DNA from: Marsupella aquatica
Lineage: Eukaryota > Plantae > Marchantiophyta
DNA: 64,000 nt
Reading direction: 5' to 3'
Assembly: GCA_973895155.1 (NCBI GenBank)
Contig: OZ316898.1
Location: forward strand, 6,311,079 to 6,375,078
The position numbers and the translations under genes were made by a program. Positions 1-64,000 of the stretch are shown one piece after another; the first letter of the stretch is position 1; each line of letters begins with the position of its first letter. The notes under the pieces are model-generated. The model had not been told where the DNA came from and made no database searches. It saw nothing but the letters and a program-made list of their open reading frames with translations.

Positions 1-1209
1 TCGGGACATTGTTGAAAGAATATCTTTAGGTCTTTAGTGTTGCTAATGTACCTGAGAATATGAGTTGTTGCTTCACGGTGAGCTTGTTGAGGTTCAGACA
101 TGAATTAACTGACAAGTCCCATTGCAAATGAGATATTGGGCCTTGTATTTGTCAAGTAGATGAGTTTCCTTACAAGCTGACAATACATGGTTGAGTCCAT
201 ATCACTAGTCCTAGTCTCAGCTAAGAGTGTGAGGCCTTCCGAAAGTGGAGTCTTTGCTGGTCTGCACTTGGTCATGTTGTAGTCTCGCAACAGCTATGTG
301 GAGTACTTAGTTTGATGCATGAGTATTCCATGACTACTCACCGAGAAGTCCACCTGAGATATCTTTACAAGACTCCTGCCTCAGTCATCTTGCATCTCCC
401 TTGCCTTGTCCTCTTGTGTTGTATTGATGTTTCTGAGTCATGAGCAAAGCTAGAGAGTTCATCTGAGTCATGACGAGGCTTGCATTGCATCTCCTTAGCT
501 TGAATTGGAGGTACTCCTCCAGATCTGCAAAAGTAGCATTCTTGTCTTTTGCATACACGACACCTTAAATGGACTTGAAAGAAGACCAGCTATCAGGTAA
601 GTTCCTGAGGACAATTTGAATCACATCAGGAATCTCTTCACCAACACATCAATCCAAGCTCAATGATGATTTGATCAATTGTTTTAAGGTAGTCCTCTAC
701 CAAGGTACCTTCAGTCGTCATATGCTCAACAAGGATAGATTTGAGATCAAGTATTTGTTGCAAAGCTGATGGTTTGTAGTTTCATTTAAGGATTGCCCAA
801 AGCTTGGAAGGGTCAGCATGTCAGTAGTTGACGCACACTAGGAAAAATAGATGTTGTTATCGTCTTGGTAATAATGATGATTACCCGTTCTTTGTGCTTG
901 TCAAAATTGGTGTTGGCCGCTTCAGGAACTGTAGTGGTGGTCCCACTGCTTGTAGATGCTCCAAACACTCTAGCTGACAAAGATCTCAAGGCCACCTGAG
1001 TGCTGGTTCCACTGCTCCCATGGGTAGCAGGATCAACAATGTACCACAGATCCTTCTCCCTCAAGATCTGTTCAAGGAAAATGCCCACATCTTGTAGTTC
1101 TGAGCGCCAACAAGCTTGTCACTGTCTGGGAAAGTGATCTTACATTGGTGGCATCCGAAGAAGACATTGTGTGGGCTGAGATCTAAAGAAGCCTAAAGCT
1201 TTGATACTA
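1..1209 (-). mobile_element. Degenerate, internally deleted Ty1/Copia LTR retrotransposon (gag remnant joined to RT C-terminal region; continues off the left edge)
   Basis: The minus strand at 1-290 reads MYCQLVRKLIYLTNTRPNISFAMGLVS*FMSEPQQAHREATTHILRYI, a Copia RT C-terminal block. Gag/UBN2-like residues lie at about 560-1090 (LREKDLWYIVDP; VLRNLPDSWSSFKS). The reverse complement of a tRNA-iMet PBS (gctttgatacta, consensus gctctgatacca) is at 1198-1209, followed by TG at 1210. There are many stops and frameshifts, no recognisable protease or integrase, and the distal LTR boundary is unresolved. Confidence 0.85.
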
Positions 1210-2616
1210 TGTATAAATTTTCTCATGTGTATGATTAGTCCCGTAACAATGGGTCGTTAAGTAGAAGTCTAAGCAACGAGCATCCCTTAGCGAACGGGAA
1301 GATAAGAAGGGTGACTGGACAAGAGTTGTCCATTGAGACATGGAGAACGGACAAATGCTGCATGCACCGCACGCCTAATCACAATTAGCAAGATATACAT
1401 GTTAACTTTCAACATTGACACCAAAAGAGTACACACACAGAGCAGGCAACAGCCAAGTTTAACTCCAAGACCTCATGCACCCAAGGAGTGATCAAGCCAC
1501 CAGGGTAGCTACAGTTGGATGTCCAAAATGCCTCCATATAGGTGATTATCAAGAAGGAATTTGTGGCAACCTGGCCTGCATGGGGGCTCATATTGAGGCA
1601 GGAGTATTGGGGTAGGTGTACATTGTGCCTTGTGGTTGTGAGACAGGAAGTTGAGAAGTGACTTATAACTCAGAGAACCTTTGTTGATAAGTGATCCAGA
1701 TCTCTTCCAACTATCCAAACAGAAATATTAGACTTTCCAAACTCTAACTCAGAAATTTAGTTGCACTATTTAGAAAGCAATAATAAATGTGTTTTTTTAA
1801 TTAACATTAACAAACAAGAGCCCCTTTTCACACATCTTTTTAATCCTAGGACAAAAGCAAAGAGACTTGCCTGAATTCTTGTAAACCCTTGCACACAGTA
1901 TCAAGATGACACTAGAGTAATTGTATTCAGTAGATTAATTTTGATTCCCATCTGGAATATCCCTGATGCAAGGTGTGTAAGGTAGAGACCTCCAATGTGA
2001 GCATTCTCCCAAATGACAACACCAGGGCTTCAAGCACAAGAGATTTCCAAACATGGAGAATGTTCCCATGGGAGGGATTTGACTAATTTGAAGTCATGAT
2101 TTCTTCTTTCATATGCTTTTGATCTCATGTGTCCAGCTACAGTATTTTTAGTGGGTGATACAGCAGAATGTCCTGGATTTCTATATATCCGGCTTCTAGA
2201 TTTCTCTATGTGAATGGTTATTTCATAAAAGACCCTAAAAATCTGACGGGCAATGCCCTGGACACCCTGTGGAGGGCATATATTCTTACCTTTGATGAAT
2301 GCCAAACACCAGAATTTATTTACTTGAATGCTGTTGTGATAAGAAGGCCCTAAAAATCTGGAGGGCTTTAGTTCAATTACAGTACCGCCCTGTATCCAGG
2401 GCATTCTGGGCTATTATGTCTTAAGAAAAGAGGACTTAAGCAAAAGGTTTGAGGCTTTGAGGGCCTAATAATGCCCATGCCCTGGTTACAACAAGAGGAT
2501 AAGGCACCCTAATCTCAAAAAGATTTAATCATCAACTTTGCTCATTCATTTTCTTAACCTAACCAAAACCCACTAACCTTTTGGAGATGCTTTGAGTGTA
2601 TACTCATGTCCTGCTT

Positions 2617-3125
2617 AGGGCATTGTGTGATATAATGCCCTGAAAACAAGAGCTTTACTGTAAGTTTTGAGGGGCTATTATTGCCCATATTGCTCTGGAA
2701 ACAAGATCTTAATACACTGGAAGGGCCTAGGAGATTTTATTTTTATTTTACTATTTAAAGTAACAGTAGAGGAGAATCTTACTAAAGAGGTAATCCAAAT
2801 TTTGACAGTGCATTCTTCTCCAAGAATGCACCGAGATATAGTGGCCCCCCCCCCTCCCCCCCCCCCCCCCCCAAATTGAGGCTATTTTTGCATGTAATGC
2901 TCTTTGTAATAAGATGTTAACACACATAATATGCCCTTTTAATTTTTCTCTAATTGTCAGGGCATTGATGGAGCAGAATGCACCAGAGTCAGGATTTATA
3001 TCACCTCATTTTGAGAATAAATTTCTCTTTTGGCCTTCAAGTGTATTGTGATCTTGTTAGCATTGTGGGCAATAATAGCCCCTCAAAACTCTCGTTTTAA
3101 GGGGCATTATGGCACACAGTGCCCT
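2617..3125. mobile_element. Fold-back MITE with long (>100 bp) imperfect terminal inverted repeats
   Basis: 2617-2735 (agggcattgtgtgatataatgccc...gttttgaggggctattattgccca...aacaagatc...aatacac) is the reverse complement of 3023-3125. A poly-C tract lies inside at about 2844-2872. No clear TSD. Confidence 0.7.
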
Positions 3126-3559
3126 GTAAACGAGCTTTTACTATATACTTAAAAGGCCTAAGAGAAGTAGTGGAGAAGTTTCATATCGTGCCAATACAAA
3201 TTTTGAATGTGGAATCCAAAATTACAAAGAGAAAAATCACGTCCTCTATTGAAGACAACGAATCGAGATGGCTCGAAACTGAGCTACATCGCATTTTCTC
3301 TCGACTGCAACAGTCGACTGATCGATGCCTGGACCCAACCGGCTTGTGTGTGCACGCCTCGGTCGATGACAAGGAGAGAAGCTCATTCTTGGACGCGCAC
3401 AAGCTTCTGCGATGGTGAGGGAAGGGCATCATCAGAAATGTACTTTACTGGAGCAGAATTGAGCAATCCAACGAGTTTTGCGACATCCCGTCCCGTGTCG
3501 TATTTCTCTGTTTGCTGATCAGCTCTGCTTACATAGATAGTTTCTTGCTTTCTCAGCTA

Positions 3560-3842
3560 CCTTCCTGCGACGCTTTCGTCCCTCAGCCTTCTGCTCCTTT
3601 CACCCATCTCTCAGAACGGTGCTCTGCTGAGGATCAATAGCTTAATTTATTGTTTGTAGCTTTCTTAGCGGCCTTCCTGGGACGCTTTCAACCCTCAGCC
3701 TTGTGCTCCTTTCTCCTTCTCTAAGAACGGTGTTCTGCTGAGGATCATTAGCTCAATCGATAGTTTCTAGCTCCATTAGCGACCTTCCTGGGACGCTTTC
3801 ATCCCTCGGCCTTCTGCTCCTTTCTCCCTCTCTAAAGAACGG
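3560..3842. repeat. Three diverged direct copies of a ~110-bp unit upstream of SAC3B
   Basis: cttcctg(c/g)gacgcttt...ccctc(a/g)gcctt(c/g)tgctccttt...agaacgg recurs at about 3560, 3673 and 3784. Confidence 0.8.
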
Positions 3843-4035
3843 CAGGATGGGGAGTGCCTTCGATAGTCCGTTCCAAAGGGTGTGCTGCGGAAGCCGAACG
3901 GGACTCCACAGCAGCGGTAGTATGTGAATGATCAAGCGACTTTGCTGTGCTCTGAATCTTGGTGTTGGGAAGGGGTTTCCCTTCAACTTCTAGGGAACTC
4001 ATCTCCCGGTACGGTAATGTGAGAATGCTTTGGCG

Positions 4036-4211
4036 ATGGAGGCGAGTCTTGAGCAGGGGGAGTGAGTGAACAACTGGATGCGGCGTTCTGGATTCTGTCG
4101 CTGCTCATCACCATGTTGGTGATGGATGACTTGATGATGGAGGCGAGGCTTGAGCAGGGGTAGTGAGTGAGCTACTGGATGCAGCGTTCTGGACTCTGCC
4201 GCTGCTCATCA
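4036..4211. repeat. Direct duplication (~75 bp) immediately before the SAC3B start
   Basis: gatggaggcgag..ttgagcagggg.agtgagtga...actggatgc.gcgttctgga.tctg.cgctgctcatca at about 4036-4110 and 4136-4211. Confidence 0.8.
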
Positions 4212-4216
4212 GAATA

Positions 4217-7200
4217 ATGGTGATGGATGATTTTAGGAAAGCGTCATCACCGTTTGGGTCCTCCGTGGGCGGAGGGGGAGTTCCGGATTTCGGTGGTGGT
4301 CCGAAATTTACGAGCAATTTTTTGCCAGAGCAGGCAATCGTGTTCGGAAGCGGAGCTGCCCCGAGCAATGTTACCAGTAGCAACAACAATACTAGTTTCG
4401 GCGGTCCGGCTGCTGCAGTGAGGAGGGGAGGGCGAGAGCGCCCTCGTAGTGCAAACCCTATCTTGAGACCACCAATTGCTCCATCCAGTCAATCGTCCTT
4501 CCCCTTCGGAGGGCACCAACAGGATGCCGCTGTTGGTGGCAAAGCATCTGGAAAGAGTGCTGATCAACAAAGGTCTTCATCCTCATCTTATAGGAAAAGA
4601 TTCGATACAAATGTTTTAGAAAGTCTTGTCGTGCTTGACTGTGGCGAGCAGGCTGGCATTGCAGCCGGAACCCATCGTCTTTTAGTGTCTAGCACCATCA
4701 TGATGTCGCTGTAAACACTAGATCGTTGCCGTTTAGGGCACAATTGCAAATGTGCTTCTTGAGTAATCTGTGCATTGTTATCTCCAGGGAAGAAGAAGCA
4801 GCGAAAGCTCGGAGGTTACTTCGGTTTGGTACCGAGTTTGGAGCAAAAGCAAAGCAAGCACCAAGGCCGGGATCGATTGCCGACGATGACGAGGCTTCGA
4901 TGGCCATTATTCCAGCGGCAGGGTCCACATTTGAATCTGGCACTAGAGGCGTTATGTCTGGGCAAGCGAAGTTGCGTGAGAATTCTATGCAAGCGGGTCG
5001 CAACGAGGCGGCGGTCGTGGAACCTGTGGTGGTGGACATGGACGCAACTGATAACATGACTTCTGAGCCAATTTTGGGCATCTGTCCTGATATGTGTCCA
5101 GGTTGCAGTCATTACCTTTCCAGGATGATCTCTCTCTGGAGTTTAGGTGTTTGTAAGTGGAATGGAAGCAAGTGGATGGAAGCATTGTTGGTGGAGCAGT
5201 TATCCCTCTGCGCAGGTTATTTCAGCTTCATCTTAGTGCTGGAGGTCTCATCATGCAGCTGTCTGTTTTGGTATAGAGTCGGAGCGCAACGAGCGAGAAC
5301 GCAAAGGTGACCTTGACAGGTTCGAGCGTGTGGGAGGCAACCGAAATCAGACAGCAAGAAACCTGGCCGTAAAGAAGGTCAGATTGGAAAAGTTCTGAGC
5401 TCCATGCATAGATGTGGGAAGGGAATCATGGAAATCGCAATTTGTAGGGTTCCATTTGCAAATTGATAACCGAGAGAGAACATTGAGTACGCTCGACCTC
5501 TAGTTCATTTATCAAATAGTACGGGACCTGGGTGGAAGTAGCTCAGTAGGAGCACCCAACGAAACGTCACTTGGCACGATACTACTCTAGTTTTTGAATA
5601 TTTAGCGATTGAGATCATGATCTTCCTAGTTCTGGAAGTGAAAGATGATGAGGAGTACTTCTCAGTGAGCTTGTTCTGATATGTTCTGTAAGTTTTCATA
5701 ACATTTCCAAATTGCACACATTCACTATGCTTCCAAGCCACACCAAGTTACTCCTTCAAGTAGGTGACGAAACTTCTTTGTCATGTATAGTACACAAGAA
5801 CTGCGGAAAAGGATGCCGTATTGATACGCCCATTGATGGTACTCAAGAAGACCATGGGCCACCTTTTGTCCCTGCTCGAAAGGGATCATGAAGATGATCT
5901 CCTTGCTGTCCATAGCTTCTTGTGGGATCGAATGAGAGCTGTGCGGATGGACTTGAGAATGCAGCATATTTTCACCGAAGATGCTATTGCCATGCACGAG
6001 CAAATGGTCTGTACGCCTCTCTTAAGCTTTTCATCTGTCCCAGTTAGTAGCACTTCGCTTTTTGTGGTCATCGTTCAATATCTCTGGGAAGTGGTTCCAT
6101 TTTGAATGTTTGATAGCCCTGAACAATGTCAAATCATTTCACCGTTTACAAGCTGTTGGATTCGCTGTCTTGAATACAAAGGAGGTAAGTGGTCACTCTA
6201 ATCGACGCTAAACATTTCTGATCGGTGGAATGGCATGTGTCGTGAAGATTCGATTCCACATCTTGGCTATGCACGAATTGTGCGAATTTTCAGAAGGGGA
6301 GGGAATAAGTGAAGTCTTCAATGCTCATTTGAATATTGAACAAATGAACAAGACTTCTGTAGATCTCTTTCAAATGTACGACGATCATTTAAAGGAAGGG
6401 ATTCCGGTGCCTAGTGAAGCGGAATTTAGGGGATACTATGCCCTTTTGAAGCTCGACAAGCACCCAGGATATAATGTCAGTACCTTGTCCTCAAACCTTT
6501 TCTGCTCCCGCCTTTTCCCCGCTTGTCATATAATGTTTGAAGAAAGATGTGTTCTCAAAGCTCACATTTTTGGATATTTGCATTCCTGATAAGACTTGTT
6601 GCCTATCTATGCCCAGGTGGAGCCTGCCGAGCTGTCTCTAGATCTAGCGAAAATGACTCCTGAAATAAGAAACTCTCAACCAGTTCGTTTTGCCCGTGAT
6701 GTGGCAAGGTAATTTTCTTGTTTCTGGATTCAGTTCATGACGTTCGACTTTTGTTGGATTGGAACTCTTTTGTCAGCTGTGTGAACGAGTAGATGAAATC
6801 TTGTTTTAGTTATAAAATTTATTAGAATTACATTAATCACTTTCTTTTCTTCCTTGGAAAAACCACAATTTTTTTTCGATATTTATCGTGAAAATAAAAT
6901 TATATATATTAAAGATGTAAAAGCTTTTCGTCAAAAATGTTTTTGAATCAAAATGATTACTTTATAAAGATATGTCAAAATGGGAGGTACTCTAATATTG
7001 AAAGATTGAAGTAACAGTTCCTAAAAAATCTGTGAAATAAAAACTTGTGATCAAGTCACACATCGCAATAAACTAGACTTTCCAATTCTTTAAGTGGTTT
7101 GGCTAATGAATGGGGACCTGAATAAATTTTAACTGGTTTATCCCTCAAACAGTGATATCCGTTTCTGATGAGTGGGATCCGTTTAAAATTCCAGGGCTTG

Positions 7201-10200
7201 CAGAGCTGGTAATTTTGTTGCGTTCTTTAGGCTTGCAAGGGAGGCAACTTATCTGCAAGCATGCCTTATGCATGCCCATTTCTCAAAGGTATATAGGTTT
7301 CGTCCATTGGTGGTCTGATGAAACTGCTTTTGCGTAATTCAGAATAGATTTTGTTCTCTTATGGAACGGCCACATTGTTGGAAATGCATGAAGGATATTT
7401 TTTGAATTCTTCCGCTGTATAGTTTTGACTGTAAAGACCTAAGTGCCTCTACCGAAGCTGACCGCAGTAAGCTTTCTGACCTGAAAGTTGCGTTGTATCT
7501 CAGCTTCGTACGCAGGCATTAGCATCCCTTCATAGTGGGCTACAGAAGAACCAAGGAATCCCCTTATCAACAGCAGTGGATTGGCTTGGAATGGAGGTAG
7601 GTGACAATTTGGGATGTCATGGCAAGACTATTAGTAGATATGGGTTAATCTTTCTGACAATTGATCAAGGCTTGTATCTTTTGTTCTACAAGATGTATTG
7701 AATTTGTTTAGAACTCGATGGTCATATCACTATATCTGTGCCAACTGGTTCCCATTTGCTTGTTAACTATATGGATTTTTGCAGTCAATTCTGTTCTGTA
7801 CGTTTGGATGCATGCTTACACAAGACATTGTTAATTGATATTCTGTCACAGGGGGAGGATATTGACGCTTTAATTAAATACCATGGTTTCTCCATTAAAT
7901 ATTATGAGGAAGCTTACATGGTCAAAGACGGGTCATTTTTAAATAGGAGTAAGGACTTCCCAACTTGTCGGGCCCAGTTGGTAGAAGCCAAACGGTCAGT
8001 GAGGATAGTAATGGACGTTCAAGCTGACAAGCACTTAGATACGATACCTCAAACCTCTGGTGAAGTGAAAAGGGTTGTCAGAAGTGCTACCATGGAAAGA
8101 AAGGGACCGCCTAGTTCAGAAGCGACACCAACTGTGTCTCCTCTGGAACCTCTTGTTCAGACAAAGGAAGAAGAAATGCCCGACTATGTAGAAGAAGTAG
8201 AAGAGCAAATCGAAGAGGAAGCAGAAGGATTTGAAGACGTAAAGATTGCACCTGCTGTGGAGGAGGTCAGAGTTTTGGCTGAGGAAGAAGGAAAGCAAGG
8301 TAAAAAGCGACGGATGGATGAGCCTCAGTTTGAAGCTGAGGAGCATGAGAGACGCAGGTTGAGACATGAGGCAGATGCCGTTGCTAGACGGGCTGCAAGT
8401 CAAGCTGCAAGTCACGCTGCAAGTCAAGCAGCAGCTGCAGAGATAAAGAGGAAAGAAGAGCAGCGTACAAGGGCAGGACATGATGCAGAAGCATATACCG
8501 GAAAACAGGGTATCTGGTTCAGGTAATATTGCGGTCAAAGTTTAGGATCCATATGTTTCTCTGCTATACAACGTTTTTCACATGAAGATTTTTGCTAACA
8601 CAACATGACTACTTTGGAAGATTTAAGAAATTAACCAAGTCTGTTACTTGGTTTTCGTCATGCATAACAAGTTTCAAAAATATCTAGTTGGGGAAGAATA
8701 TTTGTCAATTAGGTTTGTGCTACTTTTTGAAAGAAGATCTAAGTTCCGATTGTCCTGCATGTAAGAATTGGCCGATTTTTTTGAAGACTTGTTCCTCGAG
8801 CGTTTGTGTAAATTTGACAAGATTATTCTTTTCCTCAAGTCCTCTTCGCATCTCAGTTGTTCCTAGTGATTTAGGCTGCCCTACGTTGTTAATGTGAAGT
8901 TCATGTTTGCAGGAAATGGAGGAGACGAGCTGCTTCTAAAGCTCTGGAGAGGCGCAGGAAGCAACTTGAAACAGCAGCAGCCTTGGACAATCTTTCATTA
9001 GGAACACCTTTGTGGAAGATGAGGGTTAGTGCCAGCCTTATAATACTGTGTGGAAGAGTTAGTGTTCTGCGGCACTCAAGAGTTGCGACTGGCTTCTGAC
9101 CTGTTTTTTCACCTATATTTGATTTTGGCAGGTCGGAGGCGCGTCTGTGAGTCCAGCCGAGAGGACTGAGTATACTAAGACGTTAGTAGAAGATCAAGGA
9201 CTTAAATTGCAACAAATGTGGGAGCCGTTGGATGTACCAGACTTAGTAGGACCCATCCTTCAAGGGCTAAATCCAGCTGCGCAATCCTTGGCTTGGAGAT
9301 TGGTTCTATCCACACCTTCCTCTCCTTCAGGGCAATGGGTACGAACAAAAGTGGGCAGTCGACGGAAGTCAGGAACCAGACAGGAGTTTACTGATCAGAC
9401 TTGGTCAAAAATTTCAATTGCTGACGAAAGTGTTGTCATGAATATGGGTGAACTGGGCAATTCAGTTGACTTTCAGTACTCCGCTAACGATCTGGGCGCT
9501 TCAGATACTGCAATGTACGCCACGGTGCTTCGTCATGGGGTAGGTGGGCTCTTATTTGTAATGAACGAGGACGATGTGATGCTCAAGGAGCATGCAAGAT
9601 TGCACTCATTAGTGCAATCTCTCCCTGAGGCTGCAAATGTTCCTCTTCTAGTTTTGTCAACCACGTCGAGGGCTGTGGACAAAAATGAGGTTTATCAATC
9701 CTCAGGACATGAAATCTCGCAGCAGTTGAACTTGGGTGAGCTGAGCCCCTCTAGGGTCAGTAAATACAGAGTTATTTCTATTGCCGAGCGTTCAATGCCG
9801 AGCCCTGGGACAAATGTGTACTTGAGTGATGAGGCATTGAAGGAGGGCATAGTCTGGCTTGCGAACCTATGCCCAATTCAACCACACTTGAGGTCATTGC
9901 AAGTTGTGGATCTTCCTCGGGAGCATCTGGATGCTGGGTTAAAGCACCTTCTTGGATTACCATTTTCTGAAGTAAATCCAGAACAATGCATCGATTTATT
10001 TAATCGAGCAATCCGTGCTGCTGCTGAGGAAATTGCCAGCAGTGCTTCTAATTTTCTGACTGGTTCATCTTCATCAACTTTTATTGTTCAGAAGTTCACA
10101 CGTGAAGGGGGCGAGGGGATTCATCAAATGCAAGGGTGGAGTTCAAAGGAGACATTGGAAGCCCTCTTCTGTGATCTCAATTCTTGTGTTCTTCCTCCAT

Positions 10201-11330
10201 TTCCGCCTTTTGAGCATATAAGAAATATGGGGAGTATCCTTATGCAAAAAATGGCGTTTGAGCAACTTCTTCTTCAATATTTGAACTTAGTAGAAGGGAA
10301 TAGTTCAGGTAACCTGACAACTAACTGGGAAGTGACGAGGCTCGTACAGAGAGGGTGCACTATCGAGTGGTCTGAGTCAGGAATGAATCTTGTCGCAAAA
10401 TGGGCTCAAATATTCCAGGCAATATTTGCAGCACGGTTGCTGCTCCTTGATAGAAAGCAATGGCCTCCGGTGTACGTTGCTCGGATGAACAATAGCCCTC
10501 GCAAAATGTACGCGGACGAAGTTGAAACAGGCAAAAGCAAGATGGAAACAGGTCCTGACTTCTCTGGTGATGAGCACATGTTGCTTGATGACCTGATAGG
10601 TAGAGAATTCGACAGACCCATTTCTGTACAAAGCGAGTTAGGTTCTGCAACTGAAGAAAACGTGACTGAAGTGGCATCATTATCTCCTTCGCAATTTGAA
10701 AAATTCTCTCATTTTCAAGATGACAGCTCGCAGTTCAGGCTTCAATCTATCGAAGCGAGTAATGATAGGATAGTAGCCGAACCTATCAAGGTGTCAACTC
10801 TGGAAAAGTACATGGGTTACAGGCTTCCACAGGATGCCCCTTTAGAGTGGCTTGTCGAGAGGGATGAAGAAAGCGAAGCAAACAGGTTGCGGCTGGCAGT
10901 CACAGAGTCTGAATGCTCCCTTGATATGATGCTGGCAGAGTTGAAAGGGCAGAACATAGTACAAGCCCGCAGAGGGAGTGGTTTGTATGCCTCACAGGGT
11001 CTTTCACTTGCCAAACTAGATAACCCTGAACTTGAGCACCAGTCCAACGGACATCTGTCAGAGGAAGCAGGTGATTCGAAAGGAGTAGAGGAGTCAGGCT
11101 TGTTGAAGGAAGCCAATCAAGTGTCTGCACAGACTGTTCTGCTGGCATACACACCCTTTGAAGCACTTTTGGACAAGATGCTCGCAGAGTCGAGCAAAAA
11201 GCGTTCTTATGCATCTGAACAGCATATGAAGGGCATGTTCACACCCAATAAAAGTTCCTGTGCTGGAATTGAAGCTTATCGAGCGAGGCATCAAGAACTG
11301 CAGAGTCCAGACTGGAGCATGTCAAAATAA
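4217..11330 (+). CDS. SAC3B: SAC3/GANP family protein (SAC3B-like, TREX-2 mRNA export scaffold), 11 exons
   Basis: Spliced GT-AG model: 4217-4572, 4788-5101, 5277-5377, 5791-6006, 6248-6475, 6617-6708, 7195-7288, 7504-7596, 7852-8522, 8913-9024, 9132-11330. SAC3/GANP motifs: GICPDMCPESERNERERKGDLDRFER, FLWDRMRAVRMDLRMQHIF, IRFHILAMHELCE, EAEFRGYYALLKLDKHPGY. The start could be the ATG at 4217 or at 4223. Confidence 0.92.
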
Positions 11331-13972
11331 GGGAGGTACTGGCTTCCTACCTTTTCTGAAAGAAGTTTTGATACGTAACTGGCACCAAGTAACTGACTAT
11401 GCGATGAGACACTGGTGTTAAGCTCTATGTCATTAAGGTTCATCCAGCCAAATTGTTACCTAGACATCGAGAGTATCAGTAACGGTCATTCTATGTATGA
11501 CTTTTCGGTCATTTATTAACAAAATAAATTATGAAAGACATACCCCTGCAGCTTTTCCACCAGAGTAGCAAGTCATCCATACAACAGGGTCCATTCTTTA
11601 CCTTGGGTTAGACTAGTTTAGGGTTGATGCACATTACTGATTGTCATATTTGCGGATTCGTCAGGTGGGATGCCGGTGTCTTTCATATTGGGAAACGCCG
11701 TGAGTACCACAGAAAGCGACGGTTGCCGGGATTATGCGCTCACTCCACACAGGGCATTTCATCGTAGGAGGTAAGATTTTCAGAGAAATTCTTTGGTGGT
11801 TGTATTGATCTTGAATCGCAATGTTTTCCCTTGGTTTTGAGAGATATTGTTTGGTAGTTGTATCTATATGAAAATCGCAATGTTTTTCCTTGAGCTGGAA
11901 GTCAAACTAAAGGACGGAGAGTGTTAAATGTAAAGATCTGTGGGAGAATTATTTTCAAGGCCACGCTCTCATTCAAATTTCTTGCGCAGTCTTCGATCCA
12001 TTTTGTTCAAGAATTTTTTGTCGTGGGAGGTCAGTCTTTCCGAGTCTTACAGAAGAAATTGATCCGTATCTGATACCTAGAATATTATTCGTTAATTGTG
12101 ACAGGAGTGGTGAGCAGGGGAGAAGATAAGAAGCTACTGCTGTCCTTCCTCCAATGAAAGATACGGACGGACCAAAGATGATGACACTACCCACCTGTTT
12201 GACAGTCAGCATAATGCGGTGACTGTCAATTCTCGTCGTTTGGAGAAGTTCCTACTTCCAGCGTGATAAAGGTTCTCAACATGTGGGCATCTAGAGCAGG
12301 ATTGGTCCAATCTTCCTAGGTGGTTAAGATTTCCACCACCTTGGCTCCTAGTGCAATTCACTCATTCGCTCATGTTTGCACATACGCGATTTTTGAGTTC
12401 TGAAATGTTTATGCACTTGGAAAATGCTCTTCATGGGATCCTTGCCGGAATTCTCGTGAGCTTTCAGTTGGTGGCTGATATTTAGACAAGGTGGAATGGA
12501 TATGATTCTAAAATTGACCAAGCAACGTCGGATTTCGTCCCAACCATGTTGCATACAGGGAGCTCTTGCGAATATAGTTCTATTACCTATAAGCGACGGA
12601 CGTCGTACTTCGTTGCAAATGGATTTGACTAATTCTTGGTTCCCCTGGTTCCCGGATACGCATCAATGCGGTTCAAAGTTTGCACCTTATATTAGAGAAT
12701 CGGTTACGCGGATTTCGCTATTGCCAAAACAGATTGAACTTCGAGTATTAACTCCCAGAAAAGGCAGTTGAGGCCAGACATCGAACCATTTAGTTAAGTT
12801 TGGACCTCTCCCTAAAGTACTAAGCTACGAATGTGATAAGCTATCGTTATGACATGGTAAAGGATTGTGTCTTGCCGAATCTCTGAGGATTGGACCACTT
12901 TCCTCGAAGGACAGCTTCAGAGTCAAATCTCCATGGCACTAAGTTGACGCCACCTTGTACTGCTGACTCACCCATTGTATGAGACGTTTTGTTTTGAAGT
13001 GTACAATCCGACCAGAAGAGCATTGGGTCTCCCATTGCAGTTCGAATGGAGCGAGTACCGTTTCTCAGAACGTGAGCAGCAACGGACGAAACCTCTCGTT
13101 AAGCATCGTTAGCAAACTAACAATGCCATCCCACATCTGTATGCTTTACATCTAAAGGCCAGGCCTCCATAAAACAGAGAGGCTCCGCGCAGCTGCCATG
13201 TACGAGGGTGTATGGTCGAGTTCTGCGCAGCCTTGCAAGTTGAGGAAACAACGTACCAAAGTGTACACGTTTAAGGGACGTACAGAAACTTCACATTATC
13301 TAAATTATCCGATAACAGATATATTTATAGTTCCAATTTGAATTATGGTCATGACAATTCTAGTTTCTATTGAGTCCTGTAGTTCAAGAGAGATCCCTAG
13401 TTCAAGAGAGATCCCTGAGTGCGTTCACGAGAAAAGTAACAACTAATGATTTTGAGGCTCACGGGAACCATGAGACCAAAGTTGGACAATGTCGTCCAAG
13501 CGTCATGTTCTACTCCAACTTCTACTGAATGTGGACAAGAGAGACTGGCGAAATCGTTGATTTCTCACTTCACATACAGTCTACTGAATGTGCACAAGGA
13601 GAAGTCACTTCACAGTCTACTGAAAGTGCACAAGGAGAGGGCGAAATCGTTGATCTCTTCGGGATATTTTGAGGCTCATAGAAACCATGAGACCAAAGTT
13701 TGGCAATTGTCGTCCTAGTGTCATATCGTACTTCAGCGTCTACTGAATGTGGACAAGATAGGAAGGCGAATCTCCTTAGATGTCCCGTTCATGGAACAAT
13801 ATTTTTGCAGCTAGATTTCTAGTTGGAACATCGGTCTTTGATCTTCGTCAGACTGTCTTCGTAATTGACCAATGCGGTCTCTGACTTCAGTCTTGTCACC
13901 AGGGAGAGAGAGAGAGAGTTTCAGGACATATTAAAAAGGGAAACGCCATGGGCAAGACAAATCTTCCCGGTT

Positions 13973-15061
13973 TTATGATTTGGATTGAGCAACGTCGTCG
14001 AGATCCGTCGTCCTGATAATGTCCGCCCACTCTCCAAGTGATTTCGTCTCCCTCTCCAAAACTGCTCCGATATAGGGTACCGAATCGCTCCCCAACGGCA
14101 GCCTCAACGGCAGTGTCCGACCCTCGCAGCGACCACTCTTCGTCAACACTTCAACAATCAGCTGTGCCCCTTTGGCCGGGTCGCCGGGTTGCTTACCTGA
14201 CACGGCAGACACCATTTCCCTCACTGGATCCATGAAGGGCTGGAAGTCCTCGATCCTCTGCGACGCACGATGCAGGTTGTCGAGCAAATTAGTGCGGAAG
14301 GTGCCCGGTTCGATGACCGTGACCTCGATGCCCAAATGCGCTACCTCCTGCCGGAGTCCGTCCGTGATTCCAACCAGCGCAAATTGGTTCCGCTGTAGAG
14401 AGCGCTCCCGGGAAAGCTCTGCCAGCCGACTATAGAGCCGATATTGGCGATGACTACGGTCTTGCGAGAACGCATGTGGGGTAGGACAGCACGAGTGACA
14501 GAGAGTACCCCGAAGACGTTGGTTTCAAATTGGGCCCTCGTTTCTTCGTCGCTGTTAGATCAGAGTTGATACCAGTCAGACAACTGATGTTAGAAATGGA
14601 GCATTCAATTCACTCAATTCCTCATCACTGTGAGAGCGAATACAAAAAACGCAACGAGAACTTCGTATTAGAAACAGAGTCTGCAGTGAGAGGAACTTCG
14701 TAGAAAACGTTACTTCATGATGAGGGTAAGGGCATCATGTAATTGCAGTAGAAGAGGTCTCTTACCTGCATTCCTCGATTGTTCCAAGCACGCCATAACC
14801 AGCGTTGTTGACCAAAATGTCAATCGCGCCATAGATCTGCAGCGCCTCATGGATGGCCTTCTGTACCGTAGCCTCGCCCGCCGTGACGTCCAACGCGAGT
14901 GTAGCAGCGCCTGCAACCTTCAAGCTCTCGAGTTTTGTGACATTGCGACCCGTTGCGATAACTTTGTCCCCATGGGCAAGAGCAGCTCTCGCTAGCTCAT
15001 TGCCAAAGCCGGAGGAGCAGCCAGTGATGAGCCAGACTTTTGACGAAGCGATCGTGCTCAT
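13973..15061 (-). pseudogene. Classical short-chain dehydrogenase/reductase (fungal-like), 2 exons, frameshifted at the catalytic YxxxK
   Basis: Exon 1 (15061-14766) reads MSTIASSKVWLITGCSSGFG...IDILVNNAGYG, carrying TGxxxGxG and NNAG. Intron 14765-14552 is GTAAG...CTAACAG. Exon 2 is 14551-13973. The spliced length is 875 nt (3n-1): TAC AGC GGA ACC AA- TTT GCG lacks one base at about 14384. Restoring it gives YSGTKFALVGITDGLRQEVAHLGIEVTVIEPGTFRT. Confidence 0.88.
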
Positions 15062-15084
15062 TCTATTGCCTGTTGGAAATGACT

Positions 15085-15696
15085 CTAGGATTTCTCCGTG
15101 CTCGGAAGATGAATGAAGGTATTGAAGTGCTTTCAGGAACCACACTCGCTGGTAAATCAATCTAGGATTTCTCCGTGCTCGGAAGATGAATGAAAGGGAA
15201 TTGAAGTGCTTCAGCCACACTCACTGGTAAATCAATCTAGGATTTCTCCGTGCTCGGAAGATGAATGAAAGGGAATTGAAGTGCTTCAGAAACCACACTC
15301 ACTGGTAAATCAATCTAGGATTTCTCCGTGCTCGGAAGATGTATGAAAGGGAATTGAAGTGCTTCAAAAACCACACTCACTGGTAAATCAATCTTGGATT
15401 TCTCCGTGCTCAGAGGATGAATGAAAGGGAATTGAAGTGCTTCAGAAACCACACTCACTGGTAAATCAATCTTGGATTTCTCCGTGCTCAGAGGATGAAT
15501 GAAAGGGAATTGAAGTGCTTCAGAAACCACCCTCACTGGTAAATCAATCTAGGATTTCTCCGTGCTCAGAAGATTAATGAAATGGAATTGAAGTGCTTCA
15601 GAAACCACACTCACTGGTAAATCACTCTAGGATTTCTCCGTGCTCGGAAGATTAATGGAAGGGAATTGAAGTGCAGCAGAAACCACACTCACTGGT
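15085..15696. repeat. 78-bp minisatellite, 8 copies, in the 5' region of the SDR
   Basis: Unit ctaggatttctccgtgctcggaagatgaatgaaagggaattgaagtgcttcagaaaccacactcactggtaaatcaat starts at about 15085, 15162, 15237, 15315, 15393, 15471, 15549 and 15627. Confidence 0.95.
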
Positions 15697-15980
15697 CGAG
15701 CAGTTCGAACATTGATATACAGCAATGAACTAGATCCACTCAGGAAATTTTCTCATGGGTTATCTGTAACAGCGAAAGCGTTCTCACTCATGGTGGATTG
15801 CAGTCACAAAAGCTGTTGCATAAATCAATATTTTTTGTTGTGGCACTGGACCCACAGTAGCCCTTGCGTGTGCAGGAACATAGTGAGCTCGTGGAACTTG
15901 TTGTCCTCGTGGAACTTGTGTTCACATAATAAGATCTTCATAGTTAGGAGGCACATCAGAATTTATAAATCAGGGATCTT

Positions 15981-16711
15981 CATGGTGCCACCAAAGGGGG
16001 TCTTCACAAAACGAGCGACGGCATCTTCATGGTCCCATTTGGGCGTCTCCAAGCTCTGGTATACCAGGATAAAGACTTCCTATAAACTGTGTCATAACTC
16101 AAAGGGATGGTGGTGCCACAAGTGGCACTTTGTACCAGGATAAAGTATACGGCTAAGGACGGGAGTTATGGGATATACAGTCGACCCACTTATGCAGGGA
16201 GACCATAAATGGGAGAGTATATGCTGGGATGAGTGACCCACCTTAACATTATGTTAACATTATGTTAAGGTTGTCAAATATTGACAAATCATACTCTGCC
16301 ATGTGTAATGACAACATCCTCAACATCCAGACAAAACATACTTTACCATTTTTATTGATAAGATCATGAATATCCAGCTATTCCACTGGTAAACATATTA
16401 GCCTAGCAGACCGTATTCATATTCAAACATATTAGCCTAGCAGACAGTATTCATATTGTTCATTTCTAATGAGATAAAATCCAAGAGAGATGTGCTGATG
16501 TGTCAGGGTATGAGTGAACCAGAACCTGAATTGAAGACCAGCCGACCTTAACGACTATTCATAAACTCTCTCATAACTCAAGAGTCATGGCTGGTGCCAC
16601 CAAAGTGGCCCTTCACAAAACAAGCGAAGGCATCTTATGGTCCCACTAGGGCATCTCAAAGCTCTGGTATACCAGGATAAGGACTTCCCATAAACTCTCT
16701 CATAACTCAAG
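15981..16711. repeat. Dispersed direct repeat (~120 bp x2) plus short internal duplications; probable TE debris
   Basis: ggtgccaccaaag...cttcacaaaac.agcga.ggcatctt...aagctctggtataccaggataa.gacttcc.ataaact occurs at about 15981-16102 and 16586-16711. aaacatattagcctagcagac..tattcatatt occurs twice at about 16391-16457. Confidence 0.7.
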
Positions 16712-17257
16712 AGTTATTGGAGCTCGCATAAAAGTAGAGCAAGCCAGTAGTTGTGATCTCCAGTTGAAGTAAGGAAAGTTCGCAAGCTCAACACTTAACC
16801 AATAACCTGAATAACTTTCCTATAATTACAGACACAATTTTGGAATGCTTGGGGCCTGGCGTGGTGGTGGCTACTGCATTTGGGATGGCGATTGACCAAG
16901 CATCAAGGAAAAGAGATCTATATACCATCAGACTGAGGTGAGGCCATAACCCTTGTCTTATGGGGAGTCAATGTCTTCAACCCATTTTTCAAATCCTTAA
17001 TTTGGTCCTATAACCAGAGTTATGATATAGACCATGAATCCGTAACTTTCAGCCACAGCCTGCCTTTGCGATGCCCTACTAAAGTGGCATAGACTTTTCA
17101 AACCAGCAGAGTCAGCACTAGCCAGGACACCTCAAACCTGACCATAGATAACTTTCTGTGCCCAAAAGTACCAGTTTTGACATTGGTTGCAAGTTGTAAA
17201 CCACCAATTGTGAGTCTGCCACTTTGGTTTTGGGAAAACCTATGTGACCGTGATTGA

Positions 17258-18130
17258 CCTAACCAGGACCTCACCTGGTGCATATTAGCCACCAACTGTG
17301 ATCTAGTATCACTCAACAATGGAACATTCTCCAAAATGTATGGAGGAGATATATGATGATGCGCCTGCAAATACCTCATGACTCGCAGCATCTCCCAAAA
17401 CATGTGGGAATGATGGTCCTTTAGACCAGATCCAGTGCCTGCAAAGGAATGGCCCTGGCATGGCCAGCCATCAAGCACTAAGTGTATCTCACCTACTCGA
17501 GCAAAATCTGGCGCCCCCAACAATGAGATATCTGTAGGTAATGCATGCACATAGCCCCAAATAGCTGATAAGGGCAGTAACTCGGGAAATTGTTGATACA
17601 ATCTAGCAACATGGCAAAGAGACACACACCTAGCAGTCTCATCTCTCTCCACATATAGATATTGCTGCACTCTAATACCATCCTGTAAGATAGCAACTAA
17701 ACCGATACTCATGCCACCAAATTGTTGAGCATAGACGACATTCGTAACGGCAAGCCCATGAACCATCCAACGCACAATAGTCGACACAGAGAGATACGTG
17801 GTTCACCTCCACATGAGGCTACATCCACGGGAACACACAAGAGCTTTACTGTACTCTAGGCCGACCGGCCATACCAAGCATCCACAGCACAAACTCTCCC
17901 TATCTCTCAACTAGCTCTGTAACAATGAGCCTAAGTTCCACCAGGGTCTGGCATCAGCCCTGGCTATATGCACAACAGCACTACCGCTAACATTAGCTAA
18001 GTCCTAACCCGAGTTAGACTAACTGTGGTTAGCTCAAAAGTAACAAGACTAGAGCAATATCTAACACAAATAACTCTAGCATGTGAATACCCTCTCGGGA
18101 CATGTCCACAAAATGGGTGTGGTGTCCAAT
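17258..18130 (-). pseudogene. C5 cytosine DNA methyltransferase domain fragment (retrotransposon-associated type), interrupted by a solo LTR and 3'-truncated
   Basis: After removing the LTR, motif I reads EGIHMLELFGGMSIGL, followed by YLYVERD (II), LPTDISLL (III), catalytic GWPCQGHS (IV) and YILENVP (VI). Similarity ends at about HQVRSWLG; motifs VIII-X are absent. No introns. Confidence 0.85.
17723..18066. mobile_element. Solo LTR (344 bp, Copia-like) with perfect 5-bp TSD CAAAT
   Basis: It begins TGTTGAG (17723) and ends CTAACA (18066), with CAAAT at 17718-17722 and 18067-18071. The internal acacagagagatacgtggttcacc...ggctacatccac resembles Copia LTRs read antisense. Excising it restores the DNMT frame (ELF|GG). 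Confidence 0.9.
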
Positions 18131-19092
18131 GGCGACATAGTAATCAAACTGGAGCAGCAACTTGGAAGTTTTCATGAGCGTAAAGGTTTCATGAGCTTAA
18201 ACCTGGAACGGTTTGTGAGCTTTCTTGGAGGCTAGATATATATTATCGTGCCAAAGGGCAAAAAATGCTGAACCGGGAGACATGATCCCAATGGCAAAAA
18301 CAACCCATGAAGGGAAGGAAAAGAGGCTAGAACTCCTGCCTAGACATGCATTATAATACCTAATTTATGTTTGGGAAATGGTTAATATTTGTGGGCAAAA
18401 ATAAATTTAAAAAATTATTTGTGGACAATAGATTATGGGAATAGCAAGGGCCTCCAAAGTTGTTTACATGTACTTACTTGCCTTCCTAACAGAATTTACT
18501 AAATGCAGAAAGGATATATATTACACTAGCCCAATGCCCATCACAATTGTCATTTCACCCATGTAATTACTGATCTGACAATGTCAGGCATTCAACAACA
18601 ATGTACATTCAAGTGGGACAAGATAATACATGATGAGATTGGGGATTGAAGTGTCACAGGTTTGGTTGAGTGCTTATATATGGCTACAAAAATCTTAGTT
18701 GTGATCAGGATACTTGTCGCAATCGTTCTTATTGTTACAAAAATGACCAGCCAAAAAATAAAGATGAGCACATTTTGCACTAGTGAATTTATTCAAACTT
18801 GGCCCACAAAATCCAGGGTTAAACTACTTCTGCCACTTGCACAATGTTTGCCAATTCTTGAAAAATTAAACTGCACCATCAAATGAGTAGGGCAAATTAC
18901 TGGATATCTTGTCTGTGAACTTTGGGGAGGAATGGTTAGCTGAGAGGGTGAGTGAGTATGAAAGCAAGTTGAGGGTGCAAGAAATTTATCTGCATTGGTT
19001 TCTCTGACTTCTACTTGGCAGGGAAGCGGTCTGAGGGAGCTAAGATTGGTGTCATGTGTACTATATGGTTTGGTTGTTGCCTGTTCTAGATC

Positions 19093-19372
19093 GAGAGTTG
19101 ACTATCAAAAATCTTAGGAACCACGTGCGATCCAAAATATGTATTTTTGATAGAAATTAACTAAATTTCTAAAAAACATAGAAGGAAAAAGAAGGTATTA
19201 TAAACTCATGCTTATAGATTATTCTCTAATATATACCTTTTATAAAATAAAATAGGTTATTAATATTGAAAATGAAGAATATTCTTAAAATATTTTCTTT
19301 ATAAAATAGGTCTATTTATATTAGGCTAGGATCGCATGTGATACCCCAAAATATACATTGAGTTAACCCCCC
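19093..19372. mobile_element. ~280-bp AT-rich MITE, with further copies at ~20680-20961 and ~22266-22910
   Basis: Imperfect ~45-bp TIRs: (ggggg)gttgac...ccac(a/g)tgcgatcc on the left and ggatcgcatgtg...gttaacccccc on the right. Confidence 0.7.
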
Positions 19373-22300
19373 GAGATCTAGTAATGCTTCTAGAATTCTT
19401 TCACATAATTTTTTGAGCTTTTGTTCTCTGTTGTTGTTCATGTGATCAGTAGCTGCAATGCAATAAACCTTCGTTCCAGGGTGTTCAACAGAGTACCTAG
19501 AGAAGTGCTAGAGAGGTTAGTGCCCACCTATCTCTAGTTTTTCACTCTTATTTTTCTTCCTTGCATTGTGGACCTGAGTATTGGCTTGGCTTTAAGAGCA
19601 GATTTTATTGACATTTGGCAAATCATGACTCTTCTTTTTATGTTTGATATTTTATTGTTGTTTCTAGAGTTTGGAGCCCAATCTTATTAGGAATGTATTT
19701 ATAGGTTAGTGTTTAATCAAGGTGACTAATATTAGTTACATATCAAGTGTGAGTGTGAATTCAGGCAATGAAAGGAGTCAAAGGAAGGAAATGCAAAGAG
19801 ACACATGAGGTTAGTATCTGTTCAATTAAATTTCTCCAACTCAAATGGAGAAAAATAACAGTTGGGTTTATTGAGAATAAAAGAATAAAAACTTACTAAT
19901 CAAGTTTTTTTTTATAAACTAAAATGACTCTGTATTGGGTTTTGGGACTTGACAAGTGTTGTCTCTTGTGTGCCTTTTCTGCAGAGCATTTGTCTTACTT
20001 GGAAGGACAATGCTAGGGAGTCTATCACCTCCGAGACACTACAACTAATTTGACAGATTGCCCCTGGGCTTACTATGGACGACCCTGCAATTGTGGTGCA
20101 GGTTACAGATCAACATGTTGTTCACGCAATACTTGGTTTGACATTATTTTGTTCCAGCTGGTTTTTAACAGGGACCCACTCAACAGGTTTCTTATGATAG
20201 ATTTAGGTCTTGGTTAGTTACACAGGCTCACTTGAGTTCTGGAGTGAGTGTTGCCTAGCAGATTGATGCTTCGCACACCACTTGTTGGCAACATCCCTCT
20301 CTTGATCAGATGCTTGACATAGTGTATGTGAGATGGCAGCATGCACATTGGTTAGGTGCCATCCACGACGCCAGATATCCTAGTCATGTTTGCCTGGTCC
20401 TGTGCATGATAGGCTCACACAGTGGGCGTGCTAGTATGGGGATAGTGCCTCACGTTTTCTATTGAGACTTAATGCTTGCTATTGCCAGTATGTTGGTTGG
20501 TTTGGATAGGGACTAGTCCTGTTATTGTCATCATTACTTGTTCAGTTTTAGATAGGTGGGATTGACTCCAGTTTCAAAGGCACATCGTTTCTTTTTCTAG
20601 TTTTTTGACATTTTGATACAATCACAGTGTGATTGATCAGTTGCAATGCCCTTTTTTCCACCGTTGGCTTCATGCTCTTGGGGGGTTGACTGTAAAAAAT
20701 CTTAGGAACCACATGCGATCCAAAATAGGTATTTTTGATAGAAATTAGCTAAATTTTTAAAAAGCATAAGAAGCAAAAGAAGGTATTATAAACTCATATT
20801 TAAAGAATAATCTATAATATATACCTTTTATAAAGTAAAATTAGTAATTAATTTTGAAAATAAAGAATGTTTTTGAAATATTCCTATTATAAAATAAGTG
20901 TGTTTATATTAGGCTAGGATCACACGTGGTACCCCAAAATATACATTTAGTTAAAAACCCTGAGATCTAGTAATGCTTCTAGAATTCCTTCACATAATTT
21001 TTTGAGCTTTTGTTCTCTGTTGTTGTTCATGTGATCAGCAGCTGCAATGCAATAAACCTTTGTTCCAGGGTGTTCAACAGAGTACCTAGAGCAGTGCTAG
21101 AGAGGTTAGTGCCCACCTATCTCTAGTTTTTCGCTCTTATTTTTTTCCTTGCATTGTGGACCTGAGTATTGGCTTGACTTTAAGAGCAGATTTTGTTGAC
21201 ATTTGGCAAATCATGACTCTCTTCTTTTTATGTTTGATATTTTATTGTTGTTTCTAGAGTTTGGAGCCCAATCTTATTAGGAATGTATTTATAGTTTAGG
21301 GTTTAATCAAGGTGACTAATATTAGTTACATATCAAGTGTGAGTGTGAATTCAGGCAATGAAAGGAGTCAAAGGAAGGAAATGCAAAGCGACACGTACAT
21401 GAGGTTACACATGAGGTTAGTATCTGTTCAATTAAATTTCTCCAACTCAAATGGAGAAAAATAACAGTTGGGTTTATTGAAATAAAAGAATAAAAACTTA
21501 CTAATCAAGTTTTTTTTTATAAACTAAAATGACTCTGTATTGGATTTTGGGATTTGACAAGTGTTGTCTCTTGTGTGCCTTTTCTGTAGAGCATTTGTCT
21601 TACTTGGGAGGACAACGCTAAGGAGTCTATCACCTCCGAGACACTACAACTAATTTGATAGATTGCCCCTGGGCTTACTATGGACGACCCTGCAATTGTG
21701 GTGCAGGTTACAGATCAGCATGTTGTTCACGCAACACTTGGTTTGACATTTGTTCAAGCTGGTTTGTAGCAGGGACCCACTCCTCAGGTTTCTTACGATA
21801 GATTTAGGGCTTGGTTAGTTACACAGGCTCACCTGAGGCCTAGCAGATTGATGCTCCGCACACCACTTGCTGGTAACATCTCTCTCTTGCTGAGATGCTT
21901 GACATAGTGTATGTGGGATGGCAACATATGCATTGGTTAGGTGCCATCCAGGACGCCAGATATCCTAGTCGTGTTTGCCTGGTCCTGTGCATGATAGGCA
22001 TAGGATGTGGGCGTGCTAGTATGGGGATAGTGCCCCACATTTTCTATTGAGACTTGATGCTTGCTGCTGCCAGTATGGTGGTTGGTTTGGATAGGGACTA
22101 GTCCTGTTATTGTCATCACTACTTGTTCAATTTTAGATAGGTGGGATGGACTCCAGTTTCAAAGGCACATCATATCTTTTTCTAGTTCTTTGACACTTTG
22201 GTACGATCACAGTGTGATTGATCAGTTGCAGTGCCATTTTTTCCACCGTTGGTTTCATGTTCTTGGGGGGTTGACTATAGAAAATCTTAGGAACCACGTG

Positions 22301-22464
22301 CGATCCAAAATATGTATTTTTGACAAAAATTAGCTAAATGTTTAAAAAGCATAGGAAGCAAAAGAAGAGATTATAAACTCATATTTAAAGAATACTCTCC
22401 AATACATACCTTTTGTAAAGCAAAATAGATAATTAATATTGAAAATAAAGAATGTTTTTGAAAT

Positions 22465-22831
22465 TTATTCACCCTATTCATTAAAAGTGTATATTATTTT
22501 GTTCACTTTTAGGCCTCTAAATGTTCACTTTTTATTCTCTAAATGTACACTTTTTATTCTCTAAATGTACACTTTTTAAACCCAAAAGGTACACTATGAT
22601 GCAATACTCTACACCTAAATGATTAATTGGAAACCTAAGAGGGCAAAAATGATCTTGACTATAAAGAGTCTCATCCTAGTTCATTTACAAAGGATAAACA
22701 TGGTGGTACATTTGATGACCATCAACTTTATTTCTTGTCCAATTGTACACTTTTTCAAGGCCAAATGTACACTTTCTAGTGCCCAAATGTTGAATAATAA
22801 TTAACTTTTAATGAATAAATTATAATGAGAA
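22465..22831. mobile_element. Second MITE nested in the third copy of the 280-bp MITE
   Basis: About 365 bp absent from copies 1 and 2. Perfect 14-bp inverted repeat tattcattaaaagt (22475-22488) / acttttaatgaata (22804-22817). Confidence 0.7.
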
Positions 22832-22921
22832 TTCCCATTATAAAATATGTGTGTTTATATTAGGCTAGTATTGCACGTGGTACCCCAAAATATACACTAA
22901 GTTAACCCCCGAGACTACGAG

Positions 22922-23881
22922 ATGGCGAGTGAGGAAAGGAAGACCAGGAAGCTTCCCGTGAATTTTGCTCAAGAGTTATATGGTGAATACACCTTTCAGA
23001 TTTTGTCTTATTCAAAGTTTTGGTGTCTTATATTTTTATTTCAATGTGCCTTATCAAGGGGCAGCCTGTGTATAATGTACATTTTTATTTAATTTATGGA
23101 CCCCTTTAATTTTAAATCTAGAGTACTTTGAACTTATTGTGGCAGCCCCTTTATAAATTTTGATGTTTGTGATTTATCAGAGATGAAGGAATGGCTACAG
23201 TACACCACTTGAACAAAGTATTCTCATGAATGAGAGAAATGGTTCTCATTGTGTCTTAAGTTCTTCTTATGTCTTTTTTTCCTAAGTTTATGGTTTTTAT
23301 TGAAATGAGTGTCATTCATGAGTACATTGAATTAAGTGTAGACATCGTAGCATCCTTGATTGTACTTTTCATTAGTAGCTGTGCACCAATCTTTCTAGTT
23401 ATGTTCTCATATTTTATTTACTTTCAAATCACTACAAGACAAAAACTCAAACATTACAAGACAAAAACTCAAACATGTTCCACCATGCTATATTGAGAGT
23501 ATGGAACCTTGGATGGGGACTCAGGGGGCCATTAATCCTTCACCAAATCAGGTGGTGGATACCGGAAAGGTGTAGGAGGAGGCTCACATTGAGAGCGAGC
23601 AGACCCCTGAAGGACCAGCCAGCAAAATTTTGGGGAACGACCTGGAGGTTGATTCTCCTCCACCTGTTCGAATGGAACCCTCCTCTCCAGGAGCTCATGG
23701 AGCACAACGTCGAACACCACCTGTAGGACTTGAGGATAGAGGCATCAAGAAAAGTCGACGAGAGAGACTTGACGACCAATTCAAAAAGACAAGTGCTAAC
23801 TTCTTGGAATTTCTGGGAAAAGACTCAGAGCGCAAAAGTAGACTGGAGGAAACAAATAGAACCTGGGTTGCAAACAGATGA
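22922..23881 (+). pseudogene. Myb/SANT(trihelix)-like fragment, possibly a PIF/Harbinger ORF1 relic
   Basis: MASEERKTRKLPVNFAQELY(GT donor) joins ESMEPWMGTQGAINPSPNQVVDTG, then an in-frame TAG and a low-complexity/coiled tail. This resembles the C-terminal side of Myb_DNA-bind_4-type domains. The acceptor is degenerate. Confidence 0.4.
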
Positions 23882-24682
23882 TTGTGATTTGCCCTCTCCC
23901 CGTAGCCGAGAAATTGAACTGAATTGTATCGTCTCCCGTGTGCATTTAGCTCAGTTTTCGTCGCATTCGTTAAGTCTTCTGTTGATTTCGTCATTGCTGG
24001 TCTCAGTTGATTCTGTCGAGGGCGTCGGATGCACTGTTAGTGGTTTCTTGTCAGCTCTGAATTTCGAAAGCTTGAGGGAGGTCAATTCTCTCTTCCATGA
24101 CCTCGTTGGGAAGTCGTTTGGAAAAGTCTGGATCTTGAGTGAAATATTGAATCCGACACTCCGCGAACTGAACACGAATGCCTTTGAGCCAACAAGTCTA
24201 ATGTTGCTTTATGGCACCAGGTTTGTTGTTGCTTTATGGCACCCTAAACTGTGTTCTAGTATGTTTCTTTTGGGTCCTTTTTGTTTTTCTTCTCTCGTCC
24301 GTTGATCTAGTTTCTAGTCTGCTTTCCTTCTTAGGTTTTCGTCCTGTCTTCAGTTTTCATCTGGAAGTACACCCGACTAGAAATATTCCCAGGAAAGCGT
24401 ACCGGTAAGGGAGAGCGACCATCTCCTGGTTGCGTGCCCCTGCTTAGAAGCGAATCGCATCTTTGTAGGCTTGTTGGCATACAGGTGAAATGGTTCTGAA
24501 ATGTCATGGATTTCCTCACACTTATTGTATCATAGAAGGAGGACATATGCAATCCTTGTTCTCTCTGGGACGACCCCGAGTACAACGAACTGGCAATACT
24601 TGAGTCCAGGACACTCAAACTCTTACTGATCTCGTATGTAAGAATGGTATTCAATCTACTTGTATGCTCTGTTTCTGTGCAG

Positions 24683-25665
24683 TTGGCGTTGAATGAGTAT
24701 GATGACTTCGATGATGGGGACCTGGATGATGATGATCCCTTTGCAAGAGGTCACGCTGATATCTTTCAATTCAGCAGTGTTCTTTCAGAATTCTAAGACG
24801 ACAAGGACATCTACTCAGAAAAGTATGAGACCATAGCTGAGTCACAGGATTCCTGGCGCCCGTTGTTCTCAAAACTCTGATACCGTAGGAGGAAAAACAG
24901 CTAATACCGATATGGTTGTAAATGTAGGAGTTGAGGATATTGTTGTGAAAAGAACTTTAGAGATGGGACACCGTGATTCCGAAGGCGAGGACGTGGCTCT
25001 GGTACTGGAAAGTGAGGAGGATAGAGACGAGTGGGATTGTGAAACTGTAGTGTCAATGTATTGAACCTGGACAATCACCTAGCTAAAATTAGTGCCCCTG
25101 GAAAGTCGAAACTCAGGCCTTCCTTGCAAGGCATAGAAAAAGCTGAAATCATTCGGTTAAGTGGAAAGCAGCGTTTGCCTGTAGATTATCTCCCAAAGCG
25201 AGGAGACGAAGACAGGCAGCGTGGGAAGCCTGTTCGTAAGGATGCCATTTCTTCTGCAAAGGTAGCAGGCGCTCGAGCTGGTGAGACACCCGAAGAGAAG
25301 AAAGCTCGGAAGGTAATTCTCCTGTTCCCGTCTCCCGTGTGGGAGCGTGTTCATGACTGGATTTAAGAGCCACATGGCTAACCGTTTGATAATGTCGATT
25401 CATCTCTCGGTTAAGATTGCCTTGCCCTTGATAGAAGGACTTGATGGCTTTGCTTGATCCGATGTTGTGACGAAGGTGAGAAAAGCATTTCTGGGCATGG
25501 AAACAAATTCTGACTTCTTGTGGTCTCCCTTGCAGGCATCAATAAAAGAAAATAGGAGAGGCACGCTTAGCAAAGAAGAGCCTCAAGCTATGTTATAAAG
25601 ATGAAGCTTAGAGAGCTCAGCATGGGGCTGCAACAATGGGCCCCAACGCCATCCATCTACCGTAG
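24683..25665 (+). pseudogene. LTV1: LTV1 (40S ribosome biogenesis factor) 3'-half pseudogene with one retained intron
   Basis: LALNEYDDFDDGDLDDDDPFARG; EWDCETVVSMY/NLDNHLAKISAPG; IIRLSGKQRLPVDYLP; ETPEEKKARK|ASIKE...EARLAKKSLKLCYKDEA. Lesions: TAA at 24794-96, frameshift at about 25061, TAG at 25609-11. Intron 25313-25535. 5' exons not found. Confidence 0.85.
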
Positions 25666-26895
25666 ATGTGGGGGCAGTTGTTTTAAGATGAATAAAGTTG
25701 TCCCTCAGTGGCTCACAATTCAAGAACTTGACACATGAATTGTCCATCCCCAAGACGTGCAGCTTTTGCAATGAGGGATTTCATAAACTTGACACATGAA
25801 TTGTCCATCCCCAAGAAGTGCAACTTTTGCAATGAGGGATTTCGTACACGGGAGAGACTACAATGTTAAAGGTTGTTTGTACCACTGGTGATATATTCGT
25901 GGTGAACGTAAAAATTCCTTCTACAATTCCTTTTCTACAATTCTCCCTTCTCCTTTCTGTCAGTTGCGTCCATGGCCCGTAGGCTCCTGAGAATGCAACA
26001 AAATTAGATTTTAGTCGATGGCGTCTTTAGATGAACATGATATTTGGGATCCTTGTGTCAGTATTTCAGGAGATACATGAAAAGAATCGAAATAGGTATA
26101 CTCGTAGTACGTGATGAGTGTTATAAGAGTCGCTGGACGTTGCTCTACTGTAGGTTATTGCAGAAGTCTTCGGCTCTGATGGCAGAGAATGCGATACAGG
26201 GAAAGCTAAATCAATTCGGAGTGGTCGAGGAAGGAAGCGAAGATGTGCAGCTCGAATTCACGTTCCCAGTCTTCACGTCAGACTAATCTTGACGGCCACC
26301 AGAAGTCTTTGCTTAAGGCGTCTTGTTAGAGTGGCTTGGTTTCTGTCTCAAGGGAAAATGTCTTCGACCCCAAAAAGCATCCAAGTAAAGTACATCGAAT
26401 TGTTTGTTTAGTTACAGAAAACAATTCAGTTTCGGGACCCTCATCTCTTGGTCGGGTCCAAATTTTGGTCGACTAGATTTGAGATAACATAATGCTTCTC
26501 CTGGACGCAGTCAAATAATGTCTTCAATGGTCTGGTGACGAGAATCAGACTTACCATCCTTTTACAGTTCTGAGCCACCTGATTCTTGGTGCCGATCTGG
26601 CCCAGTCCTCGATTTTCTCGGTGTTGTCCTCAATGTGGGTTGTCCGTGTATTTTCCTAAGTTTAAGTCTTGCCACATAGCTATCTATCTCCGTGCAAAAT
26701 AATTTGAAATGTTCATGTAGGTGTACAATAATCCTCGCTTATAGGAAGCACTTATAAACTTCGTGTGGCTGCCCATTGGGTGTACATCCAAAACCCTTAC
26801 CACTCACCAGCGCCTGGTGTTCCAGAATAGGCCATGCAGAACACATGTATTTTAGTGCCGTAATTTCTGTTGAACTTCCATATAAAGGGCGATAG

Positions 26896-27129
<234 letters not shown>

Positions 27130-27320
27130 TAGCTCACCACTAATTATACATGAGCGAGTCGATCGAAGAGCACAAAACAGCCACAGCCAATGTTATCTCC
27201 ATGATGAATCTCTCATGGCTGATGGCCAACTACTCACAAAACATAAAAGCTGAATCAGATGATCTAAAATGGATAATAATTTATTACATATCAGCACTCT
27301 TTGGCAATAGCACCTCGGTA

Positions 27321-27424
27321 CAGTAGTGGCGGGAGATTTCTTAGTCCAGAGAGATTTCTTAGTCCAAATTTGGACATCGTTTTTTCTAATATAATTTGAA
27401 CTAAGAAAGCTCCTGACACTACTG
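27321..27424. mobile_element. Small Tc1/mariner-type MITE (hairpin)
   Basis: TA|CAGTAGTGGCGGGAGATTTCTTAGTCCA...TGAACTAAGAAAGCTCCTGACACTACTG|TA: about 30-bp imperfect TIR starting CAGT, flanked by TA. Confidence 0.7.
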
Positions 27425-27759
27425 TACCAGATTCGGCAGCTTTTTACCTCCAGGCACCGTTTTTCAAAGATACCACTCTACATGAATACGAGACTACACC
27501 AGGGACAAGCAATCCACTTCCCCTAAAATGAATCTCAAGACTTATATTCATCATTTAAAGCTGAGCCACTGGAGACTCAGATTGGCTAAGTTGCAGACCC
27601 GCTATATTTGACTTGCCACAGCTTTTCCATACAGCATAATAAAGACCTCAAGATGCACGCGGGACTAGTTGTGCTGGTCTTGCATGTTGTAAAGGCAGTT
27701 AAGTTTGATTGCTTAGATCGTGAAGCTCAAATGGTGAATATGAACACTGAAGACGACCA

Positions 27760-28595
27760 TCAAGTCCACTTGGTATTGAGGGGTTTTGGCTTCTTACCTG
27801 TATGGCCAAGACTGTTCACAAGAGCCCTTCGAGTACAGATAGTGAACATGTTAGGGTGCATGACCTTTAGTTTGACGAGTACATATGGAAAACTTAATTG
27901 ATCACGGGCAGTGAAACGCATTACTTCATTGAACCAATGAATAGGTTCGTAAGGGGTGTGTGCTCCCGAACTATCACGGATGCCTCGGCCAATGCTGCAC
28001 ATCAAATACACAGGAGAATACATCAATCTCAAACTTCTCACCTATCGTAGTAACATTGATACCTAACAATAATAAGATTTGTGTTGGGGAAAAACCAACA
28101 ATATAATAGCTAATTACAGATGTTTCAAAAGCTATGAAGTCTATTAAGGTAGTCTCAAAAGCCAACTATGGTGTTCCACAGTAATTATTGACACGCGTCT
28201 GCATCTGGGTGGTGGGAACTACGACCAGAGACGGGACTGTGCATGTTTATCTACAAAGATCCTTTTCATTCAGGCAAGTATCAAAAAGGAAACTCAAGAC
28301 TAGGATAGGATATGTCACCTTTGTGACCATCAAACTGTGCATTTTCCGGGAAATTTTCTTTGCGATACCAGTCAAGTTGGATGGCGACTTCTTCAGGTAA
28401 AGCCTTGTTCTTTTTTACGATAGCTTCTCCTTCTTTGAAGACACAGCTACGACCTCCGTGCTCTGATATTGCGAACACAAAATTCGGCCGTACTAGGAGA
28501 GCTTCAATGACCCCACTGGGATCTCGTCTGAATTGGGATTTTGAGTCCACCCAAATGGAGTATCTCGCTTGTGGAAATAACCGGTGGTTCAAAAG
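27760..28595 (-). pseudogene. DUF616 (TOD1/MUCI70-type glycosyltransferase-like) 3' two-exon fragment with frameshift
   Basis: Exon 28595-28319 reads LLNHRLFPQARYSIWVDSKSQFRRDP...AISEHGGRSCVFKEGEAIVKKNKA. Exon 27994-27760 reads ALAEASVIVREHTPLTNLF/WFNEVMRFTARDQLSFPYVL, with a frameshift at about 27937 (about 7 nt of the usual MCL missing). No upstream exons recognisable. Confidence 0.85.
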
Positions 28596-29288
28596 CTGCA
28601 CAGGAAAATACGTTTCTAGTCAATATAGCAAACGCAGTGGCCCACGGTACTGGAAATTGCAGACGTGCACAGAGATGTACTGTATTAATTAATGAGTGTC
28701 TCATATTGTATTGTATTTGTGAGCATCTGGTATCCTTAAATATTGATTGATTATAATTTGTGGGGAAAACTTGACGTGAAAGAAAATGTGATGGGAGGTC
28801 CACAATCTCCGAGGACAGCATGGGAGTGAGTCATTTTAGAGTGTATGTAACAATTCATCAGATCTGATGGGAGATCCATAATCGTGCGAGCATAGCAAGG
28901 AAATGAGTCCTTTCGAGTGTAATTATGCAACAAAATTGTATTGGATACTCCACGTGAGTAAGGTCTAGTGTGACCAAGCGTGTAACATGAAATATAAGAC
29001 AAAGGCATTTTAACTATCGTCGCAAATATAGACATTATAGTGCGACAAAAATGAAGCCAAACATGGAAGGCTAGTAATTTCTCTTGTATCTGACAGTATC
29101 GATCTCGTACTCAATCTGCACTAACTAAAAGCTCTGCACAGAATATAAACATATATGTGAGGAACAAATTTACTGCTACATTGGTGATGAACGCCAGCCG
29201 TATTGATGGTAACCCATTCTCTGCTTGTTGAACGCTTTGTTGATCGGTTTCAACATGTGGCGTCCCGCTCACTGAAGTAAGTGGAGAA

Positions 29289-32200
29289 TCACTGGATGTG
29301 ATGCACAAGCGGCAACACGTGATGCACCAAGGAATCAGTCACTACTTCAGGTAGATGTGATGGAAAAGGCAAAACAATGTTTTCTCCCGAGGCAAGCTTG
29401 GGAGGGATGTGAGCTGCGGATTCTACAAAATCTGAGGAAGTTCTATCTAGCCATTTAACCCCTCCCGACAGGCACGCAGCGACAGTGTGAGCTGCGTTTT
29501 CAGCTCCTACTTGCATGAGGCGTTCCAGCAATGTGGCGGCGTCTTCGGCCTCCTCGTATCCGAGCTCGATGTCGGATCCGACTGCTACAAGGGCTGACTC
29601 TAAGCCCGTTGCTATAGCAGCCAATATATGAGTACCTACGTTGAACACTACGGCTGTTAAATCAGACGAGTGAGTTGCTTTAAGAGCCTCACTAAAAACT
29701 TCGGAGTAGGGAGATGCTGTAGGATCAGCAATGTGGTTAGGGCCGTGCGGCGCAAGATGCTGAGCCGCGGACACATCGACCTTCGCAATGTGCGAAGTTA
29801 CTGAACTACCACTAGATGTAGTGCTAGGTAGACTATTTGCTCCTTGAACATTTGTTGATGGCGCCCCTGCACTGGCACTATTGACGCCAGGAGAACCCGT
29901 TGAGGTTGTCCCAGTTGTTGGCGTCACAATAGTACTAGAAACGGTGGTCAGTAGGAGAGATTTTATTGCTCCGAGTTTAATTTTAACTTCGGCCAGGAGC
30001 CGCTTTGCCTGAGCCGCATAGTAAGGAAACTTCAGCTGAGAGGTGAGAAGAGCTCCAGGAAAGTACTCATGACTTCTTTCATCTGCTGTCGATTTATCCT
30101 TGGCCGGTGCGACTAAATCGGATTGAGAGACTGTCGATCCTTCTCCGTTACCCGACTTCGGATTTGAGCTTGTCGAGTCAGGACCTTTCGTCTGATTTCC
30201 AAGCGACCTAATATCTACATTGGTTGTTGTCATTTGAGCGTATATGCTGGTGATCATGATCACGAATCCACCGATCAGAGCAGATTCCGCGGGCATCTCA
30301 CGATGTGCGAAGAAGGATAAAAATGCGCCCCAGACAGGTATAGTTGTATATACAAGCGTGGCAGTTGAAGCATGTATTGACCGCAAACCATGCAGCTCCA
30401 ACCAGCTACAAAAGCCAAAACACACCAATCCGTTGTAAATCAATGGAGCCCATGGGAGACTTTGAATCTGGTCGGCAATATCATGCGCTTGGAACGCAGT
30501 AACGTCGAATGTGGTGAATGTTTCCCAACCCAGACTAAGAGTCGCCAACACCCCACACTGCACAGCGTTTAAGAGAAGCGGGTCAAACCGGCCACTATGA
30601 TATTCTGATCTGAAAATATGTAACGCAGATATGATCGATATCGCCATCCCCCACAAATCCCCAATCTGCGGGCAGGAAATACCTCTCCACCCGAACCCTT
30701 CCTCCTCCAACAGACCCATACCTGCACATGATTTCGACGTTCATTAGATTGGCTCAAACCTACGTTCAAGTTCATCAAAATCTCCAAGGTAACGACGACA
30801 CGCTTTATCTATCTATCTGTATCGACGCCTATATATGCAGCGAACCATGAACGTATAATACTCACGTTACAGCATGGAACAAACGAACGAACTTACAATT
30901 AACAACCAGCGTACTCAGGTTTTTAACACTCGAGAACACACGACAACGGGAAACCTGGCAATATATCTACAGTCAGTCTTGTGTCTAAATACAGATTTCA
31001 ACAGATCTGGTGGATGACAGCGTACCTGAGATAGCCGCGATTGTTGCAAATCGTGTTAATGTGGAACCCGAGCGGCGTCCCGCAAATATTTCCATGATCG
31101 GTATGAAGATCACCTGTAAGTTAATTGCCAAGTCAAAAGTCATTTTCAACGTTTGGTAAGAAATCTGTGATCATGTCAATGAGCAGTATGTCACGATATT
31201 TAAAATCTGGATGAGGACTTTACGGGTCACCGAATCCTACGTTCTTGGTCTGTGGAAGATGCAAAAATTGAACATGTTCCAAAGAAGGTCATATATACAT
31301 TTAAAAAATTGCAACTGGTTGCGGTAATCTTACCGTAAAGGCCAAAAGAAGAGCTGCACTGCTCGATGATCCGCTTGACGGATTGCAGGAGTCAACAACG
31401 GTTGCAGCGAATGCTAGTCCTCCGAGCTCTATACCTGCTTGTAAGAGCTCCATATTTCTGTCTTTCAATGCGGTCGCTAAAGCTGGTGTGAAAAAAAGTA
31501 ATGCTGAAGTAAACCGCACCAACGAAGTGAGACTGACTGGCAGGGAAGGAGCCGCATCCGCAACAATTCCGTTAGCCACGTTACTGGATCCGTACAAAGC
31601 AGCTAAGACATTCAGGAGAATTAAACTTCCCATTCTCCTCTTTTCCTGTTTTCTCTTCCATATCTTCCTCAATGATGTTCCTTCCCTACGGTCGATTCTT
31701 TCCCTCGAACAGAGTTGGGAGTCAATTCTTTCCATCGAACAGAGTTGGGAGGATCGGACCTCCAGTGGCTCAGCCAATGTCGACGTTGAAAATGGACCCG
31801 CTTTGCCTTCTTGCCGACGCATGAACTGTGAATCAGAGCGTCTGTTCGTTAACTTCCGGCAAAGGGTTATATATGTCGGTAGCATCAGTACACTTATAAT
31901 AGTACTAGAGAGCTACTGTAGTATTTGTTTGCAATGGTGAAGCAAGGAACAACAGCTGCCATGGACCTTTCTAGTAATGTAGACACGTCGAAATTCCCGG
32001 CCTATCTAATTCTTTCCGTCAAAGTTACGTATCAAAGAACTGGAAAATTAAACAGCCTAGAATCAGAGAAGCACTCTCACCAAATCAGTGGTTGAAAAGT
32101 GTGGATCCCCGCGTGGATCTTGAACTTCCCAGCTTTTCGACTCTGGCTCATCTTTCCCCTCACGGACCACCAACTCGCGCAAGACTTGCAAATTGTTTTC

Positions 32201-32581
32201 CTGCGATACGCTTGAAAGATGCAACCCGTTGCGTAACCACCCCTCATAAATCACAGTTGCGGGTACCAAAGCCGCCGGAATCGGCCGATTTGGGGACTCT
32301 TTCGACGTAAGGAAGTCTCTTCGGCTACTAGTAGGAGATCCAGTATTCGGTTTTGTTAGGAGATTATGTGGTGCGGGCGACGCTGGAGTAGGCTTGTGTT
32401 TGGACGGCTGTTGGTCATGGCATCCTGCAGCTTCAAACCTGCGCAGCTTGGGAGTGACATAGGAGCCATTGGGATCTGAACTGTGTTTAGCGAGTTTCAG
32501 GAGGTTACGATCTGTGAGGACCTTATTCTGATGAGACAGATGACATAGATCTCCGGGATAAGATCTCGTTCGAATAAGCAT
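29289..32581 (-). CDS. EamA/DMT-superfamily transporter with long N-terminal leader and ~300-aa S/T/A-rich C-terminal tail, about 4 exons
   Basis: Exons about 32581-32081, about 31826(or 31912)-31334, 31113-31026 and 30721-29289. TM repeats: GSLILLNVLAALYGS, LVRFTSALLFF, AGIELGGLAF, VIFIPIMEIFAGRR, IGDLWG, PLIYNGLVCFGFCSWLE, ASTATLVYTTIPVWGAFLSFF. The exon 2 acceptor is uncertain. Confidence 0.8.
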
Positions 32582-33789
32582 TCCCACCCAAACAATCGAA
32601 CGGGACTGGCTACTAACAGGCTAAATCTCAGAAGGCAAATAGTCGATTAGCGGTATATACCTCTCAGTTCAGCTCAATAATATAGACTAGTTTTTGACGA
32701 CCTAAACGCAGATGTCTGCAGCAGTGATCGATCTAACTAGATGGTGCGAAAGTGATTCTAGCAGCGTTCTTGCAGTTTCAAGTACCCTACATTATGAAAG
32801 GATTAGTGCGGCAAAACGAGGGGCTCCACGTGATTCTGTAAGGAACAGAGAAGACAGGTTTAGCTGGCATCGGTTCAGACCTTCAGATTTGGAAACGTCA
32901 ATGAGAGTACAGCAGCTTTGATCAAGACGATCTATATGTGGCGGATCCGGTGCGCTCTGATGGTTTCACTCAACGTCCTGTTTGACACGAGCTGTGCTGG
33001 TTTGAGGTTGCGAGGCAACCACACTGCAAGAAATACTGTTGAATAGGGAGGTGCAAGGACCTGCGCAGCCGTGGAAACAAATGTTTATAGGGAGCGAACA
33101 ACTGTAAAAAGAGTTACAAGGACCTGCGCAGCCGTGGAACAAATGACAGGCAAGCCTTAGGTGAAAGTCGGGTCTTGATGGACTTCGTGACAAAGAAGAA
33201 CAGGTCGCCAATCGGCATGGTTTTATAGCTGTTGTCACTGTGCTCCGGGGAGACGCGGCTGGTCCGAAATTCCCCGGTCCTCTCCGAACTGCAGTTTGGA
33301 GGGCTGTGGTGAAGGCAACCGGCCAATGATGAAAAAGCATACTCAGGGCAGCAGCAGGTATTCTGTACAGTTGAGTTGCGGCCGTAGGAAGCACACTACG
33401 CATACCGTGCACTGGAGGAAAACGGAGGGGCCAGAGGGCTCCTGCGATAGCAACCAAAAGATGCCGGAACGAATATGCACTCAGCCTACGTCATGACTCT
33501 ACATTCCGCGGTCTTTGACCAAAGCCGCATCGCACATCAACTCATATTCTCCGGGAAGGCAGGTGAAAAGCCAAATCTACCCTCGGACGTTTGTTCCACC
33601 TGTGCGTGAAGCTCGTTCAAACAATAAACACATTCATGAATCAACTTCCGACACAAGCCATCATCAAACTCCCATGCAACTCGTTTCCGACAGATTAAAA
33701 CTCGGCTTCCTCCCGAACTTTCCGCATAGCCCGCGAGATGCAACCGTCCAGAAACTCGCACCCGTTACAAAAGATGTACACTAGTGTTT

Positions 33790-34525
33790 CGTGGCCATTT
33801 TGCTAATTGAAGGGCTTTCCGTTAATCAAGAGCATTCACCAATTATATACCACGTTTCTCAATTCGAAATTCGCAAAAAAGTAGCGGGCGACCATTGGCA
33901 TCATTCGTCTGGTGGTGGAGAATCGTGACCTCGTCCGCACTCCGCAGCCCCTCGCCCTGTACCACCGCGTCCACCATCGCACAGACTCTCCTGAACGCCC
34001 TGCTTCGGTTCGTCCTTCCTGAGCTTCTCCCTTTCCGCCATCGCCATATCATACATTTTTCTCCGAGGGAAATCATTGGGAATGGAATGTAGCAGAGGCG
34101 ATCGTCTGGACGCGCGCAGAGCTTGGAGAGCGGGGGAGGCGCGAGGCGGAACGTGAGACGATGAGCGGAGGCGCCGATGCTCAAAAGGCGGAGAGCACGG
34201 CCAACAGCCGGTGGACACAGGTGGACCCAGCCGGTGGACAGGTGGGCCCAGCCGGTTCCATAGAACGACCGGTGGAGCGAGGACAGGGCAACCGGAGACA
34301 CTCCGCCATCCATGGGACGGGGTCACCGCCAGAGTTTCATTTTGTATTTTGGAAAGGAGGCGCTGTGAGAAGCCCCCGCTTGGCAACCGTTGGTAGGGTG
34401 CATTATCACCGTTAGATCTCTGTACCGTCAGATCTGAGACGTTGATTTTGGCAAGCCGTCAGATGAGGGACGTCGATTTTGGCCAATAACTCCTTGAAAA
34501 ATTCATGGCACTTCATTACATTGCC
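33790..34525. mobile_element. Possible non-autonomous Mutator-like element (GC-rich core)
   Basis: GC-rich island with repeated ccggtgga(c)acaggtgg and ccgt(t/c)agat motifs. The ends show only loose inverted similarity (taattgaagggc...tcaagagcatt versus the reverse complement taatgaagtgc...tcaaggagttatt). Confidence 0.3.
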
Positions 34526-36374
34526 TCAGTTAGTGCTGCCCATCGCACCGCAAACAGGAAAGTGCATGTTCGCAATTTCTGTAAAACACACTGGGTTTAT
34601 GTTTGCTAGCGGGGGAGGGGAACAAGACAACTACAGTAGATATAACCATTTTAGCTACTTTTGGAAATTTTGAGAAAATAAAATAAATCATGTGAGGATT
34701 TCACTTGACTATTTAAAAATCAACTTTCAAACACTGATATATCAGTTAACATTAAAAATAATCGCTTCCAATGAACTGCCATCGTAGAGAGGACCTCAGC
34801 ATCTTTTTCACAGACTTATAGCATTGCAGCTTTTTCCCAGTGACATGGACCTCAATCCTATAATTGACACACAAGCACAGTCGGGACAGTAGACGTTCTA
34901 TAAAAACAAGATTTGCCAAGAGTGAGTGTCAGGAGGAAAATGATTTTCAGAGGTGTTGTCAAACTTGTCTTTATAAAATCTTCCCAAAATCATACAGACA
35001 CTAATGTAAACTTGACCCAATCTGACACAAGTTGATGAACACAAATCTAAACATTCAGCAAAGGAAAATGGATCCTAGTCAGCATTTCACACTATCTGGG
35101 AGTTGTCCAATGCAAGTACAGGTAGGAGAAAGACCCCAAACAAAACTTCCATAATCTAAAAGGAGTCTACAAACGCAAGATTTGTAGAAGCAAATCTCAA
35201 TTGAAACCTATAACAATTTTGGAGCACACAAAGGAACCCTTTAACAACTATTGTGCCAGTATTATGGTGACTTGCCCCCCTGCTGAGCATGATACACAAC
35301 TGAATCATAGCAGTGCCCGGGCCCCAACCAGGGGTCTGGCAACAGACCTCTTCCTTTGATATTCCTTGTTGCCCATTTTGCAACGCACCTACTGGTTCCT
35401 CGAAACCACTTGCAGATCTCGAGCTACAGTCTGTCACCCCACTAAATGAAATGTGACAAGAAAACTAGATAGCCACCTTGGAAATTTGCGAATCTTTTGG
35501 ACCTCAATGAAGATATGATGCTCATTGGAAAGATCTTTCCAAGTCCCATGTAATAGAGCCCGAAAGCAGCTTATTGCATTGGATATGGAGAGAGGGATTG
35601 AATTCCAAAGTTAGCTACTAAAATAAAATTCCAAATTACAAATCTGGCTGTGAATGTTTGTGGAAACAAGAAGGGTGCAAATGGGTGAACTCGTGTTCCA
35701 CATGTGGGAAGGAGGGATCCTGGACACGAAGGTTTTTTAGATGTTTCTTTATAAGTTATGTGTGGACTATAGTGCAAGGGCAAAACCCAAACATAGAGGA
35801 CCTTTCTATCTAACAAGTGAGACCTAAATGTCAACTGAAGCAGAATCTGGGGGCGAGGCAGTGTAAGACCAACTGAGTGCTCACTTGCAAAACCAATGGC
35901 GACCTTAACCCCCCTCATAAAGTGAGGTGAGGCAGCATCTCGGGCAGCATACGATAAACCTCAGTCACCCATAGATAGACCCCAAAAGAGATCCCACAAG
36001 GTCAGTGAAATAATAACCTGAGACAGCATGAGAGTGACTTCATCAACAGAATGCAAATGGTTGCAAAGGCATCACGGAAGATTGAAAATATATGAAAATG
36101 TCACTATGTATCTAAAGAGCTCAAAAAGGTGTATTCCACTAAAAGCATGTGCAAAACATGTATACTAAACAATTGTCATTCCTTCAGAGTAAAGATGTTA
36201 TCATGCCCTCAACCTCTCCACAAAACTCACCAAACAGCTCCCCTAAACTGCGTGGAACGTACAGCTCTCCCCCTCTCCCTCTTTGAGCAACACCTCCTTT
36301 GCATGCTCTGCCCACCTCTCCCCCTGGCCCTCTTTCAGTAACACCTCCACTGCATGCCCTGCGTGAGAAGCTAA

Positions 36375-36842
36375 TCTAACACTATAATACACAATCCCGC
36401 CCATTTGGCCACTTTCGTCCGTCGTCCCGTTACGAATTCAAATTTCAGCGGGAATCAATCTTAACCGTCAGATACAAGCATCTCATTTTTTGTAGCCGTC
36501 CGATTGTGAAACGAGGCATGCACCAGATTGAATGAGGCACTCAGGCATGCGCAGCCCCCTCCATAGGGCTTCGCGCCCCTCCTGGCCCCGACACCCCTGC
36601 TCCCCCGTCCGTGGCGAATGAAGGAGGCACGAGCCTCGCTCGCCCCCCTCCATAGGGCTTCGCGCCCTCTTACCTCGCTCGCCCCCCTCCATAGGGCTTC
36701 GTGCCCTCCAGCCTCGCTCGCCCCCCTCCATAGGGCTTCGCGCCCTCCTGCCTTGCTCGCCCCCCCATAACATGCGATTGATTGAATTCTCCCTATGGGA
36801 CCGGCCCTCCTTGCACAGTGCAACGCACTGGCATAGGGCTCG
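36375..36842 (+). mobile_element. Non-autonomous Helitron (~470 bp) containing a 36-bp tandem array
   Basis: 5' end A|TCTAACACTATAAT. The 3' end has a hairpin CAGTGC-aac-GCACTG followed 8 nt later by CTCG|T, so the insertion lies between A and T with no TSD. Internal ccccctccatagggcttcgcgccctc..gcctcgctcg repeats lie at about 36550-36770. Confidence 0.7.
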
Positions 36843-37039
36843 TATTATTATGAAAGGCAATATTTCAAATTTTGAGATTTCATTTTCTAACCTTTATAAA
36901 ATTTATGTATAAATCAGTGTATAAATTTTTTAAAACACTTAGAATTTTTCAAAATATACATTGAATTCTTTGCCAAGTTTAAAATGTATCCAACATTTCT
37001 GTCACATGGACAATAATTTTCAATAAATGTTTCTTGACC

Positions 37040-37650
37040 GTACCGTACCATACCATACCATACCATAGGTCAAAGTGAAAGTATTGGAGCAAGTTAAAGT
37101 AACTCTTTGAGATCAAAGATTGCAAAAAAGTCAGCAAGTATTTTTTGAGCTTACCTTACATCCATTTCATGTACATACCATACCATACCATAGGTTGTAC
37201 ATGAAATGAATTGAAGCAAGTTCAAGTAACCTTCGAGATCAAAAATTGCAAACAAAGTCAATAAGTGTTTTTTGAGCTTACCTTACACCATACCATACCA
37301 TAAATGAAAGGATTAGAGCAAGTTGAACTAACGCTTGACACCAAAGACTGTGAACAAAGTTTTAAGTGGTTTTTGAGCTTACCTTATACCGTACCACAGG
37401 TCATCCATGAAATGGATTGAAGCAAGTTCAAGTAAGTCTTTAAGATCAAAGTTTGCCAACAAAGTCAATAAGTGTTTTTTGAGCTTACCTGGCACCATAC
37501 CATACCATAAATGAAAGGATTAGATCAAGTTGAAGTAACTTTTTAGATCGAATAAAGTGTTTTTTGAGCTTACCTTATACCATACCACAGGTCATGCTGG
37601 AAATGGACTGAAGCAAGTTCAAGTAACTGTTTTGAGATCAGAGATTGCGA
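37040..37650. repeat. Diverged ~85-125-bp tandem array, about 6 copies
   Basis: tttttgagcttacct recurs at about 37142, 37269, 37370, 37476 and 37561, together with gcaagttcaagtaac and (tacca)n. Confidence 0.85.
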
Positions 37651-38617
37651 AACAAAGTTACCACTACGGTAGTCCCTAAGGTATTGGCGACGAAAGTATC
37701 AGAAATTGATTTAGGTCGTCGGAAAACAAAACTTGTTGGACACAAACCTCCGAAAAACCCGTGTGAGGAAACAGAGGAAGAAATGTGAAGAGGAGCTCGT
37801 CGAAGGGCCACACCGAATGACAAGCGAGTCGATCTGTGCCGCTTATGGGATTCGCTGGTGATTGCTGGTGCTGGAGATTTGATTGGCCTCTACTTGAATC
37901 GATTGTAATGATGCATAATGGAGCCGCGTTTTACAGTAGTCTTTGTTTTGCGCCTAAGAAGACTTGCCTGCACTTAGAAGGTGCGAAAGGGTTGACCGCT
38001 GCTTGAAGTTGACCCAGAATTAGGATACGTAGTAACTACACCTGGGAGGAACTTGAGGTCGAAAGCGCTGTGAGGGCCGCCGTGAGGCCTGATGCTGGCG
38101 ACTGGTCGTCACGAAAAAAAAGTTTACTCAGTGCATCGACTTTGGTACGCCTCTACGTCTTCTCGAAAGGCTAATTGTCCTCCCATTTTCCCGGTCCTTG
38201 ATTTTGAATTACTAAGTACATGGGAATTTGACAATTGGGCTTTTGGAAATAGACCCAAACCTAACTCAGAAGTTCTACTGACTGTCTCCTGTCGAACGTA
38301 GCTCTTACCTAGTTCCATTGCAACAATCCGGAATGCTTCCGGGAATCATATCTCACAATCCTTTTGCAGACCCATCGGATTGCAATGCTGAACCCTAAGA
38401 AATTCCATTCTATGTACTTTTTACTTGAGCTGTGATTGTCCACCGGTTTCAGTGGAGAGTCCTCACATTTTGGCACCCCGTTTAGGCCCTTATTTCTTTG
38501 TCCATGGTGGATTGTCAATCTCTCGATCTGTCCGCAACATCATTTTCCTTCTGATCCGGAACGACCCCGAGAATTCAGTCATAATTGGAGATTGATATTT
38601 GGATAGGCTCTGGGTTG

Positions 38618-38639
38618 AGGGTTTAGGGTTTAGGGTTTA
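38618..38639 (-). promoter_or_regulatory. Telo-box cluster (AAACCCTA / TTTAGGG repeats) upstream of RRP7
   Basis: agggtttagggtttagggttta lies about 190 bp before the ATG. Telo-boxes are established elements of plant ribosome-biogenesis gene leaders. Confidence 0.6.
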
Positions 38640-38824
38640 TCTGATTCAAGACTCACCTTCATGTGATTACTTTCGGTGATGTGGATTGCTGTCACCGGTA
38701 TGTTAAGCGCTAAGATTTCTGCTTCATTTGGCTTCAGTCTTAAACAAGGTGGAGATCTCGTGGCCTTTACCATTGTGAGTGCCCTGTTGCGAAGCAACGG
38801 CTCGTTTCGTTGTCAACGAATTCA

Positions 38825-40346
38825 ATGAAAAAGAAGGCAGCTAAACGAGCGCTTCTCGATGATCACGTACATCACGAGACAAACCATGATCATGTACATC
38901 ACGAGACAAACCATGATCATGCAGTGAAGAAGACTACAGAGGATATAGAAGGGGATGCTCCGCTACGAGGAATGAAGAGTGAGTACCGTTTATTAGTCAA
39001 ATCTTGAATGGTGTTTTGATGATGATTTAGAGGGTTTTGGCAGTGTATTTTCTCCGAAAGAGCTCTTGCGCTGCTAGTCACTGGCCTTTTTTTTGGATTG
39101 AACCCAGAATGGATTGCCGAGTACTATGCGAAGAGACCAGGTATCTCTGTACTACAAGTAGGGATCGATGCTTTCATGGCGGACTACGATGCTCGCGAGG
39201 AACAGGTGCTTTCAAACTCTGAATACTCATTGTATAGCTATGTGTCATTCATCTCTAAAAAGATCCACTAGGCTCCAGGTTTGGTGGGAGATTTGGGATT
39301 TCAATTTACTTTAAATGTTGTGAATGACACTATTTTACAGCTTCATGAATGAGTTCAAGTTATGCTCTCTCTCAACTAGGATACACCCGACTCAAGGGTC
39401 TGGAGCCATTGCTCTCTGCAGTTGTTTGGGGAGCCTAGTTAGCTCCCCCCAACGCAAACAAGATCCAGATAATACATGCTATGTTTCTGGGGTGGGAAAA
39501 TATATATTGAGTTTATTTTAGTCTGGTTGAAGTAGGTATGACTGTACGTCGTTAGAATGTCCAACGGGAATATCTGAATATGAAGTGTCAACGAAAACAA
39601 CATCCCAACTTATACTTGCCAAACAGGGTTCCCACTTATTGTTGAGAGGGAACTTTGTTTAACTCAGGTGTATGCCCGTTTTTTCTGAATAAGTATTCGC
39701 TTCGCAGGCTAGGAAAGACAAACTTGCTGCAGCGGAAGAGGACGGGTGGACTGTGGTGGTTGGAAGTAAGGGAAGGAAGAAGACAACAGATTTAGAAAGC
39801 GGAATAAGGGTGGGAGCAGTCTCCACAGCCGCTGCTACTGAGAAGGCAACAAAGCGGAGCAAGAAAGAAGTTGTTATGGACTTCTACCGCTTCCAGAGAC
39901 GAGAATCAAGGCGGAATGGTATCATTCTCTATCTCATTTCCTGACGTCTGCTTATTAGGAGTCGGTAAGCTTGTGATATCGTCAAATCTAGTTCTCTAGA
40001 AATACCAGATATTCCAGCATCTTTTCCTCTGCACCTCACTTGGCCCATACGAAAAACTTTCCTATTAGCTAAAGTTTCTATGGGGCTAAACAAGTGACTG
40101 AATCTTCATTGACAGTTTTATGCGAACTGGTAAGATTAGGTTGGTGTCGTTTGAAATTCAAATGAAATGATGGACCTGTTTGGGTGCTGAAACTCAAGAT
40201 GCCTTTTTTTTTTTCATGGTCTTGCATGCCATCTGATATTTCTCTTCATGGCTGCTGCAGAGGTGCTGGAACTGCAACAAAAATTTGTCGAGGATAAAAA
40301 GAGAATAGCTAAATTGAGAGAGGCTCGAAAATTCCGACCCTACTGA
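38825..40346 (+). CDS. RRP7: Ribosomal RNA-processing protein 7 (RRP7 C-terminal domain), 4 exons
   Basis: Exons about 38825-38978, 39108-39205, 39708-39917 and 40261-40346. LRGMK|KWIAEYYAKRPG...IDAFMADYDAREEQ|...AEEDGWTVVVGSKGRKKT...DFYRFQRRESRRN|EVLELQQKFVEDKKRIAKLREARKFRPY*. Confidence 0.9.
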
Positions 40347-41875
40347 CGTTTTAGGAGTTGAGAAGTGGTCTCCGTGACTAAATCTAGGGGGCTGGACGGA
40401 CGATTTGTCACAGGAGAATCAGTCAGGAATTGTACCATACGTTCCCTATTGTGAACGGCAATTTTGCGTATTATCCTATATCACGAGTTCTTCTGAGTTT
40501 GTGGAGTGTCACGAAAAAAAATTGAAGAAGGTACTTCGCAACGAAGGTACTCCGCATAGAAAGCCAGGGTCTGCTCAAAAGGAAGCTCGAGTCCAGCCCA
40601 ATGTTAGTTCCTTTGGGGCTTAACATGCCTTAAATATGAAAGTGCATGCTAGATTTCCTGACAACACTTTTGGCCTTTCTCACAGGGCACCTCCGGGCTC
40701 TTTGGTTGGCACGCTTCACATTTTCAGCGCGTCTAAAAGTTCCGAATGGACCAGCACTTGTGTCCCGGAGCTTCGGTGGGTTGAGTGACAAAAATTTGAA
40801 TGATAGCCACCTCGTCGAAAATCACGAACAAACACACTTTCAATACCTTCAGATGCAAAGGTCATTCTCAGTCATTATGATCACTCGTTCGAGAGAGAGA
40901 TGGGCTCAATCATATGAGCATTACATATCATAGTTATTATAGCCAATAAAGTTATGGCAGATATCTCTGTATTTACACGACATAGAAGGGCATTGTAGTA
41001 ATTTCACTATAGACATTTTTGTCCATTTAGCAAATGCAATCCGGAACTAATCAAATTTACAATCTTGCCTTGAAGACTGTTTACTAATGAAGACACTTTG
41101 CCCTTATATGGATCCGTGCACAGTAGGCAGCATTCACAAATGTAAAAACAGCCTCATTTCTGCACCTTCAGTGTGTGATGGGGTGTTAGAGAATGGGAGC
41201 AACAAATGGGCTTCCAAAGAATGCTTATCCATAACTACAGCAGCTTATACATCATTAATGTGATCCATAGTAGTGCACTTTTCATTGCAAGTAGTTGTAT
41301 ATATTTACTGCACTATCAAGGAAACACAAGTGCCAAACATGCATACAAGAATTCAAGAACGCAAAGGCAAGAGACAGAAAATAACAAAAAAACTCCCAAA
41401 GTGACCAAGGAGCCAAAAAAAGTCCCTACACCCGTGCAAAGACGCTTGCCTATCAACAATGTAAAAAGGTCTACAGAACCCATCTTTGCCACGCGAGGCA
41501 CCGACCAGGTTTGAACTGTAGCATTGTGGCAACCATTTTGTGGATCTGATGAGTAGGTCACTGTACAGTACCTTTGCCACCGTGGTTGCACTCCCATTCC
41601 AGACTGTGGTTAAGTCCTGGTCGAGTTAAGTTTAGGCACCGCAAAAAAATGACCATGAATCCGTCAGTCCGTCGGTGCTCCCGTCGGCCAAGACCGTGTC
41701 GTCAACCTATTCGCGTTTGCGTGTAACGGAGATCCCATCCGTCCACATGCTTGACATGAGCCGTCCGATTGATATATGAACGACCTAGATCGTCCGAGAC
41801 TGGCTGGATACGAGAGCTTTTTCAAACATTTCTTGTTTGAAAAGCTCCCCTCGTGCCGGTGACGGACGGAGTCTT

Positions 41876-42137
41876 AATTTCCGTCTGTCCATCATTTCGT
41901 TCGTTGGCGACTGAATGCTGTTGTTTTAATTTTCCGTCTGTCCATCATTCCGTTCGTTAGCGACTGAATGCTGTTGTTTTAATTTTCCGTCTGTCCATCA
42001 TTCCGTTCGTTAGCGACTGCATGCTGTTGTTTTAATTTTCCGTCTGTCCATCATTCCGTTCGTTAGCGACTGAATGCTGTTGTTTTTATTTTCCGTCTGT
42101 CCATCATTCCGTTCGTTAGCGACTGAATGTTGTTGTT
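41876..42137. repeat. 53-bp minisatellite, 5 copies, directly upstream of the GRV2 leader
   Basis: aattttccgtctgtccatcattccgttcgttagcgactgaatgctgttgtttt repeated five times, nearly identical. Confidence 0.95.
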
Positions 42138-42942
42138 CAGTAGAGTTGACAGAGTTTAGTCGTCACTGAAAGTGCGGCGAGGAAAAGAGAGGAGAGCGAA
42201 GAGAGAGTGAGCTCAAAGAGAAGGAAGAGAGGAGAGACATGCGGAGCGAAGGAAGGAGAGAAGGAGATACAGGACAGGCAAGCGAAGAGGGACAGAAGGC
42301 GAAATCGGAGAGGGAAGCGGAAATGTTAGGCGGACATTGTTCGAAAGAGGCAGAATAATAATTGGGTTGATTTGGTTTGTGCTCTAAGAAAGCTCCGGTT
42401 GGAGCTTTACAGGGAAGGAGTTCGGATGGGGGAAGGGCCCTGGCGTTGAATTGCTGTACAGAGAAGTACATCGAGCGGATTGTACTTGTGGTCGGATTCT
42501 GGTTGCTGTGGCCGGTGCGGATTTGGACTTGTCGTGGTGGGAAAGGGGGAATTGGTAGGATTTAATGAAATCGAGTATACTCAGGATCATGAGGGATCGA
42601 TTGACTGCCAGGCGGGATACAATGGATGAGCAGCAATGGATCGATTTATGAGTGGTGGATCGATTTATGAGGGGTAGGTCAAAAGACAGGGTAATGCTGG
42701 ATCGGCTGATGACATTTTAGGAGGAAGGGGGACAGGACTAGGAATCAAAGGAGGAGGATCTGAAGGGTAGGGAAGCCGTGTCAGTGGCAGAGACAGGGGC
42801 AGGGACAGGGGCAGGGAGAGGGGAAGAAGAGGAAGGAGGGGAAGAGCTGGGGGCGAATCAGTCCGGGAGCCGCGACCAGGCGTTGAGGAGCTGGTGGCGG
42901 TTCCGTCCGGATGCGCAGCCTCTCCAAATATCGCACAATAGA

Positions 42943-45900
42943 ATGGATTATCTTACGAGGCCGGGGACGTATGAGCCGCCTCCTCCTCCGGATCCCCCAG
43001 TCCCGGAAGAGCAGGAGTATATAGCAAGGTATCTGGTAACTAAGCATTCGTGGAGAGGAAAGTACAAGAGAATTCTGTGCATATCGCAGTCGGGAATTAC
43101 GACACTGGACCCGACGACATTACATGTCACAAATTCATACGATCTATTGACTGACTACGAGGGATCAGCTCCCGTGCCCAGTAACCGCGATGATCCCATG
43201 CAGCAGCTGGCTTTGGAGTTCACCATGAGTGTTCGCACTGAAGGCCGAGGAAAATTCAAGTCCCTCAAGTTCTCCTCCAGGTGCTATGCATGTCGATTAT
43301 GTCAACTTTAATGTCAACTTTCTGTCCCTCGTACCTGTTGGCGCGGTTGGGATCTAATGGAGTTTACTCATACAGACTCCCAGTTAGCCTTCGGAATTCT
43401 AGATGCTTCAGAGCTGAGATCGCCATTGAAGGGTTTAAGCCGATTTTCATGATGTGTTTAGTGCCCTCAAGTGTGGAAGTGTCATACTGCTAATCACTCT
43501 TCAACTCTTCTCTCACATGGGTTCTGGCTCTACGCATTGCAATCCAATGGCAGGGAATTCTCTGAACCCTAACGCCCCTGTTACGCCGTTAGTCCCTTTT
43601 ATGTGGGTTTAAGTCCGTATTTTAATTCAATAGTACAATTTTCTTAAAAAAAGATTCAGCACCGAGTGCAATCGCTGGAGCCTACTTGCCTAACCTTGAA
43701 CAAGCTGTTAGAAAATGTGCTATCTGAAGTTTCAGGACAATTTTACGTTCTTTACTGGACGTGTCAGTGTTTGGGCATGATATTTTGATTCTGCAGTCCA
43801 CCGGACACGATTTTCTTACTTAGTTGGAGAATTTCGCTTTGACCATATACTTAGGTTTCGCTCAAACCAGGATAGCTTCGTTATACTTCGAGGGTATTTG
43901 TCCATGTGTCATTTGGTTCAGGCTGTTTAGAATGTTCCTTATCAGATGAACATCCCTCTTACTTTGTGCTTGGTGAATAGGTGCCGGGCTTCAATTTTGA
44001 CGGACTTGCATAAAGTAAGATATGGCAGAAGTACAGGGCCAACATCAACTCCTCCTCCAGTTGCCGATTTTCCAGTTCTTCATCTTCGTCGGCGTGCCTC
44101 TAACTGGGATCCTTTTGTAAGTTTGGACCTCTGGGCTGAGATTTTTCATACATTCATCTAGCCATTTTGACCTTTCAGGGTTTTTGCTTTCAGCGGTCTG
44201 AGGAAAATCCACATTTTAAGTTAGGTCAACTTGTTGGTCAAGTCTTGGCGAATCAATTCTTACCCGGTTTGGGTTAGAAGGGGCCCAACTGGCCGGTTTA
44301 AAGATGGATTAATTAGACTTTACGTGAATCGAGGCAAGCAGAAGAGACAGCGCAATTGAATGCCGTTCTAGTTTAAAAAAAAGTCAAAGCATCTATCGTC
44401 TGCTTCAAAATCGCTGTTATTACCATCCTTTCTAAGCTTATTTACAAACACTCCGTATAAGGATTTAGTAGAAGCCAGATTGAACGTATTTTCAGTAGGA
44501 TTCCTTCTTGGAGCTTTTCGAACAGGGGATATCTTTGGACTTAATTTTAACAGAAAGAGTCTGACCTGGTTTGAAACTCAAAGAATGAAATTGTTGCTCG
44601 ACAAACGCAGAGCCTTAGGATTACGACAATTGGAATTGAGGTGCGGCAGTCCAAAAATGGCAACCTTCATTGGTGTCTGGATTTCAGAGATATGGACTCT
44701 CCAGGAATTATTTTACTCTCTGACGTATATGGTCGCAAGGGATCAGAAGGAGGTGGATTTGTACTGTGTCCTCTGTACGGCCGCAAATGCAAAGCCTTCA
44801 TTGCATCGTCAGGTGTATCAAATTCTGCGATTCTTTTAAAAATGGTATGTCCAGACTAATTGCTGTACTCCTACCCAAAGTTTCCAACTTCCAAAGGGAG
44901 CTTGTGTGTGGTCTGCAATGCTTTTCCATCATTATATCTTGTGGAGTTCTATGAATGCCTCCGGCTCTCATTACTGTTGTTGTTCTGCCAAGCAGACAAC
45001 CATGGCCAAGGCACATGTAGGAAGTACCATCAATGTAGATACCTCACAAACCATTGGTGCTTCAGAGTTTTTGAAACAAAGAGGTACATGCAAATCTCTG
45101 CACTGGTTCTTTCTTCTTCAACCTGTTGTAAATGCTGAATTCAGAGCTTGCTCAAGTCTGGCTGGCATCGTGCTTCTCCTGCCATGGCTGCGACATGTAA
45201 AGGGGATTATAAAGATAAAGTTTTCAGAAGTTTGACTGTAGCTTTCTGGCTATATGCTGCGATCCATAGTATCCCCTTTTATTCCATAGGGATATAATAA
45301 TATGTAAAAATTCTTGGATATCGTATGGCCACGTGAGTAATTATGTCCTGATCAAAGATGTGTTGTTTGAGAATGTACTACAGCTAAGGCTGCCGTGGGT
45401 GCGGAGGAATCACCTGTGGGAGAATGGTCTGTTAATAGGCTGCGCTCCGCTGGTCATGGCACAGCGAGTATAGTGAATTTCCCTTTTGAGCTTGGGCCAA
45501 AAGGTGGCCTTGGTCCATCAGGGGATGTTGCTGCCAGACAGCTTGTTTTAACGAAGAGTTCTTTAGTAGAACGAAGACCTGACAACTATGAGGTGAGTTA
45601 CAGATGTAAAGTTTGTAGCCCGAAGCTAGAGCTTGCTTTCTACTATTCAACTTCACCTATTATTAGCAATCGGTCGCAGACAATCCATCAGTGTTCTGCT
45701 GAATGCTGCAATTGTCCTCACTGGCTACAATGACTTGTGTGTGTTATCCAGTCCCTCCATGGTCAACGGCGGCAATGATTTGCATGGATTCTGGGTAATG
45801 GGAGACTTCTAATTCAGTTATCTGCAGGCAGTTATTGTTCGGCCATTGTCTGCAGTTGCTGCTCTTGTTCGATTTGGAGAGGAGCCACAAATGTTTGCTC

Positions 45901-48900
45901 TCGAATTTAATGATGGGTGCCCTATTCATGTAAGTGATAAGTTGGAGATGGAGTCCGTGAATTCCTATGTTGCCACAGACAGTATTCTTGTAGTTCTCAG
46001 TTGTGTGCGTATTGAAGTTATCGCTTGTTAATTTAAGAAACGTGTGCACACCTCTTTGTGATCAGCTTCTTCAAAAGAGGTTAATGGGGATATTGTTGGG
46101 TGGTGGTTTGTGACGGGCAGGTATATACAAGTACATCCAGGGATAGTTTACTAGCAGCAGTGAGAGACACTGTCCAATCGGAAGTGAGTAGTGAACAGCT
46201 TGTTTTGTGTGTTCTGAGCGTTTTCTTGAGTCCATCAAGAGGCGCATGGTGATTTTATGTTCCTATGCGGGTTTTCGTGCTCTTGGACAATGTGGTGCTT
46301 GTGTCTGAAGGCCTACAACATCTAAGTGTTACCCATTGGCCTCATGAACGCCTTTTGCACTTACAAGTTTCCTTTCTTTTTGAAGCTGTACTAATTCTAC
46401 TCGTCATTCGTCCCATTTCAAGTAGCGTTCAGTCAATGCTACTCTGATCAGTTTCTTTGGTAAATTCTATGACCATTATCTGCGCGATTTTGTGAATGCG
46501 TTCTCGTGGCTCACATTTAGGACCAATTGCAGGGGCAGCGGCCTGTACCAGTTTTGCCTAGGGTCACCATGCCCGGTCATTTCCTGGATCCCCCCCATGG
46601 ACGAGTTATCCCTGCTCCTCCACCAACGCCCAGCACTGGTGCACATCGACTTTTTGCAGATGTGGAGGGGGAAGCTTTACATGTGAAGCACCTTGCAGCT
46701 GCAGCAAAGGATGCTGTTGCGGAAGGTGGGTCTATACCAGGATCGAAAGCAAGACTTTGGAGGCGTGTAAGGGAATTTAATGCATGTGTGCCATACGGTG
46801 GCCTCCTACACAGTATGGATGTACCTGACGTTACATTGTTGGCTTTGTTGTCCATGCTCCCCGCGCCCCCCAACTTACCGGCTGAAGCTCTCCCTCCTCC
46901 TCCTCCATCTCCGAAAGCAGCTGCCACTTTGATAGGTCTGATTGCTTGTCTTAGGCGGCTTCTTGGCTCATCGAGTGCGGCATCTATGGTTGTTTCAATG
47001 CCTGTAGCAGTTGGACGCATAATGGGTTTACTAAGAAACGGGTCAGAGGGTGTTGCTGCTGAGGCAGCAGGGCTTCTTGCCATGCTCATTGGTGGTGGTT
47101 TGGGTGATCCTCTGAATACTCGAGGAGAAAGGCACGCAAACCTTTTACATGCTAAATCTGCGCTTCTAGGGCACCAGCTTCATATCACAGTGTTAGTGAA
47201 CAGGCTAAAACCAGTATCGGTATCCCCTTTGCTGTCCATGACTGTTGTTGAAGTGCTGGAGGCCATGTTATGTGAACCTCACAGTGAGACTACAGACTAT
47301 GCAACTTTTGTTGAATTATTACGGCAAGTAGCTGGTTTACGTAGAAGATTGTTTTCCTTATTTGCACATTCTGCTGAAGGAGTACGGGAGACAGTTGCTG
47401 TTATCATGCGTACAATTGCTGAGGAGGACACCATTGCTGCAGAGTCCATGAGGGATGCAGCATTGCGGGATGGTGCTTTACTAAGACACCTTGTACATTC
47501 TTTTTTCTTACTTCCTGGGGAGCGGCGGGAAGTGAGTAGGCAACTAGTTGCATTATGGGCAGATGGGCATCAACCAGCCCTGGATCTTCTCTCTCGGGTA
47601 CTGCCTCCAGGGCTTGTTGCTTATCTTAACACTAGGCCATCAGATGACGATGAAGACTCTGATTTGCAAGCTAGCCAAAGCTCTCCTGGAGGCTATTCGG
47701 CACAACGAAAACAGCTTCGAATCTTGCAAAGACGGAGAGGGCGAGGTCCTAGAGTCAAAACTCTTACTGGTCCGAGCAGTAGTGTTGACGGTACAACACT
47801 TAATACCTCCAGCCAGGGAAGTTACTTAATTGCAAACGGTGCTGCCTCTAATGCTGCACCTGCGAACTCCCTTGAGCTAGGTGCTCGACCCCCTGAGCAA
47901 CTTTTCATAGTTGGACAAAATGCAGGTGCCGTTCCTGATGTCCAGGGTGTTACAGCATCTGCAATGCCCTTGTCTGCAAGTGTCAATCTTGGGGATTCTA
48001 CAGGAGATGCAAGTTTAACCATGTCTTTCCAGCCAACAGGTCCAGCACCTGCACACGTCATTTCAGATAGTTTGGTCGCTGTTTCTGGTCGCCTTGTTTG
48101 CAACTGGCCCGAGTTTTGGAGAGAATTCAGTCTAGACCATAGTCGCGCTGATCTTATCTGGAATGAAAGGACGCGACAGGAGCTTCGAGAGGCTTTGACA
48201 GCAGAGGTCCATCATTTGGATGTGGAGAAAGAGAGGACAGGCGATGGTAGTGGTTTCGATATCGATGTCGCTGAGCAGAGGGGCAAGGAAGAGGTTTCAA
48301 GTCAGCTCTCCTGGAATTATGCGGAGTTTGCTGTGAGATATCCAAGTTTATCAAAAGAAGTCTGTGTCGGCCAATACTATTTGCGGCTTTTACTGGAAGG
48401 AGGCGGAATAGCAGGCAGAGCCGCTCAAGATTTTCCTCTCAGAGACCCCGTGACATTTTTCAGGGCCTTGTATCATCGGTTTCTCTGTGACGCAGATGTA
48501 GGATTGACTGTAGAAGGGGCAGACATGGAGGAATTGGCTGCATCAGGAGACTGGTGTGATATGGGTGGTCTTGATGGGTTTGGTGGGGGTGGAGGATCAG
48601 CGGTAAGAGAGCTGTGTGCAAGAGCCATGGCAATTGTTTATGAGCAACATTATCAAGTGATTGGATTTTTTGATGGGACACCACACGTAACTGTACTCCT
48701 TGACCGAACCAATGATCGAGCGCTTCGCCACAGATTGCTACTCCTCCTCAAGGTGAGATCTGAGTAGTCTAGTCTGAACCTGAACCTGAAGTGAAGATAA
48801 GGTGTTAAAGTTACCTGTCGTAGTGACCGCGGTGTGAAGCTCAAGTGCCTGTGAGAAACTCCTGTCTCGTGGTAGTTTAGGCAGGTTTTCTCGTGGATGA

Positions 48901-51900
48901 TGCAAATAGGGGTGTGCATGTATGGAGCAACTAAGCTCCTTTGAAAGACTGGTGCAAACGCTGAAGGTTTCGTCGTAGATCTTATCATCAAGTCACATCA
49001 CAGATCATTGAGCCTGGGCTTCTTTTCTGATTGGAAGTTGGCAAACGAGATTTTCTCACATGTTTTCTGGCTGGTTTTGTTGTATGCAGGCCCTCATGAA
49101 GGTACCATCTAACACGGAGGCTTGTGTTGCTGTTGGAGGTTGCTCACTGGCAGTTGATTTACTGACCACTGCCCATGAAGCATCGGAGAGAACTGCAATT
49201 CCATTACAGTCAAATTTGATCGCTGCATCTGCTTTCATCGAACCACAGAAGGAGTGGCACTATATCAAGAAAGATGGTGTACAAGTTGGGCCACTTGAGA
49301 AAGATGCAGTACGGCGTGCCTTGTGGAAGCAAGAGATTGACTGGAATACTAAGTGCTGGGCATCAGGTATGACAGATTGGAAGCGAATGCGTGACATTCG
49401 GGAATTAAGATGGGCACTAGCCAATCGAGTTGCAGTCTTAACACCAGTTCAGGTGTGCGCTATTGATCTAACTGAGAAATAGTTTTTCTTTTCTCTACTC
49501 TTGTTTCTGGACTCCTAATGATCTGACCACATTTTGAAGCATTGATCGCGCTTCAAAGCAAATTCCTAGCTGAATGATCGTGAACTGTCTAGAGATTTTT
49601 CTTGAGTGTGCTATTGGTGGTGTTTGCTTTGTCAGGTTGGAGAAGTAGCACTTTCAATATTACATAGTATGGTTTCTGTGCATTCTGACCTTGATGATGC
49701 TGGAGAGCTCATCACTCCAACTCCCAAAGTCAAGCGCATTCTTTCGAGTTCCCGTTGCCTTCCTCATATTGCTCAGGTTTGTCTCCTCGAGACTTTTGGC
49801 AGCATTCTGTGCATGCCTTTTCATCATCACGGTTTCCCCATGTTTGATCTTGTGAGCAGGACTACCTTGTAGTTTAAACCTTGTCAGTGTTATCGTCTCC
49901 AATATTGTCGAGTACCTGGGATACCTGTGAACCTGTTACACCTTGTGTTAATTCTAACGAATTTACCTCTCCCTCAGGCGATCTTGACTGGAGAGCCAGC
50001 AATAGTTGAAGGAGCGGCTTCCTTGTTGAAAGCAGTGGTGAGCCGTAATCCTAAAGGAATGTCACGTTTGTATAGCACTGGCGCATTTTATTTTGCTTTA
50101 TCTTATGGGGGCTCAAATTTGAAATCAGTGGCCAGCCTCTTTGCAACGAGTCATACACACCAAGCATTCCTTGGGGGTGCAGAAGCAGCTGTTTCATCGT
50201 CCCTGCCTCTAGCCAAGCGCAGCGTTGTAGGGGGTCTCTTGCCTGAGTCTCTTCTTTATGTTCTAGAAAGGAGTGGACCAACAGCATTTGCAGCTGGAAT
50301 GGTGGCTGATTCAGATACACCAGAGATCATCTGGACTCATAAGATGCGGGGTGAATGCCTCATTGATCAGGTTAGTCATTGCATTGATATATTATTTTGT
50401 CTTGGTCTAGGACTCGTTTATATGTGCATTATGTGTGTCGTATATGGGGATAGGTTGTGTAGAATTGTGGAATTACGACTTTTTAATTGAGAATTTTTTA
50501 CTCCCATCTCTAGCTGCTATGGGCTGCTTATTAATACGTTTTATTTCAATTTACGCTGTAGACGCCAGCGGTGAGCTGTGGAAGAGGAACATCCTTTCTT
50601 TTGTTCAACATCTAGACACTTGTTTTCTTAGATTTTAGCTCTGAGAGAAAAGTATGTTCTGAATTAGAAACTAGACTGAGGTGAAACCCTGATTATTCTA
50701 TTTTTCCAGTCTGGATTCCCTGATATTATTCCTGAAGTGCAACCTATAATCTCAATGGACTACCTGCCTTTGTCCTGCAGGTTCTTAAGCATCTGGGCGA
50801 CTTTCCACAGAAGCTATCACAACATTGCCATGGTCTGTATGAGTATGCTCCCATGCCGCCTGTTACCTATCCTGAGCTCCAGGACGAGATGTGGTGCCAC
50901 AGATATTATCTTCGGAATCTATGTGATGAGATAAGATTTCCGGATTGGCCTCTTGTAGAACACGTGGAGTTCCTTCAGTCACTACTTGCCATGTGGAGAG
51001 AGGAACTCACAAGGAAGCCCATGGATCTTTCAGAAGAAGAAGCTTGTTCAATACTGGAAATATCTGTGGAAGAAGGTGATGCAGGTGTAGATTCTGGTAG
51101 TGCTAAAGGATTAGGAGAAGGCGACGAAGAAACTAAACCAGGGGGGAAGGTTCTTGGACAGATTGATGAAGATGTTCTCAAACGGCAATACCGGAGGCTA
51201 GCAATGAGATATCATCCTGACAAAAATCCAGAGGGAAGGGAGAAATTTGTTGCAGTCCAAAAGGCTTATGAAAGGCTTCAGGTCTGGGAAGAATCCGCCA
51301 ACCCTAGCGCATAGGAAATTGTTTATATCGAAGAGTTGCGCATAGAAGTGTCTATGTATTCATGTGTTAACATTTTGAATCAATGAAAATGATGGATGCA
51401 AGCCAATTGATGGATTGTGCAGAAAAGAACCTCTTTTAAGTATTGAATAAGAGACGTACCTTGGTCTGTTTGTCTAACGCTACCAATTTGGTTGTTATCG
51501 AGCTACCAACTCTGACACTTTTGGATGTATTCAACTAAACCCTCATTATGGTGGATTGTAGGCGACGTTGCAAGGTCTCCAAGGGCCACAGCCCTGGCGT
51601 CTCTTGCTGCTGTTGAAAGGGCAATGTATCTTGTTCAGTAGGTATGGAGATGTATTGGAGCCATTTAAATACGCTGGCTACCCGATGCTGCTTAATGCTC
51701 TTACAGTTGACAAGGATGATAACAACTTCCTCTCCTCAGAACGGGCACAGCTTTTGGAGGCGGCGTCTGAACTTGCATGGTTAACGTAAGCCGTCTACTC
51801 ATTCTTAAATGACCTTCAGATGGAGGACAGGAGTTTGTTCCTACTTAGTGGGACTCTCATGACACTTAGTGGGACTCTGGGATTCATTCTGTCCACATAT

Positions 51901-54900
51901 TGTTAGCTCCTTGCATTCTGTCCAGCTAGTTTGAAGTTGATTTCTCCACGAGGGTCACAGATTAATTGTTTTCCGACTTAAAGTACCCTCAGACTCGTTT
52001 AGAAGTTTTTCTGCTTAATCCTGAATCATTGTAGTTCACCTGTTCAGGTGTGTATCATCCGTCCTGAATGGAGAGGAGCTTGTAAGAGATGGAGGAGTGT
52101 CGCTGCTGGCAACGCTGTTGTCCCGTTGCATGTATGTGGTCAACAAAAATACTTCTCCAACGGACCCTGCAGCCATAATCGTCACCAACGTGATGCGAAC
52201 GTTGGCGACCCTTAGTACCTTTGAGAGTGCACGATTGGACATGTTTCGATGCCCTGGGTTTGTGGAAGATGTGGTTCACTGTTGTGAACTTGAACTTGCA
52301 ACACTGGCAGTTGATGCTGCACTGCAGACTATAGGTCAGCTTTCAGCTTCACAGGAATTACAACTTGCTCTGCTGAAGGCTGGGGTGATGTGGTAAGTGA
52401 TGTTCTTGGCAAGCATAAGCTGGTCAATGCCCCTCTATCATTTTCTATATTCAAAAGCAGTCTTCAGTACTGATCCAGTCGCCCATTTGCAATGCAAATT
52501 TGGATGACCAGCGTTTGTATCTTGTAACAGGTATCTCCTGCCAATACTCTTGCAATATGACTCAACAGCAGAAAAGGGAGAAGCCAGTGGCCCACATGGC
52601 ATGGGGAACAGCGTGCAAAATGCTAAAAATATGCATGCAATGTTGGCAACTCGTGCACTGGCAAGACTTGCAGGGGTTTTTGACACTTCTTCAACACCCT
52701 ACAATCTGCTTGCAGCTAATGCATTGAAAGCGTTGCTCACTCCCAAACTTGCCGCTATGCTTAGTGACAGTAATTCCAGTGAAGCTCTGCTTCGTAACTT
52801 GACTTCCAACTTGGAGTCTCCTGAGGTGATTGTTTGGCTCGATGTCTGCTACTAGAAGCAATAACTACGTTCCATGATGAAAGGGCGAAGAGCGAACAAA
52901 TTTTTAACTGACAATCTATGTTTTCATTCACTTTATAAACCTGAACGATGCAGGTTTAATTTTCTTAGACCTGGGTGATGCAGATTATTTGGAATTCAGC
53001 CACTCGAGGGGAGCTTTTGAAATTCATTGATCAACGGCGCTCGTCACCGCTTCCAGATGGCTCATTTGACATGATGCCGGCCTTGGAATTCAGATACAAA
53101 CCCTTGTCAAAAGAGCTTCATGTGGGAGACGTCTATTTACGAGTTTATAATGAGCAGCCAGATTTTGAAATTAGCCAAGCTGAGTTATTCTGTGAATCCT
53201 TGCTGGAGTTTATCAGTGGTCTTGTTGAGAAAAGGAAGCTGCTCTTTGCTGAAGAAGCTATGGAAGGAAGTGGTCTAGTGGCAGACGAGCAGCCTGTTCA
53301 TGAAGAATCATCATCAACACCTCCTCCCGCTCCCGCTCCAGTTGAAAGTGACGAGCAAGTCGAAGAAGAGCAAAAGGAGACAGAGGATCTCGAAGGAGCT
53401 GGACCTGATAAAGATCTGCTTTCAGAAGGCGAGATTTTAGTGAAGAATCTCACAATGGCTTTGACATCGCTGCAGGTCTGCCAAACTGAACTTCGTTTTT
53501 TCATTGTGATCTAAGCAGTTGGAAGACATTAATATGCGAAAGGATCAGGAAATGAAGCCCTCATTTGTTTGTCCCAGCGTATTTCATACATGTCAGAATA
53601 TTGACTCGCCTTTGAAGGACATAATGGATTTGGACTTGATTGTTCTATCTTGCAGAATGTTCTCACAGCAAGTCCAGAGTTGACTGCTGTCTTTTCCACA
53701 AAGCAAGCAGTTGCACCTCTCTATGGATGTCTTGTTGACATCCGCCCTTCAAGTGGACAAGTGCCACAGCTTTGCTTGAACGTTCTAGCTCGGTTAACCA
53801 CTCATGCTGCCTGTGTAGAGGCAATGGTGGCAGACCGAGTGGGTTTGCTGCTCTTACTACAAATTTTGTACTGTGCCCCATCTTGTCGATATGGCGCACT
53901 ACGTGTATTGTCTGCTTTGGCAAGTACTTCAGAGCTGGCCTGGGCGGCTGCTAAGCATGGGGGTGCAGTCTACATTCTTCAGCTTCTGTTACCTGTCCAA
54001 GGTAGTATATCATTGACAGTTTGAACTTTCAGTCATTATTACCTATATTAGATCAAGGTAAAGTAATAGGCTGGTGGAGTAGGTGAGTTTCGCTTTTAAT
54101 TGGGAGGCAGGTACTACTTCTGTAATCTTTGTCCAAGCAAGCTCGAGTTTCTTGAAATTGCAAAAGATCGTGTTTGTTGCTGTTTCCTGGAGGTGTAGTG
54201 TTCATTAGTATTTGCATGTGAAGGCTCCAGTTTGGCGATTTCTTTTGAATTCACTGTCCTCACGGTCAGTCTCTGGAAAGCGATGTATGCTTGTCTTTTG
54301 ATCAGTGATCATGATGTACTGCTTCGTGTCAGAGGACGTGCCCCTTCAGCAACGAGCTGCTGCAGCTTCCTTACTCGGAAAGCTTGTTGGGCAACCTATG
54401 CATGGCCCAAGGGTATCCATTACAATTGCTCGATTTCTCCCAGATGGACTAGTGTCAGCAATTCGTGATGGGCCAGGTGATGCAGTAGTTTCTGCCCTTG
54501 GGCAGAGTACAGAAACTCCAGAGTTGGTTTGGAGTCCTGCTATGGCTGCTTCGCTCGCGGCACAACTGGCAACCATGGCAGCTGATCTGTATAGGGAACA
54601 GACTAAAGGTCGTACTCTTGAGTGGGACCTGTCTGAGCACACCTCTGGGCAGCAGGATATGCGGGATGAACCACAGGTCTGTGCTATCCGAACTGCCTTA
54701 GATCGAGTTTGTTCCAAATTTTTGTGATTCCTACTGATGGTTTCTAGATGGCGCTTTGACCTTCATCAAGACTATGTTCTCAATTTCTCAATGTCCAAGT
54801 TCTAATTGCCAAAACGTGTAAGGGATTCTAAATTGTTGCCTGGGGCATGGTTCGAAAGTATTAAAGTTGTTTGATCCATTGAATAATTTACTAGAAACTC

Positions 54901-57132
54901 CGGCCATTGAAACGGATGAATTTTGGTCGATAGGAAATCCATAGCGACTAAGCTGTTTCTTTGCACTGCACCTTTTTAGAGGAATCTCTATCTGTTGTTT
55001 CTCATGGTGCACCATCTTTTACTCCAGGTGTGCTCGCTTTCGGTCACACAGTTAGAGTAATAGTTGGTTATTATTAAGACTGTCATCCCTAATCCAAATA
55101 CAATCTGGAGGATTTCCTCCAAAGAGCTGGGTTTTGGTTTCTGTATGTTGACTTTCATTGAACTACAGAAAACACGCTACACTCAGGTTTATCGTTGTGG
55201 CTAGCCTTATCCCTGGTAAGGATGGTACTTCTCACCATTGCTTCAACCCATTTGGACACTTTTCATGATAAGTTCTGTTTCTCTTGCAGGTGGGTGGTGT
55301 GTATGTGCGATTGTTTCTCAAAGATCCGAAGTTCCCTCTGCGAAATCCCAAGCGTTTCTTGGAGGGGCTTCTGGATCAATATGTTGCTGCAGCGGCTGCC
55401 ACGCATGGGAAAGGAAGTGTACCTACTAATCCAGAACTGCCGTTGCTCTTATCTGCTGCACTGGTATCCCTTTTGCGGGTGCAACCTATGCTGGCAGACC
55501 ATGTTGGGCATCTGGGTTATGTCCCAAAGCTTGTTGCAGCGATGGCAAATGAAGGTCGCCGAGAGGTCATGTCCTCCTCCGGGCAAGTAGTCATTGCAAG
55601 TGGGCTTGCTCCTTGGGAGGCTGACGAAGACGAGGCCCCAGGGGGTCAGACTCCGCAGGGACGAGTGAGGTTGAGCTGTTTGCGTGTTCTGCATCAGCTT
55701 GCAGCCAGCACAACATGTGCTGAAGCTATGGCTACTCCAGGCATTGGCACACATCAGGTATTTGTACTTCTTGGCTACCTTGTACTTCTTGGCTACCTTG
55801 TACTTTCACCGTCACTTGTCAGAGCAGGTTCTAATTGTTTATCTCTCTGAATTGGTCAGGTTGTTCCACTCCTCATGAAGGCCATTGGTTGGCAAGGGGG
55901 AAGTGTACTGGCCCTGGAGACGTTGAAGCGCGTTGTTGTTGCTGGCAATCGAGCCCGAGATGCTCTTGTAGCACAAGGTCTAAAGTAAGTGCAGCATTGC
56001 CCGGTCATTACCGTTTTGTTTTAGCTTAAATCCGGAGTGTTAATCATACCAGCGTTCGGTCAATTATCTGCAGTGCAGGCAACAGCCAATTGTCACTTGA
56101 TCAAATATCCCCAGTATTTTGGGTGGGATACTGACAGCCTTTACAACGTCTCAGAAAGTGTTGCGAAACCTTCTAAAGTTTCCTTTTTCATTTCTTGTTG
56201 CAGGGTTGGCTTAGTGGAAGTGCTTTTAGGTCTTTTGGATTGGAGGGCAGGGGGCACGAATGGACTATGTAAGGAGATGAAATGGAACGAGTCCGAAGCC
56301 TCTGTTGGCAGAGTGCTTGCAGTGGAGGTATTATCTTCGTTGATTGTGTTTACGCATCTTTTACAGAAATCAACCTACAGAGCGGCTTCATTGGTCTGTC
56401 AAAACAGCTTTCATTCCTGGGAAAACGAATTATGAATGAATCCTACAAAAGTCCTTAAGCCAATAATGAAGCTGTTGCTGCTGTAGGGACGTGTACTGTC
56501 CATCTATATGGAACTATTTTTCTAAAGTTATGCTCTCGTTTTGCTTTGCAGATATTACGTGCCTTTGCTGGGGAGGGTGCCCACTCAGCAAAAGTCCAGG
56601 AAATATTAACTTCGTCAGACGTATGTCATGGGTCCATTCTCATTTCATTTTGTCATTAAATCTTCTCATCTTATTGCCTCCTTTCGTGTTTTGAACTTGA
56701 ATCCCTCGTTCGTCGTGTAATTTGCTCTTTTCATTCTCTACATGCGTTCCTTTTTTTTCGTTTCAAAAATGGCTCATCTAAGGCTTCAATTCTGAACGTT
56801 TTTTCTAAATTCCTCAAGTCCATAGGTGGACAACTCTATTGTTATGAATTTAATTCCTGCAAATGAGCACTTTCGTTCTGACACAATTGTTTGGCCTCAT
56901 TTTACTCTCCCTGCAGATATGGATGGCATATAAAGACCAAAAGCATGATCTGTTTCTACCTTCAAATGCTCAGTCTGCAGCAGCTGGGGTAGCCGGTCTC
57001 ATTGAGGGGTCCTCGTCAAGTGTTACATATGCACTCCCAGCACCGTCAGCACGATCTACCGTGCTACGACTACCAATTCCCAACAACCCCTTAGAAACTA
57101 CTTCTCAAGAATCCCTCTCCAATGGTCAATAG
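42943..57132 (+). CDS. GRV2: DnaJ subfamily C GRV2 / RME-8 (DNAJC13) endosomal trafficking protein, more than 20 exons
   Basis: N-terminal EYIARYLVTKHSWRGKYKRILCIS; DHSRADLIWNERTRQELREAL; GYF_2-like KEWHYIKKDGVQVGPLEK; TPEIIWTHKMRG; J domain LKRQYRRLAMRYHPDKNPEGREKF; VGGVYVRLFLKDPKFPLRNPKRFLEGLL; C-terminal IWMAYKDQKHDLFLPS with TAG at 57130-32. Exons join through GT-AG introns. Confidence 0.96.
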
Positions 57133-57550
57133 TGGAAGCTCTTTGCGTGTAGTGTGAATGCCTTCAGATTTCCAGGTTATAACTTCTCCGATGCCTCTTA
57201 ATGGACCAACTTTTAGCGGTCTACACTATAGGGAACTGGCAGCAAAACACAGCCCCGCCCTACCTCAAGTCTAGTGGATCAGATTCTTGAAAGCCTTTGG
57301 AGCATCCTGTAATATACTGCTCTCATAGGTATTTAATGTAGACTTTTAGAACCCCTTTCAACTGATAGACATGTAATAAATAATTTTGCTCTAAGGTCAT
57401 TGCAGCTTTCTCAACAATTAGGGGAAGAACGGTTGGTACAGGGGATCCTTCCATCCTGGTTATGCCGCGCAGCAAGGTACTGTTTGATAGCTTTTGATAG
57501 AGCTTAGGGTAGGTATGATGTCCGTACTGGAGGTACAGATTCTTTGATAC

Positions 57551-57836
57551 ATCGCTTTGATGATATGTGTAACGTGATTGTAAATGTTAATTGTTAAGGC
57601 TTCCCCTTCCGATGAGTTACTTTCTCAAAAATGCTGTTCGCTATGGAGATTCTTGCAGTCAGTTGTTCTCGAGTCTTGTTCGTGAGTAACGACATCAGTG
57701 TTGATTTATGTTGTTAAAAGCTGAATGATATATCGCTTTGATGATAATTGTAACGTGATTGTAGATGCCAATTGTCAAGGCTTCCCCTTCCGATGGGTTA
57801 CTTGCTCAAAGATTCTGTTCACAATGGAGATTCTTG
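57551..57836. repeat. ~105-bp direct duplication downstream of GRV2
   Basis: atcgctttgatgata..tgtaacgtgattgta.atg..aattgt.aaggcttccccttccgatg.gttactt.ctcaaa at about 57551-57656 and 57732-57836. Confidence 0.85.
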
Positions 57837-58249
57837 TACGCAGACACTATCCCCCAACATGCATACTCCTTAAATTCCAGGTCCTAGGCTGACTTGCAAA
57901 TTCAATGCAACATCTGGCTGCCTGGCCACGTCATTTAGGCTTGACAACACATTTGTTCAACATCACTTACCATTGACAATTATGCAATTGGTCAACATCA
58001 CTTACTATTGACAATTATGCAACCCAACAAATTGGGCTAGCATTCCATAATGAACCAGGTCTATGACCAAAGTCACAAGAAGACTAGACATATGTGTTCT
58101 CTACATTTGTTTACCATTTTGGTTGTGTACTTCCTTTTAAGGGTTCCTTTTTATGCTTGAAAATGGTTGTATCGTCGCCAAGTAACCTACCCTAGGATAC
58201 AAGTTAGAACAAGTTTCACTATTCCTTTACTTGGTTCAGTCAATTACAA

Positions 58250-59545
58250 GCTCAACCTTGAGTGTCCTAACTCTCATGTCATGTCACTACAAACTCCAAC
58301 CCTCCCTGACCTAACTCTCCTAGCATGCATGCAAAGTCATGTCATATATTTACAACCTTGACCTTTCAGTGCCCTAACACTCCTAAGGGGCTTCATGTAA
58401 TGTCTTTACAAACTCAAGCCCTCAGTGCCCTAACTCTCCTGACCCACACACCTAACTCTCCTAGCAAGCATGCAACATCACGTCCTGCCTTTACAAACTC
58501 GAGCCCTCAGTGCCCTAACTCTCATAACACGCATGTAACTTCATGTCATCCCCTTACAAACTCAGTCCCTCAGTGCCCTAGCTCTCCTAACAAGCATGGA
58601 CCTTCATGTCCTGCCCTTACCACCTCAACCCCTGCATGCCCTAACTCTCCTAGCTAAGACACATGCAACTTCATGTCATGTCATTACAAGCTCACCCCCT
58701 CAGTGCCCTAACTCTCCTAACACACATGGAACTTCATTTCCTGCCTTTACGAACTCAACCCCTCAGTGCCCTAACTCTCCTAATGCGCATGCAACTCTAT
58801 CTCATGTCATTACAAACTCAACCCCTCAGTGCCCTAACTCTCCTAACACGCACACAAGTTCATGTAATCTCCTTACAATTCAACCCCTCAGTGCCCTAAC
58901 TCTCCTAACATGAATGGAACTTCATGTCCTGCCCTTATAACCTAAACTCCTCTCCTAAAACGCTTGCAACTTCATCTCATTTCGTTACAAACTCAACCTC
59001 TCAGTGCTGCAACTCTCCTAACACCCATCAAACTTCCTGTAATGTTCATACAAACTCACCCCTCAGTTTCCTGACTCTCCTAACATGCATACAACTTCAT
59101 GTCCTGCCTTTACAAACTCAACCCCTAAGGGCCCTAACTCTCCTAACACGCATGCGATTTGATGTCCTTGCCTTTACAAACTCAAACCCTCAGTGCCCTA
59201 GCTCTCCTAATACACCTGCAACTTCATGTCATGTTGTTACAAACTCAACCCCCTCAGTGCCCTCACTCTCCTAACACGCATGCAACTTCATGTCATCTTG
59301 TTACAAACTCACCCCTCAGTGCCCTGACTCTCCTAACACGCATGCAACTTCATGTCCTTGCCTTTAAATACTCAGCTCCTCACTGCCCTAACTCTCCTAA
59401 CACGCATGCAACTTCATGTCCTTGCCTTTACAGACTCAACCCCTCAGTGTCCTAACTCTCCTAACACGCATGCAACTTCATGTCGACTAGTTGCAAACTC
59501 ACCCCTCGGTGCCCTGACTCTGCTAACACGTATGCAACTTCAACG
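58250..59545. repeat. ~60-bp C-rich minisatellite, about 20 diverged copies, between GRV2 and RAP74
   Basis: Consensus about ttacaaactcaacccctcagtgccctaactctcctaacacgcatgcaacttcatgtc(atg/ctg). It accounts for the repetitive ORFs at 58.3-59.6 kb. Confidence 0.95.
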
Positions 59546-60343
59546 CGACGCCTCAACTTTGCAAATGAATCGTTCTGTTGCTCACGAAGTACAACAGTAG
59601 TAGTGCCCAATGTACAAAGAGAGGAAGGAAGCTCGAGGCGGAATCAGATCACACCTATGAATGACAGGAAATTGATCTTCCGTCTCTTTTCCCAAGACTG
59701 ATTATTGCGGACTCCGAATCGATGAGGATCCGCTACTGCACGAGTATTGTCGAGGAATTGACGAATGATCTGCTTCTCACAATTGACGAGGACAGCATGC
59801 TTTGTTGATTGCGCAGCTTGTTCCACGAAAACTCCGTTGCTCAAACTTAATCGGTGCTCAATTGATTTCCGAAACTTGCTGCACTTGTTAGAGAGGAAAC
59901 TCTGGCTCGCAGGCTGTTTTCGAATCTCGGCTTGTGGACGAGACTCGGTTCCAAGCTTGTTCTCGAAACTCTGGCTCATAGCTTTCATGAGACTCCGGTT
60001 CTCGAAACTCTGGATCACGGCTTGTAGGTGAGATTCTGGTTCAAAGGTGAATCTCCAAACTCTGGCGCACAGGTTGACTGTAGACAACACTCTGGTTCGA
60101 AGGTTTCTCTGAAAGCTCTACTGGAAAGTTTGTTCAAGATATGGTGATTCAAGTGGAAAGCGGGTGGTGAACTGGCGCGTGAGTTTGGGCTGATAGTGCA
60201 ATACAGAGGGGAGTCACCAGATGGTTTGAAGTGTTTTGGAAAGTAGAGAAGGAATCTCAAACCTTCGCTCAGCTCGCTGCAGAGGTTATTCAAGGGGAGT
60301 GCGGTAATTTGACGAGTGGAGGTTAGGGTCGACGGTGATCGAG

Positions 60344-63300
60344 ATGGCGCTACCGGAGCCTCTGGTGTTGAAGGCGAATTGTAATGGATGTGGAACGACG
60401 ACCGATCTTTACGGAAGCAATTGCAAGCATATGACACTGTGTATCCCATGTGGGAAGTCGTTGGTGGAAACTAGTGGCACGTGTACCGAGTGTAATGTTC
60501 CCGTGACTCGTCTCATTCGGGTAGGTGATATGTTGCCTTCATAAATCGGGATTGCGGAATTTTAAAATAGAATGAGTTCTGAGTATGGAAAATACAGAAT
60601 ATTATGAGGTTTAGGGTTTCGAGCTTGTCTCTTTCGGTAATGCGGTCTCGAAAGGTGATTTGGGAGATAATTTTAGGGGTCTCTATGTAAGTGCACAGTG
60701 GGTAAACAGCAGTTTCTACATTCCTTCGGTTTCAGCTTTAGGTATGACCCTTTGTTGAAGTGTCTCGTGTTGCATTTTTGGCACAGGAATATAATGTAAA
60801 GCATCATGCAGTGAACAAGAATTACTTTGTGGGGAGATTTCATCAGGGAGTTCCACACTACTCGAAAAAGAAGAACTCGGAAGCTAGATGGAGCATGCAA
60901 CACGAGGGACTTCAAGGGAGGCAGTTGACTGATGCATTGAGGGTACTCTTCTGCTTTGTATGAGTTTGTGAATCGTCGTGTCTGGCTCGAGTTGCGCGAC
61001 ATTTATCCTTAAAACCCAGGACGGACAATTACACCCTTCTTCCTCTTGGGCTCAATTGAAGTTAATCTCGGTATTTTATTCTAGATCAAGCAAAGATTTC
61101 GTCTGGATGGTGAGATGTTAATTGTCCCTTCTCTCTAGCGATGGACACACGTCGGAACTACCCAGACAAGTTTCTGTATATCCCATTCCTTCATACCACT
61201 TGACTTTAGTGCTTTACCTCCAAAGGTTACTACAAGCTGGACTTACTGAGGGTGCCACCCTCCGATTTTGAGAAGAACAGATAATTTATCAGTTGGTTTC
61301 CTAACTTTACGAACAATCTGCCGTTCTCTAGGAAAAGTACAAGAACAAGCCTTGGTTGTTGGAGGATGACATCGGGAAACAGCAGTTCACAGGGCAACTG
61401 GAAGGTGGACAACAAGCGACCTACTTTCTGCTGATTATGCAAGGATCTGACTTTCTAGCCCTCCCAGCTGGGAATTGGTAAGGATTCTCTATTTCAGGTT
61501 GACACGAGTTCGGTGTCTCTGATCATAGAATTATGCTCAAATAAGGTGCCTGAGTGATAAGGAATGGGCTAATATCGCTTTAATTTTGAATATCTAGCTT
61601 ATCTCCCATTCCTAACAAACTTTTGGTACTTCAGCGTACTACAATCAAATTTGATGTGTTGATGCATTTATATCCAGGTATAATTTTCACAAGGTGGCTC
61701 ATTACAAGCAACTGACTCTGGAGGAGGCAGAGGAGCAGATGAAAAATAGACGGAAAACAGCAGATGGATACCAAAGATGGATGATGAAGGCAGCCAACAC
61801 AGGCGCAGCAGCGTTTGGGGTAGGTGACAGTGAACAAATTGGAGGGGTCGGTGGATCTGGTGGTCGTGTGAAGCGAGAGGATGAAGATGGCAATGGGGAT
61901 GATTCTGATAAAGCAGAAGAAGACGAGGAAGAGGAAGAGGCACGAAAAAATAGACTTGGTATGAACAAGCCAGGTGGTGACGAAGATGGGGAGGAGCCTG
62001 CGCTAGATCTTGACCTTGACGACGATGAAGGCGAAAAGGGTGAGCCAAAACAAAATGTTTCCAATTGCGTACTTTCTGTACTCTGTGAAGTTTCAGTGCT
62101 ATTGTCAATAATTACGTCATTCTTTTCCTGGATGCATATGTGGGAACAGCGCTGTCTTAAGAGCCTGAGGTTGTGACCATACAGAGCAAATAATGAGTTT
62201 ACTTGTTCGGATCTCTGTAATGCTTTGTGCGCGAGCAAGTTTTGCTCTCAATCTGTTCACCATCATGAGTCCATCTTGACGGAACGAATCAGCTCTCTTT
62301 TTCTAAAAAAAATTGAAAATGTTGTGTGTTTGTCAGGTGATGATTGGGAACATGAAGAGACGTTCACGGATGATGATGAAGCTGTTGGCAATGATGCTGA
62401 CGAAAGAGAGGATCAAGTGAATCCTGAAGTACCACCCCCTCCTGAAATCAAGCAGGTCAGTAAAATGAAATCTGACTAACAATTGTCTAACCCTGTACCG
62501 CATGCATTTTTCAACTGAGCTATGAAAGGGCTGATGAAAGGATGAGGCGATGTTGGAGAGGCTCCCATGGTGGGGTGTTCTGAGATTAGAAAGATTTATA
62601 AGGGGTTTCATAAATCTCACATGTTCCTTGGAAGGAAAGATACCACGTCTCCTCACTAGTGGCATTTATGTTGTATGATTTGCCCTATATCAGGAGGAGG
62701 AGGATGAAGAGGAAGATCAAGAAAACCCACAAGAAGAACCGGGTGGTTTGAGTAAATCCGGCAAGGAGTTGAAAAAGTTGCTCGGCAAAGCTGCTAAGGA
62801 GGATGACTCTGACGGAGGAGATGTAACCGATGATGGGACAGATGAGGATGTAAGCTTCTCTCCTGTAAAATATGTTTCTTTCTTAGTTGTCAGTGGATTG
62901 CTTCCTGTGGAGACGCTGTCCCCTGTTATCAATTGTGGTGTATACAAGATTTGCTGTAGAAAGAGTTGTAGTGTAGAAAGACTTTTTTGGATCAAAACAA
63001 GGGCCTTTCTAGTTGTATTTAATGAATATGTGCAGCCTCATAATAAGTTAACCTTACCTAGATATTTCATATCCACTTGGACTATATCATCGCTCTGTTG
63101 ATCCCAGCATTGACTAATAGACGTTTCGCCCTCAGTGAAATCCAGGTTCATGAGTTGATAACACATTGTTTTGGGTGCTTTTTCAACCAGGTGGATTTGG
63201 ATAACGAGGATATTGGAATGTCTCCAGTGCTGGCTCCTACGCGCAAAGAGGGACCAAAAGAGGAGCCCATTGATGGTGGTACTCCAGCAAAAGCTGCACC

Positions 63301-64000
63301 AGTGGCTAAGTCCACTCCTCCATCTGCCACTGCAGGTAAAAGCAAAAGGAAAGCAAGTACAGCAGAGGAGTCCAAGACAAACGGTGCAGCCGCGGCAAAG
63401 AAGGCCAAAACTGAGGTATGTCATGGTACCCACGTCATTTATTAAGGGCCTTAAAATCTACGAATGGCGTGAAATCTACGCTGTTATCCCTATCTTCGAT
63501 AATCAGCAAGAGAGGTTAAAGTATCGTGAAGGTGGATTTCGTCTGGATGGTGAGATGTTAATTGTCCCTTGTTCTAGCGATGGACAGCACACTATTGCAC
63601 TCTGTCCGCGTACAGCTTTGACATTTGTAAAGAGGCTTCCAAAGAATTTATTTATATGCCTTGATCCTATCTAATGCTTTGGCCCAGTGATGTCTTGAGG
63701 ACTCATTAGAGGAATGTGGAGTGTATGGTTTTGTATGATAGTTTCATGTGGAGTGAACGTGTTTTCGTATCTCCCGCCGTTCTGATGTGGCTCTTGATAC
63801 CTCCATTCCAGACGGCTAAAGCAACCCCACCATCAGCTGCATTGAAGAAGGATGTGAATGCTGCCGTAAATGCAGCTGTTAAAACAGCGCCAACAAACGG
63901 GAAGGCACTAGCTAAGCAAGCACCAGCTCCCAATCAGGCTGTGACAGAGGCAGAGGTGATGAGAGTCTTGCAACAAACTGGACCAATAAAGAGCACAGAT
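60344..64000 (+). CDS. RAP74: Transcription initiation factor IIF alpha subunit (RAP74), 3' end outside the window
   Basis: MALPEPLVLKANCNGCGTTTDLYGSNCKHMTLCIPCGK...CTECNVPVTRLIR|EYNV...EGLQGRQLTDALR|EKYKNKPWLLED...|YNFHKVAHYKQLTLEEAEEQMKNRRKTADGYQRWMMKAAN, then DDWEHEETFTDDDE and LSKSGKELKKLLGK. GT-AG introns. Confidence 0.95.

What the first reader, a model, noticed from the sequence alone, without database searches (positions are those of the whole stretch)
17258..18130. Relic of a transposon-type C5 DNA methyltransferase, split in its SAM-binding motif
Seen: an intronless ORF with C5-MTase motifs I (MLELFGG, recovered only after removing the solo LTR), II, III, IV (GWPCQGHS) and VI (ENV). 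It has no recognisable BAH, chromo, UBA or RFTS parts and sits among TE debris. Established: MET1, CMT and DRM are multi-domain or permuted, and cytosine methyltransferases carried inside retrotransposons have been reported in dinoflagellates and charophyte algae. Inference: this is a fragment of a DNMT-carrying retroelement (Gypsy- or DIRS-type). That implies this land-plant lineage hosted, or still hosts, elements encoding their own methylation machinery, a system little explored in land plants.
Basis: partly seen in the sequence, partly recalled or inferred. Interest (0 to 1): 0.85.

Follow-up and report, generated by a model that had tools for sequence, protein, structure and literature searches.

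The report
Dead liverwort retrotransposon DNMT3 fragment
This is a broken scrap, in a likely leafy-liverwort genome, of a DNA-methylating enzyme gene whose relatives sit inside Gypsy-type jumping genes of liverworts, peat mosses and green algae, where the intact enzyme likely methylates the element's own new DNA copies.

Summary
Observation confirmed. Window 17257-17721 (minus strand) holds 155 open codons with C5-methyltransferase motifs I to VI. A 344-bp TG..CA repeat with a 5-bp target duplication splits motif I. Homology continues to about 18153 in another frame and stops at 17257, so motifs VIII-X are missing and this copy is dead. A host gene points to a leafy liverwort (94% to Calypogeia fissa). 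The nearest relatives (43-66% identical) are Marchantia, Calypogeia and Sphagnum proteins; related proteins and one contig show the order Gag-CCHC-protease-DNMT-RT-RNase H-integrase-PHD. The family's profile and fold match DNMT3A/B best. Diverged copies occur in runs of the same organism, some apparently without the insertion. The element is Ty3/Gypsy, not DIRS, and resembles KnitGypsy-Dnmt3 of Klebsormidium. The same domain family reaches Mesostigma, Closterium and the chlorophyte Scenedesmus, where it sits between RNase H and integrase. My nine paper searches found no description for land plants, although recent papers speak of 'streptophyte Gypsy-DNMT3'. Activity is untested, and the algal enzyme was inactive in yeast. 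This locus has no RT or element ends, and the scan already notes fuller copies in this genome. New member of a known kind; moderate interest.

The parts
17257..17721 (-). DNMT3-like catalytic domain, end of motif I to just past motif VI; 155 open codons; truncated before motifs VIII-X
   Evidence: Pfam PF00145; 58-66% identity over 155 of 155 residues without gaps to 9 bryophyte-clade proteins; profile match ends at 17254
17239..17256 (-). Possible remnant of the start of motif VIII (SRSHR against SRAHR) after a gap of about 10 codons; uncertain
   Evidence: tblastn extends to 17239 with a gap; the profile search does not
17718..17722 (.). Left copy of the 5-bp target-site duplication CAAAT
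17723..18066 (.). 344-bp high-copy insertion with TG..CA ends, most likely a solo LTR of an unrelated family
   Evidence: Ends and duplication; 167, 135 and 86 contigs in X1, X2, X3 leave at 17723 into unlike flanks, agreement 0.34-0.35; no second copy in the window and no match to L001
18067..18071 (.). Right copy of the target-site duplication
18067..18093 (-). Start of motif I (EGIHMLELF)
   Evidence: 78% DNA identity to L001 1167-1193 over 27 nt; translation
18094..18153 (-). End of the protease-DNMT linker of the polyprotein (SPLDTTPILW), in a different frame from motif I
   Evidence: hhalign probability 82%, E 1.1e-5 against A1; blastn 77% over 18137-18067; one relative aligns faintly up to 18222, E 6e-5

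Best explanation
This is a dead, truncated piece of a DNMT3-type cytosine methyltransferase domain from a Ty3/Gypsy retrotransposon family of bryophytes, split by a second insertion that is likely a solo LTR; in intact family members the enzyme likely methylates the element's own reverse-transcribed DNA. Shown here: the motifs, the insertion with its duplication, the frame change, the truncation, the diverged copies in the same organism, and the domain order in relatives (Gag-CCHC-protease-linker-DNMT, then RT-RNase H-integrase-PHD). Inferred: (1) in bryophytes the DNMT ends the Gag-protease reading frame and RT follows an in-frame stop, so the enzyme would be made in capsid-like amounts and packaged (about 55%); (2) it would methylate new cDNA, most likely at CG, so that copies arrive pre-marked (about 50%); (3) the integrase PHD finger would read histones to choose insertion sites (about 40%). 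This copy itself cannot work: it lacks motifs VIII-X.
For: Nearest proteins: 29 hits at 43-66% identity; the 17 named ones are Marchantia polymorpha (15), Calypogeia fissa and Sphagnum troendelagicum. Of 20 scanned, 2 carry RT and 3 RNase H with the DNMT. Contig L001 has DNMT, RT, RNase H, integrase zinc finger, rve and PHD in that order. Of 26 long relatives picked from 150 listed, 19 carry RT, 19 rve and 16 PHD. The family profile hits DNMT3A at E 4.7e-25, DRM at 1.6e-15, M.HhaI at 1.9e-9 and DNMT2 at 2.2e-7. The model of relative P0002 (pLDDT 93.7) matches DNMT3A/B at Z 28.9, rmsd 2.6, 274 aligned. Same organism: 73 contigs laid in X1, 70 of them under 95% alike; 4 leave at 17721 into letters that match window 18071-18100 at 21 of 30 places, the best match in the window. 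19 of 40 listed differences to these copies are synonymous against 22-29% expected (p 0.0004-0.009). Catalytic C is kept in 145 of 147 aligned relatives and motif-VI E in 148 of 148. 7 of 13 long proteins (4 clusters) keep motifs IV, VI, VIII, IX, X; the longest member of each cluster ends 72-92 residues after motif X. P0023 and P0333 end where L001 has an in-frame TAG before RT.
Against: No gag, protease, RT, RNase H, integrase or element end lies in the window, so the element is inferred from relatives. No host DNMT3 was available for the tree, the trees are quick ones without bootstrap, and the outgroup is one long branch. KnitGypsy-Dnmt3 gave no methylation in yeast, which the authors call inconclusive. 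L001 has two further stops near the junction that look like decay, so the programmed stop rests on shared end-points. Some relatives carry DNMT and RT in one frame (P0185, P0208, P0215). The synonymous test uses 40 of 51 rows chosen by the tool from contigs at least 80% alike. P0015 and P0021 are gene models that may be spliced by prediction.
Confidence: 0.82

Rival explanations
1. It is a processed pseudogene or fragment of the liverwort's own DNMT3 gene.
For: The fold and profile are DNMT3-like; non-flowering plants have host DNMT3 genes (PMC6453930).
Against: Host DNMT3s have an N-terminal catalytic domain and C-terminal DUF3444; here the upstream neighbour is the retroelement linker, no DUF3444 was found in six frames of 15300-29300, the closest proteins carry Gag, CCHC and protease parts, and many diverged copies exist.
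Confidence: 0.03
2. The identity is right but the domain is a passenger or a non-catalytic DNA/RNA binder, and does not methylate cDNA.
For: The Klebsormidium enzyme was inactive in yeast. Motif IV is E-C rather than P-C in 71 of 148 relatives. No activity was tested here.
Against: Catalytic C, motif-VI E and the AHRxR motif are strongly kept across the family; bryophyte members keep GWPCQG; the related SymbioDIRS-Dnmt3 methylates CG in yeast.
Confidence: 0.25
3. The piece comes from a DIRS element with a tyrosine recombinase.
For: SymbioDIRS elements carry Dnmt3, and KnitGypsy-Dnmt3 has DIRS-like repeats; L001 has a 115-nt repeat pair after the PHD.
Against: Relatives carry H2C2 and rve integrase domains; no tyrosine-recombinase family appears in the Pfam lists of the 26 and 21 proteins scanned.
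Confidence: 0.02
4. It is a bacterial methyltransferase, by contamination or recent transfer.
For: The fragment alone gives only faint hits to M.HhaI among solved structures (E 0.44); many relatives come from metagenome contigs.
Against: It lies among intron-containing plant genes, carries a plant-type repeat insertion, and its named relatives are plant and algal.
Confidence: 0.01

Closest known systems
KnitGypsy-Dnmt3 of Klebsormidium nitens (de Mendoza et al. 2018, PMC5890265; read: passages, sections 9-11, a term search of 3 supplementary files; the supplementary figures were too large to read); called streptophyte Gypsy-DNMT3 in bioRxiv 10.64898/2026.05.21.726589 (passages)
   Same: Intronless, unpermuted DNMT3-type domain inside a Gypsy polyprotein. 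K. nitens proteins KFL_013780020 and KFL_014710010 are found by the family profile, with protease before the DNMT; I take them to be KnitGypsy-Dnmt3 copies.
   Different: Host is a land plant. Only 31-33% identity to the K. nitens proteins against 63-66% to named bryophyte ones; a separate clade. This copy is truncated and interrupted. The bryophyte-type element ends in a PHD finger, which the passages I read do not mention.
SymbioDIRS-Dnmt3 and SymbioLINE-Dnmt of Symbiodinium (same paper)
   Same: A retroelement carries a C5 methyltransferase; SymbioDIRS-Dnmt3 is DNMT3-type and methylates CG in yeast.
   Different: Other retroelement classes (tyrosine recombinase or LINE); described as independent captures.
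Host DNMT3 of non-flowering plants (PpDNMT3a/b; PMC6453930, passages) and human DNMT3A/B
   Same: Motif order I-X and fold: Z 28.9 to DNMT3A/B for relative P0002.
   Different: No DUF3444, PWWP or ADD; no introns; embedded in a polyprotein; 22-27% identity to the human enzymes.
EpiLTRs of Cymbomonas and Euglena (bioRxiv 10.64898/2026.05.21.726589, passages)
   Same: LTR retrotransposons with a DNMT and a chromatin-reader domain.
   Different: Their DNMT is sister to DNMT4, comes with an adenine methyltransferase and a chromodomain, and is stated to be a separate capture.

Membership tests
Streptophyte Gypsy-DNMT3 (KnitGypsy-Dnmt3 type) | DNMT3-type domain with unpermuted motif order | tested here: met
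   Motifs I-VI in order in the window; family profile and model match DNMT3A/B best
Streptophyte Gypsy-DNMT3 (KnitGypsy-Dnmt3 type) | No introns | tested here: met
   155 of 155 residues align without gaps to 9 bryophyte-clade proteins
Streptophyte Gypsy-DNMT3 (KnitGypsy-Dnmt3 type) | Domain lies in a Gypsy polyprotein with RT, RNase H and DDE integrase | tested here: met
   Met for close relatives (L001, 61% identical; P0015, P0021). In the window only the linker survives; RT and integrase are absent
Streptophyte Gypsy-DNMT3 (KnitGypsy-Dnmt3 type) | Groups with the K. nitens element DNMTs apart from host DNMT3 | tested here: inconclusive
   A 41-row group (SH-aLRT 91) holds the window, bryophytes, Klebsormidium, Closterium and Mesostigma, but no host DNMT3 was in the tree
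Streptophyte Gypsy-DNMT3 (KnitGypsy-Dnmt3 type) | DIRS-like split terminal repeats (A-coding-B-A-B) | tested here: inconclusive
   No element ends in the window. L001 has a 115-nt repeat pair around a 338-nt spacer after the PHD, which fits B-A-B, but its 5' end is missing
Streptophyte Gypsy-DNMT3 (KnitGypsy-Dnmt3 type) | Purifying selection among copies | tested here: inconclusive
   19 of 40 listed differences synonymous against 22-29% expected; rows chosen by the tool, no proper Ka/Ks
Streptophyte Gypsy-DNMT3 (KnitGypsy-Dnmt3 type) | Cytosine methyltransferase activity | not testable with these tools
   Needs an assay; this copy lacks motifs VIII-X
Host plant DNMT3 | C-terminal DUF3444 and multi-exon gene | tested here: not met
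   No DUF3444 in six frames of 15300-29300; polyprotein linker upstream
DRM | Permuted motif order (VI-X before I-V; recalled) and UBA domains | tested here: not met
   Motif VI follows IV directly; no UBA hit
MET1 / CMT | BAH domains, and a chromodomain inside the catalytic domain of CMT (recalled) | tested here: not met
   No such Pfam hit; motifs II-IV are contiguous as in the relatives
DIRS-Dnmt3 | Tyrosine recombinase | tested here: not met
   Relatives carry H2C2 and rve integrase domains instead
Solo LTR (the insertion) | TG..CA ends with a 4-6 bp target duplication | tested here: met
   TGTT..AACA, CAAAT twice
Solo LTR (the insertion) | Same sequence flanks a full LTR element elsewhere | not testable with these tools
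   No genome held; only its high repetition and shared left boundary were seen
Phygy clade of REXdb | RT/RNase H/integrase phylogeny; NCGN insertion preference (PMC6317226, passages) | not tested
   No reference sequences on hand; a lead only

The most novel reading that the evidence does not exclude
One ancient Ty3/Gypsy lineage carrying a DNMT3 domain and a PHD finger runs through the whole green lineage, from chlorophytes to liverworts and peat mosses, rather than being a Klebsormidium-specific capture. The domain moved within the element (between RNase H and integrase in the Scenedesmus-type clade; at the end of Gag-protease in streptophytes). In bryophytes a leaky stop makes it in capsid-like amounts and it methylates new cDNA, so a self-methylating retrotransposon can be studied in Marchantia.
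Probability: 0.4. Interest if true: 0.7.

Novelty: new member of a known kind. Interest (0 to 1): 0.4.

Why it matters
Why a transposon keeps the enzyme class that hosts use to silence it was left open by the 2018 paper, in algae with few genetic tools. Uninterrupted reading frames of this family in Marchantia would make the question testable in a model plant. The copies also inflate DNMT counts in bryophyte genome annotations. This locus itself is only a fossil witness; the value lies in the family.

Tried and rejected
No RNA holder was listed; this says nothing on expression. Summed contig depth is not a copy number and was used only as a sign of repetition. The fragment alone gave nothing significant among solved structures. 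A first fold on 10 sequences failed (pLDDT 33); the second on 66 worked. DNMT1 and CMT chains were not listed; lists filled by DNMT3 do not exclude them. The careful tree did not finish; the quick tree is reported. P0317, first taken for a host DNMT3, is an element protein. The protein atlas gave no result. L002 and L003 were weak matches and were not studied. No named vascular-plant protein appeared; these searches are word-limited, so this is weak. CpG depletion of the piece (6 seen, 23.5 expected) is matched by 14 of 137 window tiles and was not used. RecQ-like and KDZ-like words noticed by eye at 16850-17240 had no Pfam support. No tRNA in the window and no Rfam family in 15000-24000. Papers PMC12730594 and PMC12885004 (passages) held nothing on this family.

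Full report
What is in the window. The minus strand of 17721-17257 is open for 155 codons and holds C5-methyltransferase motifs from the end of I to VI; Pfam PF00145 matches at E 2.4e-7. A 344-bp segment, 17723-18066, begins TGTT, ends AACA and is flanked by CAAAT on both sides. Beyond it, 18093-18067 reads EGIHMLELF, and 18153-18094 reads SPLDTTPILW in another frame. At the other end a profile of 29 relatives stops matching at 17254. Motifs VIII-X are absent, and six-frame Pfam scans of 15300-29300 found no retroelement domain; eight long polyproteins match the window only at the DNMT. The copy is dead.

The host. A TFIIF-alpha exon at 61676-62041 is 94% identical to Calypogeia fissa, 71% to Marchantia and 66-67% to Sphagnum (best 120 of 430 listed). 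The genome is likely that of a leafy liverwort; this rests on one gene.

The insertion. In three public runs that hold the stretch, 167, 135 and 86 contigs leave the sequence exactly at 17723 into unlike flanks, and summed depth over the insertion is about four orders above the flanks. It has no second copy in the window and no match to the DNMT element L001. Contigs of X1-X4 run from the DNMT piece into the insertion's first bases. A solo LTR of another family is the best reading; a full parent element was not seen.

The family in the same organism. On 17080-17744, 73 contigs were laid in X1, 70 of them under 95% alike. Four leave at 17721 into letters that match window 18071-18100 at 21 of 30 places, the best match anywhere in the window (next best 19). 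These look like copies without the insertion. Two leave at 17258 into letters that by eye read like the relatives' next residues, so the truncation is particular to this copy. Of 40 listed differences (51 found), 19 are synonymous against 22-29% expected (p 0.0004-0.009), a hint of past selection on the protein.

The relatives. The fragment finds 29 longer proteins at 43-66% identity; the named ones are from Marchantia polymorpha, Calypogeia fissa and Sphagnum troendelagicum. Of 20 scanned, 2 carry RT, 3 RNase H, and one each a weak gag or protease match. Contig L001 (61% identical, 1 of 3 loci) has DNMT, RT, RNase H, integrase zinc finger, rve core and PHD in that order, followed by a 115-nt repeat pair. 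A profile search of 1.84 billion representatives gave 229 clusters at E 1e-30 or better. Of 26 long ones that I picked from the 150 listed, 19 carry RT, 19 rve and 16 PHD. Named members include Klebsormidium nitens, Closterium and Scenedesmus, Mesostigma viride and Sphagnum jensenii; 30 clusters were looked up and most are unnamed. Of 198 proteins classed, 44 have RT before the DNMT, 6 after it, 29 a protease motif before it without RT, and 119 could not be classed.

Kind of enzyme. The family profile ranks DNMT3A (E 4.7e-25) above DRM (1.6e-15), M.HhaI (1.9e-9) and DNMT2 (2.2e-7) (same order for DNMT3 and DRM). A model of relative P0002 (pLDDT 93.7) matches DNMT3A/B at Z 28.9, rmsd 2.6, 274 residues; the best bacterial chain scores 25.7. 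In quick trees the window sits inside an 11-row bryophyte-type group (SH-aLRT 99), within a 41-row group with Klebsormidium, Closterium and Mesostigma (91), apart from a 19-row group of RT-first elements that includes Scenedesmus (97) (62 rows chosen from 198). No host DNMT3 was in the tree, so a single capture is not shown.

How it likely works. Seven of 13 long proteins (four clusters) keep motifs IV, VI, VIII, IX and X, and the longest member of each cluster ends 72-92 residues after motif X. P0023 and P0333 end exactly where L001 has an in-frame TAG with RT following in frame. I infer that the DNMT closes the Gag-protease frame, is made in larger amounts than RT and is packaged. By analogy with SymbioDIRS-Dnmt3, which methylates CG in yeast (PMC5890265), it would methylate new cDNA. 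Against this: the Klebsormidium enzyme was inactive in the same assay, L001 has other stops that look like decay, and some relatives have DNMT and RT in one frame.

What is known. De Mendoza et al. 2018 describe KnitGypsy-Dnmt3 as an acquisition in the K. nitens lineage; a term search of its readable supplements found Physcomitrella but not Marchantia or Sphagnum, and the supplementary figures could not be read. PMC12344493 and bioRxiv 10.64898/2026.05.21.726589 (passages; their supplements not seen) mention such elements in 'streptophytes', which may already include land plants. Nine searches of the open library found no description in liverworts, mosses or chlorophytes; subscription papers are not covered. 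Unchecked notes of this scan record the family many times, three of them in this genome with fuller copies; they are leads, not support.

Verdict. It is a new member of a known kind. The family is of real interest; this 0.55-kb scrap adds little of its own. Interest 0.4.

Noticed in passing
window 26917-27099 (+): Fragment like plastid rpoC2 (Pfam PF04998, E 9e-12) between nuclear genes; probably a plastid DNA insertion.
   Followed up: no
window 15077-15696: Tandem array of 8 copies of a 78-bp unit, 94% matches, running into the 5' end of a short-chain dehydrogenase gene (13973-15220, minus); looks like an amplified promoter or 5' leader.
   Followed up: no
window 19097-22900: About 1.59-kb unit repeated two to three times; its start at 19097 is a shared boundary of many contigs, so likely another mobile element.
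   Followed up: no
window 18157-18507: A second repeated stretch directly upstream of the DNMT linker, with raised depth and internal back-joints; not identified.
   Followed up: partly
window 27802-28598 (-): TOD1/MUCI70 glycosyltransferase-like exons (PF04765).
   Followed up: no
L001 6513-7080: 115-nt direct repeat pair around a 338-nt spacer just after the PHD finger and a G run; fits the DIRS-like B-A-B end reported for KnitGypsy-Dnmt3.
   Followed up: partly
P0231, P0162 and related proteins: A large clade, including Scenedesmus pol, has the same DNMT between RNase H and integrase, often with E-C in place of P-C in motif IV (28 of 44 RT-first proteins).
   Followed up: partly
PMC6317226: Moss Phygy elements prefer NCGN target sites; whether the DNMT-bearing family is Phygy was not tested.
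   Followed up: no
window 58257-59505: Degenerate array of about 63-bp units.
   Followed up: no
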